64,000 bases of DNA from an uncultured Bacteroidales bacterium (lineage in GTDB: Bacteria > Bacteroidota > Bacteroidia > Bacteroidales > UBA7960). Numbering within the stretch: position 1 is the stretch's first letter; each line of letters opens with the position of its first letter. The stretch covers positions 6,742 through 70,741 of the forward strand of contig CAZUWF010000009.1 in assembly GCA_964624065.1 (NCBI GenBank), given 5' to 3'. This document shows, in pieces, positions 1 to 64,000 of the stretch. The position numbers and the translations under genes are program-made. A model generated the notes under the pieces. It was given only the letters and a program-made list of their open reading frames with translations, was not told the origin of the DNA and searched no databases.

Positions 1-436
1 ATTGCATTGCCTGATTCAAAATTGGCAGGTATGCCCTTTGAGATTGTTTGATGGCGGCCACTAAAACCTTTTGAAGCCTTTCGGGCTTGATTATGGTTCG
101 TTCGGAGTTGGCGCAAAAAACAGGCGTTATCTCGTCAATGCCGCATTCGGTGGCCTTTTCCAAAAACCATTCCATTCGGTCAATGTTCTTGGTAGGCGCT
201 ATGGCAATGTGCAAACGTACCTTTCGTTTGGGCTGAATCTCGGTTTTTTCGATTTTTATTAAGCAACCCTTTTCGTGAGCCTCCAGTAGGGTCCCCTCGC
301 ACCATTGGCCTTTACCATCAGTAACCGCAACATTTGCCCCCTCTTTAAGTCTTAAAACTTTTATGGCGTGGTGCGATTCTTCTGGGTTGAGAATTGCAAA
401 ATCAGAATTAGGTATTGTGCCAATGAATTGGTTCAT
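1..436 (-). CDS. rsmE: 16S rRNA (uracil1498-N3)-methyltransferase RsmE, N-terminal part; the gene runs off the left edge
   Basis: Not in the ORF track because there is no stop in the window. My minus-strand translation from ATG at 436 gives MNQFIGTIPNSDFAILNPEESHHAIKVLRLKEGANVAVTDGKGQWCEG...RLHIAIAPTKNIDRMEWFLEKATECGIDEITPVFCANSER. This is the RsmE N-domain plus the start of the SPOUT domain. Confidence 0.8.
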   Translation of the reverse strand, partial: MNQFIGTIPNSDFAILNPEESHHAIKVLRLKEGANVAVTDGKGQWCEGTLLEAHEKGCLIKIEKTEIQPKRKVRLHIAIAPTKNIDRMEWFLEKATECGIDEITPVFCANSERTIIKPERLQKVLVAAIKQSQRAYLPILNQAMQ

Positions 437-816
437 TTTTGGTTGTATGGTGTAGTTTGAAAGTTTTAGGCTATAATTGCTTCATTTTGGATTTGGAGTT
501 TTAACATTTTTCCCAAATAATCATTGATTTTAAATATTTTCGAGCCTGGCAAATCTAATTCAACTAACTCTATTTCCGGGTTTTGATTCGGAGAAATAAT
601 ACCCTGAAATCTACTATGGATTCTTACCTCGAATACGACGGCTACAATATGACCGAAAATGACCGCCAACTTCAACCTTACTTCTAGTTTCTATTATAAA
701 TGAGTTTCTCAAAACTTTACAGCTAGGCCGAAGGTCAACTTTTATGTTTCTAAACCTGTGTAACTGTTATCCAAAAAATTGAAATGAACCTGCTTAAATT
801 TAAACAAAATTAACAA

Positions 817-2115
817 TTAACCCACAACTTGCAACTTCACATTTCGCTCAGACCAAATTAACACAGCCACGCCCAACAACAGGAAACCTATTGCAATTAC
901 AAACGTGATATAAAAGCCCCACCACTGGTAAAAAACTATTCCCATAATTGGGGCTACGGTTGCCCTGAGGGCGGTAAGAACCATATGTATTGATTGGTAA
1001 GTACCGGCTTCGTGTGGTTCGCAAAAATAGGCCGATCCTATGCTCCAGGTGAGAGACATGGTGGCTGCAAAAATACCGTGAAAAATGGTATATAAAACCA
1101 GCGTGAGATAAAGCGTTACATCCCACAATTCAACCCTTAGGTCTATGAATCTGGTCATAATCAGTGAAAAAATGAAAAGTGCCATCGACAAGAACGAATA
1201 ACTCGCAAAGCGGCGAGGATCTATCTTGCCAATCAACCTCCCAAAATACGGGAGGCTTGCAATTGCCAACAAATTGTAGGCATTCCTATAAAATGCCACA
1301 CTGGTGTAATTGAGTCCAAGTGCTTCGTTGAAGTAGAGTACTATTATCATCGTGGAGGCCATAAACCCAATACCGTAAAGCATAAAGCCCACTTGAAAGT
1401 GCAAAAAGGGGATGTTTGCCAAAAGGATTCTTTTCATATCCAACATTGAGTTTTTTATCCCTCCGAAAAAATTGCTCCTCAGCTCAGTATTCATCACCTC
1501 ATGGTAGGGTATTTGCGAAAGCACGAATAGTGAGAGCATAGCCAAACCTGCAATAATAGGAAAAACATATACAAAAACGAAGGGATCTTTGTCCAGCATC
1601 CAGCCATAAACGAAAGTTGTGGCAATCATTACCACTTTGTTTCCCGTGGTGGCATACGAATAAAGCGGTCCGAAGTTAATGTGCCTGTAAGAACTCTTCA
1701 GGAACAAGTTAATTGCAGGGAAAACAATCGGATTTGCCAGGAAATAAAACAAGAACACGCCCAAGAAAATGGCGTGGTAAACAGAGGCACCTGCCAATTG
1801 CTCGGGGCTTCTGGGAAAGAAAAGCAACAGGATGAGTGGTAGCCGGGTAACAATGGCAGTGTATTTGAGGAGCTTTCGCACATCCTTGACCCTTTTCAGG
1901 TACTCATTGAACACAATTAGAAGCAAGAACGGCACAACGCTAAACTGAAAAAGCAAGCTAACCTGATATCCCGAGCCCAAAAGGCTTTTTACGAACACAA
2001 ACTCGTTTAGGGCGATAACACCTGCAATGACACCCTCGATCAGAGAGTAGGTAAAATGAAGCGAAAAAGTAACCCTTTCGCGACGACTTAGATTTGAATG
2101 CCGGCTGACTATCAC
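817..2115 (-). CDS. polytopic membrane transporter, MFS-like (about 12 predicted TM helices)
   Basis: 432-aa ORF, hydrophobic throughout with regularly spaced helices. The family assignment is by general appearance only. Confidence 0.55.
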   Translation of the reverse strand: MIVSRHSNLSRRERVTFSLHFTYSLIEGVIAGVIALNEFVFVKSLLGSGYQVSLLFQFSVVPFLLLIVFNEYLKRVKDVRKLLKYTAIVTRLPLILLLFFPRSPEQLAGASVYHAIFLGVFLFYFLANPIVFPAINLFLKSSYRHINFGPLYSYATTGNKVVMIATTFVYGWMLDKDPFVFVYVFPIIAGLAMLSLFVLSQIPYHEVMNTELRSNFFGGIKNSMLDMKRILLANIPFLHFQVGFMLYGIGFMASTMIIVLYFNEALGLNYTSVAFYRNAYNLLAIASLPYFGRLIGKIDPRRFASYSFLSMALFIFSLIMTRFIDLRVELWDVTLYLTLVLYTIFHGIFAATMSLTWSIGSAYFCEPHEAGTYQSIHMVLTALRATVAPIMGIVFYQWWGFYITFVIAIGFLLLGVAVLIWSERNVKLQVVG

Positions 2116-2358
2116 TTTATTGGTACAAAAAATTAGGCGTTGAAAATTGAGAAGTTTAATTAGTTTTTGAAGTTTTCAGGTTGAGGAATGGACGGGCACA
2201 ACGATTAAGAAGCTAATGAGCTGCCAAAAAGGAAATTGCGATCATTTACAGGCAACCAACCATCAGGTGGCGGGATCGGAATTCATAAAGTCATCATTCA
2301 TAATATGCCAATTAATCCTCAGCAATTTTCCTTTAGATCTATACACGCCAATCCTCAC

Positions 2359-3504
2359 TCACCACCGGGACTCCCCCGCATTGTTAGGGGTAAAAAGCTT
2401 GGTGGCTACTTTAACTCCAAGCCATTGCACGTTGCCCGAAAGGACAGTACCGGTCTGGTTGTCAAAATTCATAAAATGGTACCTTGTGTAAAACCCCAGG
2501 AATAATTTTTTTGACACTGGCAGGCTAAACTCCAAAAGGGGTCCAAGTAAAAAGGAATTGATGTACTTGCCAGGATCGTCAAGCTCTGGGCCGGGATTTA
2601 TGGCCAAAATCGACTCGTAACCAGCCGAAAGGCCAACCTTTAAAAAAGGTCTTCTGTTGAATGAGAGTTGCACCCCGGCACTCAGTGAAATGCTGAGATT
2701 AGTGAAATTCCTTACAAGGTGGCGTTGGTACATGTATACAACCTCATACTCGTTCTTGCTTTCAAGAAAGGCCAAAGCCAGGTTAAGGTCGGCAAAAAAA
2801 CCTTTTCTCGACGCCCCAACCCCTATCCCTATTTGCGGGTGGTTGCCTAGCAATCCAAGGTTACCGCCTGGCCTCCACGCACCCATTGAAAGCCATGCTG
2901 TTGGCTTGAATAGATTGTCGTAGGCAGCCACCATCCTTTTGTGAAAAATGGTTCCTAGCCGTGTGTTTTCAAGTTTCTTGTCGTAAAGACTTCGCCAGGA
3001 AGCCTCGAAGTTATTGGAATAAAAATCGACAAAAAACCTTTCGGTCTCGCTCAGGTCCTCGTATCCGCCTAAATGTTCCGCAAGCTCCGTGGTAAAAGTG
3101 CTGAACGTGGGGTGAATCCTATCATACTCCCAACTGTAGTAATCCAGAAATCTATCGGGGTCTTTGGAGGAAGCTACCTCTTTATAATCGTGGAGGTAAT
3201 CCAAAATGTTGTCGGGCAGAAAATCTTCGCTAAAGGTGTTGCTGGATATTTGGTGCAGAATGTAAGTGCGCAGGAGTGGCTCTGACAGCCCACATACCAG
3301 ATCCCAATCGTGCAATACTTTAAATAGCGAATCAATATCGCCCTGTCGGTACATTACAGGTATTAATTCAGTAACCTCCATTGCCATTTCCTGGCAAAGG
3401 TGATTTGTTACAAAACCCAAAGGTGGCTGCTCTTGAGCAACCCCTGGGTTTGAAATTAGCAAGCCAAGTGCAATTTGCAGAATAATCAGCCCCTTTTTGG
3501 TCAT
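2359..3504 (-). CDS. secreted hypothetical protein; the C-terminal half looks like an outer-membrane beta-barrel
   Basis: Signal peptide MTKKGLIILQIALGLLISNPGVAQ. The C-terminal part shows an alternating hydrophobic pattern (GVQLSFNRRPFLKVGLSAGYESIL...LGFYTRYHFMNF). Confidence 0.5.
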   Translation of the reverse strand: MTKKGLIILQIALGLLISNPGVAQEQPPLGFVTNHLCQEMAMEVTELIPVMYRQGDIDSLFKVLHDWDLVCGLSEPLLRTYILHQISSNTFSEDFLPDNILDYLHDYKEVASSKDPDRFLDYYSWEYDRIHPTFSTFTTELAEHLGGYEDLSETERFFVDFYSNNFEASWRSLYDKKLENTRLGTIFHKRMVAAYDNLFKPTAWLSMGAWRPGGNLGLLGNHPQIGIGVGASRKGFFADLNLALAFLESKNEYEVVYMYQRHLVRNFTNLSISLSAGVQLSFNRRPFLKVGLSAGYESILAINPGPELDDPGKYINSFLLGPLLEFSLPVSKKLFLGFYTRYHFMNFDNQTGTVLSGNVQWLGVKVATKLFTPNNAGESRW

Positions 3505-3545
3505 ATCATTTTTTTCAAGCGGTCAGGAATGCCATGAAAACCGAG

Positions 3546-3553
3546 CAAAATTA
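3546..3553 (-). promoter_or_regulatory. candidate Bacteroidota -7 promoter box for the 2359-3504 gene
   Basis: The minus strand reads TAATTTTG, which fits TAnnTTTG. It lies 41 nt upstream of ATG 3504. Confidence 0.45.
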
Positions 3554-3574
3554 AAAATTTTGTTAAAAATTTTG
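3551..3574. repeat. perfect tandem duplication of a 12-nt unit (ttaaaaattttg x2) in a divergent promoter region
   Basis: Read directly: 3551-3562 and 3563-3574 are identical. Confidence 0.9.
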
Positions 3575-3612
3575 ACGGGGATTTTCGTCCATCAAACCTG
3601 AGTATTTTTGTT

Positions 3613-3620
3613 TACCTTTG
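3613..3620 (+). promoter_or_regulatory. candidate -7 promoter box for the TlpA-like gene pair
   Basis: TACCTTTG fits TAnnTTTG and lies 26 nt upstream of ATG 3647. Confidence 0.5.
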
Positions 3621-3646
3621 CAAATTGAATAAAAAAGCCCGAAAAC

Positions 3647-5053
3647 ATGAAAAATCTAGTGTACGTTCCAGTATTCGTTTTGCTGGTTGCTGCTTGCGCC
3701 GGTGTCCCTGAGGAAGCAAAGATTTCTGGCCAAATTGCCAACGCAACCGTTGAACAAGTTGAGGTGTATTACATCAAGGATTTCGTTACCAACGAGCGTG
3801 AGAGCCTGTTTCTCGAACTTGACCAAAACGGTTCTTTTGCGGGAATTCTGCCGCTTTCTAAAGGCCAATTTGCCCAATTGAAAATTGGTACGCGCGAAAT
3901 ACCGCTTTACCTACTGCCCGGAAGCGAGGTAAACGTTACTCTCGATGCCAGCTTACCTGACGATGCACCAATACTCAAAGGCAAGAAATATTTTGAAAGT
4001 GAGTTTTTGATTGAATACAACAACGAAATTCTTCCAAACCATTCAAGGTCGTTTTTCATTGGCGAGATTTCCACAAAAAACCCCGAAGAGTTTACTGCTG
4101 CCCTTGAAACCTCCCTTTCGGCAAAATTGTCTTTCCTTGCAGGACACGAAAATTATAAAAAATTTGATAAGGAGTTCGTATCTAGCCTCAAAACAATCTA
4201 TAAATACGAGAAGTTCGAACTCTTGATGCTTTACCCAAGGATTTGGGCTTCAGGCAATCCGGAAGCAGAATTGAATCTGCCCGACACTTACTATGATTTC
4301 CTACTCGAAGAGGGTGTCTTCAACGACTCGGCCGCACAATCCAGATCATATTTTGGATTTGCAGCCGAATACCTTTCAAAATGCCTGGCCGACAATAAGG
4401 TTGACCCTGACGATATGCAGGTTGGTTTCGAAAACAGCTTCAAAATGGCCAATGAGGTTTTTACTGGAAAAACCAGAGAAGCCATGGTTGCAAAGGGAAT
4501 GCTTGACCTGCTTCGATACGGTAACTTTAAAAGGGCAGTAGATCTTTACCCTCAGTTTAAGGAAAAAGTACCTTCTGGATTTTACTTTGATTTCGTTGCT
4601 GCCGAGCACGATAAGATTGCAGCCACGGCTCCAGGAAACCCTGCTCCCGATTTCACCCATGTCGACATTGATGGTAACAACGTTTCGATGGCCGATTTTA
4701 GGGGCAAGGTGGTTTACCTCGATTTCTGGGCAAGCTGGTGCGGTCCTTGTATGAGACAAATGCCCTTTTTGAAAGACCTGAAAAAACGCATGGAAGGCAA
4801 AGACGTGGTATTCCTTTACATTTCTGTTGACGAAGACCCAGAAGCCTGGAAGAAAACCGTGGCCGAAAAGGAAATCGAAGGGGTTCACCTGAATGTTCCG
4901 GGCAGGCAACACCCAGTTCCGGTGGCCTATGCGGTAAGAGGTATACCAAAGTTCATGCTTATTGGGCGCGATGGAAAGATCCTCGACAATGTTCCACCTA
5001 GACCAAGCAGCGATGCTATAGACCAAGCAATTTTAAGTGCTCTCGAATTGTAA
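3647..5053 (+). CDS. TlpA-like thiol:disulfide oxidoreductase lipoprotein with a large N-terminal domain of unknown function
   Basis: Lipoprotein-type signal (LLVAAC). C-terminal thioredoxin fold with GKVVYLDFWASWCGPC (WCGPC active site). Confidence 0.85.
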   Translation: MKNLVYVPVFVLLVAACAGVPEEAKISGQIANATVEQVEVYYIKDFVTNERESLFLELDQNGSFAGILPLSKGQFAQLKIGTREIPLYLLPGSEVNVTLDASLPDDAPILKGKKYFESEFLIEYNNEILPNHSRSFFIGEISTKNPEEFTAALETSLSAKLSFLAGHENYKKFDKEFVSSLKTIYKYEKFELLMLYPRIWASGNPEAELNLPDTYYDFLLEEGVFNDSAAQSRSYFGFAAEYLSKCLADNKVDPDDMQVGFENSFKMANEVFTGKTREAMVAKGMLDLLRYGNFKRAVDLYPQFKEKVPSGFYFDFVAAEHDKIAATAPGNPAPDFTHVDIDGNNVSMADFRGKVVYLDFWASWCGPCMRQMPFLKDLKKRMEGKDVVFLYISVDEDPEAWKKTVAEKEIEGVHLNVPGRQHPVPVAYAVRGIPKFMLIGRDGKILDNVPPRPSSDAIDQAILSALEL

Positions 5054-5087
5054 AATTTCTTAACAATCAAATTTTTTAACACAAACA

Positions 5088-6503
5088 ATGAAAAAACTAA
5101 TCTTTTTATCCTTCCTGATAATTGCCGCTTCCTGTGGTTCAAAAAAATCAGGCGATTTTACCGTTAGCGGGGTTATCAGCAACCTTTTTTCTGAAGAAGT
5201 TACTGTTTTTTACCCAAAGAATGCCATTTCAAAAGATATGGAGGAGGTTAGTGCAAAGCTTGACGAAAACAAAGCTTTCACCATTACTCTAAACCTGCCA
5301 GAAGCCAAGATTGGATTCATAAGGATAGGAACAACCCAGTTTCCTTTATATCTTATTCCCGGAGGCAACATCAACCTGACCTACGATGCCCTCCTTCCCG
5401 ATTCACTTCCGGTTGTTACGGGCAAGAAATCCAGCGAGACCACCTTTATTTTTGACTTTATGAAGCATAGTCAAGAAAAGTATGGCCGGGAGTGGCTTTT
5501 CGAAACATTTGCAAAGAATTACGATGAGTTCATTCCTGTCATAGAGGAAGCCTACAAGGAAAAACTGTCATTCTTGAAAGGGTTCAAAGGAACCAACAAG
5601 CTTGACAAATCTTTCAGGAAGATGATGGAAGCCGATTTCTTGTTCGATAAAAAGCTCAGCCTGCTAAATTATCCAGAGTATTATGGCTTCCTATCACAAG
5701 GGGCAAAGCCAAACATACCCGACGATTTTATGAGTTTTGTTGACGACAAGAAACTATTTAACGACAAGTATCTTACATCGCAGTATTACATCGCATTCGT
5801 AAACACCGTTTTGGAAAAGAAAGTAGGGGAGAAGGTAAATGCAAGCCAGGAGGAATTTAATGCCGATTCCTACCTTTCGGCTCAATTTCAGCTTGCCAAT
5901 GAAATGTTTACAGGCAAAACCCGCGAACTAGCCGTTGCAGGCCTGATGGAAAACATTTTTGGCTATGCCTCCAAGGAATTGGCAATTGAAAAATACGAAG
6001 AGTTCAAAAGTTTGGTCAAAAATCAGGAGTACTTGGATCATGTTGAAGCAATGTACCGCGCATCCATTGCACTATCGGTTGGCCAGCCTGCCCCCAACTT
6101 TACCCTTACCGACATTAATGGCAACAAAGTTTCGCTGAGTGATTTTGCCGGCAAGGTGGTGTACCTCGATTTTTGGGCAAGTTGGTGTGGTCCTTGCTTG
6201 CAGCAAATTCCAAGTGCGCGTGAATTGAAAAAGAGAATGGAAGGCAAGGACGTGGTATTCCTTTACGTATCCCTCGACGAGGATCAGGAAGCCTGGAAGA
6301 AAAAAGTTGCCGAGGAGAAATTGGAAGGTGTGCACCTTAATGCCCCGGGGCTTCAGCAAGAGGTTGCCAAGCTCTACAATGTTCGCGGAGTACCTACTTT
6401 TTTCATTATTGGTAAAGATGGATTGATTTTCGACAATCGCCCGCCAAGGCCTAGCGATGAAAATATTGATAGTGTTTTGCTTGCCGCCCTCGTAGAAGAA
6501 TAA
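5088..6503 (+). CDS. TlpA-like thiol:disulfide oxidoreductase lipoprotein, tandem paralog of 3647-5053
   Basis: Signal IIAASC. Same architecture and the same GKVVYLDFWASWCGPC block as its neighbour. Confidence 0.85.
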   Translation: MKKLIFLSFLIIAASCGSKKSGDFTVSGVISNLFSEEVTVFYPKNAISKDMEEVSAKLDENKAFTITLNLPEAKIGFIRIGTTQFPLYLIPGGNINLTYDALLPDSLPVVTGKKSSETTFIFDFMKHSQEKYGREWLFETFAKNYDEFIPVIEEAYKEKLSFLKGFKGTNKLDKSFRKMMEADFLFDKKLSLLNYPEYYGFLSQGAKPNIPDDFMSFVDDKKLFNDKYLTSQYYIAFVNTVLEKKVGEKVNASQEEFNADSYLSAQFQLANEMFTGKTRELAVAGLMENIFGYASKELAIEKYEEFKSLVKNQEYLDHVEAMYRASIALSVGQPAPNFTLTDINGNKVSLSDFAGKVVYLDFWASWCGPCLQQIPSARELKKRMEGKDVVFLYVSLDEDQEAWKKKVAEEKLEGVHLNAPGLQQEVAKLYNVRGVPTFFIIGKDGLIFDNRPPRPSDENIDSVLLAALVEE

Positions 6504-6524
6504 GAGTTTCTTTTTACACTTCTG

Positions 6525-6562
6525 CTGCCCTGAATCGGAATGATTTTGGGCAGTTTTTTTGT
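6525..6562 (+). terminator. rho-independent terminator after the TlpA-like pair
   Basis: CTGCCC (6525-6530) pairs with GGGCAG (6548-6553). An inner AATC/GATT pairing is present. A T7 run follows. Confidence 0.7.
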
Positions 6563-6673
6563 TTTATGAAATTTTGGTTTTACCTTCGTCGTCTAATTTT
6601 GAAAGAAAACTGCCATTTCAACAATACTTAATTGAGCTTTGGAAAGGTTTTTTGCCCTACAATTATTGGTAAC

Positions 6674-7315
6674 ATGACTGCAGAAATTAACTCGCAAATG
6701 GCCAGCGAAAACACGATGGACGATTACAAGAAGGTTGATCTCTACAATGCGGAGAAGATCAGTCAAATTGCCTCGCACTACCAGATGGTTTTGGAGCTTA
6801 TTGGCGAAGACCCCTCGCGCGAGGGATTGCTGGATACTCCTGTTCGGGTGGCCAAGGCCATGCAGTTCCTAACACACGGATACGATCTCAACCCTGCCGA
6901 GATACTCAAGTCTGCTATGTTTGCCGAAGATTACAAGCAAATGGTTATCGTTAAGGACATTGAGATCTACTCGTTGTGCGAGCACCACATGTTGCCTTTT
7001 GTGGGCAAGGCTCACGTGGCTTACATTCCAAACAGGCACATTGTGGGCTTGAGCAAGATACCTCGGGTTGTGGATGCTTTTGCCCGCAGGTTGCAGGTTC
7101 AAGAAAGACTCACCACCCAAATAAAGGATTGCATTCAGGACACCTTGAATCCATTGGGAGTCGCAGTGGTTATAGAAGCCCACCACTATTGCATGATGAT
7201 GCGGGGAATACAAAAACAAAACTCGGTTACCACCACTTCCGATTTTACCGGAGCCTTTCTAACGAGTAAGACGCGTGAAGAATTTATACACCTAATCGGA
7301 AGCAAATTACACTGA
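6674..7315 (+). CDS. folE: GTP cyclohydrolase I
   Basis: [13 protein letters not shown]...[51 protein letters not shown] is the FolE signature. The track start 6632 is TTG, so I prefer ATG 6674; ATG 6698 is also possible. Confidence 0.9.
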
Positions 7316-8386
7316 TCCACTAAGGAATTTTCGAGCCTTATTTCCTCTCGCATCATTTCCCACATAGTTACCAAAGTTTATCGAAGACCTAAGCAGAAAA
7401 CCTGCCGTCAACGTTTTGGGAATTGCAGATGTTGATCACAATTTCCTTCAAGAAAATATCCAGAACTCCTTAACCAACTGTGACAAAAGGAATAACCTGG
7501 AGGATTACAACGAGATTTTAAGCGTGGTTGCGTGCTTTAAAGCACTAGCACGGAAAGATCGATCCCCCGGACCCTTCAAACAAGTTCTGGTTGATCAAAG
7601 CTGCAAGGCTTAGCAATGATTTCAACATTATTGGGCTCAAAACCGATGTTATAAAGGATATGCGGTCCAAACCATAATTGAATAAGAGGTTCGTGAACGC
7701 AGGGATTGAAGTTGTCCCCACCAAGGTTGTTGAAGATTTTTTAACCTCCACCGAATTCCTTATACTGGCTGGTTATCCGGGGGTAGCCTTGCCCGATATG
7801 GCAGTGGAGGCAATGTTTGTTTGCAAAATTTACAACCAAATCCAGCTAGGGTACTTCTTTGCCAACACGCCTGTCGTTGGTTTTTTCTCAGGCATCCCAA
7901 ATATTTTGATGGGTCTTAGGCCATAAGCTGCAGTTACTACCCCAAACACTTTATTGGCCAAAATCCTGACTCCAGCATTTCCACAAGTCGCCCTATTCTT
8001 TTATGCCAAATTTGAACAATTCGTGGTACCTGCAGTGGAATAAAAAATCAAAAATAATAATCTACCCGGGACAGGGTGCCCGGGAAGAAACTATTGTTCG
8101 CTATGCCACTCAACTGGAGGCCATTTTCAGGATCAAGAACATTCAGGCATTTATGACTACTGCGGGTACAATATAAACCACGATTGGCCCTGGAAGGAAA
8201 AGCAATTTTCCCACCCTGTGAGAATTTTTTTGTAATCATTTACAAAAACCAAGACCGGAAAACCTCCTCACGTTGCAACTTTAACATACAAGGAGTAAGT
8301 AGGCCTGTTTTTTTTTGTGAAACCATGAGCCTGCATTTTTTACATCCTTAATTGCGAAACCCGCCGGCCGTGCCCAGGGGACAATT

Positions 8387-9649
8387 CTAAATGGAGTACC
8401 CGTTGGGTATTATTGCCCCTTTTTTAACTATTACAATCCCGTCTTTAACCCAGTAAAGGTCATTTTCGGTTTCTGCCAAATGTTTCCCGCCATTTATTCT
8501 CACGTCATCGCCAATGCAGCAGTTGCGATCAAGAATACAGTTGTTCAGGTAACTCCGCTCACCCACTCCCATTATTGCCTCGCCTAGCTTTCCCGATTTG
8601 ATGTCATCTAGATTTTGAAAATAATCGTTGCCCATCAGGTAGGAGTTTTCTACTGTGGTCCCCTTACCTATTCTCGACCTGATTCCAATTACCGAGCGCA
8701 CGATGCGGCTTGCGTTTATTATACAGCCATCTGCAACAACCGTTTTTTCAAGCGTGGTGCCTGAGATCTTTGATGGAGGCAGCATCCTTGCACGGGTATA
8801 CACGTACTTTGAGTTGTCGAACAGATTGAACTTTGGTATCTCGTCAGTAAGGCCAAGGTTGGCTTCCCAAAATGATTCGATGGTTCCAATGTCGGTCCAG
8901 TAACCACTGTAAGGAAAACTCGCCACCTTGTATTTCTTAATTGCTTGTGGTATTATTCCTTTTCCAAAATCTGTTGCATCTTCCTTCATCAATTTTTCCA
9001 AAAGCTCGCGATTGAAAAGGTAAATGCCCATTGATGCCAAATAAACCCTTCCCTGACTTTTCATTTCGTCTCCCACCTCCGATTCCCATAGTGGCAAAAC
9101 ATCGTGGCTTGGTTTTTCTATGAACTCCACAATGCGGTTGCCATTGTCGGTCTTCAAAATTCCAAATCCGGCGGCATCCTTTGCATTAACCGGCAGGGTG
9201 GCGATAGATATACCAGCTTTTGACTTTGCGTGCGCTTCTATCATCTCGTCGAAGTCCATTTGGTACAGTTGATCGCCCGAAAGTATAAGTGCATGCTCGA
9301 ACTCGTAGGTATCGAAGTGGTGCATGCACTTCCTAACGGCATCCGCGGTACCTTCGAACCAGTTCTTGTTGTGGGGTGTTTGCTCGGCAGCCAAAACATC
9401 AACAAAGGATTCGGAAAAATGACCGAATTGGTAGGTGTTCTTAAGGTGCTTGTTGAGCGATGCCGAGTTGAACTGGGTGAGCACGAAAATCCTATCTATA
9501 CCTGAGTTTAGGCAGTTGGAAACAGGGATGTCAACCAGCCTATACTTGCCCCCTATGGGTACGGCAGGCTTAGATCTTTCGCTTGTAAGGGGAGCCAACC
9601 TACTACCTTGGCCACCTCCAAGAATGATTGCTAGCGTTTTCTTTTTCAT
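8387..9649 (-). CDS. glgC: glucose-1-phosphate adenylyltransferase
   Basis: MKKKTLAIILGGGQGSRLAPLTSERSKPAVPIGGKYRLVDIPVSNCLNSG. I use the start at the internal ATG, which leaves an 8-nt gap after glgA. The track start 9709 would overlap glgA. Confidence 0.9.
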   Translation of the reverse strand: MKKKTLAIILGGGQGSRLAPLTSERSKPAVPIGGKYRLVDIPVSNCLNSGIDRIFVLTQFNSASLNKHLKNTYQFGHFSESFVDVLAAEQTPHNKNWFEGTADAVRKCMHHFDTYEFEHALILSGDQLYQMDFDEMIEAHAKSKAGISIATLPVNAKDAAGFGILKTDNGNRIVEFIEKPSHDVLPLWESEVGDEMKSQGRVYLASMGIYLFNRELLEKLMKEDATDFGKGIIPQAIKKYKVASFPYSGYWTDIGTIESFWEANLGLTDEIPKFNLFDNSKYVYTRARMLPPSKISGTTLEKTVVADGCIINASRIVRSVIGIRSRIGKGTTVENSYLMGNDYFQNLDDIKSGKLGEAIMGVGERSYLNNCILDRNCCIGDDVRINGGKHLAETENDLYWVKDGIVIVKKGAIIPNGYSI

Positions 9650-9657
9650 AGTATCAG

Positions 9658-11070
9658 TTATTTGATGGTTTTGTATAAATCGATGTATTCCCGGGCCGAT
9701 TTCTCCCATGAATGGTCAATTCCCATTATCCTATTCCTGACCATTGAAAGTAGTTTTTGATCTTTGAAAAAGTGTTTTGCCCTATGAAGGGCGTGAAGCA
9801 GGTCATCTGTCGTAACGTTGTCGTGACAAAAACCAAAGCCACCCTCTTCCATATCAATCACGGTGTCCCTTAGTCCGCCGGTTTTTCTAACAATTGGTAT
9901 TGTTCCGTATCGCAGTGCGTACATCTGGTTTAAGCCGCAAGGCTCAACCTTGGAGGGCATTAACAGGAAATCGGCTCCGGCATAAATTTCGTGCGCCAGT
10001 TTTTCGTTGTATCCGATGTAGGTGGCGTAATTACCTCTAAAGGCGCCCCCAATCTGCTCGAGACTACCCTCTATGCTTCCCTCGCCGGAGCCAAGAAACA
10101 AGAAATTTTGCTCGCCAGGGTAGCTTGTCAGGGCTTTAAAGGCAAAATCGGGCAGTATTTGGGCCCCTTTTTCAAAGGCTAACCTCCCGATAAATGCAAG
10201 TAGCGGTTTTTCTGGGTCGAGTCCAAAAGTGTTGCAAAGCTTTTTCTTGTTTGCAAGTTTTCCTCTTTCAACATCCATAGCCGAATAATTGTATTGGAGG
10301 AGCCTGTCGGTGGCAGGGTTCCACACCTCGGTGTCAATCCCGTTCAATATGCCATAGCACTTCCAGCTTTCTGCCTCGAGCAGGCTTTCTAGCCCGCTCA
10401 TTGTGTGTCTAATATCAGCCATATAACTTGGCGATACAGTGGTTACCCTCCAAGCGTTCTTTATTGCCGAAGCCATAGGGTTAATTGCCCCATTCCATTC
10501 TACCAAGCCGTGGAAAAAAGAGTGGAAAGGGGGGAGATAATGGGCTTTTTCCAGGCTAAATTGGCCTTGGTACTCGCCATTGTGAATTGTAAAAACCGTG
10601 GGGGTGTAGGATAGGTGGCGGTATTCCCACACTCTTGATAACATAAACGGAATGAAGCCTGTATGTTGGTCGTGACAATGCACTAAATCTATCTTTTTTT
10701 CCCAGGAGCACAGCCAGTTAACCGTTGCGGTTTGAAAGGTAACGAAACGTTCGGTGTCATCGCGGTACGAATAAATTTTTTCCCTGTCAAAAAGTCCGGG
10801 AATATCAATCAAATATAGGTGAAACCCCGGATCAAAATCTGTGACTAACAGCACGTTGAATGTAAATGTGATTTCGCCCAACCTGGCATACCCCTTGAAA
10901 ATGTTCTTGAACGATTGTGCCTCTTTGAACTTGTTGTGGTAAAATGGCATTATTACCGACACATCGTGGCCTAGTTTTTTCTGGTATTTGGGAAGCGCCC
11001 CAACAACATCGGCAAGACCTCCTGCCTTTGCCACCGGGTAGCACTCCGCACTAATGTGTAGTATCTCCAT
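9658..11070 (-). CDS. glgA: glycogen (starch) synthase
   Basis: MEILHISAECYPVAKAGGLADVVGALPK N-terminus and a GT5 family pattern over its length. Confidence 0.9.
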   Translation of the reverse strand: MEILHISAECYPVAKAGGLADVVGALPKYQKKLGHDVSVIMPFYHNKFKEAQSFKNIFKGYARLGEITFTFNVLLVTDFDPGFHLYLIDIPGLFDREKIYSYRDDTERFVTFQTATVNWLCSWEKKIDLVHCHDQHTGFIPFMLSRVWEYRHLSYTPTVFTIHNGEYQGQFSLEKAHYLPPFHSFFHGLVEWNGAINPMASAIKNAWRVTTVSPSYMADIRHTMSGLESLLEAESWKCYGILNGIDTEVWNPATDRLLQYNYSAMDVERGKLANKKKLCNTFGLDPEKPLLAFIGRLAFEKGAQILPDFAFKALTSYPGEQNFLFLGSGEGSIEGSLEQIGGAFRGNYATYIGYNEKLAHEIYAGADFLLMPSKVEPCGLNQMYALRYGTIPIVRKTGGLRDTVIDMEEGGFGFCHDNVTTDDLLHALHRAKHFFKDQKLLSMVRNRIMGIDHSWEKSAREYIDLYKTIK

Positions 11071-11324
11071 TGGTTAGTAATTTGTTAATGCCGAAATCGT
11101 TTGCAATTTATGAAAAATAAAATAGCAACAGCAAATGTTATGTAAAAAAATCAATTTTTCTTTTAAGATTGGGACTTGGTGTTTTTGTAGTTCAAAAAAC
11201 CGCAGAATTTTTTGATTGATTACTCAAATATTCACAAAATCAAAATAAATACTGCTCGACAAGCTTTTTAAAAATGTTTTGGTACCAAGGCCTCCAATTG
11301 GTAGCGCCCTTCAAACCTCCTTTG

Positions 11325-11367
11325 AAAAAAGAACCGCCGGTCGAATATTCGACCGGCGGTTCTTTTT
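11325..11367. terminator. bidirectional rho-independent terminator (serves hppA on the minus strand)
   Basis: Perfect palindrome AGAACCGCCGGTCGAAT/ATTCGACCGGCGGTTCT at 11330-11363. It is flanked by A6 on the left and T5 on the right. Confidence 0.85.
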
Positions 11368-11381
11368 CACGGGAAGAAAAA

Positions 11382-13589
11382 CTATAGAATGCTGTATGCC
11401 ACTGCCACTCCAACGGTTACCACTGAGGCCATCACCATCAATTTTATGAGAATGTTGAGGCTAGGGCCAGATGTGTCTTTGAAGGGGTCGCCAACGGTAT
11501 CGCCAATAACTGCCGCCTTGTGGGCATCGGAATTCTTTCCGCCGTGGTGCCCTTCTTCGATGTACTTTTTGGCGTTGTCCCAAGCACCGCCGGCATTTGC
11601 CATGAAAATTGCAAGGGCAAAGCCCGAGGTTATGGTTCCTATCAATAATCCGGTTACACCGGCTACACCAAAAACAACACCAACCAAAACCGGTATGAAA
11701 AGAGCAGCAAACGATGGTATCATCATTTCGCGTTGCGCACCCTTGGTCGAAATTTCGACACACCGTGCATAATCTGGCTCAGCATTTCCCTCCAAAATAC
11801 CTTTTATCTCCCTGAACTGCCTGCGCACCTCGTCAACCATTTTTTGGGCAGCGCGACCAACGGCATTCATTGTCATACCACTAAACAAAAATACAGCCAT
11901 AACTCCCAAGAATACACCGACGAGAACTTTTGGATTCATCAAGTGGATTTCGTAGTGGTAAATAAAGTCAATAAACTGGGCATCTTGGGCAGGAACCACA
12001 CCATTGATGCCATTAATAGGTTCGAAAGGCCTGTCGAGGAACTTAACGAACATAATTTTTATTTCCTCGAAATATGCTGCCAAAAGAGCCAATGCTGTAA
12101 GTGCTGCAGAGCCTATTGCAAAACCCTTACCTGTGGCGGCGGTGGTGTTGCCAAGTTGGTCAAGGGCATCGGTGCGTTCGCGAACCTTGGGGTCGAGCTT
12201 TGACATTTCGGCGTTTCCTCCAGCATTATCGGCTATCGGACCATATGCATCTGTGGCAAGGGTAATTCCTAAAGTTGAAAGCATGCCCACGGCTGCAATT
12301 CCTATTCCGTAAAGGCCCACATTGAGATTTGCCACATCAAATGTAAAGCCTGATGCTAGGAGGTAGGCAAGTGTAATGGCCACAACAATGATAGCCAGCG
12401 GCACGGCCGATGAGAACAGACCGATACCTACTCCCGAAATAATAAGTGTTGCAGGGCCTGTTTCGGCTGACTTGGCAATCTTTCGGGTAGGTTTGAAGGC
12501 CGATGCCGTGAAATACTCGGTTGATTGGCCAATTCCAATTCCCGCCAACAAACCCACCACGATCGATCCCCATATGCCAAGGTAGTTTGGAATATTGAGG
12601 AAGTACAAAATTCCGAGAGATGCTAAGATTATTAGGCCCGCGCTTACATTTACACCAAAGCCCAAAGAGCTTAACAATTGTTTCATGGTGGCACCTTCCT
12701 TGGTTCTAACCAAAAAGACTCCAATTATTGAAAGAAGGGTTCCAACGGCGGCAATGAGCATGGGGGCAATAACCGCACTAAGCTGCAGTTCGGCTGCACC
12801 TGCAAAGGCGGCTGCACCCAGAAGGGCGGTGGCAAGAATTGAACCTGCAAATGATTCGAAAAGGTCGGCTCCCATACCCGCTACATCGCCCACGTTATCG
12901 CCCACGTTATCGGCTATGGTGGCCGGGTTGCGTGGATCGTCCTCGGGTATGCCTGCCTCAACCTTGCCAACAAGGTCGGCACCAACATCGGCAGCCTTAG
13001 TATAAATTCCCCCACCTACACGAGCAAACAAAGCTTGCGTGGAGGCACCCATACCAAAGGTAAGCATTGTAGCTGTAATGGTAAGAAGCTTCATCCCCGC
13101 CGAAGCTTCGGGAATGGCAAGGTTCAATATGATAAACCAAATGGAAATATCGAGCAATACTAGTCCAACAACAACCAAACCCATCACAGCACCACTGCGA
13201 AACGCCAACCTCAGCCCTCCGTTTAGCGATTCGCGGCAAGCATTGGCAACCCTGGCTGATGCAAAGGTGGCAGCACGCATACCAAAGAAACCGGCCAAGC
13301 CACTAAAAAATCCCCCGGTAATGAATGCAAATGGAACCCAATGGTTTTGGATGTTTAAAACGTAAGCCATAATTGCAAAAATCAGGGTAATGACCAAGAA
13401 TACGACTGTAACAACCTTGTACTGCTGCCTCAAGTAGGCATTGGCACCTGCCCTAACGTGTTTGGCAATTTTTTTCATCATATCCGTGCCCTCACTGTAC
13501 CCAAGCATTTGCTTGAAAAAGAAGTAAGCAAAGCCAAGAGCCACAACTGAACTGATTGGAACAAGCCAAAAAATTAATGGTAAGTTCAT
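11382..13589 (-). CDS. hppA: membrane-bound proton-translocating pyrophosphatase
   Basis: 735-aa polytopic protein with GGIYTKAADVGADLVGKVE, DNVGDNVGD and GDTVGDPFKDTSGPSLNILIKLM motifs. Confidence 0.95.
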   Translation of the reverse strand: MNLPLIFWLVPISSVVALGFAYFFFKQMLGYSEGTDMMKKIAKHVRAGANAYLRQQYKVVTVVFLVITLIFAIMAYVLNIQNHWVPFAFITGGFFSGLAGFFGMRAATFASARVANACRESLNGGLRLAFRSGAVMGLVVVGLVLLDISIWFIILNLAIPEASAGMKLLTITATMLTFGMGASTQALFARVGGGIYTKAADVGADLVGKVEAGIPEDDPRNPATIADNVGDNVGDVAGMGADLFESFAGSILATALLGAAAFAGAAELQLSAVIAPMLIAAVGTLLSIIGVFLVRTKEGATMKQLLSSLGFGVNVSAGLIILASLGILYFLNIPNYLGIWGSIVVGLLAGIGIGQSTEYFTASAFKPTRKIAKSAETGPATLIISGVGIGLFSSAVPLAIIVVAITLAYLLASGFTFDVANLNVGLYGIGIAAVGMLSTLGITLATDAYGPIADNAGGNAEMSKLDPKVRERTDALDQLGNTTAATGKGFAIGSAALTALALLAAYFEEIKIMFVKFLDRPFEPINGINGVVPAQDAQFIDFIYHYEIHLMNPKVLVGVFLGVMAVFLFSGMTMNAVGRAAQKMVDEVRRQFREIKGILEGNAEPDYARCVEISTKGAQREMMIPSFAALFIPVLVGVVFGVAGVTGLLIGTITSGFALAIFMANAGGAWDNAKKYIEEGHHGGKNSDAHKAAVIGDTVGDPFKDTSGPSLNILIKLMVMASVVTVGVAVAYSIL

Positions 13590-13632
13590 CTTTTTGTTTT
13601 TTTGTAAAAATAAAATTATTGATTAATCAATG

Positions 13633-13640
13633 CAAATTTA
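13633..13640 (-). promoter_or_regulatory. candidate -7 promoter box for hppA
   Basis: The minus strand reads TAAATTTG, 43 nt upstream of ATG 13589. Confidence 0.5.
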
Positions 13641-13935
13641 GAGTTTTATGTTAATTGCCACAAGGTAATTTTCTAAAACCCTTGTCTTGTAGCGTTGGGA
13701 GGGTTTAATTTTGATCCAATCAGCTGTAATGCAATTGATTGAAAGAAAGGTTGATATTAATCAATCTTTTAGCATTGTCCTTAGGTTATTGTATTGGCTT
13801 GGTTAGACTTTGATTATTCTTAGTAATTATTTCGCCATAAGCCATTTCCGGGAATTTTTGCCTTTTGGCGATTAATTCTAGCAATCCATCATCTTCAAAT
13901 TTTTTCCCCTTTCAATGTTTCAATATGTTTTTTTG

Positions 13936-13943
13936 TAAATTTG
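13936..13943 (+). promoter_or_regulatory. candidate -7 promoter box for the nuclease-nupC-thyA-folA row
   Basis: TAAATTTG lies 62 nt upstream of ATG 14006. Confidence 0.45.
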
Positions 13944-14005
13944 CTTTTCGCAAATCAACATTTGGGGGATTTTAGCTGCCTTAGCCTTTGCCAATAAGCA
14001 ATGAA

Positions 14006-14590
14006 ATGAAAAAGATTGAACTTGAAATAATCGGGATATCTTTCAGCCAGTCTCAATCTGGAGCTTATGCCTTGATCCTAGGCGAAGTAGGCAAAAAAAG
14101 GCGGCTGCCGATAATAATAGGCAGTTACGAAGCACAGGCTATTGCAGTGGAGCTCGAAAAAATGAACCCCACCAGACCGCTCACTCACGATCTTTTCAAG
14201 AACTTCGCCACAGCATTCCACATAGACTTGCTGGAAGTAATCATCTACAAGTTTAGCGAGGGTATTTTCTTTGCCAAGCTAATTTGCCAAGATGGCCGTA
14301 AGCAGGTTGAAATTGACTCTCGAACATCTGATGCTGTTGCCCTTGCCATAAGGTTCAAATGCAAGATTTTTACCTACGAAGAAATCTTGAAAGAGGCAGG
14401 TATGGTGCTTCAGGTTGAAAAGAAGTACTCGCCCGAGGGCATCCTGAAAGCGGAGGTTGAAAAGGAAGCCGACGACCTTGAGGGGCTTGATTTGGAGGAA
14501 CTCCAATCACAGCTTAATGAAGCAATCAAAGAGGAGGCATACGAAAAGGCCTCCCGCATAAGAGACGAGATAAACCGTAGAAAGAAGTAA
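14006..14590 (+). CDS. bifunctional nuclease family protein (DNase/RNase, DUF151-type) with a C-terminal UVR motif
   Basis: GAYALILGEVGKKRRLPIIIGSYEAQAIAVELEKMNPTRPLTHDLF is the BFN core. The C-terminal EEAYEKASRIRDEI is UvrB/C-like. The track start 13988 is TTG, and the first ATG in frame is 14006. Confidence 0.8.
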   Translation: MKKIELEIIGISFSQSQSGAYALILGEVGKKRRLPIIIGSYEAQAIAVELEKMNPTRPLTHDLFKNFATAFHIDLLEVIIYKFSEGIFFAKLICQDGRKQVEIDSRTSDAVALAIRFKCKIFTYEEILKEAGMVLQVEKKYSPEGILKAEVEKEADDLEGLDLEELQSQLNEAIKEEAYEKASRIRDEINRRKK

Positions 14591-14616
14591 TTAATCATAA
14601 CCCAAAACCCTCTTTA

Positions 14617-16158
14617 ATGAAATCTATAACCAAATTATTCGCAAAATTGATCATTGCCTCTCTGCTTGTGGTGTTAAGTGGCGGCGGCGTTATTGCACAA
14701 ATCTCACCCAACAAACCGGGGGTGGAGCAAACCGAAACCACAGAGTTTACTGGAAATGTTACCCAATACAATGCATCTGAGGAAGTTGATGAAAATAATT
14801 CGGTGACAGATGAGGATGTAGCCACCGCCGAGGGTATGGCAGAAGCACCTGTCTTCAAGCAGGGTTTCAGCCTTCGTGGGCTTTACAGGGGTTTGATTGG
14901 TATGATGTCACTTATTTTCATCGCCTGGCTTTTTAGCAACAATCGGAAGGCCATAAACTGGAAGGTGGTGGGAATAGGGCTGCTAATACAAGCTGTTTTA
15001 GCCTTTAGTATATTGCAAATAGGACCAGTTCAGGGTTTTTTCGAGTTAATAGGTAAGGCTTTCGTCAAGATACTTGATTTTTCAAAGGCAGGAACAGAGT
15101 TTCTTTTTGCCGGGTTCTTGAACACAGAAACCTACGGCTTCATCTTCGCCTTTCAGGTATTGCCAACCATTATCTTCTTCTCGGCACTTACCAGCCTGCT
15201 TTTTTACCTTGGTATAATTCAAAAGGTGGTTTATGTCTTGGCATTGCTAATGACCAAGGCGATGAAGATTTCGGGTGCCGAGAGCTTGTCGGTGGCAGGA
15301 AACATTTTCTTAGGTCAAACCGAATCGCCGTTGATGATCAAGGCCTACCTTGAAAAAATGAACAAATCGGAGATACTGCTTGTGATGACTGGCGGAATGG
15401 CCACAATGGCCGGTGGTGTGTTGGCGGCTTATATTGCGTTTTTGGGTGGCGACGATCCCGTGCAGAGGCTCATCTTTGCCAAACACCTTCTGGCGGCATC
15501 AATCATGGCCGCACCAGGTGCAGTGGTCATTGCCAAAATTCTGGCTCCGCAAACCGAAGAAATTAACCTCGATGTGGAGGTTTCGAAGGATAGGATAGGG
15601 AGCAATGTTCTTGATTCAATTTCCAATGGCACCACCGAAGGTCTAAAACTTGCAGCCAACGTTGCTGCAATGTTGTTGGTTTTCATTGCCTTCATTGCCC
15701 TGTTCAACTTCGCCGCTGGAAAGATTGGCGATTTAACAGGATTGAATTCTAGCATTGCAGAATTTTCAAACGGACAATACACAAGGTTATCATTACAATT
15801 CATCCTCGGGTATGCTTTTAGTCCGATTATGTGGCTCATAGGGATAAGCATGGAGGACATAACTCTTGCAGGGAGGCTTCTGGGAGAGAAGGTCATTATG
15901 ACCGAATTTATTGGATACACGAGCTTGGCCGAATTGAAGGCTGCTGGAGCATTTTCCGACCCAAAATCAATAATTATGTCAACCTACCTCCTTTGCGGGT
16001 TCGCCAACTTTGCAAGTATTGGAATCCAAATTGGGGGGATAGGCTCACTTGCCCCCGGGCAAAGGGTTCAGCTTTCCAAGTTTGGTTTGCGAGCCCTTCT
16101 TGGTGGAACCATTGCCGCACTAATGAGTGCCACGATGGTGGGTGTAGTACTTGGGTAG
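14617..16158 (+). CDS. nupC: concentrative nucleoside transporter (NupC/CNT family) with an N-terminal extension of about 85 aa
   Basis: FSNNRKAINWKVVG, GNIFLGQTESPLMIKAYL and the C-terminal LCGFANFASIGIQIGG are CNT motifs. Confidence 0.85.
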   Translation: MKSITKLFAKLIIASLLVVLSGGGVIAQISPNKPGVEQTETTEFTGNVTQYNASEEVDENNSVTDEDVATAEGMAEAPVFKQGFSLRGLYRGLIGMMSLIFIAWLFSNNRKAINWKVVGIGLLIQAVLAFSILQIGPVQGFFELIGKAFVKILDFSKAGTEFLFAGFLNTETYGFIFAFQVLPTIIFFSALTSLLFYLGIIQKVVYVLALLMTKAMKISGAESLSVAGNIFLGQTESPLMIKAYLEKMNKSEILLVMTGGMATMAGGVLAAYIAFLGGDDPVQRLIFAKHLLAASIMAAPGAVVIAKILAPQTEEINLDVEVSKDRIGSNVLDSISNGTTEGLKLAANVAAMLLVFIAFIALFNFAAGKIGDLTGLNSSIAEFSNGQYTRLSLQFILGYAFSPIMWLIGISMEDITLAGRLLGEKVIMTEFIGYTSLAELKAAGAFSDPKSIIMSTYLLCGFANFASIGIQIGGIGSLAPGQRVQLSKFGLRALLGGTIAALMSATMVGVVLG

Positions 16159-16264
16159 TGATATGCTTTGAGGATTTATCTATAGCAAATGGATCCTTTT
16201 AAAAAAGCCCGCGGATTGAGCCGTCGGCTGTTTCAATAGATATTATCCATACCCATTAAGTTTA

Positions 16265-17056
16265 ATGAAGCAATACCACCAATTACTCGAACATATTTTA
16301 AACAACGGGATCAGGAAGGACGACCGCACTGGTACAGGCACGTTGAGTGTTTTTGGATACCAAATGAGATTCAACTTGGAAGAAGGATTTCCGGTAGTTA
16401 CAACCAAGAAGTTGCACCTAAGGAGCATTATTCACGAATTGCTGTGGTTTTTGAAGGGCGAGACCAACATCAAGTACCTAAAAGAAAACGATGTGCATAT
16501 TTGGGACGAATGGGCCGACCAAAATGGCAACCTTGGACCGGTGTACGGTGCCCAGTGGCGCTCCTGGCAATCAAACGGGAAAGTTGTTGATCAGATTTCG
16601 CAGTTGGTAAACCAAATTAAGACCAACCCCGACTCGCGAAGACTTCTGGTAAGTGCTTGGAATGTAGCCGAAATTGACCAGATGGCCCTCCCTCCGTGTC
16701 ATGTGCTGTTTCAGTTTTACGTTGCCAACGGGAAGTTGTCGTGTCAACTCTACCAAAGAAGTGCCGATGTTTTTTTGGGCGTTCCCTTCAACATTGCATC
16801 ATACTCTTTGCTTACGCTAATGCTAGCCCAAGTTTGCGAATTAATGCCCGGCGAGTTCGTCCATACCTTTGGCGATGCCCACCTTTACCTTAACCATCTT
16901 GACCAAGCCAAGTTGCAACTTAGCCGAGAACCACGAAGGCTGCCATTTATGAGACTCAATCCTGAGGTGAAGGACATATTTGGTTTCAAGTTTGATGACT
17001 TTTACTTGGAAGGTTACGAACCCCACCCACACATAAAGGCACCCGTGGCTGTTTAG
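16265..17056 (+). CDS. thyA: thymidylate synthase
   Basis: [36 protein letters not shown]...[12 protein letters not shown]...DAHLYLNH. Confidence 0.95.
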
Positions 17057-17082
17057 CCTTTTAAATCAAAACTGTACATACA

Positions 17083-17589
17083 ATGGAAGGATTGCAAGCA
17101 AGCATTATTGTGGCCTTGGCCAAGAAAAACGTTATAGGGGCCGATAACAAACTCCCCTGGCACCTGCCTGCCGACCTGCAGCATTTCAAGAGAACCACAA
17201 TGGGCAATACCATTATTATGGGTCGCAAAACTTTCCAATCAATTGGCCGGTCCCTTCCAGGGAGAAGAACCATTGTAGTGAGCAAAAATACAAGTTTTGC
17301 AGGCTATGGTGTTGAAGTGGCCAAATCGCTCCAAGAAGCCTTGGAGCTTGCCAAAGGGCCAAAAGAGGTTTTCATTGTTGGTGGAGCCCAAATTTATGAC
17401 CAGGCCATCAACCTTCCGGTTATAAAAAGCCTACGTGTAACCGAAGTAGATGCTTCCTTTAATGGCGATTCATTTTTTCCTAAAATTGATAAGCGCAAGT
17501 GGAAGCTAATTGAACGAATTGACCACAAGTCAGATGAAAAGAACCCCCATGATTACAGTTTCCTTACATACCAAAGGATAAAGAGTTGA
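17083..17589 (+). CDS. folA: dihydrofolate reductase
   Basis: IVALAKKNVIGADNKLPWHLPADLQHFKRTTMGNTIIMGRKTFQSIGRSLPGRRTIVVS. Confidence 0.9.
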   Translation: MEGLQASIIVALAKKNVIGADNKLPWHLPADLQHFKRTTMGNTIIMGRKTFQSIGRSLPGRRTIVVSKNTSFAGYGVEVAKSLQEALELAKGPKEVFIVGGAQIYDQAINLPVIKSLRVTEVDASFNGDSFFPKIDKRKWKLIERIDHKSDEKNPHDYSFLTYQRIKS

Positions 17590-17877
17590 TAGGCTGATAT
17601 GGTGATGCGTGGGTGGGCTTATGGGTTGATAAGGTTGGCGCTTTGAAAATTGTATGTTTTGGGTTGTTCCTTACGTGCTTTAGACTGTTATTGGTAACTA
17701 GTTGGTTTGGCCTAAATTAATCGACTTTGAGTTCGAATTTGGTAATTGAGCCATTCCCACAAAGTAAAAACTTCATTAACATCTTACAATTTTTAAATTA
17801 AAGGTTGGAATTTCGAAATTATTTTTTTCCATCTTCTCTGCCAATTTTTCGCCCCTTCATTTATTACTCCTTCTCCA

Positions 17878-19140
17878 TTACGTTTTTTGCTTCTGTTTTC
17901 TCGCTGCCGGAAACAGTACGTTGTTGAGGATAAGCCTATAGCCTGGCGAATTGGGAAAGTTATCCAAATCTGTTGGGATATCGCCAACGTAATGCCGGTA
18001 GTCTTCGGGGTCGTGTCCTCCCAAAAAAGTAAAGGTTCCGTTTCCAAAGGAGCCATGAATGTACCTTGCCTCGTTTTTTGCCTTTGTTTCGCCAAGGATA
18101 GTCACGTTGGGTTTTATGGTTTCGTTTCTGAAAGCTGTGGCTTGCCCCATAAACCCCTTAAGAACTGTGGCGTGGTTTTGAGCCAACATTGTGGGCACCA
18201 CGTCCCATTTTGCCGAGAACTCGAAAAGTGTAAAAAAGTCGGACAATTCATTTCGGTTAATTTTGACCACGTCAATATTGGATTTTTCGTAAATCGCCGG
18301 GTTTGTATTTATGATAAAATTGTGAAATGCAAAAGTTTTCGAAAAGTCCAATTTTTGTTGTGCCTCTGGGTCCATTATGCTGCCATCAAAAACCTCGTGC
18401 AAAATATCCACCCCATCAGCTGCAAGGGCTATGTCAAGGCTTTCGGGTGCAGAGCACATTGCGAACAAGTACCCCCCTCCGGAAACAAAATCCCTTATTT
18501 TCTTTGCCACGGCCAATTTCATTTGCGACACCTTTGAAAACCCAAGCTTTCGGGCAATACCCTCCTGAAATTTCACATCGTCCTGATACCATTGTTCGTT
18601 CCTGAAACTTGCCCAAAACTTGCCATATTGACCCGTAAAGTCTTCGTGGTGCAGGTGGAGCCAATCGTACATAGGCAAAACACCCCTTACAACATCCTCG
18701 TCGTAAATCCTGTAGTAGGGTATTTCGGCGTAGGTTAGCACTAAGGTTACGGCATCGTTCCAAGGAAGGGTGTTTGGTGGGGTGTAAACCGCAATACGCG
18801 GCACCTTGTGAAGCCGAATTTCCTCCTTGTTCACGTTGGGGTTGGAAATCTCCTCTAGGATGGCATCGGCCTGGATGTTGGCAATGATCTGAATTGTAAC
18901 CCCCCTGGCAAAGCACTCCTCTTCAAAAACCCGGCTGTGTGGAAACATAAAACTACCCCCACGGTAATTTAGCAACCAGCTAACCTCAACATTCTTGGTT
19001 AGGACCAAATAGGCAATACCGTAAGCCTTGAGGTGGTTTCTTTGGGAGTCGTCCATAGGCACCAAAATATGAGCCGAAAAACCTGCTGCCATTTGCATCC
19101 ACAACAAGGCACAAACAATAAACTTCCTAAAAAGCACCAT
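17878..19140 (-). CDS. secreted conserved hypothetical protein, possibly with a class-I glutamine-amidotransferase-like (DJ-1/ThuA-like) fold
   Basis: Signal peptide MVLFRKFIVCALLWMQMAAGFSA. GGGYLFAMCSAPESL resembles a nucleophile-elbow Cys motif, which is weak evidence. It lies 33 nt downstream of dnaB on the same strand. Confidence 0.6.
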   Translation of the reverse strand: MVLFRKFIVCALLWMQMAAGFSAHILVPMDDSQRNHLKAYGIAYLVLTKNVEVSWLLNYRGGSFMFPHSRVFEEECFARGVTIQIIANIQADAILEEISNPNVNKEEIRLHKVPRIAVYTPPNTLPWNDAVTLVLTYAEIPYYRIYDEDVVRGVLPMYDWLHLHHEDFTGQYGKFWASFRNEQWYQDDVKFQEGIARKLGFSKVSQMKLAVAKKIRDFVSGGGYLFAMCSAPESLDIALAADGVDILHEVFDGSIMDPEAQQKLDFSKTFAFHNFIINTNPAIYEKSNIDVVKINRNELSDFFTLFEFSAKWDVVPTMLAQNHATVLKGFMGQATAFRNETIKPNVTILGETKAKNEARYIHGSFGNGTFTFLGGHDPEDYRHYVGDIPTDLDNFPNSPGYRLILNNVLFPAARKQKQKT

Positions 19141-19173
19141 TGTAAAAAAATGTATAAAAAAATCCTTGGAAAA

Positions 19174-20706
19174 TCAGAATGGAGGATCTTCGTAAGTCTC
19201 GTCCTCGTTTAGTTTGGATTGAAAGGTAACCAAACCCTCATCGCCATCAAACCTTTTGGATGGCTGTAGTTTATCCGAAAATTTAAGACTGGAACCGTGG
19301 TAGTCAGAAAACTTGGCGTACTGCCCGTGGAAGAATAGGTCCACATCGCCCGTGCTGCCATTACGGTGTTTCGCAATTATCAACTGGGCAAGCCCTTCGG
19401 TGGAATTACCTTGGTCGTCTTGGGTAATCTTGTAGTATTCGGGTCGATAAATGAACAAAACCATATCTGCATCTTGCTCAATTGCACCCGATTCCCTTAA
19501 GTCGGATAGTTGAGGCCTTTTATTTCCACCACGGGTTTCAACTGCCCTGCTAAGTTGTGAAATTGCGAGTACTGGAATGTTCAATTCCTTTGCAAGACTT
19601 TTGAGCGATCTGGATATGTTGCTAATTTCTTGTTCACGGTTGCCACGGTGGTCTGCTCCGCCAGACATTAACTGCAGGTAGTCGACAATCAACATCTGTA
19701 TGTTGTGCTGCGATTTAAGGCGCCTGGCCTTGGCTCTAAGGTCGAAAATACCAAGTGCTGGAGTGTCGTCAATGTAAATTGGGGCATCGGTTAGGGCGCT
19801 AATTCTAGCATTTAACTGCTGGAACTCAACCTGATCAAGCTTACCCTTGCGGAGCTTGTCGGCAGCAAACATCGATTCACTTGATATTAACCTTTTTACA
19901 AGTTGCACCCCGGTCATTTCCAAGGAGAATACTGCAACCGGCATTTTTCCTTCAACGGCAATGTTTCGTGCCATTGTTAACATAAAGGCGGTTTTTCCCA
20001 TACCTGGACGAGCGGCAAGTACAATCAAATCAGACCTTTGCCATCCGGCCGTAATGTTGTCTAGCGCCGAAAAACCACTAGGAACCCCGCTAATGTTCCC
20101 GTCTTGCTTGGTGGCCTTCTCTATCTCTTCCATTGCCTCCTTTACGAGGTCAACCATCTTGTTGTAGTTACGCCTCAGATTGGTTTCGCTCACCGAAAAT
20201 AGGTTTCGCTCGGCAAAATCCAAAATGTCAAAAACATCGGTGGTATCCTCATAGCTATGCCTTATTACCTCAGACGAGATGCTTATGAGTTCTCTTTGCA
20301 GGTATTTTTGCTGCACTATCCTTGCGTGGTATTCAACGTTTGCAGCAGATGCAACCCGATTTGAAAGTTGGGAGATGTAGTAAGCGCCACCGGCCAGCTC
20401 CAAGTCGCCCGATGTTTTTAACTCTTGCACCACAGTTAGAATGTCCACCGGTAACGACTGGCTGAAAAGTTTCTTTATGGCCTTGTAAATCAATTGGTGT
20501 GCCTCCTTGTAGAAGAACTCAGGCTCGAAAAATTCCACTATGGCATTGAGGGCATTTTGTTCCAGCAAAACTGCTCCCAGCACTGATTCCTCAAGGTCAA
20601 CGGCCTGCGGCGGCACCCTCCCGTGCTTAAGGTGATCAATGGCACCAGGCTTCCGTTCCCACTTGTCGGCCAAGGTTTGAGTTTTTCTTGCCTTTTTTGT
20701 TTCCAT
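19174..20706 (-). CDS. dnaB: replicative DNA helicase
   Basis: PPQAVDLEESVLGAVLLE N-domain. Walker A is ARPGMGKTAF. The IDYLQLM motif appears here as VDYLQLM. Confidence 0.95.
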   Translation of the reverse strand: METKKARKTQTLADKWERKPGAIDHLKHGRVPPQAVDLEESVLGAVLLEQNALNAIVEFFEPEFFYKEAHQLIYKAIKKLFSQSLPVDILTVVQELKTSGDLELAGGAYYISQLSNRVASAANVEYHARIVQQKYLQRELISISSEVIRHSYEDTTDVFDILDFAERNLFSVSETNLRRNYNKMVDLVKEAMEEIEKATKQDGNISGVPSGFSALDNITAGWQRSDLIVLAARPGMGKTAFMLTMARNIAVEGKMPVAVFSLEMTGVQLVKRLISSESMFAADKLRKGKLDQVEFQQLNARISALTDAPIYIDDTPALGIFDLRAKARRLKSQHNIQMLIVDYLQLMSGGADHRGNREQEISNISRSLKSLAKELNIPVLAISQLSRAVETRGGNKRPQLSDLRESGAIEQDADMVLFIYRPEYYKITQDDQGNSTEGLAQLIIAKHRNGSTGDVDLFFHGQYAKFSDYHGSSLKFSDKLQPSKRFDGDEGLVTFQSKLNEDETYEDPPF

Positions 20707-20974
20707 AGTTCAAAAGTACAAAATCATACCCTTTCCTTTAAAATATCGTGTATAATTTTTTCAACAAAAATTTTTACCGGCACTTCTTGCATAAATGTAG
20801 AAGCCTGCTGGTAATGTTTTATCCGTTTTGATTAAACAATTACTTCCCTATTGGGTTAGGATTATTGTAACCGGTCATTGGTAATTCGATCGAAATTTTT
20901 ATTTACTTTGCCAATCAATATCGTGTTCAGAAACTATTAAGTGCGTAATTTTCTTACCCTCAATTTATTTTGAA

Positions 20975-21643
20975 ATGAAAAAGCTTTTTGCGATTGTTGG
21001 GGCAATTGGATTTTTTGCTTTATTATTTTACTCTCCTGACCAACAAAATGATGCTGTGCAATCAGGACTTGTACCAAACCGTATGCCGGTGGCCGGCCAA
21101 GGGGCTTTTTTTAATGCCATTCCTGGTCAAAACAATACCTCCACGGCAGGAATGCCAGTGACTAATCCAACAAATGCGAATCTTGGGCCAATGCCCGAGT
21201 TTAACCCACCACACGGTCAGCCTTGGCACAGGTGCGAGATTCCTGTTGGGGCACCTCTTAATTCGGCTCCCCAAAGCACGGGTTCCAATATGAACCAACC
21301 CGTGGCGCAATCTGGCCCAAGTGCATCGCCTGCAAACTCAGGGGTGAAGCCAAAGTTGAATCCTCCCCACGGGGAACCCTGGCATAGGTGCGACATTGAC
21401 GTTGGTGCACCCTTAGATTCGCCTCCTCGAAGCACCAGCACTCAGGCAACTACCAATAATGTTGCCTCAAATCCAGAAATAATAACACCCATAATTCCCC
21501 CAAACCCCCTTGAAGGGCAGGTCAAACAACCTGTTATTGACAATCAAGATCCGGCAAACACCGGTCCAAAGCCCGCCGTTAATCCACCCCATGGCCAGCC
21601 GTGGCACAGGTGCGACATTAAAGTTGGTGACCCGCTTCCATAG
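20975..21643 (+). CDS. secreted or membrane-anchored Pro/Asn/Gln-rich protein with three His/Cys motif repeats
   Basis: N-terminal hydrophobic segment MKKLFAIVGAIGFFALLF. Three near-identical 22-aa modules follow (listed as repeat features below). Confidence 0.7.
   Translation: MKKLFAIVGAIGFFALLFYSPDQQNDAVQSGLVPNRMPVAGQGAFFNAIPGQNNTSTAGMPVTNPTNANLGPMPEFNPPHGQPWHRCEIPVGAPLNSAPQSTGSNMNQPVAQSGPSASPANSGVKPKLNPPHGEPWHRCDIDVGAPLDSPPRSTSTQATTNNVASNPEIITPIIPPNPLEGQVKQPVIDNQDPANTGPKPAVNPPHGQPWHRCDIKVGDPLP
21194..21259 (+). repeat. motif copy 1: PEFNPPHGQPWHRCEIPVGAPL
   Basis: aa 74-95 of the 20975-21643 product. Confidence 0.9.
21350..21415 (+). repeat. motif copy 2: PKLNPPHGEPWHRCDIDVGAPL
   Basis: aa 126-147. 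Confidence 0.9.
21572..21637 (+). repeat. motif copy 3: PAVNPPHGQPWHRCDIKVGDPL
   Basis: aa 200-221, at the very C-terminus. Confidence 0.9.
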
Positions 21644-21814
21644 ATATTGTGAGTTTTTTTAAGAAGCCCCTAGAATGTGATTTTTGAATTCAGAGGTTTG
21701 AATCATAGTGGATTGTTGCTCAATGGTCGTTCAAAGAATTCCCAAGTTTTTTCAAAGTATTTTAAGGTGCCTAGAAGGATTTTAAAAACAATGATAATCA
21801 ATACCTGAATTGAT

Positions 21815-22222
21815 ATGAAAAAAAAGCCTGTAATAATGGCCTTTTTTGTTTTAGCAATTGAGTTTTCATTTGCCCAGGTGACACTCCAAGTGGAGGTTTT
21901 CAACTTTCGAAACAATAAAGGTATTGTTCACATTGAACTCAAAAATCAAGAGCAAGAACAGGTTGCAGCCCAATCCACAGCAATACAAGACAAAAAGTGT
22001 GTTTTTGTTTTTGATGGATTGGAGCCGGGCAAGTACTCCTTCAGGTTTATTCACGATGAAAACCAAAACAACGAAATTGACACCAACTGGCTAGGTATTC
22101 CCAGGGAGGGATTTGGATTCTCCAATAATCCACGTATGACATTTGGCCCGCCCAAGTTTCCCAAAACCCTGTTTGAACTAAAAGAATCAATGGTAATTAG
22201 GGTTAAGCCAAAATACTTCTAA
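21815..22222 (+). CDS. DUF2141-like secreted protein
   Basis: Signal peptide. NNEIDTNWLGIPREGFGFSNNPRMTFGPPKF matches my memory of the DUF2141 core. Confidence 0.7.
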   Translation: MKKKPVIMAFFVLAIEFSFAQVTLQVEVFNFRNNKGIVHIELKNQEQEQVAAQSTAIQDKKCVFVFDGLEPGKYSFRFIHDENQNNEIDTNWLGIPREGFGFSNNPRMTFGPPKFPKTLFELKESMVIRVKPKYF

Positions 22223-22233
22223 CCTTTTTTCAA

Positions 22234-22716
22234 ATGAATATGGAAACAACAGGAACCGTGCCCAAAAACCAAGATGATGAAATGATTGAGTTAAACATTG
22301 ACACCGTCAAAGAATTGTGGTCGCAGACCTACAACCGCGAGGGCAAGCCCGACTGGTCGCATATTTTCAAATACTACCACAAAGACATTGTTTTTCAAGA
22401 CACAATCCAGCGCATAGAAGGCATTGATGATTTTGTGGCAATGTGCAACCGCCTCACGAAGCGTACCAAGCAGTTGCAGATGGAAATTGTGTCAATTACT
22501 CAAAACGAAAACGTTATAATGTTTGATTGGGTAATGACAATGATGTTCAAGAAATACCCCAACACCCCGATGTTCGGCGCAACCAAACTGGTTCTGAGCC
22601 ACGATGGGTTGATCATTCAACAAAGGGATTACTACGACCTTTGGGGCGACATTTTCAACAACATACCGCGCTTCGGTACAATGTACCGCAGGTTTTTGAA
22701 AAGAAAATTCGGTTGA
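22234..22716 (+). CDS. NTF2-like / SnoaL-like fold protein
   Basis: 160 aa. The size and pattern (YHKDIVFQDTIQRIEGIDDF...IMFDWVMTM...VLSHDGLIIQQRDYYDLW) are typical of the NTF2 superfamily. Confidence 0.6.
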   Translation: MNMETTGTVPKNQDDEMIELNIDTVKELWSQTYNREGKPDWSHIFKYYHKDIVFQDTIQRIEGIDDFVAMCNRLTKRTKQLQMEIVSITQNENVIMFDWVMTMMFKKYPNTPMFGATKLVLSHDGLIIQQRDYYDLWGDIFNNIPRFGTMYRRFLKRKFG

Positions 22717-22726
22717 TGAGCTGCCC

Positions 22727-23677
22727 ATGAAGAAGAGAACAAGAAAATATTTTGGTCAATACAAGTGGTCAAACATTTTGTCGATGATAAAAAACAATAT
22801 GCGCGATCCGAAAGCTTGCCAGGAGGATTTTAGGAACAACCTTGTTGTAATAACCGGGGCAACATCTGGAATCGGTTACCACACTGCACGAAAGTACGCA
22901 GCAATGGGTGCAAACCTTTTGTGCGTGAACCGAAACCAGGAAAAATCAGAAAAACTCAAGTGCGAAATCGAAGGAGAATTCAACGTTAAATGCGATTACA
23001 AGATTGCAGACTTGAGCCTTCTGAAGGACACCTACAGGGTAACCGAGGAGCTTTCAAGGATTAATAGCCCGATTGACGTAATAATTCACAATGCTGGCGT
23101 TTACCTTACCAAGAGGGAGCTTACTTCCGAAGGGTTTGAAAAGGTACTTGTAGTTCATTACCTTTCTTCGTTCATTATGAATTACAAGTTGATGTCAAAA
23201 CTAAGGGAGCAGGAGAAGGCCAGAATCATCATGGTAGGCTCCGAGGGGCACCGATTTGCCGCTTGGGGTTTGAGGCTGGATGATTTGAACTGGGAAAAGA
23301 GGAGGTATTCGGGCTTGAAAAGCTACGGTTCGGCCAAATTAGCTCAACTATTGTCAATGTTGGTTTTTGAAGACCATCGCAAGGGAACGGGAGTAAGCAT
23401 AAACACCATGCACCCCGGAGCAGTTAAAACCGACACTGGTCAAGAAAACGGACCAATTTACAAGTGGTTAAAGCGAAATTTTTTGGACAAAGCCCTGAAA
23501 TCGGCTCAGGTATCGGCAGAAGCCTTGTATTACCTGGGGGTTTCACCAGAAATTGAGGGAGTTAGCGGGAAATTCTTCAACCTAACAACCCCCGAGGATC
23601 CTGCGCCACCTGCCGTTGACAGGGAGGCTGCCAATGAACTTTGGACCGAAACACTCAAAATTACCGGCCTTAATTGA
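22727..23677 (+). CDS. short-chain dehydrogenase/reductase (SDR)
   Basis: VVITGATSGIGYHTA (TGxxxGIG), NAG motif (IIHNAGV), and the YGSAK catalytic Y-x3-K. Confidence 0.85.
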   Translation: MKKRTRKYFGQYKWSNILSMIKNNMRDPKACQEDFRNNLVVITGATSGIGYHTARKYAAMGANLLCVNRNQEKSEKLKCEIEGEFNVKCDYKIADLSLLKDTYRVTEELSRINSPIDVIIHNAGVYLTKRELTSEGFEKVLVVHYLSSFIMNYKLMSKLREQEKARIIMVGSEGHRFAAWGLRLDDLNWEKRRYSGLKSYGSAKLAQLLSMLVFEDHRKGTGVSINTMHPGAVKTDTGQENGPIYKWLKRNFLDKALKSAQVSAEALYYLGVSPEIEGVSGKFFNLTTPEDPAPPAVDREAANELWTETLKITGLN

Positions 23678-23705
23678 CATTGAGGTATTTGTTTCAAAAA
23701 ACACC

Positions 23706-25322
23706 ATGGAGATGAATCCAAAAAATTACCATACCGTTGTTGTAGGAGGCGGGATTGCAGGATTGACAGCTACGGCCTATTTGGCCAAGGCGGGAAAAAA
23801 AGTTATATTGATAGAAAAAAACCACGAGGTTGGCGGGTTGGTCAACTCCTTTTGGCGAAACGGTTTCAAATTTGAGGCAGGAGCCAGGGCACTAGAAGAT
23901 GCTGGGATAATTTTTCCATTTCTCAAGGATCTAAACATTGAAATGGAGGTAATGAAAAGCAAGGTTTCGTTGGGCATCGAGAAAAAGGTAATGCACGTTG
24001 AAGACCTAAATAGTTTGGAGGAGTACCGTGAACTTCTGAGGGAGTTTTACCCCGGTAGCCATAAGGATATAGACCACCTTTTTAGGACAATCAAAAAGGT
24101 AATGAAGCACATGGAGATTCTATACGGCATAGAAAACCCTGCCTTCAAGGATGTAAGTAGAGATTTGAAATATGCTTTCACTCAACTATTGCCCTGGCTC
24201 CCTAGATTCATCCTTACTGTTGGAAAAATAAACCGGATGCAACTACCGGTTGAAGAGTACCTTGCGAAAATCATTAATGACAGGCATCTTAGAGATATTA
24301 TCTCACAACACTTCTTCAAAGGCACCCCTTCATTTTTTGCCTTGAGCTATTTTTCGCTTTACCTCGACTATTTTTATCCTAAAGGTGGAGTGGGAACCCT
24401 TTCAGAATCGATCAAAGAAAAAATCATTGAACTTGGCGGAACTATTAAAAACGCAACCCTAGCCAAGGAGGTTATTGCCGATAAAAAAATTGTGATCGAT
24501 GACCAAGGGAATGCCTACACATACGAAAACCTGATTTGGGCAGCCGACCTCAAAACCCTATACAACATTACCGATTTGGGAAACCTGCCGACCAAAGTCA
24601 AAGCCAGGACCCAAAAGTTGAAGGCTAAAATGATGGTCCACAGAGGGAGCGAGTCGGTAATTTCACTTTACTTGCAGATCGACGAACCACTAGAAACCTT
24701 TGGAAAAATTGCCAACGGTCATTTTTTCTACACCCCATCAAGAGAGGGATTGGATCAAACACATCGAGCCGACTTGAACGCTTTGATTGCAAACTTCGAA
24801 GCTACTCCGAAAGAAGAGGTGTTGAAGTGGATGGATAGGTTCACTTCACTCAATACTTACGAGATATCAATTCCGGGTCTCAAGGATAGCAGCTTGGTGC
24901 CTCCCGGAAAAACCGGAATGATAATAAGCCTTCTTGCAGATTATGAGTTGTTTAGAAAGGCCAAGGAGGCAGGCTGGCTTCAAGAGTTTGTTGTCGAATT
25001 TGAAAACCGAATGATTGCCACCTTATCCGAAACAATTTATCCTATACTCGAGGGCAAGATAATTGGTCGGTTCTCGTTCAATCCACTTAGCTTCCAAAAC
25101 CGTATAGGCACCTCAGAAGGTGCAATAGTGGGATGGGCGTTTCATAAGGACTTGCCAGTGAGGAACAAAATACAGCACGGGGCACTCTCGGTTTTAACTC
25201 CCCTCCCATCAGTTTTTCAGGCCGGCCAGTGGGCATACAGCCCGGCCGGTGTACCAATGTCGATCCTTACCGGTAAACTTGCCGCAGACAAGGTTATGAA
25301 GAGCAAGCCCAGGCCTTTTTAA
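23706..25322 (+). CDS. NAD(P)/FAD-dependent oxidoreductase, phytoene-desaturase (CrtI/COG1233)-like
   Basis: YHTVVVGGGIAGLTATAYLAKAGKKVILIEKNHEVGG is a dinucleotide-binding fold. The track start 23616 overlaps the SDR gene; ATG 23706 sits just before the Rossmann motif. Confidence 0.85.
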   Translation: MEMNPKNYHTVVVGGGIAGLTATAYLAKAGKKVILIEKNHEVGGLVNSFWRNGFKFEAGARALEDAGIIFPFLKDLNIEMEVMKSKVSLGIEKKVMHVEDLNSLEEYRELLREFYPGSHKDIDHLFRTIKKVMKHMEILYGIENPAFKDVSRDLKYAFTQLLPWLPRFILTVGKINRMQLPVEEYLAKIINDRHLRDIISQHFFKGTPSFFALSYFSLYLDYFYPKGGVGTLSESIKEKIIELGGTIKNATLAKEVIADKKIVIDDQGNAYTYENLIWAADLKTLYNITDLGNLPTKVKARTQKLKAKMMVHRGSESVISLYLQIDEPLETFGKIANGHFFYTPSREGLDQTHRADLNALIANFEATPKEEVLKWMDRFTSLNTYEISIPGLKDSSLVPPGKTGMIISLLADYELFRKAKEAGWLQEFVVEFENRMIATLSETIYPILEGKIIGRFSFNPLSFQNRIGTSEGAIVGWAFHKDLPVRNKIQHGALSVLTPLPSVFQAGQWAYSPAGVPMSILTGKLAADKVMKSKPRPF

Positions 25323-25333
25323 ACACCACATTA

Positions 25334-26248
25334 ATGGGAAAAATTGAAAAAGCAACAGAAAATAGGTCGGTTTTCGCATCCAAACTATTTCAATTTTTGC
25401 TTGTAATGGTAGGCTTCAAAAGCCGAATGGACAGGAATATTGTAAAAGACAAGTACCGGAAAACTCCAGCAAAAATTCCAAGATCCTTTGAGCGGAAAAA
25501 TACCGTGAAGGTTTCCACTATAGATGGACGAATTGTTTGGAACATTTCCCCCAAATCCCACCACCCCGAAGTAGTAGTAATTTATTTGCACGGCGGAGCT
25601 TATTTTTCCAACCTTACGTTGCTCCATTGGCCACTCATAGCGAAACTACTCGAAAAAACAGGGGCAAAAATCATTGTTCCGGATTACCCTTTGGCACCCA
25701 AATTTACCTGCACCGACACATACACTTTTCTCGACAAACTACACGATAAAGTTTTGGAAGAAAACCCCGCGAAGCGGATTGTTTTCGTGGGCGATTCGGC
25801 AGGTGGGGGTCTGGCAATGGGGTTTGCCCAACAATTAAGGAATGAAGGAAAAACACTGCCCGACCACCTCATACTTTACTCGCCCTGGCTTGACGCATCA
25901 ATGACCGACCCAAATTTAAAGAAATTGGAAAAGACCGAAAAGGTTTTGAGCTTGAAAGGGTTAAAAAAGGCCGGAGAAAAATATGCGGGTTCCCATGATA
26001 TAAAAAACTTCAGGGTAAGTCCCTTGTATGGCAACCTGAAAGGTTTAGGAAAAATCTCAATATTCACTGCAACTCACGAAATGCTTAATGCTGACGCTAA
26101 AAGGTTTAAAGAAAAGGCAATTGAAGCGGGTATTTATCTAAACTACTTCGAATACAGGGGGTTATTTCACTGTTGGGTGCTAGTGCCCTTTCTCGGTGCA
26201 ACCCAAGATGTTGTGCAAAAAACAGCTAGATTGATAAAAACCTGTTGA
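25334..26248 (+). CDS. alpha/beta hydrolase, HSL-type (family IV) esterase/lipase
   Basis: HGGAY oxyanion motif and the GDSAGG nucleophile elbow. Confidence 0.8.
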   Translation: MGKIEKATENRSVFASKLFQFLLVMVGFKSRMDRNIVKDKYRKTPAKIPRSFERKNTVKVSTIDGRIVWNISPKSHHPEVVVIYLHGGAYFSNLTLLHWPLIAKLLEKTGAKIIVPDYPLAPKFTCTDTYTFLDKLHDKVLEENPAKRIVFVGDSAGGGLAMGFAQQLRNEGKTLPDHLILYSPWLDASMTDPNLKKLEKTEKVLSLKGLKKAGEKYAGSHDIKNFRVSPLYGNLKGLGKISIFTATHEMLNADAKRFKEKAIEAGIYLNYFEYRGLFHCWVLVPFLGATQDVVQKTARLIKTC

Positions 26249-26346
26249 TTTTGAATTAACTGGCGTCTCTTTTCAAACTCCCAATTTCTATTCTTATTCT
26301 TCTTTACTTGTTTCCATCAAACTCAATTGTTTCGCATAGGTTTTAA

Positions 26347-26354
26347 TACCTTTG
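26347..26354 (+). promoter_or_regulatory. candidate -7 promoter box for the methyltransferase gene
   Basis: TACCTTTG lies 50 nt upstream of ATG 26405. Confidence 0.5.
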
Positions 26355-26404
26355 CTTGCAAGAATCAGACCGATACAGCCACCCATAAAATTGTTTTCCC
26401 GCCC

Positions 26405-27592
26405 ATGAACTCCCCAGATAGCTTTATTTCCGAAATCTCCAAAAGCCTAAAGAAAAATTCCTTTGTAAAACTGAACCTGGCAAACTACCACGGAAACCAA
26501 GAAGACCTCATTGCCGCTCACGCCAAAATTGCAATTGTAAAGAATACACCTAAGTTGAGTTTTACGTTCAGGCACAAGTCCAAAGATATAGTAAAAAACT
26601 ATTTTTTTGAAGAAGCTATGGTAATAGTCCAAAGTTTGCTAAATAAAAGCGGATTTCGGACCGCCACACTTTTCACGCTGAATAGTGACATCGGCATTGA
26701 AATTAAAAAGGGCAATAACTGCAGGATTTTTAGCAAGAAACCCACATTCGCTTCGCTGCCACCAACAGACCATGATAAGTCTAAGAAAAGAATTATTGAA
26801 ACCACTGACAAGCTTTACCTCCACGAGCTGAAAATAACCAACAAGGAAGGAGGTGTTTACCCCGGTGCTCAAGATAAGTACAGGCAGATAAACCACTACG
26901 TCGAAATTTTGAGCTCACTGCTTAAAGAGTTACCCCAAGGAAAAACCATAAATGTAGCAGATATGGGTGCCGGAAAGGGTTACCTCACTTTTGCACTATA
27001 CGACTACCTAATCAATAACCTGAAAATTCATGCAATTATAACGGGAGTTGAGCATAAGAAGGAACTGGTTGACCTTTGCAACGATATTGCCAAAAAATCA
27101 AACTACGACAAACTTAGTTTCGTGCAGGGTAGTATTGATAGCTACGCAAGCTCCGACATTGACGTATTAATAGCGCTCCATGCCTGCGATACCGCCACCG
27201 ACGACGCCATAGCAAAAGGAATTAGTTGCAACGCCCGGCTAATAGTGGTGGCCCCTTGCTGCCACAAACAAATCCGCAAGGAAATTTCAAGGAATAAGCC
27301 AGACAACCAACTTGATTTCTTGCAGAGGTTCGGCATTTTTCTCGAACGCCAATCAGAAATGATTACCGACGGGATAAGGGCACTAATTCTTGAATACTTT
27401 GGATATAATGTAAAAGTTTTGGAATTCGTTTCCGATGCCCACACTCCCAAAAACATATTGATCATTGGGTCGAAAAAGGGAAAAGTTTTGGATACCCAAA
27501 AATCAGAAATACTTGAAAAGCTGAGATTAACCAAAGATTACTTCGGCATTGGCTACCACCATTTGGAAAAAGTATTGAAAGCAAGCCAATAG
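26405..27592 (+). CDS. class I SAM-dependent methyltransferase with an N-terminal domain of unknown function
   Basis: INVADMGAGKGYLTF (motif I) and LIALHACDTATDDAI. I chose ATG 26405 because the -7 box lies inside the longer track ORF that starts at 26327. Confidence 0.75.
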   Translation: MNSPDSFISEISKSLKKNSFVKLNLANYHGNQEDLIAAHAKIAIVKNTPKLSFTFRHKSKDIVKNYFFEEAMVIVQSLLNKSGFRTATLFTLNSDIGIEIKKGNNCRIFSKKPTFASLPPTDHDKSKKRIIETTDKLYLHELKITNKEGGVYPGAQDKYRQINHYVEILSSLLKELPQGKTINVADMGAGKGYLTFALYDYLINNLKIHAIITGVEHKKELVDLCNDIAKKSNYDKLSFVQGSIDSYASSDIDVLIALHACDTATDDAIAKGISCNARLIVVAPCCHKQIRKEISRNKPDNQLDFLQRFGIFLERQSEMITDGIRALILEYFGYNVKVLEFVSDAHTPKNILIIGSKKGKVLDTQKSEILEKLRLTKDYFGIGYHHLEKVLKASQ

Positions 27593-27961
27593 TCCCGAAA
27601 CTTGTTGGACCAATGGCATTGAACGAGTAAACCAAAAACATTAAAACCTATGTTGTGCTGCTTAATGGTGTGAAGAAGGATTTAAAACCTGTGAAAATCA
27701 GCCTGATTTGCTACGCCAGTGTTCCAAAACCAATCACGAGCATTTTCAACCAATTCAGCAAATTTTGGATGGAGAAGGAAAAATCGTCCAATTTTTCATT
27801 TTCGGTTTTGATCTGAACCTTCTTTTAGCCATAAATGCTTTGATTTGGATAAACCCGGGGATTTATTTGCCTGCAAACCAATTATAAAAATGAGAAAAGC
27901 AGCCAAATTGCAAGCCATATAAAAAAACTCCTGCATAGGTTTTTTGAAAAAAAAATTTCAC

Positions 27962-27969
27962 TACCTTTG
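27962..27969 (+). promoter_or_regulatory. candidate -7 promoter box for rpsF-rpsR-rplI
   Basis: TACCTTTG lies 59 nt upstream of ATG 28029. Confidence 0.55.
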
Positions 27970-28028
27970 CAGTCCGTTTTAAAAAACTAGAATTAACAAG
28001 TAAATCAATTAATTAAAAGCTGTAAAAA

Positions 28029-28385
28029 ATGCTAAGACAGTACGAAACCGTTTTCATTATGACTCCCGTTTTGTCTGATGAACAGATGAAGGAAGCGGTA
28101 AAAAAGTTTCAGGATTTCCTGAACAAGAAGGGTGCTGAGATAGTTCACGAGGTCCAGTGGGGCCTTCGTAAGCTTGCCTACCCCATCCAAAAAAAATCAA
28201 CAGGTTTTTATCACCTGATTGAGTTCAAGGCCGACACGTCGGTTATTGCCGAACTCGAACTAGAGTTCAAGCGGGACGAGAGAATCATTCGCTTTTTGAC
28301 AGTGGCATTGGACAAACACGCCATTGCCTACAACCTAAGGAAAAGAGTTGAAAAGGATGCACCTAAAGTCACCGAAACCAAGTAA
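28029..28385 (+). CDS. rpsF: 30S ribosomal protein S6
   Basis: [19 protein letters not shown]...[13 protein letters not shown]. Confidence 0.95.
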
Positions 28386-28415
28386 ATGTCGGCAAATCAC
28401 TAAATTTTAGCGAAA

Positions 28416-28688
28416 ATGAACAATCCATCAAATTCAGAAGTAAGATATTTGGCTCCAATAGCCGTTGACGTTAAGAAGAAAAAATATTGCCGCTTCAAGA
28501 AACTAGGCATAAAGTACATCGATTACAAAGATCCCAACTTCTTGCTGAAGTTCGTAAACGAGCAAGGAAAAATCCTTCCACGTCGCCTCACAGGTACATC
28601 GATTAAATACCAACGCAAAGTTACCCAGGCAATCAAGCGCGCACGTCACCTTTCGCTCATGCCATACGTAGCTGATCTTTTAAAATAA
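28416..28688 (+). CDS. rpsR: 30S ribosomal protein S18
   Basis: [63 protein letters not shown]. Confidence 0.95.
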
Positions 28689-28700
28689 GGAGGAAATACA

Positions 28701-29150
28701 ATGGAAATTATTTTGATTCAAGACGTTCCCAATTTGGGTTTTAAAGACGATATCGTAAACGTAAAACCAGGCTACGCAACTAACTTCCTCATTCCCAAAG
28801 GATTGGCCGTTATTGCCCTTGCCTCTGAAAAGAAAAAGCTTGCCGAAACCTTGAAGCAGCGCTCGTACAAGGAGGAAAAAATCAAGAAAGACGCCGAGAA
28901 ACTTGCCGAAAAGCTTAGCGATATCCACGTTAAAATAGGTGCAAAGGTGGGCTCGACCGGCAAACTTTTTGGCTCGGTAAACTCAATGCAAATTGCCGAT
29001 GCAATCAAGGAACAGTACGACATTGACCTCGATCGCAAGAAAATTCTCCTTGATGGGGATTCAATTAAGGAAGTAGGTGTTTACACCGCAAAAGTGAACC
29101 TGCACAAGGAGGTAAGGTTCGACATCAAATTCGAAGTAATAGCCGAGTAA
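28701..29150 (+). CDS. rplI: 50S ribosomal protein L9
   Basis: MEIILIQDVPNLGFKDDIVNVKPGYATNFLIPKGLAV. It is preceded by AGGAGG at 28688-28693. Confidence 0.95.
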   Translation: MEIILIQDVPNLGFKDDIVNVKPGYATNFLIPKGLAVIALASEKKKLAETLKQRSYKEEKIKKDAEKLAEKLSDIHVKIGAKVGSTGKLFGSVNSMQIADAIKEQYDIDLDRKKILLDGDSIKEVGVYTAKVNLHKEVRFDIKFEVIAE

Positions 29151-29180
29151 CTTAGAAACCCGTACAGGATAGCAAAATTA

Positions 29181-29208
29181 GCCTGCCAATATTTGGCGGG
29201 CTTTTTTT
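29181..29208 (+). terminator. rho-independent terminator after rplI
   Basis: GCCTGCCA / TGGCGGGC stem with one G-U pair and a 5-nt loop, followed by T7. Confidence 0.75.
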
Positions 29209-29219
29209 GTAGAATTGCA

Positions 29220-29227
29220 TAACTTTG
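29220..29227 (+). promoter_or_regulatory. candidate -7 promoter box upstream of the SpoU-family gene
   Basis: TAACTTTG, but it lies 144 nt upstream of ATG 29372, which implies a long leader. Confidence 0.35.
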
Positions 29228-29371
29228 CAATAAAACCACTTAAATTAAATTTTTCACAAATTACGCGGTGGATTGCCTGAATGTTTTTTGCTAACTATCA
29301 GTAGGTTAGTACCAGGGCAAGCAAATATACTGAGGGGATCCGAAATTGTTTTTGACAAGTAACCTTTTAAA

Positions 29372-30127
29372 ATGCTCTCTGCCACCCAAATAAAATTCGT
29401 AAAGAGCTTGCACCAGAAGAAGTTTCGGGACCTGAATAATTTATTTTTGGTAGAGGGGGAGAAAATGGTTTCGGAACTTCCAAAATCGCTACTGGTTGTG
29501 GAGGCAATATTCGCCACCATTGGCTGGATGGAAGCAAACCCGGGTCTGTTTCCTGGCAAGGCGCCCATACATATTGCAACCAAAAGGGATTTGGAGCGGA
29601 TAACCACCCTCAAAACCCCACCGGCGGTTTTGGCAGTGGTAAAAATGCCAATTGTCAATTATGATTTTGGAGCAAGCACAGGGCATCCAACCCTGGTACT
29701 TGACAAAATCCAAGACCCGGGAAATCTTGGTACCATAATCAGAACCGCCGACTGGTTTGGGATAAAAGAGGTGGTTTGTTCGAAAGAAACTGCCGACCTC
29801 TACAACCCCAAGGCTATTCAGGCAACCATGGGATCCTTTGCTAGGATGAATGTCCAATATAGGAACCTGCCTGAATTTTTAAGGGGAGTTGAGGGGCAAA
29901 AATCTATTTTTGGAGCAACACTAAAAGGGGATCCAATAGGCCATATCAAGCCGGCAAGTGGCTCCATTTTGGTTATTGGAAACGAGTCAAAGGGTATTTC
30001 GGAAGAGGTGATGAATTTCCTTACCAATGAAGTAACGATTCCGGGCGGGGGAATGAAGTCCGCCGAATCCTTAAACGCAGCAGTAGCTGCTGGGATTTTG
30101 ATGGCTTGGCTAACCGCCAACCCCTGA
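29372..30127 (+). CDS. TrmH/SpoU-family RNA 2'-O-methyltransferase
   Basis: LDKIQDPGNLGTIIRTADWFG, VIGNESKGIS and the C-terminal ESLNAAVAAGI are SPOUT motifs. Confidence 0.8.
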   Translation: MLSATQIKFVKSLHQKKFRDLNNLFLVEGEKMVSELPKSLLVVEAIFATIGWMEANPGLFPGKAPIHIATKRDLERITTLKTPPAVLAVVKMPIVNYDFGASTGHPTLVLDKIQDPGNLGTIIRTADWFGIKEVVCSKETADLYNPKAIQATMGSFARMNVQYRNLPEFLRGVEGQKSIFGATLKGDPIGHIKPASGSILVIGNESKGISEEVMNFLTNEVTIPGGGMKSAESLNAAVAAGILMAWLTANP

Positions 30128-30155
30128 GGAGGCAGTTTTTATTAGGATTTTCTTC

Positions 30156-31478
30156 CTATTTGGCAATATTTTGGTTCGCCTCGAAAACCCTCATAAAGTT
30201 TCCGCCCCATATTTTTTCAATCTCACCAAATGTGTAGCCCCGTCTTAATAGTTCGCGCGTGATGTTTTTTAGCTCCGAAACATCGTAGCAGTCAATTAGT
30301 GCCCCGCCGCCATCGAAATCGGTACCAATTCCTACGTGGTCAATACCGGCAACCTTCACTATATGGTCTATGTGATCAACTAGGTCTGCTACGGTTGCCA
30401 TAGGTCCGGGGAACTTGCGATCGGTTTGGAACCAATCGTTTCGGGCAGCTTCCATTTGCTCGTCGGTAAGGTCTTGAAAGTTGTTGTGCCTTTTCCTAAG
30501 GTCTTCCATAGCTTGATCTCGCTCTGGGTCTGGCGGCAAAATTTTTACGTAGGCACTCAATAGGCAAACCTGAACCACCCCGCCGTTTTTTGCAATTGCC
30601 ACAAGCAGGTCGTCAGAAAGATTGCGCGGATGGTCGCAAATCGCTCTTGCGTTGGAGTGTGAGGCAATAATCGGCAGGGTTGTGATTTCCAAAACATCTT
30701 GAACCGCCTTGTCGGAGATGTGACTGACATCAACCATCATTCCAAGTTCATTCATTCGTTTAACCACCTCCTTGCCAAACTCCGACAGTCCGTTGTGAAT
30801 TGGGCCGGAATGGTCGGTTGATGAGTCGCAAATTTGGTTGTTTAATGTGTGCGAAAGCCCAATATACCTAGCCCCAAGGTGGTAAAATTTATCAACCAAA
30901 TTAATATCCATACCTAGTGGGTAGGCATTCTCTACGCCAAGATAAACCGCTTTTTTTCCATTTCGCTTGAGGTGGAATGCATCTGATGGTTTGAGGGCCA
31001 ACCCTGCAAGTTCATTGGCTTTTGCCATTGTTGAGTTGATGGTTTCGAATATTTCTAAAGCGCGCCTTAGTGCCTCTTCGTATGCTGCCTCGTTTAAGGA
31101 TCCTTGACCCAGGAAGACTGCAAAGAAAACGGCATCCAGACCACCTTCGTCCATTCGCCGAAAATCCAGCTTCCCTCCACCCTCTCGTGCGAGGTTTCTG
31201 TTTGTGAGGTCAAGGTTGCTACGCAATAGCCTCAAAGGTGTATCAACGTGGGTGTCAATACTCAATACTCTTTGATGTATGTATTCGATCATCGCAACGG
31301 TATCACCAAGCAATTTGTCATAAACCCGATCGTCAACAATTTTTTCATGGCAAATTCCTGGTGCTTGGCTTTCTTCGGGCTTTTTGAATCTGGTTGGGCT
31401 TTCAACAGGGGCGCCAAATACCGTTAGGCCAGAAAAAGCCATTACCGTAAAAGCAAAAATTGATTTTTTGGAAAACAT
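30156..31478 (-). CDS. membrane dipeptidase (peptidase M19, renal-dipeptidase family), secreted
   Basis: Signal peptide. IDTHVDTP, GLSHTLNNQ, VDVSHIS, IASHSNARA and GIGTDFDGG are metal-ligand blocks. Confidence 0.85.
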   Translation of the reverse strand: MFSKKSIFAFTVMAFSGLTVFGAPVESPTRFKKPEESQAPGICHEKIVDDRVYDKLLGDTVAMIEYIHQRVLSIDTHVDTPLRLLRSNLDLTNRNLAREGGGKLDFRRMDEGGLDAVFFAVFLGQGSLNEAAYEEALRRALEIFETINSTMAKANELAGLALKPSDAFHLKRNGKKAVYLGVENAYPLGMDINLVDKFYHLGARYIGLSHTLNNQICDSSTDHSGPIHNGLSEFGKEVVKRMNELGMMVDVSHISDKAVQDVLEITTLPIIASHSNARAICDHPRNLSDDLLVAIAKNGGVVQVCLLSAYVKILPPDPERDQAMEDLRKRHNNFQDLTDEQMEAARNDWFQTDRKFPGPMATVADLVDHIDHIVKVAGIDHVGIGTDFDGGGALIDCYDVSELKNITRELLRRGYTFGEIEKIWGGNFMRVFEANQNIAK

Positions 31479-31563
31479 GCGGCAGGTGTTGTGTTTTTTT
31501 GTGGTTTAAAAATGTCCGGTGACAGGAGTATTTTTTAGAATTTACCTTGTTAGGTTTGTTTCG

Positions 31564-32913
31564 CTACAAATCCTTTACCAAGAAGTTCTTTTGGCAGGAT
31601 TGAATTGCCGTTTGGAAGTGTGCCATTGAGTCTTCAATTGAGGTAAGCACCTTACTGCTGTTAAACGGTTTGAAATCTATTCCTTTCTTGTCAAGCCTTT
31701 CGGTTACCATTTGTATTGAAATTTGGTTAATATCAAGGGCGGGCTGGTAGCCAACTTCCTTTTTCTTGGGTTTTTGTACCTCGTTTACTAGATTTACTTC
31801 GATCAGGTCGTTTAAAACGGACCTCACCAACCTATTGGGAATTGTCAGGCGGGTGGAAATTTCTTCGGAATCTGGAGTGCTTTTTCCATCCATGAAGTAC
31901 TTTATGAGCAAATGGAGGATGTAAACCGAAAGAATCTTCTTACGCGAAGGGCTTACATTTTGCGATTCGGTTTCGAACTCGTACTTTTCAACGTTTTGGT
32001 ATGCGTAGGATATTTCGGCACCAAACAACACCAAAAGCCACGCCAGTTGCAAGAAAATCAGAAGGAGTGGGAGGGCCGCAAAGCTACCGTAAATGGCATT
32101 GTATCGCGATACCCCAACTTGAAAGAAAACGTAAGCCCACTGAAAAAAGTAAAGCATGGTTCCGGCAATGACCGATGCGAGGAATGCCGACGAAAATCGC
32201 ACCTTGGTGTTTGGCATTACCATATAAATTATGGTCAGCATGATCCATACCAAAACAAAGGGGACTAAATTTACCAGGAAAAGAAGCAAGGGTCCAAGGA
32301 ACCCAAGTAATTTGAAGTTTTGACTCAGTTCGGCAACCTGTGCATTAAGGTAAATAGTTGCCGCTCCAGATAAAACCAAAAAGAATGGTGCCAGGAATAT
32401 TATTGCAAAATAGTCGCTAATCATTCGCGACCAATGTCTAACTTTCTTTACCTGCCAAATTTCGTTAAAGGATTCTTCAATGTTTAGCATTACCTGAAAA
32501 ATGGTAAAAAGCAAAACCAGCAACCCTACACCCGCCACAACTCCACCACGTGCACTCTCCAAAGCTGACTGGCCGAATCCCATTATCCAATCGAAAACCT
32601 CTTCCTGCCCCGAAAGTGCACCACGCAATTGATCCTCAAGGAACACATTGAGTCCAAAGCCTTTTGAAATGCCAAAAGCCAAACCCACAATTGGTATTAT
32701 GCTTAGAAGGGTATAGAAGGTCAATGCCGAAGACCTCAAAAAGAGGTTGTCCTCCACGCCTCCCTTAAAGGCAAGCAGGAGGATACGCAAATATTTTACC
32801 AATAGGGATTTGCCTTTTGGAAGCTCCTTTAGGGGCAGTATCCAAATATCTTTCCTCAAGAAGTTAATCCCAGTGTTTATTTTATCTCCTATTGGTGTGC
32901 TATTTCTGGCCAT
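31564..32913 (-). CDS. YihY/BrkB-family membrane protein with a C-terminal winged-helix-like extension
   Basis: LRSSALTFYTLLSIIPIV and the C-terminal LFGAEISYAYQN are YihY motifs. The start is uncertain: ATG 32946 or 32913. Confidence 0.8.
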   Translation of the reverse strand: MARNSTPIGDKINTGINFLRKDIWILPLKELPKGKSLLVKYLRILLLAFKGGVEDNLFLRSSALTFYTLLSIIPIVGLAFGISKGFGLNVFLEDQLRGALSGQEEVFDWIMGFGQSALESARGGVVAGVGLLVLLFTIFQVMLNIEESFNEIWQVKKVRHWSRMISDYFAIIFLAPFFLVLSGAATIYLNAQVAELSQNFKLLGFLGPLLLFLVNLVPFVLVWIMLTIIYMVMPNTKVRFSSAFLASVIAGTMLYFFQWAYVFFQVGVSRYNAIYGSFAALPLLLIFLQLAWLLVLFGAEISYAYQNVEKYEFETESQNVSPSRKKILSVYILHLLIKYFMDGKSTPDSEEISTRLTIPNRLVRSVLNDLIEVNLVNEVQKPKKKEVGYQPALDINQISIQMVTERLDKKGIDFKPFNSSKVLTSIEDSMAHFQTAIQSCQKNFLVKDL

Positions 32914-33913
32914 TTTGGATATAATTAACAACCAAAGGTAGTGCATTTTAACAAAACTTTTTTTTCAAAGCCCTTTTTTTGAAACAACGTTGAAACTTTC
33001 TGCAATCTTTTTCGAGCTTAACCCACAGTATGCCAACTCTCACAAACAATACTCCGGGTGCATTCTGCTTCTAACTAAGCGCTTAAATGGCTGGTTTTTG
33101 GTGTCTGGTTCAGGCAGGTTGGCTGTAAGGTCAATTCACCCAATCTTTATTGAAACAAATAGCTATGATCTTCCACAACAATTTGGTTCGAACAAGGACC
33201 AGGAAAAGCTCCCGTAAGGGGTGTCAGTTTTGTTGTTGGTGCCAACTAGGGCAAGGTATCCATCCAAGGGCAAGAACTATTCGATGAAACCAAAAGCTTT
33301 TTTGGGGGGTGTAGAAAGCCGATGGAGGTTCGGGGGAGTACCAAACAACGCTTCCATTAACGTTGAAAACTAACCCTAATTTCCTTAATGGAGTCAGATA
33401 TCCTCAGAGTAACCATATAAATTAGTTACAAACGCCACCTGTTCCGTTGCCTCGCTTTTGACAATCCCAGACACGAAAAACATCAAATTACCTTTTTATT
33501 TCCGGAAGGATTTCTGATTTGGGAAGCTTCGCTAGGATCTACAATGATCCTGGTAAATAAAATGTCGCCCGAGGGGTCACTGCCACATTGAACCGGACAA
33601 CTCAGAATCACCCTACCAGAAAGCGTAAATCGGTTTGGCCTTCCTATCCCGGTTTTTTCCAAGGCAAATATCCAGCCAGCCGCTGAGGAATTATCGTCCT
33701 GACCTTCCCCAATTCCTGACTTTTCAACCCCTGGTTTTTCATCAACGAGTGGGCGCGTGATCCAACGAAAGAAAAGCAGGATAGAAGTTTGACAGGACTC
33801 CTGAAACCCAACCTTCTTATGCTATTCAGGTGCTTGTCCACAAATTTTCGATCAAATGCCTATCTAGAAAAGGAAAAAGGCGGCTGGAAGTTAAGTTGCA
33901 CAAGCAGCAAAAG

Positions 33914-33946
33914 CAATAAAAAAGCCGCCCCAAAACGGGGCGGCTT
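33914..33946 (-). terminator. rho-independent terminator after the M16 peptidase pair
   Basis: AAGCCGCCCC / GGGGCGGCTT stem with a 5-nt loop. On the minus strand it is followed by TTTTTTATT. Confidence 0.85.
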
Positions 33947-33969
33947 CAAATTTCCATTGTTTCTTCGAC

Positions 33970-36045
33970 CTAATCCACCTTGAAGTCGTTGGTGGTAAGG
34001 CCCGAATTTACTTTAACCTCCGAAACCTTCATGTTCAAAACTTGTGGCCCCACTGTTTGTTTTACAGAAAATGGGAACAAAATGCCATTTACCTCCTTGT
34101 AATCTTCATAATCTGTTGGAATTGTTAACTGACCCATAGGACTATCTTGGGTTGATAAACTGCGCAATTTTAACCCTGTCACCTTACAGTAGTAATCGGT
34201 AGAAATCTTACCGGAAGGACTAACGACCTTTACTCTGTATGCCTCCTTGCCGTTAATTTCTTCAATTCCTGTAAGATCCAACTGGAATCCCGCAGATTGG
34301 TATTCCAACTCTGGAAAGATCCAAGCCTGTTCCCTTAATTGTGCCAGGTCATCACCTTGGAGGGTTCTGGCGCCTCCCATTCCGGATTCTTTTCCCTTGG
34401 CCCCGTTCATAACCTGCTGAGAAATTACATTGCCCATCATTGAAACAGACATTGAAAACATATTCGGATTTTTTTTCTTCATTTCCATAGCAAGGGGCAT
34501 ACCTTGCATCTCCGTTTGCATTTTAATCCACAAATCCTCTACTTTCCCTAGTTTTTCCTTGCCCCCGATTGCCTGGATGTATGCATCCAACACTTGTTGG
34601 GCGGTTATTTCGCCTTTGAATTCTTGCGGAGGGGCAACAGGACGTCCAAAAGGATCGAAAAACTCAACCTTGCCAGTGGCACTGAACTTGCGTAGTGTTT
34701 CGGGAACCTCATCAATGTTTCCTGCCACAACTATAATTGCATTTTCAGGCTTTAGATACTTGCGTGCCATATCCTGAATGTCCTTAACAGTAATAGCGCT
34801 TAGCTTTTGAAGGTAGGTTGAATAGTAATCCTTTGGGAGTTTGAATCTTTTGGTGTTGTAAGCAAACTCGGCAATCGTTTGTGGCCTTTCGAGCGAACGG
34901 CCAAAATTTCCCGACATGAAGTTCTTGACCATTTGCAAGGTTGACTCATCAATTGGCTCGTTGACAAGCCTCCGCATTTCCCCCAAAATTTCAATAACCG
35001 TGCTGTCCGACACGCTGTTTCGCACTTCGGCTTGGGCCGAGAAGCTTCCAATAAATCGATCGGTGTTCAACCTTGAATAGGAACCGTAAGTCCAACCCTT
35101 ATCCTCGCGTATGTTTTGCATTAGCCGGCCGAAGAAGGCCCCACCACCCAATATGGTGTTCATGGCAGAGGCTTTTATCGCATCCGGGTTTCCAGGGGTA
35201 AACTCCACGGGGTAGGTAACCATTACAACCGATTGGGTTGCGCCCGAGCGAGCACCAAACGCTACCCTGTTGCCCTCTGGAGCCTTGGGGGTGGTATATT
35301 TGGCTGTAGGGACTTTACCCTTTTTCCACCCTCCGAAATACTTGTTGGCAACTACCTTTGCTTCCTTGGTATCAATGTCACCCACAATAATTAGGTATGC
35401 ATTGTTTGGTTTAAAGAAAGTGTTGTAAAATTGTCGAAGCAGGTTGGTGTTAATATTGTCGAGGTGTTCGGGAGTTTGAACCTGCCCGTAAGGGTGGTTG
35501 CCATGACGTGTTACGGTGCTAATATTGTTGGCAATAAAATTGGCATCGTTTCGGTTGGCTTCGAAACCCGAGCGTACCTGGGTAAGTCTTTTCTGCAGTT
35601 CTTCTTCTGGGAATGTAGGGTTTAGCAAAATGTCTTGCATTAGTTCGAGCAAGGTTTCTTGGTTTCGTTTTAGCGATGATCCAAACATCCCTGTGGCCGA
35701 TGAGCTAATGGTTGCACCTATGAAGTCAATTTCCTCGTCTATTTGTTGCTTGGTGCGGGTTTTTGTTCCCTCGCGCATTAGAGCCCCGGCAAGGCTGGCA
35801 TAGCCCACTGCTTTACCTTCGTCCAACGGGTCGCGGTTTAGCCTGATCGAAAACGATACCACAGGTACCTGGCGGTTCTCCACAACTATTACTTCTAACC
35901 CGTTTTTGAGTTTGAACGAATCGAATTTTCCAAGTTGAATTTCGCGGGCCGGAGCTGGTTCTGGTCTCTTACTTCTGTCTAATTGCGCCATCGAAGGCAA
36001 AACCAAGAAGAGGCATAGTGCTAATATTGAAAGTAATTTCTTCAT
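33970..36045 (-). CDS. M16 (pitrilysin) family protein lacking the HxxEH site, with a C-terminal extra domain of about 230 aa
   Basis: Signal peptide. M16 fold pattern (KLKNGLEVIVVENRQVPVVSF...), but it has GYASLAGALMREGT where HxxEH would be. The tail resembles a LolA-like lipoprotein-sorting fold (INGKEAYRVKVVSPSGKISTDYYCKVTGL). Confidence 0.8.
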   Translation of the reverse strand: MKKLLSILALCLFLVLPSMAQLDRSKRPEPAPAREIQLGKFDSFKLKNGLEVIVVENRQVPVVSFSIRLNRDPLDEGKAVGYASLAGALMREGTKTRTKQQIDEEIDFIGATISSSATGMFGSSLKRNQETLLELMQDILLNPTFPEEELQKRLTQVRSGFEANRNDANFIANNISTVTRHGNHPYGQVQTPEHLDNINTNLLRQFYNTFFKPNNAYLIIVGDIDTKEAKVVANKYFGGWKKGKVPTAKYTTPKAPEGNRVAFGARSGATQSVVMVTYPVEFTPGNPDAIKASAMNTILGGGAFFGRLMQNIREDKGWTYGSYSRLNTDRFIGSFSAQAEVRNSVSDSTVIEILGEMRRLVNEPIDESTLQMVKNFMSGNFGRSLERPQTIAEFAYNTKRFKLPKDYYSTYLQKLSAITVKDIQDMARKYLKPENAIIVVAGNIDEVPETLRKFSATGKVEFFDPFGRPVAPPQEFKGEITAQQVLDAYIQAIGGKEKLGKVEDLWIKMQTEMQGMPLAMEMKKKNPNMFSMSVSMMGNVISQQVMNGAKGKESGMGGARTLQGDDLAQLREQAWIFPELEYQSAGFQLDLTGIEEINGKEAYRVKVVSPSGKISTDYYCKVTGLKLRSLSTQDSPMGQLTIPTDYEDYKEVNGILFPFSVKQTVGPQVLNMKVSEVKVNSGLTTNDFKVD

Positions 36046-36072
36046 TTTCTCTAAAAATTATTGGTTGCTATA

Positions 36073-37410
36073 CTATTCTTTTGGTTTGGGCAAATAATTC
36101 AACACAACCCTGCGGTTTTGACTTAAATACTCGTTTGCCACCCGTTTAATGTCCTCGCGAGTAACCTTTAGGTAATTTTCCAACTCGGTGTTAATCCTGT
36201 TGGTGTCCTTGTAAAAAGTTTGGTACGTTGCCAACGAACTTGCCCTACTCGAAATGGTTGTATTGTTGTTTACGAATTGGCTCTCCATTTGGTTTTTCAA
36301 CTTTTGTAGTTCCCTTTCGGATATTAATTCATTTTTTACCCGTTCAAGTTCCACGTTCATTCCGGCCTCAAGTTCTTCGAGCCCTACTCCCATATTTGGA
36401 ATTCCGAACACTATGAACAAACCGGGATGTTCTAGACCAAGAGGAATAGCCATAACTTGCAAGGCTTTCTGGGTTTGATCAACCAGGGCCTTGTACATCC
36501 TGCTACTTTGCCCTTGCGATAAAAGGGTGCTTAGCATACTCATAGCATAGTAATCAACGGAACCTTGTGCAGGAATTGGGTAGCCTAAGACTAGTGCTGG
36601 CAGTTGAATGTTGTCATACTGAGTGGTTCTGACTTCCTGCGTTTTGATAGGCTCGTTTGGCGATGGGTGCTTGACTTCGAAGCGTCCCCTTGGAATATCG
36701 CCAAAATACTTGGCAACTAATTTCTTGGTTTCTTCAATAACTATGTCGCCTGCTACAACAAGCACGGCATTGTTTGGAACGTAATAGGTATCGTGAAAAA
36801 GATTGATCTCCTCGTGGGTGGCTGCTCTAATGTGATCGGCCATTCCAAGTACATCATTTTTATAAGGGTGAACCGTGTAGGATGCTTTTAGCAGCTCGGA
36901 GAGCAATCTTCCGTATGGCCTGTTATCGCGAGTCTGCTTCATTTCTTCGGTCACCACGTCCTTTTGGGTGGTTATGCCTACCGAGTCTATCACCGGGTGG
37001 AGCATCCTTTCGGACTCCAGCCACAGCCCAAGCTCGAGCTGGTTGGAAGGAAGTAGCTCAAAATAGGTTGTGTAGTCAAATGAGGTCCCTGCATTTAGCT
37101 GTCCTCCGGCTCTTTCTACAATTTCGGAGTACTCACCCCGGCCTATGTTGGCCGTGCCTTCAAACAGTAAGTGCTCGAAAAAGTGTGCAAAACCGGTTCG
37201 GTCGGGGTGATCGTTCTTTGCCCCTACATGGTACATTATTTCCACAACCACGTTAGGGGTTGTGTTGTCTTGGTGCAGTATTACATGCAACCCGTTGCCG
37301 AGCTTGTACTCGACGAAATCAATCCTTCTGGCCTGCCCGTTCAGGACTTGCCCAAGGGCAAGAATAAGAAGCAAGCTAGCCGATAGCTTCTTGGCGATTT
37401 TTTTAATCAT
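36073..37410 (-). CDS. M16 family zinc peptidase (catalytic subunit)
   Basis: GFAHFFEHLLFEGT (HxxEH...E). Signal peptide from MIKKIAKKLSASLLLILALG. The promoter box at 37449 argues for ATG 37410 rather than 37440. Confidence 0.85.
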   Translation of the reverse strand: MIKKIAKKLSASLLLILALGQVLNGQARRIDFVEYKLGNGLHVILHQDNTTPNVVVEIMYHVGAKNDHPDRTGFAHFFEHLLFEGTANIGRGEYSEIVERAGGQLNAGTSFDYTTYFELLPSNQLELGLWLESERMLHPVIDSVGITTQKDVVTEEMKQTRDNRPYGRLLSELLKASYTVHPYKNDVLGMADHIRAATHEEINLFHDTYYVPNNAVLVVAGDIVIEETKKLVAKYFGDIPRGRFEVKHPSPNEPIKTQEVRTTQYDNIQLPALVLGYPIPAQGSVDYYAMSMLSTLLSQGQSSRMYKALVDQTQKALQVMAIPLGLEHPGLFIVFGIPNMGVGLEELEAGMNVELERVKNELISERELQKLKNQMESQFVNNNTTISSRASSLATYQTFYKDTNRINTELENYLKVTREDIKRVANEYLSQNRRVVLNYLPKPKE

Positions 37411-37448
37411 AAAAAATTGGTTATTGGAAATGTTTAACAAAAGCTGTG

Positions 37449-37456
37449 CAAAGTTA
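37449..37456 (-). promoter_or_regulatory. candidate -7 promoter box for the M16 pair
   Basis: The minus strand reads TAACTTTG, 38 nt upstream of ATG 37410. Confidence 0.5.
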
Positions 37457-37520
37457 AAAAAGTTACAAAATAATGGTCAACGAATTTAGTTAAAAAAGGC
37501 TAACATAAAGGTTTGTCAGT

Positions 37521-39311
37521 TTAGAATAATGTATCAAGCCCCAGTTCGTTGTACAAGTTTTTTAATTGAGCATTTTTTTGTATTAACTTCTCGAGCTTTT
37601 CTTTGGGATCCAGGGGTTTTTTCTGGTTTTTTACCTCTACCAGTTCAGTGAACAATTGCACCTGGTAATTGCTGAGCCTGTTCCTGAGGAATTCCAGAAG
37701 TTCGGGCTTCTTTTCAAAAATTATTGTCTCCTGAATGGCATTGTCAACCTTAAGCCTTATATTGCAATTCTCGTCAATGGTTGGTTGATAGGTGGTTAAG
37801 GCTGCGAAAAGGCTTAGGCTTTGATCTTGATAAATCTTTCCCATTTCTGACCAAACCTCATTGAATTTTGACTCGTTGATGGACTCGTTGGGTAGGTTTT
37901 CGGAACTAACCTGGGTTTCTTCAATAAAATTTTCATCCTCATCCTCAGTACTATGTATCTTCAAGCTTATTGGCTTGAAAGGCTTTCTTGCCACAGATTT
38001 TTTTTCTTCGATTACAGGTTCCAATGCCTCGTTAGTGGAGACCTCTTCTTTTTTTGCAGGTTCGTGAAAATGAGGCAGGGGAGTAGTTACCTCTTTTTTA
38101 ACTTCAGGGGCTAGTTTTCGGGTGCTTGGCGTTTCTTCTACCGTGAAACCTCTGGCTCCAAATCCTTTGTCAGGGTTTACCAAGTTGGTTTTGGGCGGGA
38201 TTAGTTCAGGTTTTTTTTTTTTTACGAGGCCTGCCATCTGAAGCAAGGTCAACTCCATAGTCAGACGCTTGTTATTACTCTCCTTGTAGGTCAGTTCGGC
38301 TCTGGAGTTCAAATCAAGGGCTCCTAGCAAGAAATCGGCTTCGCAAGCCTTGGCCTGGATGAGGTATTTTTCCCTCACATCGTTGCTTACTTCAATTAGC
38401 CCAAGGGTTGCAGGAGTCTTGGCCAAGAGCAAGTTTCGAAGGTGCTCGCCAAATCCGGTAAGGAATTCTGAGCCCTCGAAACCTTTAAATATTATGTCAT
38501 TCAACAATAGCAATACCTCCGATGTTTTCTCCTCCAAAACGTAATCGGTAATTTTAAAATAATAATCGTAATCAAGCACGTTGAGGTTTTCGATCACGTG
38601 CTTGTAGGAGAGCTCGTTGCCCGAAAAGCTTACCATTTGGTCGAAGATAGAAAGGGAATCGCGCAAAGCTCCGTCAGCTTTTTGAGCAATAATCCTCAAT
38701 GCGTTTGGGTCGGCATTTACACCTTCCTTTTGGGCAACGTATTGAAGGTGCGTGGCAATATCGTCAACGGTAATTCGAGCGAAGTCAAAAATCTGGCATC
38801 TTGAGAGTATCGTGGGAATTATCTTGTGTTTCTCGGTGGTTGCCAATATGAACTTAGCATATGCCGGAGGCTCTTCTAGGGTCTTCAAAAAAGCGTTGAA
38901 TGCCTGAGAAGATAACATATGAACCTCATCGATGATGTAAACCTTGTACTTGCCAATTTGGGGAGGGATGCGCACGGCATCAACCAAATGTCGAATGTTA
39001 TCAACCGAATTGTTTGATGCGGCATCAATCTCGTGGACGTTGAAAGCACTGGATTCGTTGAACGCCTTGCAAGGTTCGCACTGGTTACAAGCCTCCACTT
39101 TCTCGGTAAGGTTTTGGCAATTGATGGTTTTGGCCATTATTCGTGCACAAGTGGTCTTACCAACACCCCTAGGGCCGGTAAAAATAAATGCCTGCGCAAT
39201 GTTATTGTGGCGAATGGCATTCTTGAGAGTGTTGGTAATAGATTTCTGACCAACTACTGTATCAAAGGTGGCAGGTCGGTATTTGCGGGCCGATACCAAA
39301 AATCCGTTCAT
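37521..39311 (-). CDS. dnaX: DNA polymerase III subunit tau (gamma/tau)
   Basis: MNGFLVSARKYRPATFDTVVGQ...FTGPRGVGKTTCARI...IIDEVHMLS. The track ORF begins 51 codons earlier (39464) with an implausible hydrophobic leader that contains the promoter box. Confidence 0.9.
   Translation of the reverse strand: MNGFLVSARKYRPATFDTVVGQKSITNTLKNAIRHNNIAQAFIFTGPRGVGKTTCARIMAKTINCQNLTEKVEACNQCEPCKAFNESSAFNVHEIDAASNNSVDNIRHLVDAVRIPPQIGKYKVYIIDEVHMLSSQAFNAFLKTLEEPPAYAKFILATTEKHKIIPTILSRCQIFDFARITVDDIATHLQYVAQKEGVNADPNALRIIAQKADGALRDSLSIFDQMVSFSGNELSYKHVIENLNVLDYDYYFKITDYVLEEKTSEVLLLLNDIIFKGFEGSEFLTGFGEHLRNLLLAKTPATLGLIEVSNDVREKYLIQAKACEADFLLGALDLNSRAELTYKESNNKRLTMELTLLQMAGLVKKKKPELIPPKTNLVNPDKGFGARGFTVEETPSTRKLAPEVKKEVTTPLPHFHEPAKKEEVSTNEALEPVIEEKKSVARKPFKPISLKIHSTEDEDENFIEETQVSSENLPNESINESKFNEVWSEMGKIYQDQSLSLFAALTTYQPTIDENCNIRLKVDNAIQETIIFEKKPELLEFLRNRLSNYQVQLFTELVEVKNQKKPLDPKEKLEKLIQKNAQLKNLYNELGLDTLF
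38211..38223 (-). other. A13 homopolymer (slippery tract) inside dnaX
   Basis: T13 on the + strand. The coding strand reads GTA AAA AAA AAA AAA CCT GAA CTA A. See the first finding. Confidence 0.9.
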
Positions 39312-39339
39312 AAAATTAGGCTTGTTAAGTCTCGTGGGG

Positions 39340-39347
39340 CAAAAGTA
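39340..39347 (-). promoter_or_regulatory. candidate -7 promoter box for dnaX
   Basis: The minus strand reads TACTTTTG, 28 nt upstream of ATG 39311. Confidence 0.55.
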
Positions 39348-39642
39348 TAGAAAAAAGTCAAAAGACAAAAGCCTAACCGCAAAAGAAAAGCAGCGAAGTG
39401 TGAACAGCTTATAGTTAAAGATTAAGAACCAAGAAAAAAATTTGTACCAAAGCTCAAGGTTCATTGTTTCCCCCGGGCGAAAATAAAAAGGCCGGCAAAG
39501 GTATGAAAACGATTTATATCATCAAATGGTGGCCAAGCCTAACAATTATTAGTGCATTTCCAAGCAATTACCACTGCATATCCAAATGCCTAATTCTGAC
39601 GGCAACTCAACAAATCACCTTCTTAACATCCCAAACTTCAAT

Positions 39643-39650
39643 TATCTTTG
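39643..39650 (+). promoter_or_regulatory. candidate -7 promoter box for the EamA gene (would give a near-leaderless mRNA)
   Basis: TATCTTTG lies only 10 nt before ATG 39661. The next ATG is 39670. Confidence 0.35.
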
Positions 39651-39660
39651 CACCCATTTT

Positions 39661-40611
39661 ATGAAACGAATGGTTAAAGAAGGAAAACCCGCGCTTGTTG
39701 ATTGGCTTGTATTATTTGCCCTTATGGTAGTTTGGGGTAGCAGTTTCATTTTAATAAAGAAGGGTTTGGTCTCCTTCGACCCAATGCAGTTGGGCGCGTT
39801 GCGAATCTCCATTTCATTCGGGTTCCTCTTGCCGTTGGCAATAAGCAAGATAAGGCGAGTTCCATTGAACCAGCTGAAGTATTTTGCGATTTCTGCAATA
39901 ATCGGTAGTGGGCTGCCTCCGTTTTTGTTTGCCATAGCGCAATCAAACATAGACAGCTACTTAGCCGGGGTTTTGAACTCCCCAACGCCACTATTCACTT
40001 TGATAATTGGGGCGTTGTTTTTTTCGGTAAGGGCTAGGTTGATAAATGTCATTGGTGTAATTGTAGGGTTGATCGGTGCCATTGGCCTTCTCACGGCTGT
40101 AAATTATGCCAATGGCGGTGGCAATGCCATATTTGGGCTTTTGGTAGTGCTGGCCACAATTTTCTACGCCACCAACATCAATTTCATAAAGAAATTCTTG
40201 GCTAAGTTCGATTCGGTAACCATCACCTCCGTTTCTTTCACAATAATTGGTGTGCCCGCTACCATTTACCTTTTTTGTGGAACGGGATTTCTCTCCACGC
40301 TGCAGTCGCATCCCGAAAGCTACAGGAGTCTTTTTTACGTTGCCCTTTTGTCAATCTTCGGAACGGCTATTAGCATGATTGCATTCAATTGGCTCATAAA
40401 AAGGGTTTCGGCCCTTTTTGCTTCCACGGTTACTTACATGATGCCGATAGTAAGCATTGCCTGGGGATTTGTTGATGGGGAAAGTTTCTTTTTGGTTTAT
40501 GTTTTGTGGATACTACTTATTTTGTTTGGGGTCTTTATGTCTAACGCACCGGCGTCTTTATGGACCAAGATTTGGGAAAAAGGCTCAGGTTGGCTGTTGC
40601 GGGTGAAATAG
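39661..40611 (+). CDS. DMT superfamily (EamA-like) transporter
   Basis: Ten hydrophobic helices with two EamA-like halves (WGSSFILIKKGL...). Confidence 0.75.
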   Translation: MKRMVKEGKPALVDWLVLFALMVVWGSSFILIKKGLVSFDPMQLGALRISISFGFLLPLAISKIRRVPLNQLKYFAISAIIGSGLPPFLFAIAQSNIDSYLAGVLNSPTPLFTLIIGALFFSVRARLINVIGVIVGLIGAIGLLTAVNYANGGGNAIFGLLVVLATIFYATNINFIKKFLAKFDSVTITSVSFTIIGVPATIYLFCGTGFLSTLQSHPESYRSLFYVALLSIFGTAISMIAFNWLIKRVSALFASTVTYMMPIVSIAWGFVDGESFFLVYVLWILLILFGVFMSNAPASLWTKIWEKGSGWLLRVK

Positions 40612-40734
40612 TTTACGGGATGTATTGATTGCTAAATGTCTTCGAAAATTTGTTTTCCAATGATCATTTCTAGGCAAGTTAGTATTACCATAAAAAAGTT
40701 TTACCAAACAAGTTGCTGGTAAATAAAAAGTTTG

Positions 40735-40742
40735 TATCTTTG
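40735..40742 (+). promoter_or_regulatory. candidate -7 promoter box for rplU-rpmA
   Basis: TATCTTTG lies 36 nt upstream of ATG 40779. A TTG at 40713-40715 could be the -33 element. Confidence 0.55.
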
Positions 40743-40778
40743 CACCCCGTTATTAGAAAACCATTTAAAGCATTAAAA

Positions 40779-41090
40779 ATGTACGCAATAGTAGAGATAG
40801 GTGGGCAGCAGTTCAAGATTGCCAAGGATCAAAAGCTTTACGTTAACCTTGTAAATCAAGAAGAAGGAGCCGAGCTTGAGTTTGATAGAGTTTACCTAGT
40901 GGCCGATGGCGACAACGTGAGGGTTGGAACCCCTGTGGTTGACAGCGCAAAGGTTAAGGCCAAGGTTTTGGCTCATGTTAAAGCCGACAAAATTCTTGTA
41001 TTTAAGAAGAAAAGGAGGAAGGGTTATCAAAAAATGAATGGACACCGCCAGCCCCTCACTCAAATTCAAATAAACGAGATAGTTGCATAA
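40779..41090 (+). CDS. rplU: 50S ribosomal protein L21
   Basis: MYAIVEIGGQQFKI. The track start 40713 lies upstream of the promoter box. Confidence 0.95.
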   Translation: MYAIVEIGGQQFKIAKDQKLYVNLVNQEEGAELEFDRVYLVADGDNVRVGTPVVDSAKVKAKVLAHVKADKILVFKKKRRKGYQKMNGHRQPLTQIQINEIVA

Positions 41091-41125
41091 TCTCTTAGTA
41101 ACGAAACCAGAAAAAATAAAATATT

Positions 41126-41389
41126 ATGGCACACAAGAAAGGGGTAGGTAGCTCCAAGAACGGTCGCGAGTCGCACAGTAAGCGCCTTGGTGTGAAAATT
41201 TTTGGCGGGCAGGATGCAATTGCCGGAAACATTATTGTAAGGCAAAGAGGAACCAAGCACAACCCCGGCAACAATGTGGGTATTGGCAAGGATCACACTT
41301 TGTATGCACTCACCGACGGAAAGGTTCTTTTTACCAAAAAAGCCAATAACAAGTCATTCGTATCAGTTGAGCCCACCACAGCCGTGTAG
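41126..41389 (+). CDS. rpmA: 50S ribosomal protein L27
   Basis: [29 protein letters not shown]. Confidence 0.95.
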
Positions 41390-41408
41390 GCTTCAATCCT
41401 ATTTGAAG

Positions 41409-41442
41409 AAGGGCTGTCAAAAAATTTGGCAGCCCTTTTTTA
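41409..41442 (+). terminator. rho-independent terminator after rpmA
   Basis: GGGCTGTC / GGCAGCCC stem with one G-U pair, followed by TTTTTT. Confidence 0.75.
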
Positions 41443-41502
41443 ATCCAAGCTTCTAAACCCTGTTTACCCCAACAAGCCGACAACTTAATAAACTTTTCTT
41501 CT

Positions 41503-41510
41503 TAATTTTG
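41503..41510 (+). promoter_or_regulatory. candidate -7 promoter box for serS
   Basis: TAATTTTG lies 26 nt upstream of ATG 41537. Confidence 0.5.
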
Positions 41511-41536
41511 ACCTTGCAACAACAATCCGATCAACA

Positions 41537-42808
41537 ATGTTAGAAATAAACCTAATCCGAAACCACCCTGCCGAAATAATAGAAAGGCTCGAGGTGAAAA
41601 ATATGGATGCCAACCAAACAGTCCGGCTCATCCTTGACCTCGACACCCAGCGTAGGCAAACTCAAAAACAACTCGACGACACCTTGGCAGAGGGCAATCG
41701 CTTGGCACGGGAAATAGGAACCCTATACAAGGTGGGCAAGCCACAGGAAGCCAATTTGCTGAAAACCCAAACCGCCGAACTTAAGAATGCATCCAAAAAT
41801 TTGCAAGACTTGTTGGACCAACTTACAAAGGATCAGGATGATTTACTGGTTACATTACCCAACATACCCAGCAAAATGGTGCCCAGGGGAAGGGGAGCCG
41901 ACGACAACGTGGTTGTTAGCTCCCAGGGCGATATTCCGCTTCTTGATCCTAGCGCCGTTCCACACTGGGACCTTGCCAAGAAATACGACATAATTGATTT
42001 TGATTGCGGCACAAAGGTTACAGGTGCTGGCTTCCCTGTTTACAAGGGAAAAGGTGCTAGGCTTCAGAGGGCTCTTATTTCGTTTTTCCTCGATAATGCT
42101 GTGGAGGCGGGCTACCTCGAATACCAGCCCCCCTTGGTCGTAAACGAGGATTCGGCCTTCGCAACCGGTCAGTTGCCCGACAAGGAAGGACAAATGTACC
42201 ACGTTCAGTCGGATAACCTGTTCCTTATCCCAACCGCGGAGGTTCCGGTTACCAACTTCTTTAGGGAAATGATAATTCAAGCCAACGAGTTGCCAATTAA
42301 ATGCACCGCATATTCTGCATGTTTCAGGAGAGAGGCTGGTAGTTATGGAAAGGATGTGAGGGGATTAAACCGCTTGCATCAATTCGACAAGGTTGAAATT
42401 GTTCAGGTAACACGTCAGGAAGACAGTTATGCGGCTCTTGAAAATATGGTGGAGCACGTAACTCAGGTCTTGCGCAAACTCGAACTGCCTTTCAGGGTTT
42501 TGAGGCTTTGTGGAGGCGATATGAGTTTCGCGTCGGCCTTAACCTATGATTTCGAGGTGTTTTCTGCGGCCCAGCAACGGTGGTTGGAGGTAAGCTCAGT
42601 TTCGAATTTCGAAACGTTTCAGTCAAACCGAATGAAACTCCGCTACCGTGGCGATGATGGAAAACCCGTTTTGGCCCACACCCTCAACGGGAGCGCCCTC
42701 GCGTTACCCAGAATTGTGGCAGCACTTTTGGAAAATAACCAAACCGCTCAAGGAATAAAAATCCCCAAGGTCTTACAACAATATACAGGCTTTGAGGTTA
42801 TAGGATAA
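41537..42808 (+). CDS. serS: seryl-tRNA synthetase
   Basis: N-terminal coiled-coil arm. Class II motifs are present: FRREAGSYGKDVRGLNRLHQFDKVE and TLNGSALALPR. Confidence 0.95.
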   Translation: MLEINLIRNHPAEIIERLEVKNMDANQTVRLILDLDTQRRQTQKQLDDTLAEGNRLAREIGTLYKVGKPQEANLLKTQTAELKNASKNLQDLLDQLTKDQDDLLVTLPNIPSKMVPRGRGADDNVVVSSQGDIPLLDPSAVPHWDLAKKYDIIDFDCGTKVTGAGFPVYKGKGARLQRALISFFLDNAVEAGYLEYQPPLVVNEDSAFATGQLPDKEGQMYHVQSDNLFLIPTAEVPVTNFFREMIIQANELPIKCTAYSACFRREAGSYGKDVRGLNRLHQFDKVEIVQVTRQEDSYAALENMVEHVTQVLRKLELPFRVLRLCGGDMSFASALTYDFEVFSAAQQRWLEVSSVSNFETFQSNRMKLRYRGDDGKPVLAHTLNGSALALPRIVAALLENNQTAQGIKIPKVLQQYTGFEVIG

Positions 42809-42834
42809 AATGAGGTTGGCCATTCTTCAACGCT

Positions 42835-42861
42835 ATTGTGCTTCTTCGGCGCAATTTTTTT
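42835..42861 (+). terminator. rho-independent terminator after serS
   Basis: ATTGTGC / GCGCAAT stem with one G-U pair and a 7-nt loop, followed by T7. Confidence 0.65.
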
Positions 42862-42972
42862 ATGTTGCAAAGGGTTGTACGGTAACCCTACCCGTGGAAA
42901 TTGGAAGTTGAAGGGTGGCTTTACCCACAGCTTTACCAGGTAATTTTATAACTTGGGTTTATACTAACTGAA

Positions 42973-44781
42973 ATGAAAAGCTTGGTTGTTGCTATTGTAA
43001 TACTATTGCCATTTATTTCTTTCTCCCAAGGTAGCACCGATGCCATTGTGGCCGCTCAATACTTTAGGCAAGGCGATTACCAAAAGGCTTCGGCCATTTA
43101 CGAGAAGCTTGTACAAGTAGACCTTACACCCGTTGTTTACCAAAACTACCTTGAGTGCCTTTTCCACCTCAGGGAGTTTGGCAAGGCCGAACGGTTGGCG
43201 AAAAATCGGGCTAGGTCTTTACCAAGCGACATTTCTTACCAGGTGGATCTTGGTTGGATTTTGGATAGATGGGGTAAACCCCGAGAGGCTCAAAGGCAGT
43301 TTACCGAATTAATCTCATCAATTAAAGCTGATCCCGACCAGGTTGAATCATTGGCTGCCGCATTACGAAGTCGCAATTACCTTGACCTGTCACTCGAGGC
43401 TTACCAGAAAGGCAGGAAACTGCTGGGCGATAGACACTCCCTCCACTTCAGCATTGCCGATCTTCACAACCAACGTCGGGACTTCTCATCCATGATGAAC
43501 GAATACATCGATTACCTCGAATTTGACAAGTCCTCAATGTCGAAAGTGCAGGGAGTGCTTCAGGACGTAATTGCCATAGATCCCAACTTTGAGAAAAATG
43601 ACGCCCTCCGTACCGTATTGCTTGGCCGAACCCAACGCCATCCCTCCAATCTAATGTACACTCACATGTTACTATGGCTAACCATTCAGCAGAAGGATTT
43701 CAGGTTGGCTTTTACTCAGGCGCGAGCCATAGACAGGAGACTTAGGCAAGAAGGAGAGTTGGTGGTGAACGTGGCCATTTTGGCAACCTCCAACGAGGAG
43801 TATGACGTTGCCGCCGATGCCTATAGGTATCTTCTTGAAAAGGGTACTAGCTCGGCTTACTACCTTGATGCAAAAATTGGATTGTTAACCGTTAGGTTCA
43901 AGCAGGCCACCGCTGGATATCAGATGGTCAGAAAAGATCTGGTTGAAGTGGAAAAGGAATACCTAAAAGCCTTGGAGGAGTTTGGGACTAGTGTTCAAAC
44001 CGTCGGCCTGGTCCGAAATTTGGCAAACCTTCAAGCCTTTTACCTTGGAAACTCGCAAGGAGCAATCGACTTACTTGAGAAGACACTCCTTTTACCCGGA
44101 ATGAATCAACTTACCCTGGCGGAGTGCAGGATCGAACTTGCTGACATCCTCCTGTTGGCAGGACAAGTTTGGGATGCCACCCTCCTTTACTCACAAGTTT
44201 ACAAGCTACTCAGGGACCATCCCTTGGCTCACGAGGCCAAGTTCAAGAATGCCAGGTTGTCTTTCTACATTGGGGAGTTTGATTGGGCCAAGGCTCAATT
44301 GGACGTATTAAAGGCGGGTACCTCAAGGCTTATTGCCAACGACGCCATAAAGCTTTCATTAAAGATTCAGGATAATATTGGCGAACACCAGGTAACCGAA
44401 CCATTGCAAATGTACGCTCGGGCCGAAATGCTGGCATTCATGAATAGGTTTGACGAGGCAACCAACCTCCTTGACTCAGTTACCATCCTTTTTCCAACCC
44501 ACCAAATTGCTGATGATGTTTTAATTGCCCGAGCTGAAATTAAAATTTCGCAGGGTTTTTATCGAGAGGCGGACGAGTTGTTGGCCCTGATTGTGAAAAA
44601 CCATCCGCGCGGATTGTTGGCCGATGAGGCTCTTTTCAAAAGGGCAGAGCTTCATGAAAGGGTTTTTTTGGATAATGAGATGGCCCGCGAACTTTATCTT
44701 CAGCTTATTCAATCCTATCCAGGCAGCCTATATAGCGTTACTGCTCGTAACAGGTGGAGATATTTAAGGGAATCGTCATAA
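42973..44781 (+). CDS. secreted TPR-repeat protein
   Basis: Signal peptide. Repeated helical 34-aa-like units (AAQYFRQGDYQKASAIYEKL...). Confidence 0.7.
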   Translation: MKSLVVAIVILLPFISFSQGSTDAIVAAQYFRQGDYQKASAIYEKLVQVDLTPVVYQNYLECLFHLREFGKAERLAKNRARSLPSDISYQVDLGWILDRWGKPREAQRQFTELISSIKADPDQVESLAAALRSRNYLDLSLEAYQKGRKLLGDRHSLHFSIADLHNQRRDFSSMMNEYIDYLEFDKSSMSKVQGVLQDVIAIDPNFEKNDALRTVLLGRTQRHPSNLMYTHMLLWLTIQQKDFRLAFTQARAIDRRLRQEGELVVNVAILATSNEEYDVAADAYRYLLEKGTSSAYYLDAKIGLLTVRFKQATAGYQMVRKDLVEVEKEYLKALEEFGTSVQTVGLVRNLANLQAFYLGNSQGAIDLLEKTLLLPGMNQLTLAECRIELADILLLAGQVWDATLLYSQVYKLLRDHPLAHEAKFKNARLSFYIGEFDWAKAQLDVLKAGTSRLIANDAIKLSLKIQDNIGEHQVTEPLQMYARAEMLAFMNRFDEATNLLDSVTILFPTHQIADDVLIARAEIKISQGFYREADELLALIVKNHPRGLLADEALFKRAELHERVFLDNEMARELYLQLIQSYPGSLYSVTARNRWRYLRESS

Positions 44782-44787
44782 GTTAAC

Positions 44788-45558
44788 ATGAAGAAATCAG
44801 TCAGACCAAAGAAGTTTCTCGGACAACACTTCCTTTGCGACAATAACATTGCTCGCAAGATAGTGAACTCCCTAACAACCTTTGGAAAATACGAACAAGT
44901 ATTGGAAGTTGGCCCCGGCACGGGGGTGCTAACTAAATTCTTGCTGAAAGGTAATTTTGCTTGGAAGGGGGTGGAGTTGGATCGCGATTCAATTGCATAC
45001 CTTAGAGATGAGTTCGCAGAAATTGGCGACAATTTATTGGAAGATGATTTCCTGAAAATCGACCTTGAAAAGGTATCGGGGGCGAAGCCAATGGCCATAA
45101 TTGGGAATTTTCCTTACAATATTTCCTCGCAAATTGTATTCAAGGTGCTTGAAAGCAGCCATTTGGTTCCTGAACTTGTCGGAATGTTTCAAAAAGAGGT
45201 GGCCATGCGCATTGCTGCGTCCCCAGGAAATAAGACATACGGAATCTTAAGCGTACTTACCCAAGCCTTTTACCACGTTGAAATTCTTTTTGTGGTAGGC
45301 GAGCACGTTTTTGACCCACCCCCAAAGGTTAAGTCGGCTGTAATTAGGATGACACGCAAGGAAGAATCGCTACCTGTAAGCCCCAATAAACTTCGCGTTG
45401 TAGTTAAAACGGCATTCAACCAAAGAAGAAAAACCTTGAAGAACTCATTGAGGTGTTTAGATATTAACTGGGATGCTTTGCCTGCTGATTTTCAGAGCCT
45501 GCGGCCAGAGCGATTGACCTTGGAAGATTTTTTCGTTATTGCCAAAAATTGCAATTAG
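44788..45558 (+). CDS. rsmA: 16S rRNA (adenine1518/1519-N6)-dimethyltransferase
   Basis: KKFLGQHFLCDNNIARKIV, LEVGPGTGVLT, IGNFPYNISSQI. Confidence 0.9.
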   Translation: MKKSVRPKKFLGQHFLCDNNIARKIVNSLTTFGKYEQVLEVGPGTGVLTKFLLKGNFAWKGVELDRDSIAYLRDEFAEIGDNLLEDDFLKIDLEKVSGAKPMAIIGNFPYNISSQIVFKVLESSHLVPELVGMFQKEVAMRIAASPGNKTYGILSVLTQAFYHVEILFVVGEHVFDPPPKVKSAVIRMTRKEESLPVSPNKLRVVVKTAFNQRRKTLKNSLRCLDINWDALPADFQSLRPERLTLEDFFVIAKNCN

Positions 45559-45613
45559 CTTTACTTTATGTTTTTTTCATACATTGCAAATTATTTGAAA
45601 ATTTAGGCATTTG

Positions 45614-46987
45614 ATGCCGGAACCTCCAACCTACTCGAAAATGATTACCAAGAAACTTAAAAATTTTGAATACGCCGCTTTAGATGCATCCATTAAGGAA
45701 AGCAACCAAATCAACAATAGCAAGGTAACAACCTTCGATACCCCCAATGGATACGTTTTGTTGTCGGTGGTGGCCAGCGGAAACCCTGATGATGATATTT
45801 CAACCTCAAGTATTGTATGCGAGAGGATCAAGTATTACTTGGATAACGAAATCCTTGACAATGCCGAAGAGTCTGTGTTCAATGCCTTGGGCTATACTAA
45901 CGGGTACGTGTTTGAGTTGAAGCGGAAGAACAAATTGCCCGTTGATGCCAAGGCCAGCGTGGCGTTTGTTCTTGTTAAAAATCTAAAGGTTTACTTCGGG
46001 TGGATGGGCGATGCTTCGTTTTTGCTTTTCAACGGCAAGAGAGCATATTCGATGGGCTGGCCATTGGTGGATGTTCAGGAGCAAACCGCTGGTGATGAAA
46101 TGGATTCGCAGGCAATATGTTACTTGGGCGCAAGGCAAATATCCAAACCTGCCGTTTGCGAACAGCCCTTGGTGCCAGTTGATGGCGATATTTTGGTGGC
46201 AGGAGCCGGCAAGGCTTGGGAAGCCATAAAACCAAAGGTTCTCAATGGAATTTTGGCCGATTCAATGCCATTGCCTACAAAGGTTCAAAGACTTATGGGA
46301 ATCGCGAGCGAAAATTCAACTGAAGAGCTCTCGGCTCTGCAGGCCATCACTTTCTACAATCTTATAAATGCTGATCAGCCAATTATCGGGGAACCCACCG
46401 AACAGAAAAATGAAATTCAAACTCAAAACCGAGTTAAAGATGTAAAGGAACCCCTTAACCCACCAATTGATAAGAAACCTTTGAAAAGAAAGATCATTGT
46501 TGCCGCTTGCCTACTTGCTGTTGCTTATATGTTTTACGACTTGTTTCTGAGGGATCCGGTGGGGGTAGCCTTTGCCCCAACCACTGAGGTAACTACTGAG
46601 GTTAACCAAGCCGAAGCCTCCAAACCCCAAGTTGTAGCTCCCGACATTAACTCGCATAAGGCAAAACCGACCCAATCATCTGAAAGGCCAACCCTTCCGG
46701 TAGATGTAAATTATACGGTAAAAAATGGGGATATCTGGTCAAATATTTACCTTGAGTTCGAAGTGTGTAGTTGGTTCATAAAAAACCACCCGCCAAATAC
46801 TGGAAAGTTTGACAGGGAAGGAAATCCAGTTGCCGGGAAAACAATTGCCATTCCAGTAAAATATTCTGCAAAACAATCGCTCAATCCAAATTACTACACC
46901 GAGTTTTCGCTCGAAAAGCTGGGACGAACCTGTCAAAACGCCAACACCGAGCTCAGGGAAGCTTTCGAAAAAAAAGTGAAGAGGTAA
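45614..46987 (+). CDS. hypothetical single-pass membrane protein: degenerate PP2C-like N-domain, TM helix, LysM-like C-terminus
   Basis: ASVAFVLVKNLKVYFGWMGDASFLLFNGKRA resembles the PP2C core strand pattern. The TM helix is IIVAACLLAVAYMFYDLFL. YTVKNGDIWSNIYLEF...GKTIAIPV is LysM-like. All three assignments are weak. Confidence 0.5.
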   Translation: MPEPPTYSKMITKKLKNFEYAALDASIKESNQINNSKVTTFDTPNGYVLLSVVASGNPDDDISTSSIVCERIKYYLDNEILDNAEESVFNALGYTNGYVFELKRKNKLPVDAKASVAFVLVKNLKVYFGWMGDASFLLFNGKRAYSMGWPLVDVQEQTAGDEMDSQAICYLGARQISKPAVCEQPLVPVDGDILVAGAGKAWEAIKPKVLNGILADSMPLPTKVQRLMGIASENSTEELSALQAITFYNLINADQPIIGEPTEQKNEIQTQNRVKDVKEPLNPPIDKKPLKRKIIVAACLLAVAYMFYDLFLRDPVGVAFAPTTEVTTEVNQAEASKPQVVAPDINSHKAKPTQSSERPTLPVDVNYTVKNGDIWSNIYLEFEVCSWFIKNHPPNTGKFDREGNPVAGKTIAIPVKYSAKQSLNPNYYTEFSLEKLGRTCQNANTELREAFEKKVKR

Positions 46988-47003
46988 TTGGAGCAAGGGT
47001 TGT

Positions 47004-47465
47004 CTAAGAGCCCGAAACCTTTCCCTCCAATTTTGATATGGCAACCCGGTAAACCTCCACGTTGTCAATGGCGGGTTTGTTGTACGAAAAGGTTTTTCTG
47101 GTATATTTCTCCATTATCAAGTTCATAACCCGCACCTTTTCATCATAGTCGTAGATAAACTCGGCTTTTCCAAAGGCAAGTACGCTTCGGTAGTCCATTC
47201 CGTAACTACAAGCCACCGTTTCGTGCCTGAAGTATAGTTTGTGGTCCGAACTAAAAGCCACGCAAACATTTGGGTTGGCCTTGAGCACATCAATCTTCCT
47301 CCCCACTTTGTCTGAGTGTATGTAAACGTAACCCTCTTCGTAGGCAAAGTTAAAAGGTAGCACGTAAGGCAGCCCATCAGGGTCAACCATACCAATGAAG
47401 CAGGCCTCGCAGCGATCTATTATTTCCTTAATCTCCCGCTTGTCGTGTGTAATTCTTTGTCGCAT
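47004..47465 (-). CDS. pyridoxamine 5'-phosphate oxidase-family (FMN-binding split barrel) protein
   Basis: 153 aa. CEACFIGMVDPDGLPYVLPFNFAYEEGYVYIHS is the typical PNPOx/Nim-like pattern. Confidence 0.75.
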   Translation of the reverse strand: MRQRITHDKREIKEIIDRCEACFIGMVDPDGLPYVLPFNFAYEEGYVYIHSDKVGRKIDVLKANPNVCVAFSSDHKLYFRHETVACSYGMDYRSVLAFGKAEFIYDYDEKVRVMNLIMEKYTRKTFSYNKPAIDNVEVYRVAISKLEGKVSGS

Positions 47466-47498
47466 AATTTTGATTTTTAGAGCCGCTATTTAATTGAT

Positions 47499-47506
47499 TA
47501 CTTTTG
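47499..47506 (+). promoter_or_regulatory. candidate -7 promoter box for the metallophosphoesterase gene
   Basis: TACTTTTG lies 123 nt upstream of ATG 47630, or 78 nt upstream of the track start. Confidence 0.4.
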
Positions 47507-47629
47507 CCCAAAATGCACTATTGCTTTTCATTGCATTTTTGGCACTTTCTTTGTTAAATTCGCGAAACAAACTTTTCACAACAATTGTGTTTGTTTGGTG
47601 TTTCTATATGCAACACAAAGATAATTCAT

Positions 47630-48889
47630 ATGTGGTATAGACTTGCATTCATTTTGGGCATTTTTGTTCTTTTGAACATTGTCGGGTATATTGGCATAAG
47701 GAGGTTGTTTTCAGCACCTTCTCTTTTACGATTTCGAAAAATTGTCTCACGTTCCTTTTGGCTGATCGATGTAATTTTCCTTCTCTTTTCCATCGGGTTT
47801 ATCTTCTTGATTAGGGCAGGTAGCGATCCCGAATACGTACAATACCGCAGGTTTTTAGTAATATCGGGTGGCTTTGTTTTAATTCTCATCGTAAAGATGG
47901 GTTTCTTCTTTTTCGTTTTGTTGCATTATTTCAAGGTATTTCTGGCTTGGATGCTTTTCAAAGTAATTAAAATTCGATCGAAATTTTCAGATTTTCTTTC
48001 AAAGGCAAGACAAAGCCTCTTTTTGCTGAAACTTGGAGCTGCATTGGCCATTTTTCTTCTTTTGGCGGTTGTTTATGGCATAGTGTTTGGCAAGAACAAC
48101 TTCAAGGTAACCCACCTTGATGTTTACATTGAAAACCTGCCCCTTGCGTTTGATGGTGTTCGGATTGCTCATTTTTCCGACACCCACCTTGGGGGCTACT
48201 GTTCTACAAAACCGGTACAAAAGGGGATAGATGTAATTTCAAACCTGCAACCCGACTTGGTTGTTTTTTCCGGCGATTTGGTAAATAACGTGGCAGAGGA
48301 GGCCGAAAAGTTTATCTCCGTGTTTCAAAAACTTAAACCGCCCCTAGGGATGTACTCGGTGCTTGGAAATCACGATATGGGAGATTACCGCCGCTGGGGA
48401 ACCATTCCCGAAAAGGAGTCAAACGTCGAAAAACTAATCGAAATTAAGCAAGAAATGGGTTTTAATGTGTTGCTTAATCAGCATACATTCGTCAAACTCG
48501 GCAATGACTCAATTATGATTGCCGGTGTCGAGAACTGGGGTGAACCGCCATTCAAAAAATACGGCGACCTTCAAAAAGCACTCGGCAAAAATGCAGGTTA
48601 CCCTTTCAAACTCTTGATTTCTCACGACCCCTCGCACTGGCGCAACGAAATTGTTCCACTTACCGACATTCAACTAACCTTTAGCGGGCACACCCACGGG
48701 TTCCAGTTTGGAATTATCACCCCATATTTTAAGTGGAGCCCTGTGCAGTGGAAATACCCCGAATGGAATGGCCTGTACCAAAAGGGAAAACAGTATATTT
48801 ACGTTAATCGTGGGTTCGGATTTGTAGGTATTCCGGCTCGCATAGGAATTTCGCCCGAGATTACAATGTTAACCCTCAGGCGGAAGTAA
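47630..48889 (+). CDS. membrane-anchored metallophosphoesterase (YaeI-like)
   Basis: N-terminal TM helices. IAHFSDTHLG, FSGDLV, GNHD and FSGHTHG are calcineurin-like motifs. The start is uncertain: 47585 or 47630. Confidence 0.8.
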   Translation: MWYRLAFILGIFVLLNIVGYIGIRRLFSAPSLLRFRKIVSRSFWLIDVIFLLFSIGFIFLIRAGSDPEYVQYRRFLVISGGFVLILIVKMGFFFFVLLHYFKVFLAWMLFKVIKIRSKFSDFLSKARQSLFLLKLGAALAIFLLLAVVYGIVFGKNNFKVTHLDVYIENLPLAFDGVRIAHFSDTHLGGYCSTKPVQKGIDVISNLQPDLVVFSGDLVNNVAEEAEKFISVFQKLKPPLGMYSVLGNHDMGDYRRWGTIPEKESNVEKLIEIKQEMGFNVLLNQHTFVKLGNDSIMIAGVENWGEPPFKKYGDLQKALGKNAGYPFKLLISHDPSHWRNEIVPLTDIQLTFSGHTHGFQFGIITPYFKWSPVQWKYPEWNGLYQKGKQYIYVNRGFGFVGIPARIGISPEITMLTLRRK

Positions 48890-48957
48890 ATCATTATAAC
48901 AGTAAGGGCAAACATTCTGGTTCTTTGCCCGGTTGCAATTTTTCGGAAAAGTTTTGA

Positions 48958-48965
48958 TAGATTTG
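48958..48965 (+). promoter_or_regulatory. candidate -7 promoter box for the serine hydrolase gene
   Basis: TAGATTTG lies 39 nt upstream of ATG 49005. Confidence 0.5.
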
Positions 48966-49004
48966 TGCAATCGTTTGCAGGGCCATTTTCAAAACAAAAA
49001 AATC

Positions 49005-50543
49005 ATGAAGAAACTTTTCCGTCACTTACTTTTTTTAGCAGCAATAATTGTTTCGGGTTTCGGCCAAGCTCAACACAAGATAAATCTTGAAGAATTGGAC
49101 CGATACTATTCGAAAATGGTGGCCGACTGGGACGTTCCTGGTGCCACAATAGGAGTGGTAAAGGATGGCGAGCTTGTTTTCGTGGGAAGTTACGGAGTGA
49201 TGGAGGTTGGCAAGGAAAAAAAACCTGACGGCAACACCTTGTATGGAATCGCATCTATATCCAAAGCATTTACCGCCACATTGCTGGCAATGCTCGAGCA
49301 AGAAGGAAAAATAAAGTGGAATGACAGGGTGAGGGATTACTTGCCATACTTTGAGGTTAACGATCCCTGGGTGAGCCACAACGTAACAATTCGCGACCTG
49401 TTGTGCCACAGGATAGGGGTAGGTACCTTTAGTGGCGACGTAATTTGGTACAAGTCAGACTTCACGGCCCAAGACATTGTAAGGCGGGCCAAGTTTTTAC
49501 CGTTGGTATTTGGCTTCAGGGCGGGTTATGGCTATTCAAACATTATGTACATTGTCGCCGGTGAGGTTATTAGAGCCGTTACCGGAAAAAGCTGGAGCCA
49601 GAACGTGAAGGAGCGGATTTTTGAACCCCTGGGTATGAACCGTAGCACCACCTCGCCCAGTAAGCTTGAAAGTTTTGGTAATTACGTTACTCCACACGCC
49701 AGGGAGAACGATGCAAACATACCCATTGGCTGGGAAGATTGGGAGGAAATTGGGGCCCTTGGTGGCATAATCACAAGCGTGAACGACATTTCCAAATGGA
49801 TGATTACAAACCTTAACAAGGGAGTCTATGGCTCCGACACCTTGATCTCGCGTGCCAACATGAACCTTATGTGGACCCCTCATGCCAACTTCGTGGTTGA
49901 CCATTACAATCGCAACGAGTTCAATCAAAATTTTCGGTCCTACGGACTGGGGTGGGGGCTTGGCGACATTCACGGAAGGCTTAGAGTTGCCCACTCAGGT
50001 GCCATTGATGGCATGATTACCCAACTCGCTCTCGTACCCGACGAAAATCTTGGAGTTGTGGTGCTTACCAACGGTTTGCGTAGCCCAATTACCGCTGCCA
50101 CAAACTACGCGTTAGAGCTCTTTATGGGCATAGCCCCCCGCGATTGGTCGGCGGAATTGCTCGAGAGGGCAAAAGGTCTCCAGCAGGCAGATACCCGCAT
50201 CTCAGAAAGAAAGGAGAAAAGGGTGATGGGAACCAGTCCGTCACTACCATTAAAGGAATATGCTGGCACCTACAATTCTGATATCCACGGAAAAATAATG
50301 GTGATTTTGGATGCCAACAATCAGTTGCGATTGGAGTTCGAAAACTCCAAGTATCTTTCGGCCACTCTCAAGCACTGGCACTACGATGTTTGGGAAATTA
50401 TTTGGGACAACAAGCATGCCTGGTTTAGTTTCGGAACAATTAAGTTCAACCATAACAACAACCTGAAAGTTTTTGGAATTGACTTCGATGTTCCCAATGA
50501 TGACATCTTTTTTGAAGAGCTAAAGCCCCAAAGGGTGAATTGA
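49005..50543 (+). CDS. beta-lactamase-family serine hydrolase with a C-terminal lipocalin-like domain
   Basis: Signal peptide MKKLFRHLLFLAAIIVSGFGQA. The SxxK motif is ASISKAFTA, and the YSN motif is GYSNIMY. The track start 48933 precedes the promoter box. Confidence 0.8.
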   Translation: MKKLFRHLLFLAAIIVSGFGQAQHKINLEELDRYYSKMVADWDVPGATIGVVKDGELVFVGSYGVMEVGKEKKPDGNTLYGIASISKAFTATLLAMLEQEGKIKWNDRVRDYLPYFEVNDPWVSHNVTIRDLLCHRIGVGTFSGDVIWYKSDFTAQDIVRRAKFLPLVFGFRAGYGYSNIMYIVAGEVIRAVTGKSWSQNVKERIFEPLGMNRSTTSPSKLESFGNYVTPHARENDANIPIGWEDWEEIGALGGIITSVNDISKWMITNLNKGVYGSDTLISRANMNLMWTPHANFVVDHYNRNEFNQNFRSYGLGWGLGDIHGRLRVAHSGAIDGMITQLALVPDENLGVVVLTNGLRSPITAATNYALELFMGIAPRDWSAELLERAKGLQQADTRISERKEKRVMGTSPSLPLKEYAGTYNSDIHGKIMVILDANNQLRLEFENSKYLSATLKHWHYDVWEIIWDNKHAWFSFGTIKFNHNNNLKVFGIDFDVPNDDIFFEELKPQRVN

Positions 50544-50860
50544 GCCGAGATTGTGAAGGTGTATTAATCGGATTTGAAGGGGGAGCGTTTGTAGGTTGGA
50601 AATATTGGAGGATTGCACTAAACCCAAACGGAGCAATTAATGATGTTCTACCTATTCTCGGCAGGTTAGTGCAAATGGATCCAAGGTTTTATAGAATATT
50701 GGATTTCAATTTCCAAATGGCTTAACTGCCCATATATCTGAATTCAAAATAAACCAATAACTCCCAAACCAACCAACAGCCTAACAAATATTACCCGCTC
50801 GACTTTACAAACCTTACAAACTTTTCAACTTTTTAACAAAATCAATTTCAATTCATTTGT

Positions 50861-50868
50861 TACATTTG
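50861..50868 (+). promoter_or_regulatory. candidate -7 promoter box for the TonB-C gene
   Basis: TACATTTG lies 53 nt upstream of ATG 50922. Confidence 0.5.
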
Positions 50869-50921
50869 CAGCCTTAAGAAAGTGGATTTCACCTTAGGCC
50901 TTACCAAATGTAATCATTGCA

Positions 50922-51611
50922 ATGATGAAAAAAAGACTTCAAGTTACTGTTTTGATATTGTTGGCTGCATTTTTCACCTCAAAGGCAAGCCCGTTTGCTT
51001 ACCAAGCCCTTTCAGGAAACCATAAATTCCTGACCGAACAACCCGACACAAACATTTACACCATTACCGAAATCCCGGCAATGTTTCCGGGGGGAGATGG
51101 GGCTCGGATTCAGTACCTTTTTAGAAATCTTGTGTATCCCGAAATTTCTCAAGAACAAGGAATTCAAGGAACTGTTTTCGTTTCGTTTGTGGTGGAGGTT
51201 GACGGTAGCATAACTAATGTTGGCATTATCAGGGGATTAAGCCCCGAAATTGATCAGGAAGTAATAAGATTGGCAAGCGAAATGCCAAGGTGGGCTCCCG
51301 GAAGGATTGGCGGGAAGCCCGTCAGGACAATTTTTAGGATGCCTGTCAAATTCGCACTTTTGGGAGAGGATGACTACGTAAGGATCAAGGAAATAGAAAA
51401 GGTTCAGGATGAAAGACCATTTGACATTACACGCGATGCAGTGGTCTTCGTAAACGGAAAAAAACAAACCTTCAACCTGCTTCAGCTTGATAATAAGATT
51501 AAGGCCTCCCAAATTGAATCAATAGATTATTACTTGGACGGTAAAGGGGTCGAAAACTTTGGTTATCCAAACGTGGTTTCTATAAAAACCAAGAAGGGTT
51601 GGAAACCATAA
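50922..51611 (+). CDS. secreted protein with a TonB C-terminal-like domain
   Basis: PAMFPGGDGARIQYLFRNLVYPEISQEQGIQGTVFVSFVVEVDGSITNVGIIRGLSPEIDQEVIRLASEMPRWAPGRIGGKPVRTIFRMPVKF. Confidence 0.7.
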   Translation: MMKKRLQVTVLILLAAFFTSKASPFAYQALSGNHKFLTEQPDTNIYTITEIPAMFPGGDGARIQYLFRNLVYPEISQEQGIQGTVFVSFVVEVDGSITNVGIIRGLSPEIDQEVIRLASEMPRWAPGRIGGKPVRTIFRMPVKFALLGEDDYVRIKEIEKVQDERPFDITRDAVVFVNGKKQTFNLLQLDNKIKASQIESIDYYLDGKGVENFGYPNVVSIKTKKGWKP

Positions 51612-52004
51612 TTCATTGTTGAAGTTTAACCTCCTTTTCAGTGTCAGGCTGAAATTATCAGTCAGAGATGTTTCGTTTTTACGAATTGCAATCCTTGACA
51701 TAACCAAGCGCCGGTAGGCTATAACCGCGTGCTGTCAAAACCCATGTTTTTGCAGGTCAAGGGATATTAATTCCCAGACCTACTCCCTTGCCGAGTATTT
51801 GTAACCCGCAATCATTCCTTCTATTCGTTATATCGCTTTGACAAGTTCGGGATTGACCGCATAACACAGATGCCGCTAACCCTCAAAACCCTTTTAAGCA
51901 ACAAAAACGCCTTAGACCTAATTCTAAGCTTAATTACCAGTAAACCCAAAAGGCCATTTAGGCTCCCCATCAACTTTTCGCATACAACATTAAACTTTTT
52001 TTAC

Positions 52005-52012
52005 TACCTTTG
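52005..52012 (+). promoter_or_regulatory. candidate -7 promoter box for thrS-infC-rpmI-rplT
   Basis: TACCTTTG lies 28 nt upstream of ATG 52041. Confidence 0.55.
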
Positions 52013-52040
52013 CACGCTCAAAATTAGCAGTTGCCCCTTA

Positions 52041-53978
52041 ATGATAAAAATAACATTACCAGATAATTCGGTAAGAGAATACAGCCCTGGCGTTACCGGC
52101 CTTGATGTTGCAAAAAGCATTAGCGAGGGGTTGGCTCGCAGGGTACTTGCAATAACTGTCAATGGTGAGGTTATTGACCTACTGCACCCAATTACCACCG
52201 ACAGTTCGATAAAACTTCACACCTGGGACGACAAAGAAGGCAAGGCTACAATGTGGCACTCGTCGGCACACGTTATGGCAGCCGCCATTGAAGCCCTTTT
52301 CCCAGGCACTAAATTCGGTATTGGCCCCGACATCGAAAACGGATTTTACTACGATATTGACCTCGGAGAGCATTCCCTGTCGAGCAACGATTTCGAAAAA
52401 ATCGAAGAGAAGATGCGCGAAATTGTCCGCCACAAACAAGTGTTCATCCGAAGGGAAGTATCCAAGGAAGAAGCCCTTGCTGCCTTTACCGAAAAAGGCG
52501 ATGAATACAAGGTTGACCTTATTGGCGACCTTGAGGATGGAACGATTTCTTTTTACGAAACCGGCAACTTTACCGACCTGTGCCGTGGCCCTCACTTGCC
52601 CGACACCTCAGCCATCAAGGCGGTGAAGGTTTTGAGTTTGGCTGGCGCCTACTGGCGTGGCGACGAGAGCCGCAAACAACTTACGAGGGTTTACGGCATA
52701 AGCTTTCCCAAGCAAAAAGACCTCGACGATTACCTGGCTATGCTTGAAGAAGCCAAGAAACGTGACCACCGCAAGATTGGCAAGGAACTGGAGCTTTTTG
52801 CATTCTCGCAAAACGTGGGTCAGGGACTTCCTCTTTGGTTGCCCAAGGGAGCCGAGTTGCGCGAAAATCTTGAAAGATTCCTGAAGAAGGTGCAAAGGAA
52901 AGCCGGATACCTACCCGTAATAAGCCCTCACATTGGCAGTAAGAGCCTCTACGTTTGCAGCGGGCACTACGATAAGTATGGCAAAGATTCATTCCAGCCC
53001 ATAAAGACTCCCGCCCAAGGTGAGGAATTTATGCTAAAGCCTATGAATTGCCCGCACCACTGCGAAATTTTCAAAACCAAGCAATATTCATACAAAGACC
53101 TTCCGGTAAGGCTTGCGGAGTTCGGAACGGTATATCGCTACGAACAAAGTGGCGAGCTTCACGGGCTCACAAGGGTAAGGGGCTTTACCCAAGACGATGC
53201 CCACATCTTCTGCCGCCCCGATCAAGTGAAGGAAGAGTTCATCAAGGTGATTGACATCGTGCTCCACATTTTCAAGGCACTAGACTTCAAAGAATTTAGT
53301 GCCCAAATTTCGCTACGCGATCCCAACAACAAAGAAAAATATATGGGCAGCGACGAAAACTGGCAGAAAGCCGAACAAGCAATCATGGAGGCAACCAGCG
53401 AAAAGGGGTTGGAGGCAACCATCGAACTTGGCGAAGCGGCATTTTACGGGCCCAAGCTCGACTTTATGGTAAAGGATGCTCTAGGTCGAAAGTGGCAATT
53501 GGGAACCATACAAGTTGACTACAACCTCCCCGAAAGATTCGATCTTGAGTATGTAGGTAGCGACAACCAAAAACACCGCCCCGTAATGATACACAGGGCC
53601 CCGTTTGGCTCGATGGAAAGATTCGTGGCTGTACTTATCGAACACTGTGCCGGCAAATTCCCTTTGTGGCTCTCGCCCGACCAGGTCATAATACTGCCCA
53701 TCAGCGATAAATATCAAGGATATGCGAAAAAAATTCTATCTTTGCTGGATTTTTCAGAGATAAGGGCACAAATCGACGAACGGAGCGAAAAAACAGGGAA
53801 GAAAATAAGGGATGCCGAGTTGAAGAAAATCCCTTACATGCTTGTGGTTGGCCAACAGGAAGAACAGTCAAATACGGTATCGGTTAGAAAGCACGGACAA
53901 GGCGACCTGGGTTCCTTGGCGGTCGAAGATTTTGTTAGGCTGGTAAAAAAAGACATTGAAAATTCAATTGAACTATAG
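52041..53978 (+). CDS. thrS: threonyl-tRNA synthetase
   Basis: [14 protein letters not shown] (TGS domain), HSSAHVMA and class II motifs. The track ORF begins 57 codons earlier, across the promoter box. Confidence 0.95.
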
Positions 53979-54066
53979 ATAATCAAAGGTAAATGGCCTA
54001 AACCGGCGTTTACCACAAGTTTAACCAAACAAGGAGGATCGAAACATAGCAACACCATTCAGACCC

Positions 54067-54615
54067 ATGAGGCCTCGCGGAAGGTACGTGAAACCAGAGG
54101 ATCCGCACTTCATAAACGAAAAAATAAAGGCACCCGTAGTAAGGGTTGTTGGAGAAAATGTTCAGGCCAGCATAGTACCCATTAAGGAAGCGCTCGCCCA
54201 GGCCGAACAATTGGGTCTCGACCTGGTCGAAATTGTGCCCACAGCCAATCCTCCGGTGTGCAAGATCATTGACTACAAAAAATTCCTTTACGAACAAAAG
54301 AAAAAGCAGAAAGAAATAAAGGCAAACGCCGCGAAAATAGTATTGAAGGAAATAAGGTTGGGTCCCAATACCGATGACCATGATTTTAACTTCAAGATCA
54401 AGCATGCCGTCAAGTTTCTCGAGGAGGGGGCAAAGTTAAAGGTCTTCGTGTTTTTTAAGGGTCGATCCATTGTTTACAAGGAGCAGGGTGAGGTTATCTT
54501 GCTCAGGTTTGCCCAGGAACTCGAAGAGGTAGGAAAGGTAGATCAACTTCCAAAACTTGAAGGAAAAAGGATGATAATGTTTTTGTCTCCCAAAAAAGGT
54601 TCAAAGAAAAATTAA
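54067..54615 (+). CDS. infC: translation initiation factor IF-3
   Basis: [17 protein letters not shown]...[30 protein letters not shown]...[17 protein letters not shown]. The start may be a non-ATG codon upstream (see findings). Confidence 0.9.
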
Positions 54616-54651
54616 TGCTCAAAAGATAATAAACCCAAAATTTGATTTGTA

Positions 54652-54846
54652 ATGCCGAAAATGAAATCAAAATCCGGTGCAAAAAAACGGTTTTCTCTCA
54701 CCGCTACCGGACGTGTTAAGCGCAAGCACGCTTACAAGAGCCACATCTTGACCAAGAAAAGCAAGAAGAGAAAAAGAAACCTTACCAAGGTTACATTGGT
54801 AAACCCAGCCGATGAAAAGAACATCAAGGCAATGCTTAGCCTTTAA
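54652..54846 (+). CDS. rpmI: 50S ribosomal protein L35
   Basis: [36 protein letters not shown]. Confidence 0.95.
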
Positions 54847-54930
54847 AAATTTTTATTATTAACCTTTGTATTAGCAAAACAAGACCTTCCCACGTGAGGT
54901 AGGCGCTAAACAAACTAAAAACAAACGATT

Positions 54931-55275
54931 ATGCCAAGATCAGTAAACAAAGTTGCTTCGAGAGCCAAACGCAAGAAGCTTCTAAAACTAACCAAAGGGT
55001 ACTTTGGTGCCAGGAAAAACGTCCTTACAGCGGCCAAGAATACTTGGGAAAAAGGACAAACTTATGCCTATAGAGATAGGCGTGCCAAGAAAAGGGAATT
55101 CCGCAAGTTGTGGATTCAACGCATTAATGCAGGGGTAAGGCAATACGGGCTTAGCTACTCCAAATTCATTGGTATGATAAATCAGAAAGACATACAGATA
55201 AACCGGAAAGTGTTGGCCGATCTGGCAATGAACAACCCCGAGGCTTTCAAGGCCATTGTTAATTCTGTTCAATAG
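54931..55275 (+). CDS. rplT: 50S ribosomal protein L20
   Basis: [30 protein letters not shown]...[20 protein letters not shown]. Confidence 0.95.
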
Positions 55276-55300
55276 ATTAAAAATTTTGAGCATTAAAAAA

Positions 55301-55328
55301 AAGGAGCCTCCAGGCTCCTTTTTTTTTG
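55301..55328. terminator. bidirectional rho-independent terminator between rplT (+) and the Nudix gene (-)
   Basis: AAGGAGCC TCCA GGCTCCTT hairpin, flanked by A8 on the left and T9 on the right. Confidence 0.85.
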
Positions 55329-55363
55329 TTATAATTATTTTTGCCAGGACCTCAAAAAATTTT

Positions 55364-56011
55364 TCAGAAGCTGCAATATTCCGCGAACTCGTTTAAGATC
55401 ATTGCCGTTGCCCCCCATACAATATGTTTCTTTAAGTAAAAACAAGGGGTTTCGATGGTTAGTCCCTCCTGGAGCCTGATTTTTTCAAAACCCCTATGTT
55501 TGGGGTTGACTAATTCTATTAAGTTAACTTCAATTAGGCCGGAAACCTCCTTTGGGTCTGGGAAGAAGTTTGGTTTCTTTGCGGCGATCGATACATACGG
55601 TGATACCATAAAGTTTGAGGGAGGAATGTATAGATCGGTCAGCTTACCAATGACCTCCAACTCGTTTGCCAAAGCTCCAATTTCCTCCTTGGTTTCTCGC
55701 AAGGCGGTTTCTTGGAGGTTAAGATCGGCAGCATCATACCTCCCTCCCGGAAAAGATATTTGCCCGGCGTGTGCGCCCCCATTGTTAGTGCGCTTTATCA
55801 AAACCATAAAAGCTTGTCCCCTTGATGAAGGGTAAATCAATAGCATTACTGCAGATGGTATGGGACTTTTACCGGCACCCATCCCTCTTATGTGGCTTTC
55901 GCGAATTGATGGAGCCATTTTCAATTGTGCCTCAACACCTGGTAGGTTATCGAAACTCAATTCTTTTAGTTGCTTTGAAAATAGGGCAAAGTTATGTATG
56001 GAAGAATTCAT
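55364..56011 (-). CDS. Nudix hydrolase, CoA pyrophosphatase type
   Basis: Nudix box GGRYDAADLNLQETALRETKEEIG, preceded by LIKRTNNGGAHAGQISFPGG, a NuCoA-like upstream motif. Confidence 0.75.
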   Translation of the reverse strand: MNSSIHNFALFSKQLKELSFDNLPGVEAQLKMAPSIRESHIRGMGAGKSPIPSAVMLLIYPSSRGQAFMVLIKRTNNGGAHAGQISFPGGRYDAADLNLQETALRETKEEIGALANELEVIGKLTDLYIPPSNFMVSPYVSIAAKKPNFFPDPKEVSGLIEVNLIELVNPKHRGFEKIRLQEGLTIETPCFYLKKHIVWGATAMILNEFAEYCSF

Positions 56012-56058
56012 TAATAACTAAACCTGCACCCTTTTTAACCGATACACCCATGAACTCA

Positions 56059-57057
56059 TCAGCCTTCTTCATTGGGGTTCAATGCTTTCCATATCAAATC
56101 CTTGAGTTCCACCAATCCTTGGTTTGTGTGCGAGGAAATCATAACATATTCAATCTCTGGCAATTTGGTTTCAAGAGTTGCCATTTTCTTTGGTGTAAGC
56201 AAATCGCACTTGGTTACGGCTAGCAACTTAGTCTTGTCGAGAAGTTCGGGATTGTACTGTTCCAGCTCGTTGAGCAGCGTTTCGTATTCTTTTTTAAGGT
56301 TCTTAGAATCGGCGGGTATTATGAAAAGCAAAACCGAGTTGCGTTCAATGTGCCTCAAGAATCTGTGTCCCAAACCCTTGCCAAGATGAGCTCCTTCAAT
56401 TATTCCCGGAATGTCGGCCATAACAAATGACCTTGATTCGCGATATTCTACCACCCCCAAGTTTGGTTTTAGGGTAGTAAAAGGGTAATCTGCAATTTCG
56501 GGCTTGGCGGCAGAAACTACCGAAAGCAGGGTTGACTTGCCGGCATTTGGGAATCCAACCAAGCCCACATCTGCGAGTAGCTTAAGTTCGAAAACCACAT
56601 TTTTTTCGATGCCTTCCTCGCCTGGTTGTGCATACCGGGGAGTTTGATTGGTGCTCGATTTGAACCTGGCGTTGCCGAGCCCGCCCCTGCCTCCCTCAAG
56701 AAGGATTATTGTCTGCCCGTGCTCGGTAATTTCGATCAAGTGGTCACTGGTTTCGGCATCAAGGGCGATTGTTCCCAAGGGTACTTCCAAAACAATATCT
56801 TGTCCGCTGGCGCCCGTGCTGGTTTGCCTTCCGCCCGACATCCCGTGCTTCGCATACACGTGCCGAGTGTACCTTAAATGTAGGAGTGTCCAGAGGTTTC
56901 GGTTGCCACGTAGTATGATATGGCCACCTCGCCCTCCATCGCCACCATCGGGCCCGCCCTTGGCCACGAACTTTTCTCGCCTCAAATGAGCCGACCCTGC
57001 CCCCCCGTTACCCGAGCGGCAAGTTATCCTGACGTGGTCAATGAAATTTGGGTTCAA
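56059..57057 (-). CDS. obg: GTPase Obg/CgtA
   Basis: [41 protein letters not shown] and the G-domain [11 protein letters not shown]. Confidence 0.95.
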
Positions 57058-57070
57058 CGCGTTATAATTC

Positions 57071-57256
57071 TTATGCCCCTATGTGCTGTAGGAGCCCTTT
57101 GACCAAAAAAACAGGCCACACAAGTGCCTTCAAAAAGCCAACCACTCCTACCCAAAAGGAGGTTGCAGTTGAAATAAAGTAGAAGGCGGCTCCAATTACT
57201 CCCAGCAAGTATATTGCAGAGGAGGTGTTTGGGGTATTTGATTTTTTTCTTCCCAT
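57071..57256 (-). CDS. small two-TM membrane protein (hypothetical)
   Basis: 61-aa ORF that exactly fills the adk-obg gap. It has a basic N-terminus followed by two hydrophobic helices. No homology is recognised. Confidence 0.4.
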
Positions 57257-57283
57257 GGTGTTAGTATTTTAAACTATGCAAGG

Positions 57284-57901
57284 CTAACCATTTATGATTA
57301 TTGAATTCTTACTTAACCTTGCCCTCGCTTCAAGGTATTCGTCAATCTTCTGGCATATTGTGGAGAAGACTTCGGTCACTGGAAACATACCCGAAATTGA
57401 AACGAACTTACCCTGGTGCTTGTAATAATCGATCAGGGGGAAGGTTTGCTCTTTGTAAACCGATATTCTCTGCTTTATTATCTCGTCTTTGTCGTCGCTC
57501 CTTCCAGAATCTTGCCCGCGACCCACCAGACGTTTGAAAATCTCTTCCTCGGTAACCTCAATTGACAGAACAATGTCAACAGATGTTTTGTTTTTCGCAA
57601 GCAGCTTGTCCAACTTTTCGGCCTGAACAATTGTTCGGGGAAAACCATCAAAAATCATCCCATCACCTCCCAACTTACTAGCACCCCTCTCGTAGAGCAA
57701 ATCCATTACTATTTTATCCGGAACCAGCCTCCCCTTGTCTATGTATTTTCTGAAGGTTTGACCCAGGGTGCTGTTTTTGACCATTTCCTCACGCATGATA
57801 TCTCCGGTACTCAAATGTACGAGGTTGTACTTCTTAATAATGTTCATCGACTGGGTACCCTTACCCGAACCTGGGGGACCAAATAAAATTACGTTAAGCA
57901 T
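57284..57901 (-). CDS. adk: adenylate kinase
   Basis: MLNVILFGPPGSGKGTQS, plus an LSTGD motif matching the canonical adenylate kinase ISTGD. Confidence 0.95.
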   Translation of the reverse strand: MLNVILFGPPGSGKGTQSMNIIKKYNLVHLSTGDIMREEMVKNSTLGQTFRKYIDKGRLVPDKIVMDLLYERGASKLGGDGMIFDGFPRTIVQAEKLDKLLAKNKTSVDIVLSIEVTEEEIFKRLVGRGQDSGRSDDKDEIIKQRISVYKEQTFPLIDYYKHQGKFVSISGMFPVTEVFSTICQKIDEYLEARARLSKNSIIING

Positions 57902-57928
57902 AAGGCTTTAAGTTTTTCTATATGACGA

Positions 57929-58465
57929 TTAATCCACAATCCTGTAAATATCTTTAAGGTTCCGCCCCAGACCGTTGTAGTCAAGGCCATAGCCAAGAAT
58001 GAAATCGTTTGGAATCTCGATTCCCACATAATCAGGGTTAATTTCTGTTTTCAAAGCTTTTGGCTTGAGCAAAAGGGTGGCAATCTTCACGGAAGAAGGG
58101 TTGTGCCTTTTGAGGTCCGCCAATAGTTTAGAAACCGTGATGCCTGTATCAATAATATCTTCGAGAATAATAATGTCCCTACCCTCAATGTCCTGGTCCA
58201 GTCCTATAAGTGTTATGACCTCTTCGGTGCTTTTCGTGCCTCGATAGGAAGAAAGTTTGATAAAACAAATTTCTGCCAGGTATTTGTAGGCCTTGAACAA
58301 GTCGGAAGAAAACATGAAAGATCCGTTCAAAACAGATATAAACAAGGGGTTTTTCTCCTTGTAATCCTCCATAATATTACCGGCAACATTTTTTACTGCC
58401 TCCAACACCTCCTCGTGCTTTATGTAGGGCTCGAAGTACTTGTCGTGAACTTTGATTCTTTCCAT
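57929..58465 (-). CDS. hpt: hypoxanthine phosphoribosyltransferase
   Basis: RDIIILEDIIDTGITVS (PRPP-binding motif) and IPNDFILGYGLDY. Confidence 0.9.
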   Translation of the reverse strand: MERIKVHDKYFEPYIKHEEVLEAVKNVAGNIMEDYKEKNPLFISVLNGSFMFSSDLFKAYKYLAEICFIKLSSYRGTKSTEEVITLIGLDQDIEGRDIIILEDIIDTGITVSKLLADLKRHNPSSVKIATLLLKPKALKTEINPDYVGIEIPNDFILGYGLDYNGLGRNLKDIYRIVD

Positions 58466-58512
58466 AAATCGCTCATTCTATTTATATCCAGCAAGTGAGA
58501 AATAACAAGCCA

Positions 58513-58520
58513 CAAAGCTA
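58513..58520 (-). promoter_or_regulatory. candidate -7 promoter box for hpt-adk-(small ORF)-obg
   Basis: The minus strand reads TAGCTTTG, 47 nt upstream of ATG 58465. Confidence 0.45.
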
Positions 58521-58610
58521 ACAAAAGAATCGACAAACAAAAAAAGTTTTTTTGTTTCAAAGTTTCTGGGAAAATTTGTATCTTGCAGAGAAATAGAAAG
58601 TCAAAACATT

Positions 58611-58994
58611 ATGGTGAAAGTTGAGCATTTTACCATGGAGTTCCATTTAGAAACTACCCCAAAATTGCTTTTTACCTTAATTTCCACACCCGAAGGCCTT
58701 ACCCGGTGGTTTGCCCCAACAATCAAAACAGGCGACGACACCTTGGTGTTTCAATGGCCCAGTAACGAGCAAATGGTGCGTGTAATGCACGCTAAGGAGA
58801 GCGAGTATGTAATATTTCAGTGGCTCGAAGATTACCACAAGGGATATGACCTCCAAATGCGAATAGAAACCGAGTCGGATGCCAGCGGGGTTACATTGGT
58901 GATTAGTGATTTTGCCGAGGTTGGCGATGTTGATTTTTCAAAAAGAATTTGGGAATCCTTGGTGGGGAAGCTTCAGAAAATCTTCCATAACTGA
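58611..58994 (+). CDS. SRPBCC/START-like (AHSA1-type) small protein
   Basis: 127 aa. TPKLLFTLISTPEGLTRWFA is a typical AHSA1/START N-terminal pattern. Confidence 0.6.
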   Translation: MVKVEHFTMEFHLETTPKLLFTLISTPEGLTRWFAPTIKTGDDTLVFQWPSNEQMVRVMHAKESEYVIFQWLEDYHKGYDLQMRIETESDASGVTLVISDFAEVGDVDFSKRIWESLVGKLQKIFHN

Positions 58995-59203
58995 TCAGTC
59001 AGACCGTTGTCTTGGCTCCGATGATTGGTTTTTTGTTCATAGGTTAAAAGGTACGATTTTTGTGCTTCTATTTGAACGTTTCAGGCGTTAAAACGTTTTG
59101 TTAGTTAACTAGATTAAATTTGGAGCCTGGTGCAAGGTACAGGTAATTGAGACGATTTTGGAACTAGGTTAAGGTTGGGTTTTGGTTACACCGCTTAAAA
59201 ATT

Positions 59204-62200
59204 TTGAAAACAATGTTAAATTCTCACTCTTTTACTCGGTTGAAAATTTTACTTTTTGCTCTAGGAGCCACAATGTTCTTTTCACATAGCCTTATGGCTC
59301 AATATTTTGGAAGGAATAAGCCCTCGTACCGCAGCTTCGATTTCAAGGTTTTTCAAACCCCCCATTTTGATATTTATCATTATTTTGATGGCGATTCGGT
59401 GATTCGTGCATTGGCAGAATCATTCGAGAAATGGTATCAGAGGCACCAGGCGGTTTTTAACGACCCTTTCGAAGAACGAAATCCTATATTTATTTATTCG
59501 AACCACCCCGATTTCCAGCAAACCACTGCAATTAGCGGCTCGATAGATGTTGGCGTACAGGGTGTTACCGAAGCGTTGAAAAACCGTGTGGTTATTCCAG
59601 TGCTTGAAACAAACGCCCAAACTGACCATGTTATCGGACACGAATTGGTGCACGTATTTCATTTCAGGGAAATCATCAACAACGACAGCCTTTCTCTTCA
59701 GTCCTTGCGAAACCTTCCCCTGTGGTTGGTCGAAGGTATGGCAGAGTATTTTTCGATAGGGAGCAACGATCCGCATACCTCAATGATAATTCGTGATGCA
59801 ATACATCAGAAAGATTTCCCAACCTTGAGGCAAATGACAACCAACTTCAGGTACAACCCATACAGGTACGGCCACGCTTTCGTTGCATTTTTCGGGCGTA
59901 CCTGGGGCGACGATTTAATTGCCCCATTTTACGCCGCCACTGCAATGCATGGTCACGAAATTGCATTCGAACGGATAATTGGGTTGAGCGAGTCGGCTGT
60001 TTCGGCCCTTTGGAAAAGCTCGCTTGAAGGATATTATGCTCCTTTGATGGCCGATTCGCTAAGGCACGTCGCGCCGGGTAAAAAGATTGTTTCCGAAACA
60101 AACGGTGGCGAGATTAATATTAGCCCGTCGCTCAGTCCTGATGGCAAGTACATAACTTTTTTTTCCGAACGCGACCTTATTTCCATAGACTTGTTTTTGG
60201 CCGAGGCCGAAACTGGCCGAGTGATTCGGAAACTTAACAGTGCCGCTCGAAACAGAGACATTGACGGGTTTAACTTTTTCGAGTCGGTGGGCACTTGGTC
60301 GCCGGATGGGCGGCAATTTGCTTACGTTACCATTAAAAAGGGCAGGAATCAGTTGATGATTGTTGATGTCAATAGGCCTAATCGAGTAAGTGAGATTATA
60401 ATTCCTGGGGTGAATAGTTTCAACAACCCCGCTTGGTCGCCCGACGGAAAATCAATAGCCCTCAACGGCATTGTGGATGGTAAAACCGACCTCTTTCTGT
60501 TCAACTTGGAGACTTCTGGGGTTACAAACATCACGAAGGATAGGTATTCTTACATTCATTCCACTTGGTCGGCAGATGGTAGGTACCTTGCCTTCGCCAC
60601 TGACAGACCCCAAGCATCGCAAATGGGATCCGGGCTGAACTATAATTTCAACCTAGGTTTCATAGATATGCTTGATCCAGCTTTAAAGGTGAACGTTTTG
60701 GATGTTTTCCCGGGTGCGCAGAATGTTAACCCAGTATTCTCGCCAGATAAGAAAATGCTTTATTTCCTTTCAAATCGCGATGGTTACCGCAACCTTTACT
60801 CTGTTGATTTTGCAACCATGCAGGTGAGCCAACTAACCGATCTTTTTACCGGAATAACAGGAATAACCCAACTTACACCAGCTTTCAATGTAGCGCGGAA
60901 TAGTGGCGAGATCGTTTACACCCATTTCCAAGGGAGGAAATTTTCGATTTACAAGACCAAACCCGAAGATTTTTTTCCTCGAGGGGTTGATGCACTGTTT
61001 GTTGACGCCAGGCATGCCACCATGCCCCCTTTCGACAGGTCCACCAAACCAATTGTTGATACAAATCTTGCCTCCCAACCGAGCGAACAATTATTCCCTG
61101 TGGATTCATTTGCCGAGGTGCCTTTCAAGTCGCGCTTTTCACTTTCGTACATTGGCAATTCTGGAATGGGTGCTTCGGCCAGCAGGTGGGGTGCCGGTAT
61201 GGCCGGAGGAGTTTCGATGTTGTTTAGCGATATAACCGGCGACAACCAAATGTTTGCCAATGTGGCGGTAAATGGTGAGATTTACGATTTTGGTGGACAG
61301 GTAGGTTACCTTAACCAAAAGGGACGATTCAAATGGGGTGGGTCAGTATCGCACGTGCCGTATCGATTCGATTACCTCCAGCTAATAAGAGATGCGGAGG
61401 TGGTCCAAATTGGCGGTCAGCAATACTATTTGGATAACTTGAGATTGGTTACAAATAGAATTTTCGAAGACCAGGTGTCAATTTTTGCCTTCTACCCGTT
61501 TTCCACCACACGTAGGTTTGAAGTTTCGGCCGGGATGTCATGGTATTACTATCGCATCGACGCGTTCAATACCTACTTTTTCAAGTGGGGGGAGTTTTAC
61601 GGCCAAAACCGTCGAAAACTCGAAGCTCCTGAAGGCTTTAACCTTCAACAGTTAGGGGCAGCCTATGTGGGTGACAATTCCTTCTTTGGCATTGGCTCGC
61701 CAATAGACGGAACGAGATACCGGCTTGGATTGGAACAATATTTCGGAACCCTGGAAATGACAAGTGTAACGGTCGATTACAGGCGCTACTTTTTTGCCAA
61801 ACCATTTACTTTTGCTTTCAGGGGAACCCACCTTGGAAGGTATGGTCAAAAGGTTGACAATCAAAATATTTTTTACCCAATGTACCTTGGATATCCAGGT
61901 TTCGTAAGGGGTACCGACGTTCGATCCTTGCAAAAGGTTGAAACAGTTGACTTTCCGGTTGACGATACCACGGTTAGGAACCTGCTCGGCAGCAAGGCTA
62001 TACTTGCTGGTGCAGAAATCAGAATTCCTCTTACGGGCCCTAGGAGGTTGGGATTAATACCCAACAATTTTTTGTTTAGCGAGTTTGTTTTGTTTTTTGA
62101 TGCTGGGGTGGTGTGGCGAAACAACGACAAACTTACCCTAGATAGGAGCCTTGTTCGATCGACCTTCCCGCTGGATTCGAATCCTGCTGTGGAGGGTTAT

Positions 62201-62347
62201 TACCAATACCCGTTTTTTTCGATTGGTCCTGCCTTAAGGATAAACCTTTTCGGCGCCCTAATACTTGAACCTTACCTGGCATTTCCCTTCCAGAAGAGCG
62301 GCCCAACCAAAGGTGTGTGGGGGTTGAACTTTATACCAGGTTGGTAA
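59204..62347 (+). CDS. large outer-membrane protein: HExxH gluzincin-like domain + PD40/TolB-like repeats + Omp85-like C-terminal barrel
   Basis: Signal peptide. HELVH (59639-59653) plus WLVEGMAEY. PD40 repeats are present (SPDGKYITFFSERD, SPDGRQFAYV, SPDGKSIALNG, SADGRYLAFATDR, SPDKKMLYFLSNRDGYRNLY). The C-terminus has GFVRGTD (VRG at 61904-61912), GAEIRIPL and a terminal aromatic W. The start is TTG 59204 or ATG 59213. Confidence 0.75.
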   Translation: MKTMLNSHSFTRLKILLFALGATMFFSHSLMAQYFGRNKPSYRSFDFKVFQTPHFDIYHYFDGDSVIRALAESFEKWYQRHQAVFNDPFEERNPIFIYSNHPDFQQTTAISGSIDVGVQGVTEALKNRVVIPVLETNAQTDHVIGHELVHVFHFREIINNDSLSLQSLRNLPLWLVEGMAEYFSIGSNDPHTSMIIRDAIHQKDFPTLRQMTTNFRYNPYRYGHAFVAFFGRTWGDDLIAPFYAATAMHGHEIAFERIIGLSESAVSALWKSSLEGYYAPLMADSLRHVAPGKKIVSETNGGEINISPSLSPDGKYITFFSERDLISIDLFLAEAETGRVIRKLNSAARNRDIDGFNFFESVGTWSPDGRQFAYVTIKKGRNQLMIVDVNRPNRVSEIIIPGVNSFNNPAWSPDGKSIALNGIVDGKTDLFLFNLETSGVTNITKDRYSYIHSTWSADGRYLAFATDRPQASQMGSGLNYNFNLGFIDMLDPALKVNVLDVFPGAQNVNPVFSPDKKMLYFLSNRDGYRNLYSVDFATMQVSQLTDLFTGITGITQLTPAFNVARNSGEIVYTHFQGRKFSIYKTKPEDFFPRGVDALFVDARHATMPPFDRSTKPIVDTNLASQPSEQLFPVDSFAEVPFKSRFSLSYIGNSGMGASASRWGAGMAGGVSMLFSDITGDNQMFANVAVNGEIYDFGGQVGYLNQKGRFKWGGSVSHVPYRFDYLQLIRDAEVVQIGGQQYYLDNLRLVTNRIFEDQVSIFAFYPFSTTRRFEVSAGMSWYYYRIDAFNTYFFKWGEFYGQNRRKLEAPEGFNLQQLGAAYVGDNSFFGIGSPIDGTRYRLGLEQYFGTLEMTSVTVDYRRYFFAKPFTFAFRGTHLGRYGQKVDNQNIFYPMYLGYPGFVRGTDVRSLQKVETVDFPVDDTTVRNLLGSKAILAGAEIRIPLTGPRRLGLIPNNFLFSEFVLFFDAGVVWRNNDKLTLDRSLVRSTFPLDSNPAVEGYYQYPFFSIGPALRINLFGALILEPYLAFPFQKSGPTKGVWGLNFIPGW

Positions 62348-62422
62348 ACACTGCTTCAAGCAAAGAAATTCTCAGAAAATGCAGCGTGGGGACTTTGTGC
62401 CGCCCCGTCAAAATTTTTTAAA

Positions 62423-64000
62423 TTACTCTGAATTTGCATTGGATGGGAGTTCAAGTCCATAACCTCTTTTCCTGTCTTCTCTTTTTAGCAGGTAGGCTAG
62501 TAAAACTGAAATCAAGCCACATCCAACCAACATTAGCATTGGATATGTGTAATTGTAAAATGGCACCTCTCCCGCCACCTGAAGTTCGCTAATACGTGCA
62601 GAAATTTCTCCGGCGCTCAATCCTTGAGCGGCAAGGGCTTCTCTTGTGGCCGCAATGGTTTTTTCAACAACTGGGTTAACCTTTGACAAAAGCCAGCCTA
62701 TGCCAAAGAAAAAGGCTCCGAGCCCCCAGTTTTGGAGTGTAAACATTGAGGCATAGGCCGTTCCCAGCCTATTGTCGGGCACAATTTTGGCCACCGCCGG
62801 CCACATAGCCGCGGGAACCAACGAAAAGGCTATCCCGAGACTCAACAAACCCAAGTATGCCAACAAAGGAGTGCTAAACAAGGACAATGCAAGGTTGGCA
62901 AAAATCAACAAGAAGGATCCCAAAATCATAATCGATGCTGCCTTTCCCTTGGTGTCAACGTACTTGCCAAATATAGGGGTGAAAACTATAGACCCAAGCG
63001 GTATAAGCGAAGCTGCCTTCGGACCGTTAACCAGCCAAATCGAGATATTGTCCTTGACCTGGTAAAAAAGAAATATTAAGGCGAGAATCAAGGCCGAAAC
63101 CACCAAAAGCTTGGTTTTCCTGTCCTTGAAAAAATCCGGAATTAGTGTAAAGCCCAAAGCGAACAAAAAGATAATAACAAATACGGCAGCACTGCCCAGG
63201 CCTTCGCTGCCAAATAGGAGAATCGAAGCCCCTTCGGGCAAGTTGTACGAAAAGCCAAATTTGTTTACCAGAAGATCGGGAGCGTATTGTATGAACGGAA
63301 AGACAGAGGCATAAAAGGCAACGCATAAAAAAGCGATGAAAATAAAGGCTTTTGTTGATATGAGTTTTACCAGGTCTCTTAATCGAAAGTCTTCATCTAT
63401 TTGATCCTGGCCAAGAGAAACTTTTCTTGTCTTAAGCTGCTTGTCAAACTTGACGTCAAAAAACAAGAAAACCACAAACATCAGGAAGGTTGCCACAAGG
63501 GTTGCGGCTCCAAAAACCACGGATGGTGCAACATAAGGTCCGCCAATATTAAGCGTAATCGCAAGTGCAAGGGCTGTGCCTAACCTGCCAAAACCAACAC
63601 TAATTGCCATTCCAAGGGCTAGCTCGTGACCCTTGAACCATTTGACAATGGCCCTGGTTACCACTACCAGCGCAGACTCTAACCCCATTCCGAATAACAG
63701 TCGTCCGATTATTAAGCCTGTCAGGATTGAAGACTTGTCGGTGCCGAAATAACCGGCCGTGGTCATTGCCGAAATTATTCCTCCCAAAACAGTTATCCCT
63801 CCGAAAAGTAACCCTGCCACCTTGACTCCAAACTTATCAATTATTATTCCACCCACTATTATCATTCCAAACATATTGGGAAGGGTCATGAAAAATAGTA
63901 TCTTGCCAAACTCTTCGCTAGATATTCCGTACTGCGACTCCAACAGCCCCCGCAATGGTGCAAAGAAATCGTAAAAATAATAGGTCGAAAACATTAGGCC
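62423..64000 (-). CDS. MFS transporter (MFSD1-like), N-terminus beyond the right edge
   Basis: Polytopic. The frame stays open to position 64000 upstream of the track Met (63994). YYFYDFFAPL resembles the region after TM1 in this family, so TM1 is missing. Confidence 0.7.
   Translation of the reverse strand, partial: GLMFSTYYFYDFFAPLRGLLESQYGISSEEFGKILFFMTLPNMFGMIIVGGIIIDKFGVKVAGLLFGGITVLGGIISAMTTAGYFGTDKSSILTGLIIGRLLFGMGLESALVVVTRAIVKWFKGHELALGMAISVGFGRLGTALALAITLNIGGPYVAPSVVFGAATLVATFLMFVVFLFFDVKFDKQLKTRKVSLGQDQIDEDFRLRDLVKLISTKAFIFIAFLCVAFYASVFPFIQYAPDLLVNKFGFSYNLPEGASILLFGSEGLGSAAVFVIIFLFALGFTLIPDFFKDRKTKLLVVSALILALIFLFYQVKDNISIWLVNGPKAASLIPLGSIVFTPIFGKYVDTKGKAASIMILGSFLLIFANLALSLFSTPLLAYLGLLSLGIAFSLVPAAMWPAVAKIVPDNRLGTAYASMFTLQNWGLGAFFFGIGWLLSKVNPVVEKTIAATREALAAQGLSAGEISARISELQVAGEVPFYNYTYPMLMLVGCGLISVLLAYLLKREDRKRGYGLELPSNANSE

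Follow-up and report, generated by a model that had tools for sequence, protein, structure and literature searches.

HHC box proteins, a family of predicted Bacteroidota envelope proteins with repeated His-His-Cys boxes as candidate metal(loid)-binding modules

What might be the function of a protein that carries three nearly identical His- and Cys-containing modules on an otherwise low-complexity chain? This question is raised by an open reading frame in a 64,000-nucleotide stretch of DNA from an uncultured Bacteroidales bacterium (contig CAZUWF010000009.1), and this whole stretch is hereafter called the window. The frame is a complete coding sequence for 222 amino acids plus a stop codon, as judged from the ORF list and the sequence, and its product is called here the HHC ('His-His-Cys') box protein. 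To our knowledge, the handling of metals and arsenic in the Bacteroidota envelope is poorly understood, and we know of no periplasmic arsenical-binding component of ars operons. The features of the locus are given below with their positions in the window.

20895 to 20917, + strand: conserved upstream block TTTTTATTTACTTTGCCAATCA, ~60 nucleotides 5' of the ATG, a candidate promoter (alignment with the ortholog of genome G005).
20975 to 21643, + strand: coding sequence of the HHC box protein (ORF list and sequence; orthologs and homologs have the same architecture).
20975 to 21040, + strand: N-terminal MKK and hydrophobic segment, residues 1 to 22, a probable uncleaved signal anchor with an N-in/C-out orientation (AlphaFold2 helix at residues 2 to 18, pLDDT ~80; no Cys or AxA).
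21041 to 21193, + strand: spacer 1, residues 23 to 73, rich in Pro, Asn, Gln, Ser, Thr and Gly and predicted to be disordered (pLDDT <50 at residues 23 to 70).
21194 to 21259, + strand: HHC box 1, PEFNPPHGQPWHRCEIPVGAPL, residues 74 to 95, with the candidate ligands H80, H85 and C87 (and E88) (family conservation; pLDDT ~75).
21260 to 21349, + strand: spacer 2, residues 96 to 125, predicted to be disordered (pLDDT <50 at residues 98 to 122).
21350 to 21415, + strand: HHC box 2, PKLNPPHGEPWHRCDIDVGAPL, residues 126 to 147, with the candidate ligands H132, H137 and C139 (and D140) (family conservation; pLDDT 72 to 80).
21416 to 21571, + strand: spacer 3, residues 148 to 199, predicted to be disordered (pLDDT <50 at residues 153 to 192).
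21572 to 21637, + strand: HHC box 3, PAVNPPHGQPWHRCDIKVGDPL, followed by P and the stop codon, a C-terminal 'W-type' box at residues 200 to 221, with the candidate ligands H206, H211 and C213 (and D214) (pLDDT ~85; terminal box common to relatives).

Boxes, spacers and N-terminus of the window protein

The first-pass annotation of this DNA had described three near-identical modules of 22 amino acids in the 222-residue product. The translation and the coordinates agree on this point, and the repetition is far beyond chance. Every pair of modules has 17 of 22 residues in common, and 7 to 10 of these 17 identical residues are encoded by different codons, depending on the pair. Thus, the repeats appear to be old and to be held by selection at the protein level, and this synonymous divergence rules out recent DNA duplication or chance as their origin. 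The only Cys residues of the protein are C87, C139 and C213, which places exactly one in each module. In an alignment of the window protein with its relatives, residues N77, P78, H80, G81, P83, H85, R86 and C87 are invariant, as are their equivalents in boxes 2 and 3.

A 64%-identical ortholog is present in a sister genome (G005, locus L013). Between the two proteins, the modules are identical at 63 of 66 positions (95%), whereas the spacers are identical at only 64 of 134 (48%). The earlier argument that selection acts on the motif rather than on the spacers is borne out by these values and by the synonymous codons that distinguish the repeats. As shown by this comparison of orthologous sequences, purifying selection acts on the boxes.

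An AlphaFold2 model, computed from a 16-sequence alignment, places an N-terminal helix at residues 2 to 18 and assigns pLDDT values of 70 to 85 to the boxes and below 50 to the spacers, with a pTM of 0.23. A single beta-bridge closes each of the three boxes in this model. The predicted order and disorder show boxes that would behave as independent compact beads on a disordered string. The modules had been proposed to sit on a flexible tether, and this proposal gains support from the disorder predicted for the spacers and from their divergence between orthologs.

The N-terminus of the window protein consists of MKK, 15 hydrophobic residues and the sequence YSPDQQ. A lipobox ([LVI][ASTVI][GAS]C at the end of the signal peptide) was sought and is absent, the first Cys of the protein being residue 87, and there is likewise no Ala-x-Ala site at the N-terminus. 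Neither element is found in the close orthologs P0002 to P0006. Lipoprotein identity is rejected for the window copy because there is no lipobox. The lack of both a lipobox Cys and an Ala-x-Ala site, together with the modelled N-terminal helix, suggests an uncleaved signal anchor and not a cleaved secretion signal. We infer that this anchor holds the protein in the membrane with its boxes in the periplasm. It would thereby take the role that the lipid anchor plays in most relatives. The original wording was that of a secreted protein with an anchor or signal. A hydrophobic N-terminal segment is indeed present, and free secretion now seems less likely than membrane anchoring.

A Bacteroidota family defined by the box

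There are 2,080 representatives of 90%-identity clusters in the HHC family at E ≤ 1e-3. At the level of 50%-identity clusters there are 1,483 representatives, and 884 of these are recovered at E ≤ 1e-10. Where the source databases name the family members, the name is almost always 'hypothetical protein'. The members are 110 to 400 amino acids long, lack any other domain and carry 2 to 7 boxes (3 is the commonest number), which have a median spacing of 54 residues and are separated by low-complexity linkers of ~30 to 100 residues. The last box is located at or near the C-terminus. Membership calls for two or more boxes of the pattern NPxHGxPxH(R)[C/H](D/E)(I/L)xVGxP[L], and the window protein has three, together with an N-terminal export signal, the linker layout of the family and significant full-length similarity to it. 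Its box-to-box spacing is 52 and 74 residues, and its chain ends one residue after box 3. A lipoprotein lipobox is found in ~70% of the homologs, in place of which the window protein has its hydrophobic N-terminal helix.

The hosts are Bacteroidota, including Chryseobacterium, Flavobacterium, Pedobacter, Chitinophagaceae, Bacteroidales and Marinilabiliales, and a few metagenome-assembled genomes labelled Zixibacteria or Dadabacteria also carry family members. The distribution is patchy. HHC genes are present in 11 of 41 related genomes and, in an even sample of the phylum, in 26 of 401 genomes and 11 of 180 genera. The window genome has a single copy.

At the outset it was conceivable that the motif would map to a domain that has already been characterised. 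None was found in Pfam, NCBIfam, a PDB profile search, Foldseek or the literature. Scans of the window protein against Pfam-A and NCBIfam gave no matches at E ≤ 10, and at this threshold there is accordingly no profile match to SilE/PcoE, Pht (Strep_his_triad), HMA, bacterial metallothionein or bufferin (DUF2282). The PDB profile search returned only a spurious signal-peptide match (E = 0.41), and the comparison of the AlphaFold2 model with the PDB by Foldseek returned no matches, as is expected for a mostly disordered model. The literature search covered motif strings, HMA and TonB receptors in Bacteroidota or Flavobacteria, DUF1573 with arsenic, and Bacteroides ars operons, and it yielded no description of the family. 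Fusions were sought among proteins of 438 to 1,393 amino acids with a doubled 7-box homolog as the query. None was found at E ≤ 1e-5, which is a weak result because the candidate list may have been taken up by low-complexity linker words.

The family consensus of the box reads (G)(L/M)NP[PAEK]HG[QEK]P[G>N,F,W,Y]HRCDI[AP]VG[AQ]PL. To guard against circularity, boxes were located anew by their non-ligand anchors only (NP..G………G.P[LIM]), and 787 boxes were found in this manner. Both His residues (His0 and His5) are conserved in 100% of these boxes and Cys7 in 97.6%, so the His and Cys conservation proposed for the modules holds among homologs. Cys7 is replaced by His in 17 of the 19 exceptions, with an accompanying change of Val11 to Asp. 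This swap keeps a metal ligand in place and therefore argues against thiol, disulfide or cross-link chemistry. Position 8 is Asp in 81% and Glu in 8% of the 787 boxes, and Arg6 is present in 87%. The non-ligand residues N-3, P-2, G1, G12, P14 and L15 are conserved at 94% or more, and overall few short motifs are conserved as strictly as the HHC boxes.

The first-pass annotation had also listed an invariant H-x3-W-H-x-C-(D/E) set. Its two His residues and its Cys stand. Its Trp does not, being invariant inside the window protein only, and to a lesser extent the Asp/Glu and the Arg before the Cys also vary across the family. Across the family, the residue before the second His is Gly in 84% of boxes and Trp in 1%.

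Gene neighbourhoods of the relatives and of the window copy

Genes were called in ~135 loci and their neighbours were clustered, which gave roughly 30 context types, most of them uninformative. Operon partners in many of these are unrelated to one another (GNAT, DinB_2, peptidases, a polysaccharide flippase and other polysaccharide genes), and metal or arsenic marker genes are absent nearby in 17 of the 20 loci from the even phylum sample. There are two recurring associations, one with ars operons and one with an HMA-domain receptor, and both fall in the branches nearest to the window protein.

HHC genes lie within six genes of ArsC, ArsM, ACR3 or ArsP in 6 of the 8 loci of window-order relatives (five from the window genus) and in 7 of 18 close metagenome loci, although these ars-linked cases come from few lineages and the counts do not represent independent events. 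Another 4 of the 18 metagenome loci, all on short contigs, have ArsR or DUF1573 only. A typical cluster, with all genes on one strand and named by Pfam family, encodes DsbD_2, a Trx-like lipoprotein, ArsP_1, ArsR, DUF1573, the HHC protein, an IscA/HesB-like protein, ArsR, ArsC (LMWPc), ArsM and ACR3 (loci L131, L146 and L113 to L116). Independent ars-linked loci are found in Mariniphaga (L045), in two Zixibacteria-type loci (L080 and L124) and in L128, which has ArsD, ACR3, ArsR and an FtsX/ABC pair. The DUF1573 gene directly adjoins the HHC gene in 9 of 133 loci. Its product has a C-G-C motif, which takes a Sec-G-C form in L124, and a matching 'UGC' DUF1573 selenoprotein has been listed (PMC13188914).

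The second association is seen in Chryseobacterium and Kaistella, where 41 of the best 80 genome loci have an RprXY-like two-component system on one side of the HHC gene and two downstream genes on the other. These two genes are tightly spaced and encode a Cys-rich small protein with no Pfam match, followed by a TonB-dependent receptor that bears three CopZ-like HMA (heavy-metal-associated) domains. Judged from gene order, the ars and HMA-receptor contexts of the relatives add independent support for a role in metal(loid) handling, and they point at least as much to arsenic or antimony as to the Zn or Cu proposed at first.

These contexts correspond to different residues at the position before the second His, which is referred to as position 4. 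Among ars-linked proteins, position 4 is never Gly, being N, Y, F or H in 30 of 30 inner boxes and W, N, F or Y in 22 of 22 last boxes, whereas in receptor-linked proteins Gly occupies this position in every inner box (88 of 88) and the last box has W or F in 42 of 44 cases; these counts ignore kinship and are not phylogenetically independent. Gly prevails in the other contexts. With Trp in each of its three boxes, the window protein is of the non-Gly type. Its terminal box follows the pattern KPxxNPxHGxPWHxCxxKVGDPLP, which it has in common with the HMA-receptor-linked Chryseobacterium proteins, and the ars-linked proteins finish with a close variant of it. Position 4 probably tunes the binding preference of the box.

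In the window, the HHC gene is divergent from dnaB, with a gap of 268 nucleotides, and it is located 171 nucleotides upstream of an operon for DUF2141, NTF2-like, SDR and FAD-oxidoreductase proteins. The ortholog locus has the same neighbours, but the gap to the DUF2141 cluster is 425 nucleotides, and the next-closest subfamily members adjoin an aconitase or Fic gene. An operon with the downstream DUF2141 cluster is rejected in view of these two gaps and of the other neighbours found in the closest subfamily. The window HHC gene stands alone. Alignment with the ortholog of genome G005 reveals that the block at 20895 to 20917 is the longest conserved stretch in an otherwise divergent intergenic region, and this block may possibly be the gene's own promoter. 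Rfam detected neither a riboswitch nor any other RNA anywhere in the window, no operator-like palindrome adjoins the HHC gene, and a scan for sigma-70 promoters and terminators found nothing convincing, including at the conserved block.

The window genome is represented by a 2.39-Mb, 100%-complete assembly, and a tblastn search of it found no ACR3, ArsC, ArsR or ArsP. Membership of the window copy in an ars operon is rejected because the genome is without ars genes. The window copy is thus an orphan, and its local role is the least certain part of our reading. Elsewhere in this genome, on contig C1, a small Cys-rich protein is paired with a TonB-dependent receptor at two places, and an HMM built from the Cys-rich proteins of Chryseobacterium matches one of these small proteins (E = 1.3e-5). 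The two pairs may be partners of the HHC protein.

Candidate functions and known systems

We regard it as reasonably likely that the HHC protein is an envelope-tethered array of metal(loid)-binding modules that acts as a buffer, sink or relay. This reading is favoured because the candidate ligands are conserved and tolerate Cys-to-His swaps, because selection is confined to the boxes, because the protein has an exported bead-on-string structure, and because the family has been recruited recurrently to ars and HMA-receptor contexts. In such an arrangement, the N-terminal helix would hold the protein at the cytoplasmic membrane, and a disordered periplasmic chain would display three small, independently folded loops of ~20 residues with the pattern NPxHGxPxHRC[D/E]IxVGxPL. 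Each loop would most likely chelate one soft or borderline metal(loid) ion via its two His residues and its Cys, and the Asp or Glu after the Cys might join them as a fourth, optional ligand. With such loops, the protein would be a tethered periplasmic buffer, sink or hand-over station for the metal(loid). We infer all four elements of this proposal, namely the topology, the metal binding, the identity of the ligand and the role as buffer or relay.

The identity of the ligand poses a difficulty. A His2Cys(Asp) set is better suited to Zn, Cu, Ni or Cd than to As(III), whereas the context favours arsenic or antimony. As(III) prefers three thiolates, which makes His2Cys a poor As(III) site, and thus the arsenic context and the ligand set fit badly. 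A rival explanation is that the Cys is used as a thiol rather than as a ligand. In that case, the box Cys would be activated by the adjacent Arg and His and kept reduced by DsbD_2 and the Trx-like lipoprotein, such that it serves as a redox relay or sacrificial thiol that reduces or traps periplasmic oxidants or electrophiles, for example arsenicals, instead of binding metal at equilibrium. The ars-type clusters with HHC genes also encode DsbD_2, thioredoxin-like lipoproteins with CxxC, and DUF1573 proteins with C/Sec-G-C, and Arg precedes Cys in 87 to 92% of boxes. However, the His that replaces Cys in 17 of the 19 exceptions keeps ligation and loses thiol chemistry, the two His residues are more strictly conserved than the Cys, and the window gene has no DsbD or Trx neighbour. 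Such a thiol function is therefore considered quite unlikely.

A similarly small chance is given to the idea that the box is a short linear recognition motif, either metal-stabilised or metal-free, by which the protein docks an envelope partner such as a TonB-dependent receptor, DUF1573 or a Cys-rich protein and thereby serves as a scaffold or adaptor. Conservation of at least 94% at non-ligand residues exceeds what a simple chelating loop needs, and yet the conserved Gly and Pro are equally well explained as turn-formers that shape such a loop. Docking would also fit the invariable position of the last box at the extreme C-terminus, the tight linkage in Chryseobacterium with genes for a Cys-rich protein and a receptor and the homologous Cys-rich and receptor pair elsewhere in the window genome, but no one partner gene co-occurs with HHC genes across the roughly 30 context types. 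Very improbable, in our judgement, is a RiPP-like or pheromone-like multi-core precursor whose boxes are cut from the variable spacers. Identical short cores between variable spacers do resemble such precursors, but the HHC core is nearly identical across the phylum, unlike RiPP cores, and the proteins have Sec or lipoprotein signals and not leader peptides. Moreover, there is no radical-SAM, YcaO or MNIO/DUF692 protein and no dedicated protease or exporter among the annotated neighbours in the window and in the ~30 context types. A RiPP precursor is rejected because modifying enzymes are absent from every context seen.

The metal(loid) array remains the preferred reading, and it can be extended to a more specific proposal that is speculative and, on balance, unlikely to be correct in full. 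The HHC box might be an unrecognised metal(loid)-binding mini-domain of ~20 residues whose specificity depends on position 4, just ahead of the second His. The aromatic/Asn type, to which all three window boxes belong, would be the extracytoplasmic arm of Bacteroidota ars operons that handles As/Sb or thiophilic metals together with DUF1573 (Cys/Sec-Gly-Cys), the Trx-like lipoprotein, DsbD_2 and ArsP/ACR3, and would thus hold or pass on arsenicals in the periplasm as a sink or relay. Boxes of the Gly type would supply the HMA-domain receptors with metal.

These possibilities concern a family that spans well over a thousand sequence clusters and is covered by no domain database. If binding proves true, the box would add a new module to those known to bind metal(loid)s, would help to annotate thousands of 'hypothetical lipoproteins' and would possibly offer a compact metal-binding tag. 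If the reading as an arsenical sink or relay is true, it would have no known counterpart. The experimental handles include a module of synthetic-peptide size, clear candidate ligands and position 4 as a natural 'specificity' variable, and tractable hosts with an HHC gene are available in Flavobacterium johnsoniae and Chryseobacterium.

Several known systems resemble the HHC protein in part. Bufferins are Sec-exported, MNIO-modified, Cys-containing, copper-binding RiPPs that need adjacent MNIO (DUF692) and partner genes. They are likewise small Sec-exported Cys-containing proteins implicated in metal stress, but they belong to the DUF2282 and BUF_6/12Cys families, and neither these families nor MNIO are found at the HHC loci examined. 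The HMA domain (PF00403; MxCxxC in a ferredoxin-like fold) is a modular and repeatable metal-binding unit, and it occurs in triplicate on the receptor encoded two genes downstream of the Chryseobacterium HHC gene. However, it is a folded unit of ~65 residues with two Cys, and the window protein gives no HMA match. CusF is a periplasmic Cu(I)/Ag(I) chaperone that uses His36, Met47 and Met49 with the capping Trp44. This periplasmic soft-metal site with a Trp beside its ligands may be analogous to the H-x3-W-H-x-C arrangement of the window boxes. CusF differs in that it folds into an OB-type barrel with a single site that uses Met ligands, and the Trp is not conserved in the HHC family.

By analogy, the HHC protein would work most like the SilE/PcoE sponges or the streptococcal Pht lipoproteins, and it is a member of neither group, given that it has no profile match to them and differs in ligands and fold. 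SilE and PcoE are periplasmic metal 'sponges' from silver and copper resistance islands of Enterobacteria and are thought to buffer metal. They are small exported proteins that are intrinsically disordered without metal, repeat a short metal-binding motif several times and have their genes in metal-resistance clusters, and in this they recall the HHC family. In contrast, their motifs use His and Met (HxxM/MxxH) and no Cys, they become helical on binding, they are untethered, and they are found in another phylum and have no sequence relationship to the HHC family. The Pht surface lipoproteins of Streptococcus have HxxHxH motifs that bind one Zn each, and they pass Zn to AdcAII. Their motif is part of a folded domain, uses His only and has no homology to the HHC box, whereas the HHC boxes, separate loops of ~20 residues, contain a Cys and are joined by disordered linkers. 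The Pht proteins are nevertheless alike in being anchored envelope proteins with 5 to 6 copies of a short invariant metal motif that are coupled to an uptake system, and this coupling parallels the association of the Chryseobacterium HHC protein with a Cys-rich protein and an HMA-domain TonB-dependent receptor.

The downstream operon and the HHC linker

A tightly packed operon of five genes lies downstream of the His-His-Cys (HHC) gene in the window and is also kept in the sister genome. Its products are DUF2141, NTF2/SnoaL-like, SDR, CrtI-like FAD oxidoreductase and esterase proteins, and the identities of DUF2141 and SnoaL_2/DUF2358 were confirmed via Pfam. There is no obvious sign of co-transcription between the HHC gene and this operon.

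Window 21815-26248: five-gene operon

Of about 133 HHC proteins, 15 or more, all of them ars-linked or related to these, share a further short conserved motif, (N)NP(T/M)(A/I)PT(I/V)EN(A/I/V)x(R/K)(L/M)N. It is located in the linker preceding the last His-His-Cys box, which is variable otherwise. Only a faint echo of the motif (…IITPIIPPNPLEG…) is found in the window protein.

Homologue loci L113-L116, L120, L130, L131, L133, L136, L140, L142, L145, L146: motif carriers

Neighbours of HHC homologues, including a probable selenoprotein

L113:6790-7113 and homologues: IscA/HesB-like protein gene (cluster c33), directly 3′ of the HHC gene
L080:5735-8290, L124:2379-5043, L128:1537-5834: unannotated exported protein, FtsX permease and ABC ATPase near the HHC gene
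L124:5087-5560, +: DUF1573/OS_HP2-like exported protein gene, adjoining the HHC gene
L080:8421-8816: DUF1573/OS_HP2-like gene, likewise adjoining the HHC gene, with the same TGA position
L098, L074, L097 (Pedobacter) and L041, L060 (Chitinophagaceae), same strand: DinB_2 gene next to the HHC gene

The IscA/HesB-like protein, found in ars operons of the window's genus, is 107 amino acids long and carries two CC motifs (…GCCGAS… and …EGCCGGH). Its top NCBIfam match is the IscA_HesB_Se subfamily, with a score under the cut-off. The ars-type clusters at L080, L124 and L128 come from different lineages. In each of them, genes for an ABC ATPase and an FtsX permease resembling MacB/LolC accompany one for an exported protein of roughly 250 amino acids that has no annotation.

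In the L124 DUF1573/OS_HP2-like gene, an in-frame TGA stands where the C-G-C motif has its first Cys (PG-U-GC, U69). The frame past this codon is open and sensible for about 89 further residues, so that the ORF call of 68 amino acids is probably an error and the product a selenoprotein. The L080 gene reads GT-U-GC, and its frame downstream of the TGA is broken.

A gene of the DinB_2 superfamily, whose members are His-triad metalloproteins, directly adjoins the HHC gene in two unrelated lineages. Bacteroidota have many DinB_2 genes, so this adjacency could be a coincidence.

A candidate metal-uptake cluster

L014:10001-14201: same-strand conserved HHC cluster, representative of about 44 Chryseobacterium/Kaistella loci
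G000 (the window's genome) contig C1:188936-191854, outside the window: Cys-rich small exported protein, then TonB-dependent receptor
G000 contig C1:195349-198164, outside the window: second such pair

The L014-type cluster encodes an RprXY-like histidine kinase and response regulator, an HHC lipoprotein, a Cys-rich protein and a TonB-dependent receptor whose N-terminal part carries three CopZ-like HMA (heavy-metal-associated) domains. The Cys-rich protein (122-135 amino acids, with CC/CxxC runs) has no match in Pfam or NCBIfam. We consider this cluster a candidate metal-uptake system; a literature search turned up no paper that describes the cluster. In the two pairs from the window's genome, the small Cys-rich proteins have 156 and 123 amino acids and the receptors 750-760. 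Compared with the barrel of the HMA-domain receptor from Chryseobacterium, these receptors show 32-38% identity, and one of the small proteins matches the HMM of the Chryseobacterium Cys-rich family (E=1.3e-5).

Follow-up and report, generated by a model that had tools for sequence, protein, structure and literature searches.

A poly-A run at the clamp-loader boundary of a Bacteroidales dnaX gene is a probable recoding site of the Thermus type

Introduction

The dnaX gene of an uncultured Bacteroidales bacterium carries 13 consecutive adenines in its coding strand. The question raised by this locus is whether the run allows two clamp-loader proteins, a long tau and a short gamma, to be made from one gene. 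The routes reported for obtaining tau and gamma from a single gene are ribosomal frameshifting, transcriptional slippage and proteolysis. In E. coli, dnaX undergoes −1 programmed ribosomal frameshifting on A_AAA_AAG, with an upstream Shine-Dalgarno-like element and a downstream stem-loop. In Caulobacter crescentus gamma arises from DnaX by ClpXP proteolysis, a post-translational route involving no slippery sequence. Transcriptional slippage is represented by Thermus thermophilus dnaX, which slips on A9 and yields tau and gamma at about 1:1 (Larsen et al. 2000; PMC1088944, PMC5009743).

A preliminary description of the 64,000-nucleotide stretch of DNA analyzed here (the window) proposed the A13 run as a recoding site, left it undecided whether such a site was documented in Bacteroidota, and suggested that related genes be aligned for a run of at least A9 with out-of-frame stops at the same domain boundary. 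The question of documentation can be answered in part. A10 in split dnaX genes, with predicted transcriptional realignment, is listed for Flavobacterium johnsoniae, F. psychrophilum, Cytophaga hutchinsonii and Capnocytophaga ochracea, and the same list of Antonov et al. 2013 includes Chlorobium and Coraliomargarita (PMC3711429, Fig. S3). However, the method of that study could detect the split form only, and the single-ORF form found in the window is uncatalogued there (PMC3711429). In the literature searched this prediction was all that was found; there was no experimental work on dnaX slippage in Bacteroidota.

Results

The dnaX gene and its A13 run

The dnaX coding sequence occupies positions 37521..39311 of the minus strand (596 aa plus stop), as judged from ORF translation, Pfam, homologues and the E. 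coli gamma/tau structures. Standard decoding from the ATG at 39311 to the stop at 37521 gives a full-length tau-like protein; the start codon is consistent with every homologue aligned, and full-length homologues are 61-65% identical to the protein. A Pfam search identified DNA_pol3_delta2, DNAX_ATPase_lid and DNA_pol3_gamma3, the last of these covering residues 245-369, and residues 4-359 matched residues 3-356 of E. coli gamma/tau (PDB 1JR3/1XXI, E=1.6e-68). The gene has the order of parts expected of dnaX, AAA+ domains I-III coming first and a tau-specific C-terminal extension after them. Codons 1-363 (38224..39311, minus strand) encode the shared N-terminal part, a gamma-like core of AAA+ clamp-loader domains I-III identified by the Pfam match and by aligning it with residues 1-373 of E. 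coli gamma, which has been crystallised. Its counterpart in the nearest relative, P0015, is an ORF1 of 369 aa, with 93% identity. Codons 368-596 (37521..38210, minus strand) encode the tau-specific part, made up of a Lys/Glu/Pro-rich linker and a conserved C-terminal domain, which is DUF8439 in relatives. A search of PDB sequences with the C-terminal 229 aa returned no match. The tau-specific part is 68% identical to a separate downstream ORF of locus L081 which has PF28557 (DUF8439), and tblastn matches to the C-terminal region in relatives fall in frame 0, +1 or +2. In Bacteroidota, the C-terminal region of tau is DUF8439.

The A13 run itself, the proposed recoding site, lies at 38211..38223 on the minus strand and comprises the third base of the Val363 codon GTA and the codons of Lys364-367. 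Across it the minus strand reads GGC CTC GTA AAA AAA AAA AAA CCT GAA CTA ATC. Alignment to E. coli gamma/tau puts the run where clamp-loader domain III ends. Shortly after it, stops read directly from the minus-strand sequence close the two alternative frames: a TGA one codon past the run (38206..38208) and a TAA two codons past it (38201..38203). An mRNA with one additional A, equivalent to a −1 shift, would continue ACC TGA and encode a 368-aa product ending in ...GLVKKKKT, and an mRNA with one A fewer, equivalent to a +1 shift, would continue AAC CTG AAC TAA and encode a 369-aa product ending in ...KKKNLN. With two extra A the same TAA would be reached and the product would have 370 aa. Re-reading of the sequence thus bore out in full what the preliminary description had said of the run, its strand and coordinates, the stops and the two products, and Pfam and the PDB alignment agree with its placement of the run at the end of the clamp-loader core, before the linker. 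The window has the sequence features of the Thermus-type site, an A run of at least nine past domain III and near stops in both non-zero frames.

Such runs are rare in this DNA. Only four A/T runs of nine or more are present in the whole window, A13 being the sole one within a long ORF, and A9 words are fewer than expected (8 vs 18 in dinucleotide shuffles). The lysine codons of dnaX outside the run are 26 AAA and 23 AAG. Within the run A_AAA_AAA occurs in every phase, and the AAG form, which is the efficient one, is absent. An Rfam scan over the window gave no match. On the plus strand the run reads T13; it was considered as the tail of a terminator and rejected, as it is not accompanied by a terminator-like site.

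Conservation of the run in Bacteroidota dnaX

The main comparative set consisted of 80 species-level Bacteroidota dnaX loci together with the window (81 in all), and a second sample of 75 independent metagenome dnaX loci was analyzed in the same respect. The alignment proposed in the preliminary description gave a clear outcome: a run of A9-A13 is present at the homologous boundary between domain III and the linker in 68 of the 81 loci, and in 49 of the 75 loci of the independent sample. In nearly all loci its start falls within aligned residues 351-390. Its length is narrowly distributed, the 123 distinct run-bearing loci comprising 96 with A10, 12 each with A9 and A11, one with A12 and two with A13. 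Elsewhere in the same 563 kb of loci there are only 17 other A/T runs of nine or more. At single-ORF sites both alternative frames are shut within five codons in 77% of cases, vs 9.8% at other positions of the same genes; the enrichment statistics here and below count related sequences as independent. In the clade of the window the run and its geometry are kept in 14 of 14 loci.

The run starts in phase 0 in 8, in phase 1 in 40 and in phase 2 in 20 of the 68 loci. As it is kept in all three codon phases, the encoded peptide varies among loci, and conservation evidently acts on the nucleotides and not on the peptide. We regard the comparative conservation as the decisive evidence that the run exceeds chance. 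The run is missing from about 16-35% of the sampled Bacteroidota dnaX genes, mostly Bacteroidaceae-like ones, indicating that gamma made by way of poly-A is not universal in the phylum.

A side clade has an in-frame TAG followed by a small hairpin with four invariant pairs and no covariation. Pfam searches with the ORFs flanking the TAG in L057, L039 and L062 were uninformative.

Split dnaX genes among the relatives

In the window dnaX is a single 596-aa ORF and lacks the two-ORF architecture in which ORF1 ends past the run. This single-ORF form is the majority one, found in 94 of the 123 run-bearing loci; the other 29 have a split gene, with the break at the run. In split loci ORF1 ends just past the run, and the C-terminus of tau is encoded in a different frame, which has no stop from the run on. 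The two ORFs overlap by a median of 31 nt (minimum 16 nt) and the run is always inside the overlap, which pins the frame change in these relatives to the run. The shift required is one extra nucleotide in 25 of the split genes and one fewer in four. Tau is essential in E. coli. With tau essential and its C-terminus out of frame, the split genomes depend on frame changes occurring efficiently at the run. Their dnaX genes are not pseudogenes. That tau requires a frame change inside the run in these 29 loci lends support to the recoding site put forward in the preliminary description.

The three closest relatives of the window, P0015 (93% identical), P0020 (89%) and P0084 (79%), are all split (loci L081-L088). 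P0015, found on at least 11 contigs, has the junction GTT-A11-CCTGAACTAA. In L081-L086 the run is followed by CCTGAACTAA as in the window, and the annotated 369-aa product stops at the same TAA. When one A is added to the run of the 93% relative (L081), a 596-aa protein results that shares 83% identity with that of the window and has the identical GLVKKKKPELIPP junction. At the 5′ edge of the run a T of L081 is substituted by A in the window. Run lengths of A10, A11 and A13 occur within the clade of the window, and the Flavobacterium loci L074 and L076 also differ (A9 vs A10). Among relatives the single-ORF form and the split form interchange freely.

Structures around the run

An imperfect hairpin (38229..38266, minus strand; MFE −12.6 kcal/mol) ends 5 nt before the run, and within the window it is unsupported: the fold of the 45 nt upstream is not significant relative to shuffles (z = −0.51), and no closed hairpin lies within 3 nt of the run, so that a stem-loop of the kind described by Penno et al. 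is absent here. In relatives the picture was otherwise. A hairpin ending 0-3 nt 5′ of the run falls in the best decile of the background of its own gene in 38% of 74 loci (p = 2e-10) and, in the independent set, in 52% of 48 loci (p = 3e-13), with related sequences counted as independent in both calculations. Hairpin strength did not differ by architecture, split or single-ORF (Mann-Whitney p = 0.61); long runs were too few for a comparison by length. In Flavobacteriaceae the 3′ arm of the hairpin is GGAG adjoining the run; the stems occur in at least two registers, and no single consensus structure fits them. The abutting hairpin in the F. johnsoniae context is CTCYATCA-NNNN-TGATGGAG.

Downstream of the run, folding of 45 nt in 74 loci including the window revealed no excess stability (mean z −0.02). 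Inspection by eye of the upstream sequence of the window, GATGGCAGGCCTCGT, for a Shine-Dalgarno-like stimulator did not identify an AGGAGG-like element.

Discussion

Proposed mechanism

Taken together, the sequence evidence makes it probable that A13 serves for programmed recoding in the manner of T. thermophilus dnaX, and the poly-A run most likely lets one gene yield two clamp-loader proteins, one long and one short. While the T13 template is transcribed, the 9-10 bp RNA-DNA hybrid would become entirely rA:dT, and the nascent RNA could realign. The resulting mRNA pool would contain A12, A13, A14, A15 and so on. Molecules with 13 or 13 ± 3 A would encode full-length tau (596 aa ± one Lys), and all others would run into the TGA or TAA 1-3 codons past the run. 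The short product is predicted to be a gamma-like protein of 368-370 aa with domains I-III only, devoid of the linker and the C-terminal domain. The sequences show how the site is built, that it is deeply conserved, and that close relatives have to change frame within the run to obtain tau; that the change takes place mainly at transcription, the product ratio and the role of the short form are inferred.

The resemblance to Thermus dnaX lies in the single ORF for tau, the sense-strand A run of at least nine past the clamp-loader core, and the near stops in both other frames, by which any slip that is not a multiple of three gives a short gamma. The differences are that Thermus belongs to another phylum and has A9, whereas the window has A13 and most Bacteroidota A10; that the C-terminal domain in the window (DUF8439) has no detectable PDB sequence match; and that many Bacteroidota relatives possess an abutting upstream hairpin, a feature that goes unmentioned for Thermus dnaX in the sources consulted. 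The two-ORF dnaX genes of Antonov et al. share phylum, run and position with the window, and its nearest relatives L081-L088 show exactly their architecture. The window itself is the mirror image of that form, with tau as the standard product and gamma as the predicted product of slippage.

As in E. coli dnaX, gamma would end at a UGA one codon past an A-rich site while tau is encoded in the zero frame. Unlike in E. coli, the site is a long homopolymer and not a phased heptamer, it is accompanied by neither a downstream stem-loop nor an evident Shine-Dalgarno-like element, it lies near residue 364 at the end of domain III as opposed to about 430, and both frames are shut instead of −1 only. 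The Caulobacter crescentus route similarly yields a short gamma and a long tau from one gene; however, nothing in the window points to ClpXP processing. A further likeness is to the Roseiflexus IS630 element, in which a nascent-RNA hairpin stimulates slippage (Penno et al. 2015, reviewed in PMC5009743). In about 40-50% of Bacteroidota dnaX loci the 3′ end of a stem-loop is 0-3 nt from the run, an arrangement reported both for that stimulator and for intrinsic terminators. IS630 differs in having T5C5 and a specific one-base deletion (PMC5009743), whereas the dnaX run is pure A and the window has no significant hairpin.

Alternative explanations

The same products could come from a homogeneous mRNA if the ribosome changed frame, either by −1 frameshifting on A_AAA_AAA or by sliding along the AAA codons that encode poly-lysine. 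Every run of at least A7 holds A_AAA_AAA in all phases, E. coli dnaX shifts on the related A_AAA_AAG (PMC5009743, PMC3711429), and E. coli ribosomes slide on iterated AAA codons (PMC4363877), which in principle could give both directions. We nevertheless consider this explanation unlikely. A_AAA_AAA is far less prone to shifting in E. coli than A_AAA_AAG (PMC5009743), the run is followed by G in only 23 of 74 loci, and a downstream stem-loop signal is absent from the 74 loci folded. The structure that is enriched abuts the run on the 5′ side, where it can act on RNA polymerase, whereas the classical ribosomal stimulator is located 3′. A heptamer would be enough for −1 frameshifting by the ribosome. 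The run always comprises at least nine A, mostly exactly ten, which exceeds the need of a ribosomal slip site; the peak at ten is close to the length of the RNA-DNA hybrid, 9-10 bp (PMC5009743). Both directions of shift are needed among the split genes, and this was the criterion of Antonov et al. for transcriptional realignment (PMC3711429). A nascent-RNA hairpin adjacent on the 5′ side is the known stimulator of RNA polymerase slippage (Penno 2015, reviewed in PMC5009743). The run lengths, the two directions, and the upstream hairpin of relatives with no downstream structure favor RNA polymerase indirectly, and on balance the sequence evidence leans towards it over the ribosome.

An error in homopolymer length is an improbable explanation of much the same standing. 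Here the real genome would have A12 and the split form, or another length. Homopolymers are classic error hotspots, A13 is rare (2 of 123 loci), and the three closest relatives, all split, have 12 nt (T+A11 or T+A10+G) where the window has 13. The caution already expressed in the preliminary description stands: A12 would equal the split architecture of the relatives. On the other hand, the window shows no signs of indel errors, its ORFs being long and dense, and two overlapping ORF pairs proved to be complete separate genes (glgC/glgA; SDR/amine oxidase). The substitution relative to L081 at the 5′ edge of the run is not a length error, and the free alternation of the two forms makes a real A13 allele unremarkable. 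Even if A12 were real, the run would remain a site of recoding; gamma (369 aa) would then be the standard product and tau the one dependent on slippage. Variation at the DNA level, with slipped-strand mispairing toggling the run between tau-encoding and gamma-only alleles, is very improbable. Long homopolymers are hypermutable (PMC1088944), and run length and frame do vary between related species (A10/A11/A13; L074 vs L076). However, gamma-only cells would not replicate if tau is essential, the four P0015 contigs that were read come from different samples and have identical A11 runs and flanks, all 11 P0015 contigs found encode an identical 369-aa ORF1, and A10 is fixed across 96 of the 123 distinct loci, the reverse of what a contingency locus would show. 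Scarcely any credence is due to the reading of the run as the chance start of a Lys-rich linker with no recoding role. The linker past the run is indeed rich in Lys, Glu and Pro, and AAA is the slightly commoner Lys codon, but the run is kept in three codon phases and never broken by AAG, both other frames are shut at once, and 29 genomes split an essential gene exactly at it; the comparative data already refute this reading.

Implications for Bacteroidota

The preferred reading, slippage of RNA polymerase on the run, can be extended, tentatively and with somewhat less than an even chance of being correct, to a slippage cassette that is phylum-wide and independent of the frame of tau, the A13 of the window being a recent expansion. 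At the loci with such a cassette the A run would be held at the RNA-DNA hybrid length (A10), and a terminator-like nascent-RNA hairpin abutting the run would prime between roughly two fifths and half of them. Efficient slippage would let the genomic frame of the tau C-terminus drift (0, +1, +2) between close relatives. The expansion to A13 would have made gamma the product that depends on slippage, in place of the slippage-dependent tau of the relatives that are 79-93% identical; the window lacks the hairpin, for which the longer run may make up. The hairpin component is absent from the literature searched, as is the single-ORF form that predominates.

The dnaX gene of the window is a well-supported further example, at the level of sequence comparison, of a known trick, and neither the mechanism nor the principle is new. 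One practical consequence is that gene callers handle these loci inconsistently: in the window dnaX is called as a single gene of 596 aa, in the closest relatives as a gene of 369 aa with a separate, orphan DUF8439 gene. What gamma does continues to be debated (bioRxiv 10.1101/2022.11.10.516041). If the cassette is real, a site kept by most species of the phylum, with a frame that flips between relatives, would be a natural experiment on the amounts of tau and gamma that cells need, and it would allow RNA polymerase slippage in Bacteroidota to be followed in vivo.

The A13 run in dnaX of the window

Re-reading of the minus strand of the window agreed with the preliminary description in run coordinates, both alternative frames and the 368- and 369-aa predicted products. 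The thirteen A residues lie at 38223..38211 within GGC CTC GTA AAA AAA AAA AAA CCT GAA CTA ATC; after the run, the register with one extra base reads ACC TGA and the register with one base fewer reads AAC CTG AAC TAA. The dnaX ORF (minus strand, 596 aa) extends from the ATG at 39311 to the stop at 37521. This ATG is the start in all homologues, although a mechanical ORF list begins the gene further upstream, at 39464 (647 aa). The gene order at 33970-40611, an EamA transporter (plus strand), dnaX and two M16 peptidases (all minus strand), is common to the nearest relatives, L081-L088 (L numbers denote Bacteroidota dnaX loci compared with the window).

Pfam matches in the window protein are DNA_pol3_delta2, the DnaX ATPase lid and DNA_pol3_gamma3 (residues 245-369), and residues 3-356 of the E. 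coli gamma/tau crystal structures 1JR3 and 1XXI align with residues 4-359 (E=1.6e-68). The end of clamp-loader domain III is thereby placed at the start of the run.

Only four A/T runs of at least 9 are present in the whole window, and none besides the dnaX run exceeds 9. A9 words are rarer than expected (8 versus 18 in dinucleotide shuffles). The dnaX run is the sole one within a long ORF: those at 8308-8316 and 27947-27955 are outside any stop-to-stop frame of at least 80 codons, and for that at 55319-55327 the one such frame has 135 codons and may well not be coding. Since these three are outside convincing genes, long A/T runs seem to be kept out of window genes, dnaX excepted. Lysine codons of the window dnaX outside the run are near parity (26 AAA, 23 AAG).

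Conservation of the run in Bacteroidota

Scanning of one genome per species yielded 80 Bacteroidota dnaX loci, 81 with the window. Runs of A9-A13 were found at the same boundary in 68 of the 81 (58 A10, six A9, two A11 and two A13), and in nearly all loci the run falls within aligned residues 351-390. The 563 kb of these loci hold just 17 further A/T runs of at least 9. Its first A is in codon phase 1 in 40 loci, phase 2 in 20 and phase 0 in 8. As all three phases are used, conservation is not of the encoded peptide; the run is conserved as nucleotides. Both alternative frames are closed within 5 codons at 77% of single-ORF sites (those with the full-length form, tau, in frame 0), compared with 9.8% of the remaining positions in these genes.

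A second sample, of independent metagenome loci, took as its seed a Bacteroidales gene that lacks the run, which biases it against the feature; despite this, A9-A12 was present in 49 of 75 loci. The pooled samples contain 123 distinct run-bearing loci, 96 of them with exactly A10. Run-less loci are mostly Bacteroidaceae-like.

Split dnaX genes and the clade of the window

Of the 123 loci, 29 have an ORF1 that ends within a few codons of the run, with the conserved tau C-terminus in another frame, open from the run onward. The two ORFs overlap by a median of 31 nt (minimum 16 nt) with the run always inside, and several of these split loci have a second frame whose upstream stop takes in the first A of the run. 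One extra nucleotide is needed in 25 genes and one fewer in 4. These arrangements show where the frame change would take place, namely at the run.

This is displayed most clearly in the window's own clade. The best protein matches of the window DnaX are 369-aa proteins with 93%, 89% and 79% identity, whose contigs keep the order EamA - dnaX - two M16 peptidases and have a separate downstream ORF matching PF28557 (DUF8439), of 219-220 aa in two and called at 107 aa in the third. The run region is GTT-A11-CCTGAACTAATC in L081 (93%), GTT-A10-G-CCTGAACTAATC in L085 (89%) and GT-A10-GCCCTGACCTGA in L087 (79%), all split, and GT-A13-CCTGAACTAATC in the single ORF of the window. The more distant L089-L094 (61-65% identity) have A10 in a single ORF. 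With one A added, the L081 message would encode a protein of 596 aa, 83% identical to that of the window end to end and with the same junction, GLVKKKKPELIPP; the standard product of the window thus corresponds to the slippage product of its relatives. One base would swap the roles of tau and of gamma, the short clamp-loader form, between them, as has been anticipated for dnaX at an efficiency near 50% (Atkins et al., PMC5009743). Were the true genomic run A12 rather than A13, the window gene would have the split form of its relatives.

Stand-alone ORFs of 107-220 aa after a short dnaX carry the DUF8439 annotation (L081:3715-4377, L087:5128-5787 and similar loci). They are not independent genes but the C-terminal region of tau in Bacteroidota DnaX, placed out of frame. 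Two Flavobacterium species, represented by L074 and L076, have equal flanks and differ in run length (A9 versus A10). One has its tau frame at +1 and the other at +2, so that tau would be made in either from an mRNA whose run has 3n+2 A's (8 or 11). Either the run has changed length in the DNA between the two species or one of the assemblies is in error.

RNA polymerase or ribosome

The sequence evidence, which cannot by itself decide the matter, leans to slippage of RNA polymerase. Run length in the run-bearing loci has a floor of 9 and is overwhelmingly 10. For a ribosomal -1 site seven bases are enough. The RNA-DNA hybrid of the elongation complex is 9-10 bp (PMC5009743), and it is at about that run length that bacteria begin to show slippage, as well as selection against it (PMC1088944). 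It is this match with hybrid length, beyond what a ribosomal -1 shift needs, that favors the polymerase, as does the use of both shift directions by the split genes, a criterion by which Antonov et al. (PMC3711429) called transcriptional realignment. Sliding of ribosomes on poly-A, which is real in E. coli (PMC4363877), may contribute.

Structure around the run leans the same way, being absent downstream and enriched upstream. Folding of 74 loci gave no excess structure in the 45 nt downstream of the run (mean z -0.02, equal to the control region), in contrast to E. coli dnaX, which has downstream structure. A stem-loop ending 0-3 nt 5' of the run was in the best decile of its own gene's background in 38% of 74 loci (p = 2e-10) and in 52% of 48 loci of an independent set (p = 3e-13), p-values that count loci as independent and ignore kinship among sequences. 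The enrichment is about 4-5 fold over the background of the same genes in both samples. Examples are CTCTATCA-CTTT-TGATGGAG-A10 and, in another rendering, CTCTATCACTTTTGATGGAG-A10 in Flavobacteriaceae, GCTTGTG-TCAACT-CACAAGC in L029 and GTCCGAC...GTCGGAC in L041; stems differ by lineage in both sequence and protein position. Stem-loops lie in the 36 nt 5' of the run in L002, L014, L020, L029, L033, L034, L041, L042, L048, L053, L056, L059, L070, L074, L076, L079, L108, L137, L140, L144, L146, L150, L153, L156-L162, L166 and L171. Their geometry is shared with the slippage stimulator of Roseiflexus IS630 (PMC5009743), and they resemble by this analogy a nascent-RNA hairpin stimulating RNA polymerase slippage. 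The hairpin is not universal: none was found upstream of the run in the window itself, and it is no stronger in split than in single-ORF genes.

Other sequences at the gamma/tau boundary

In a large clade of Bacteroidales from gut and rumen (at least 120 protein clusters, 76-99% identity), dnaX has no A run, and its gamma/tau boundary carries a TAG in frame (L039:2779-2839, L057:4090-4150, L062:4093-4153, L175:4090-4150, L177:4099-4159, L179:4084-4144, L181:4102-4162). The proteins are called at 348-426 aa, most at exactly 366, and most end in ...NP or ...YP. Directly after the TAG is a conserved ATT GCA AGR KCG CCN CAG GCG GAG CAC (IAR[SA]PQAEH), and the frame stays open for 189-254 codons, in several loci checked running through the C-terminal ORF matching DUF8439. 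Neighboring Pfam-supported genes on these contigs end in TAG, so the codon is an ordinary stop and has not been reassigned in this clade. The site may be one of programmed UAG readthrough, or one where translation terminates and then restarts at the neighboring ATT; if true, this would be a further route to tau and gamma. Covariation was not found for a small CGCC-NNN-GGCG hairpin past the TAG.

Two loci with only short runs, both in the classical frameshift phase, are possible ribosomal-frameshift variants within the phylum. Near aligned residue 376 L026 reads GGA AAA AAG CCT GAG, like E. coli dnaX (A_AAA_AAG; -1 frame AAA AAA GCC TGA). L019 (Pontibacter rugosus) has TCA AAA AAA GCT AAG near residue 375, with a -1-frame TAA one codon further. 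The run-less single-ORF genes of Bacteroides/Bacteroidaceae type (L017, L023, L037) carry GGGGCGTAGCYC (peptide GRS) at aligned residues of about 370-375, with G7 in L023, and the -1 frame here reads GGG GCG TAG; the sequence may be a mere conserved peptide, comparable to ARSPQ after the TAG, or another slip site. An intact A run is also missing from L036 (TAA, codon about 383), L104 (TGA, codon 370) and L164 (TAA, codon 354, GAGGGAAAATAAATC), whose frame-0 ORFs stop at the boundary; the last of these looks like a decayed Flavobacteriaceae run.

Relation to known dnaX recoding

Slippage is an established mechanism for dnaX of T. thermophilus (Larsen et al. 2000, as described in PMC1088944 and PMC5009743). 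Antonov et al. 2013 (PMC3711429) listed 17 split dnaX genes, nine with A10, among them those of Flavobacterium johnsoniae, F. psychrophilum and Cytophaga hutchinsonii, and predicted transcriptional realignment; their frameshift detection is blind to single-ORF genes such as that of the window. We found no reports of single-ORF genes of this kind, of how widely the site extends in the phylum, of the hairpin or of experiments in Bacteroidota, which is weak evidence as the search covered few subscription journals.

The preliminary description had proposed tau/gamma recoding at the run and had suggested looking in relatives for a run with out-of-frame stops at the domain III boundary. Such sites recur in both samples, and this conservation, the closed alternative frames and the split relatives support the proposal. 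Judged by comparative sequence, the window site is conserved and functional in tau/gamma recoding, which would most probably occur by transcriptional slippage. The window provides a clean, well-supported case of an already known mechanism, whose extent, frame flipping and hairpin are of interest to recoding specialists and would be no surprise to them.

Follow-up and report, generated by a model that had tools for sequence, protein, structure and literature searches.

A three-part Omp85-type protein with a gluzincin-like domain and a TolB-like propeller in an uncultured Bacteroidales bacterium

The open reading frame at positions 59204 to 62347 (+ strand) of the window, i.e., the whole 64,000-nucleotide stretch of DNA that was analysed, encodes a protein in which a signal peptide is followed by a gluzincin-like peptidase domain, a PD40/TolB-like β-propeller, and a divergent Omp85-type barrel. 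That this three-part architecture is real, and that the protein belongs to a family already catalogued as "WD40-like Omp85" or "OMP-TolB-like" proteins, is very probable. By analogy with other Omp85 proteins and with propeller-bearing peptidases, it is most likely (with a probability of roughly 0.6) a zinc peptidase that is anchored in the outer membrane, faces the periplasm, and has a propeller beside its catalytic domain. This figure refers to the protein being both periplasmic and catalytically active, and we infer the topology, the zinc binding, and the activity alike. The choice of any one substrate class is doubtful at best.

Gene start, peptidase-like domain, and propeller

The reading frame was described as encoding 1047 amino acids, and this holds when it is read from a TTG, with the stop codon included in the end coordinate. 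However, the translation start is probably the ATG at 59213 (+ strand; Met4, giving a protein of 1044 aa) and not the TTG at 59204, because Met4 shows at least 90% conservation across the 42 aligned family sequences and the nearest homologues are 1044 aa long. Residue numbers used here count from the TTG. A Sec-type signal peptide, MLNSHSFTRLKILLFALGATMFFSHSLMA (59213 to 59299, + strand), can be read from the sequence, in agreement with the preliminary description; a lipobox Cys is absent, and the full-length model places a helix at aa 2–29 in this region. Cleavage is predicted (by inference rather than by computation) after ...SLMA and before Gln33, which would form the mature N terminus and is invariant in the family alignment of 42 sequences. 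A Gln at this place is consistent with the Bacteroidetes "Q-rule" for signal-peptide cleavage (PMC10653852). A scan for promoters and terminators gave counts no higher than the shuffle level. Every motif quoted in the preliminary description was found in the ORF translation at the residues claimed for it.

The putative gluzincin-like (MA-clan) peptidase domain spans approximately aa 45–290 (59336 to 60073, + strand), and the full-length model (pLDDT 77.6) depicts it as a small β-sheet followed by a helical bundle. The motif HELVH (aa 146–150; 59639 to 59653, + strand), a candidate for zinc binding and catalysis, is placed in helix 137–159, and the downstream WLVEGMAEY (aa 174–182; 59723 to 59749, + strand) in helix 173–185. 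Within the latter, Glu177 lies 27 residues past His150 and is a candidate third zinc ligand. Residues H146, E147, E177, and E181 are invariant among the 42 aligned sequences, while H150 is at least 90% conserved; one homologue (P0048) carries HELVY in place of HELVH. Moreover, HExxH and WxVEGxAEY are both present in all 92 full-length relatives, the identity of which goes down to 39%, and the spacing from the second His to the Glu is 27 residues in 82 of the 92. The claim of an N-terminal domain with an MA-clan-type HExxH...E arrangement thus stands, with its motifs in place and strictly conserved. With HExxH and the Glu that follows it retained in 92/92 relatives, sequence conservation argues for a catalytically active enzyme rather than a pseudo-protease.

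The profile Peptidase_MA_2 (PF13485) scored 22.3 bits with the full protein and 25.6 bits with the domain alone, both below its cut-off of 32.4 bits, and was matched by 37 of 42 orthologues at E ≤0.01 (best E 2.3e-9). Matches of the N-terminal domain to M9, BSP, and M1 profiles were weak, and no peptidase was among the PDB sequences found by the family profiles.

The next part of the protein, approximately aa 293–595 (60080 to 60988, + strand), is a predicted six-bladed PD40/TolB-like β-propeller, as indicated by PD40, TolB, and model matches; the model contains approximately 24 strands here, with a pLDDT mostly between 85 and 94. The Pfam PD40 profile matches five stretches between approximately aa 299 and 560 (E 2e-29), which confirms the earlier count of at least five repeats at roughly aa 300–560, and TIGR02800 (TolB) aligns with the propeller part alone (E 1.6e-30, 106.4 bits vs. 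a cut-off of 343.15). These PD40 and TolB profile matches are far above chance. TolB chains in the PDB were found at E 5e-14 with the protein and at E 5e-21 with the family profile, and in a Foldseek search with the full-length model the top matches were TolB (E 1e-11), followed by BamA barrels. Matches to DPPIV_N and to S9/tricorn proteins also fall on the propeller.

The propeller leads into a linker (approximately aa 596–645; 60989 to 61138, + strand), which is modelled as one short helix and short strands and in which the model contains no POTRA-like β-α-α-β-β unit. As PF07244 has no match in this linker or anywhere else in the protein, the view that a propeller and a protease-like domain take the place of POTRA domains is upheld.

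The C-terminal barrel

On the basis of sequence and modelling, the C terminus is a divergent Omp85-type barrel, a designation that does not imply a strand count of 16. The predicted transmembrane β-barrel covers approximately aa 646–1047 (61139 to 62344, + strand), and the evidence for it comes from the PF01103 scores of orthologues, the model, and Foldseek. The preliminary description had proposed such a barrel from short motifs; the proposal is now backed independently, with five of six orthologues passing PF01103 and with Omp85 barrels making up all of the top 50 Foldseek matches.

Scanned directly with Pfam and NCBIfam, the C-terminal 405 aa yielded nothing. PF01103 gave no match to this part alone even at E ≤10, and when the genome was searched with it at E ≤0.01, only two other genes came up, not this ORF. 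At the same threshold, PF01103 matched eight of 42 family members (best E 8.9e-12). Six orthologues (53–60% identity), five of which are among these eight Omp85-positive members, were rescanned singly; five of the six passed the PF01103 cut-off (24 bits) with scores of 31–42 bits, and the orthologue matches span profile positions 127–309 and residues ~820–1027.

Modelled alone with AlphaFold, the barrel has a pLDDT of 84.1 and a pTM of 0.79. When this model was compared with the PDB using Foldseek, the top 50 matches were all BamA, TamA, or Sam50 (E 6e-9 to 5e-7, probability 1.0, TMq 0.45–0.52, rmsd ~10 Å). DSSP assigns 17 strand segments to the barrel-only model, with loop 6 between the 12th and 13th, i.e., 12 before and five after the loop, compared with the canonical 11 + 5; in the first hairpin, the turn has a pLDDT below 50.

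The sequence VRGT (aa 901–904; 61904 to 61915, + strand), which corresponds to the loop-6 (V/I)RG(Y/F) motif, is part of the segment LGYPGFVRGTD (aa 895–905) within a long loop at aa 881–930. Both R902 and G903 are invariant in the 42 sequences. Across the family the consensus reads VRGY or IRGY, whereas a Thr occupies the usual aromatic position here. The second motif, FxDxG, is represented by FFDAG (aa 964–968; 62093 to 62107, + strand), in which D966 and G968 are invariant in the same set, and is placed by the model in the second strand after loop 6 (957–971). In BamA and FhaC, the FxDxG strand is β13, and the two hallmark motifs thus follow each other in the canonical order here. The segment GAEIRIPL occupies aa 936–943, and the ORF ends in ...NFIPGW, with Trp (aa 1047) as the last residue. 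An hhalign comparison of the barrel alignment with 17 Bacteroidota BamA barrels gave E 0.0026 and a probability of 11%; despite this weak score, VRG, ExRxP, and FxDxG are in register with Bacteroidota BamA, VRGT being aligned with lRGY and FFDAG with FvEaG. The family barrel profile found no BamA among PDB sequences.

Known relatives and gene neighbourhood

The combination of protease, propeller, and barrel without POTRA domains had been regarded as unusual. The architecture is real, but it is not new, having been catalogued since 2014 as the "WD40-like" Omp85 subfamily (Heinz & Lithgow 2014, Front Microbiol 5:370, PMC4104836; main text and Tables S2 and S3). This cluster of ~62 proteins, which includes Bacteroidetes members, was defined by the PF01103 and PF07676 profiles, and its Phyre2 matches are BamA/TamA at 100, TolB at 100, and M1/M9 aminopeptidases at ~99; the N-terminal M1/M9 "aminopeptidase" fold match is given in Table S3, in the supplement only (PMC4104836). 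The order of the domains is the same, with a PD40/WD40-like propeller N-terminal to the PF01103 barrel and TolB as the best propeller match, and we found no difference in kind, the likeness being one of domain layout. It had also been considered that the architecture might turn out to be a well-described family. This is partly so: the family is catalogued (PMC4104836) rather than well described, because a search of the openly accessible literature found no experimental study of it.

A second group of relatives, the "OMP-TolB-like" or "FhaC-TolB-like" proteins (PMC12204202, Mol Biol Evol 2025), likewise pairs a six-bladed, TolB-like propeller in the periplasm with an outer-membrane barrel, and its members, like those of the present family, are often auto-annotated as TolB. 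Their propeller is accompanied by a Rossmann-like domain, whereas a helical HExxH peptidase-like domain is found here; the two sets may or may not be one family. TolB itself (TIGR02800) is the best match to the six-bladed PD40 propeller in both sequence and fold. However, its equivalog cut-off is not reached, and the 1047-aa protein joins the propeller to a peptidase on one side and a barrel on the other. For the family, the labels "tolB protein precursor" and "Tol biopolymer transport system component" given in databases are misleading.

With BamA and TamA, the protein has in common the barrel fold, the loop-6 VRG, the FxDxG motif, and the C-terminal aromatic residue, but these proteins carry POTRA domains, while the present protein has none and itself falls below the PF01103 threshold. 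A PD40-type propeller next to a peptidase is also known from the S9 family (DPP IV and acylaminoacyl peptidase) and from tricorn. There, the enzyme is a serine hydrolase, in contrast to a zinc HExxH domain N-terminal to the propeller here, and gating by the propeller is an analogy only.

The family is widespread in Bacteroidota. Close homologues of the full-length protein number more than 7,500, and the barrel profile retrieved only its own ~1,800 representative clusters (50% identity). The host genome encodes a canonical BamA of its own, which has POTRA domains, and also Skp, both on another contig, and the ORF at 59204 to 62347 is therefore an accessory Omp85. Identifying the substrate of such a widespread accessory branch would add a component to the envelope biology of Bacteroidota; this particular copy contributes little beyond one more member and its clade-specific gene neighbours.

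No partner gene is conserved across the family at 92 loci, where neighbours are clade-specific only. The loci examined for the present clade have no T9SS, murein-recycling, or bamA-tamB context, and tol-pal context is absent near the gene. A PD40 protein of 1078 aa, encoded on contig 13 of the host genome, was considered as a paralogue and rejected, as it is a tricorn-type S41 protease that has only the propeller in common with the ORF.

Possible roles in the cell envelope

In the reading that we favour, the barrel would reside in the outer membrane in the manner of other Omp85 proteins, with the N-terminal 600 residues hanging into the periplasm. The N-terminal domain would be an active zinc peptidase tethered beneath the outer membrane; a zinc site conserved this strictly points to a real enzyme in this position. 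If S9 and tricorn peptidases are a guide, the propeller next to it may gate or capture substrates, for which periplasmic oligopeptides and envelope proteins are candidates. The preliminary description had allowed for either a surface or a periplasmic protein; given the topology of Omp85 proteins, a surface location appears less likely than a periplasmic one.

Other roles can be envisaged for the same domains. A single-chain envelope quality-control device, resembling BamA, BamB, and BepA combined, is unlikely. The barrel seam would here engage nascent or stalled outer-membrane proteins, and these clients would be degraded by the zinc peptidase of the same chain, with the propeller serving as scaffold. 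The Omp85 barrel has retained the conserved L6 and FxDxG motifs, and Heinz & Lithgow likened the family to a BamA-BamB fusion (PMC4104836). There is also a precedent in E. coli, where OMPs that stall at BAM are removed by M48 zinc proteases, BepA among them (PMC13067283). However, the peptidase is MA_2/M1/M9-like and not M48, POTRA domains for receiving substrates are absent, and the gene is adjacent to neither bamA nor skp, which are both on another contig. The related suggestion that the accessory barrel captures stalled or misfolded β-barrel or envelope proteins and hands them to its own propeller-gated zinc peptidase is a long shot; if true, the roles of BamA, BamB, and BepA, which are separate in E. 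coli, would be united in one polypeptide.

It is somewhat more improbable than the quality-control device that the protein coordinates the cell wall with the outer membrane, the propeller and peptidase acting on peptidoglycan, its associated proteins, or its synthases. A factor of this kind would partly replace Tol-Pal, for which one survey identified no loci in Bacteroidetes (PMC12204202), an absence that is in line with the idea. So is the gene order in 28 loci, where a class A PBP1A gene lies 14–194 bp upstream of the orthologue on the same strand; 26 of these loci are of Sphingobacteriales type (Pedobacter, Olivibacter, Albibacterium, Hufsiella, and related MAGs), but the synteny is absent from this window and from the closest relatives. 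Moreover, the host genome has no TolB-sized PD40 protein, its PD40 matches falling in open frames of 653–1084 aa. On the other hand, the TIGR02800 score is 106 bits vs. a cut-off of 343, and neither an OmpA nor a Pal partner is present in the vicinity. A role at the cell wall is also disfavoured by the type of peptidase, since peptidoglycan is usually cleaved by members of M15, M23, or M14 rather than by MA-clan gluzincins.

A type Vd-like self-exporter, the barrel of which would translocate its own peptidase and propeller to the cell surface to digest external proteins for nutrition, is very unlikely. Export of an N-terminal enzyme by an Omp85 barrel is known from PlpD-type proteins (PMC4104836); these keep a POTRA domain, however, and here there is none. 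The passenger would comprise 600 aa, including a closed propeller. In favour of self-export, a POT-family peptide:H+ symporter gene is convergent just downstream in ~9 of the closest loci and is the second gene downstream in the host genome, but genes in convergent orientation do not share a transcript. By NCBIfam, the MFS gene downstream is not AmpG-like. In Bacteroidota, proteins normally reach the cell surface by way of lipoprotein export signals or a T9SS C-terminal domain, whereas the present protein lacks a lipobox Cys and ends in the barrel itself.

Finally, the HExxH domain might bind polypeptides without cleaving them, the pseudo-protease chaperone of the preliminary description; the subthreshold Peptidase_MA_2 match and the HELVY of P0048 would fit, but pseudo-enzymes usually lose their catalytic residues and those of this family are strictly conserved, with H146, E147, E177, and E181 invariant and H150 kept at the level of at least 90% in the 42 sequences and HExxH present in all 92 further relatives, which makes this option highly improbable.

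The reading frame and its N-terminal domains

The forward-strand frame at 59204-62347 encodes 1047 aa counted from a TTG, with the stop codon included in the end coordinate, as the preliminary description had it. The motifs quoted there were all found at the residues assigned to them: HELVH (aa 146-150), WLVEGMAEY (aa 174-182), LGYPGFVRGTD (aa 895-905), GAEIRIPL (aa 936-943), FFDAG (aa 964-968) and the terminal Trp (aa 1047). The TTG opens the longest ORF, and three codons further on lies an ATG (59213) encoding Met4. This Met reaches at least 90% conservation in the family alignment and the closest homologues measure 1044 aa, so that 59213 is the likely start; the mechanical ORF call probably overextends the gene by three codons. 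The N terminus reads as a Sec signal peptide with no lipobox Cys. Gln33, directly after the residues SLMA, is invariant, and the predicted cleavage at this position would be in line with the Bacteroidetes "Q-rule" for signal peptides as outlined in PMC10653852.

Support for the propeller is good. Five stretches match Pfam PD40 (E 2e-29), bearing out the PD40-type repeats proposed earlier. The TolB equivalog profile TIGR02800 is also matched (E 1.6e-30), with a score of 106 bits that is far under its cut-off of 343. TolB chains are both the best PDB sequence matches (E 5e-14; 5e-21 with the family profile) and the best Foldseek matches of the full-length model (E 1e-11). Mean pLDDT of this model is 77.6 and mostly 85-94 in the propeller, where about 24 strands across aa 293-595 correspond to six blades.

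The N-terminal domain (aa 45-290) is modeled as a small sheet followed by helices, with HELVH falling within helix 137-159 and Glu177 within helix 173-185. Its assignment is weaker by profile and strong by conservation. Peptidase_MA_2 scores 22-26 bits on the protein, under the cut-off of 32.4, and the M9, BSP and M1 profiles match more weakly still; the same Peptidase_MA_2 profile matches 37 of 42 orthologues (best E 2.3e-9). H146, E147, E177 and E181 are invariant in the 42 aligned sequences, with conservation of at least 90% at H150. Moreover, HExxH and WxVEGxAEY are both present in all 92 full-length relatives, at identities as low as 39%, and in 82 of these the Glu follows the second His at a spacing of 27. 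Since the zinc-site motifs are conserved, the sequences argue for an active zinc peptidase rather than a pseudo-enzyme.

One aligned homologue (P0048) reads HELVY, with Tyr replacing the second zinc-binding His, and is the sole exception among the 42. NHPDFQQT and G-V-T-E-A-L-K-N-R, two further motifs found 20-45 residues ahead of HExxH (window 59501-59587; aa 100-128), are invariant or near-invariant, and the model is least certain here (pLDDT <50 at aa 103-122). In its position and its Glu, GVTEA may be reminiscent of GxMEN, the exopeptidase motif in M1 aminopeptidases.

The C-terminal barrel

Direct profile evidence for a barrel from the protein's own sequence is negative. A Pfam scan of the C-terminal 405 aa alone gave no match, a PF01103 scan of the source genome found just two genes, the canonical BamA and a second one, and the family barrel profile found no BamA among PDB sequences. 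The orthologues and the models point to an Omp85-type fold. PF01103 is matched by 8 of the 42 orthologues (best E 8.9e-12); when six were examined one by one, five reached 31-42 bits (cut-off 24) over profile positions 127-309. The barrel-only AlphaFold model (pLDDT 84.1, pTM 0.79) has BamA, TamA or Sam50 as all of its best 50 Foldseek PDB matches (probability 1.0, TMq 0.45-0.52); with the full-length model, BamA barrels rank after TolB.

BamA and FhaC share a hallmark pair, a VRG(F/Y) motif in loop 6 and an FxDxG motif on β13. The model shows the same motif order: VRG lies inside a 50-residue loop (aa 881-930), followed by five strand segments, the second of which carries FFDAG. A weak hhalign alignment to 17 Bacteroidota BamA barrels (E 0.0026, probability 11%) places VRGY on lRGY, EiRxP on ELRyP and FxDaGxaW on FvEaGnxW. 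The barrel, proposed from short motifs, is supported by orthologue profile matches, fold search and motif register, but a count of 16 strands is not established: DSSP gives 12 strand segments before loop 6 versus 11 in the canonical barrel, and the first hairpin has a poorly predicted turn. POTRA domains were found neither by Pfam scans nor in the full-length model.

The residue following loop-6 VRG is Thr or Ala in the protein and its two nearest relatives, and Tyr or Phe in the family. The motif at 61904-61915 is VRGT, as in an 86%-identical homologue; a 76%-identical one has VRGA, and the remaining family VRGY, IRGY or MRGF. This small clade has lost the conserved aromatic.

Subfamily and distribution

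The domain anatomy first described, with propeller, HExxH...E domain and Omp85-type barrel, is right, but the architecture is not new. Heinz & Lithgow (2014; PMC4104836) defined a "WD40-like" Omp85 cluster by the PF01103 and PF07676 profiles and likened the cluster to a fusion of BamA and BamB. Table S3 of that study, which includes Bacteroidetes proteins, lists Phyre2 matches of members to BamA or TamA (100), TolB (100) and M1/M9-type "aminopeptidases" (about 99). "OMP-TolB-like" proteins, often auto-annotated as TolB, have also been described (PMC12204202, 2025), and tol-pal loci are not identifiable in Bacteroidetes according to the same study. We found no experimental study of the family in the open literature. 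The protein is a further member of a catalogued, widespread, uncharacterised Omp85 subfamily.

A full-length search returned >7,500 homologues, about 1020-1060 aa long and mostly from metagenome bins of Bacteroidales and other Bacteroidota, with names such as "Tol biopolymer transport system component", "tolB protein precursor" and "BamA/TamA family outer membrane protein". Among named genomes, those carrying orthologues include many species of Pedobacter along with Olivibacter, Nafulsella, Cesiribacter and Anaerorudis. At E <= 1e-20, 120 of 201 genomes of the phylum have a match, often with two or three paralogues each, and some of these matches span just the query's peptidase and propeller region; the four genomes sampled from the same order have none. 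The barrel profile recruited 1,778 representative clusters, with lengths of about 1000-1100 aa among those that are full-length. In nearly all matches listed the barrel is C-terminal, so this barrel type is tied to the peptidase-propeller-barrel architecture.

The source genome also encodes a canonical BamA (869 aa, POTRA and Omp85 domains) adjoining skp. Both genes lie on contig C13, on the opposite strand and beyond mutS, 3' of a gene for a 1078-aa tricorn-type protease homologue with PD40, Tricorn_C1, PDZ_Tricorn and Peptidase_S41 domains (L136:2832-6068, +; C13 about 24331-27567). The other PF01103 gene (contig C18:965-1594), with a 531-aa open frame at the contig start, matches only the profile's second half and is probably a TamA- or TamL-like Omp85 truncated where the contig ends.

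Possible function and gene context

Omp85 topology would place the N-terminal 600 residues toward the periplasm. The mechanism we favor is an active zinc peptidase tethered to the outer membrane. The adjacent propeller may capture or filter substrates, by analogy with S9 and tricorn peptidases. That the protein is instead a fused BAM-type quality-control device is unlikely. Slightly less likely is a TolB-like cell-wall coordination factor, of which a class A PBP1A gene (about 817 aa; TIGR02074, E 1e-143) gives a weak hint: it lies 14-194 bp upstream of the orthologue on the same strand in 28 loci (L068-L096 range, L006 and L007), for example L069:3349-5853 ahead of the orthologue at L069:6001-9114. 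These loci belong, in 26 of 28 cases, to Pedobacter, Olivibacter, Albibacterium, Hufsiella and related MAGs, and the adjacency may reflect an operon link to peptidoglycan synthesis limited to this Sphingobacteriales-type clade. A PlpD-like self-exporter displaying its enzyme on the surface is improbable, and a pseudo-protease, given the invariant zinc-site residues and the motifs kept in every full-length relative, very improbable.

No partner gene is conserved family-wide across 92 loci, and in the clade of this protein no T9SS, murein-recycling or bamA-tamB genes were seen around the orthologue. Upstream of the putative tethered peptidase, after a 210-bp gap, is a START-like gene on the same strand (58611-58994, +), then hpt, adk, obg and a NUDIX gene on the opposite strand, and beyond them rplT (+). 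Downstream and convergent are, in this order, genes for an MFS_1 transporter (62423-63994, -), a POT/PTR2 peptide symporter (L135:1958-3868, i.e., contig C9 about 70957-72867, -) and a metallophosphoesterase. In about nine of the closest relatives, a POT peptide:H+ symporter gene lies directly 3' of the orthologue, convergent and 77-196 bp away, a weak hint of peptide scavenging.
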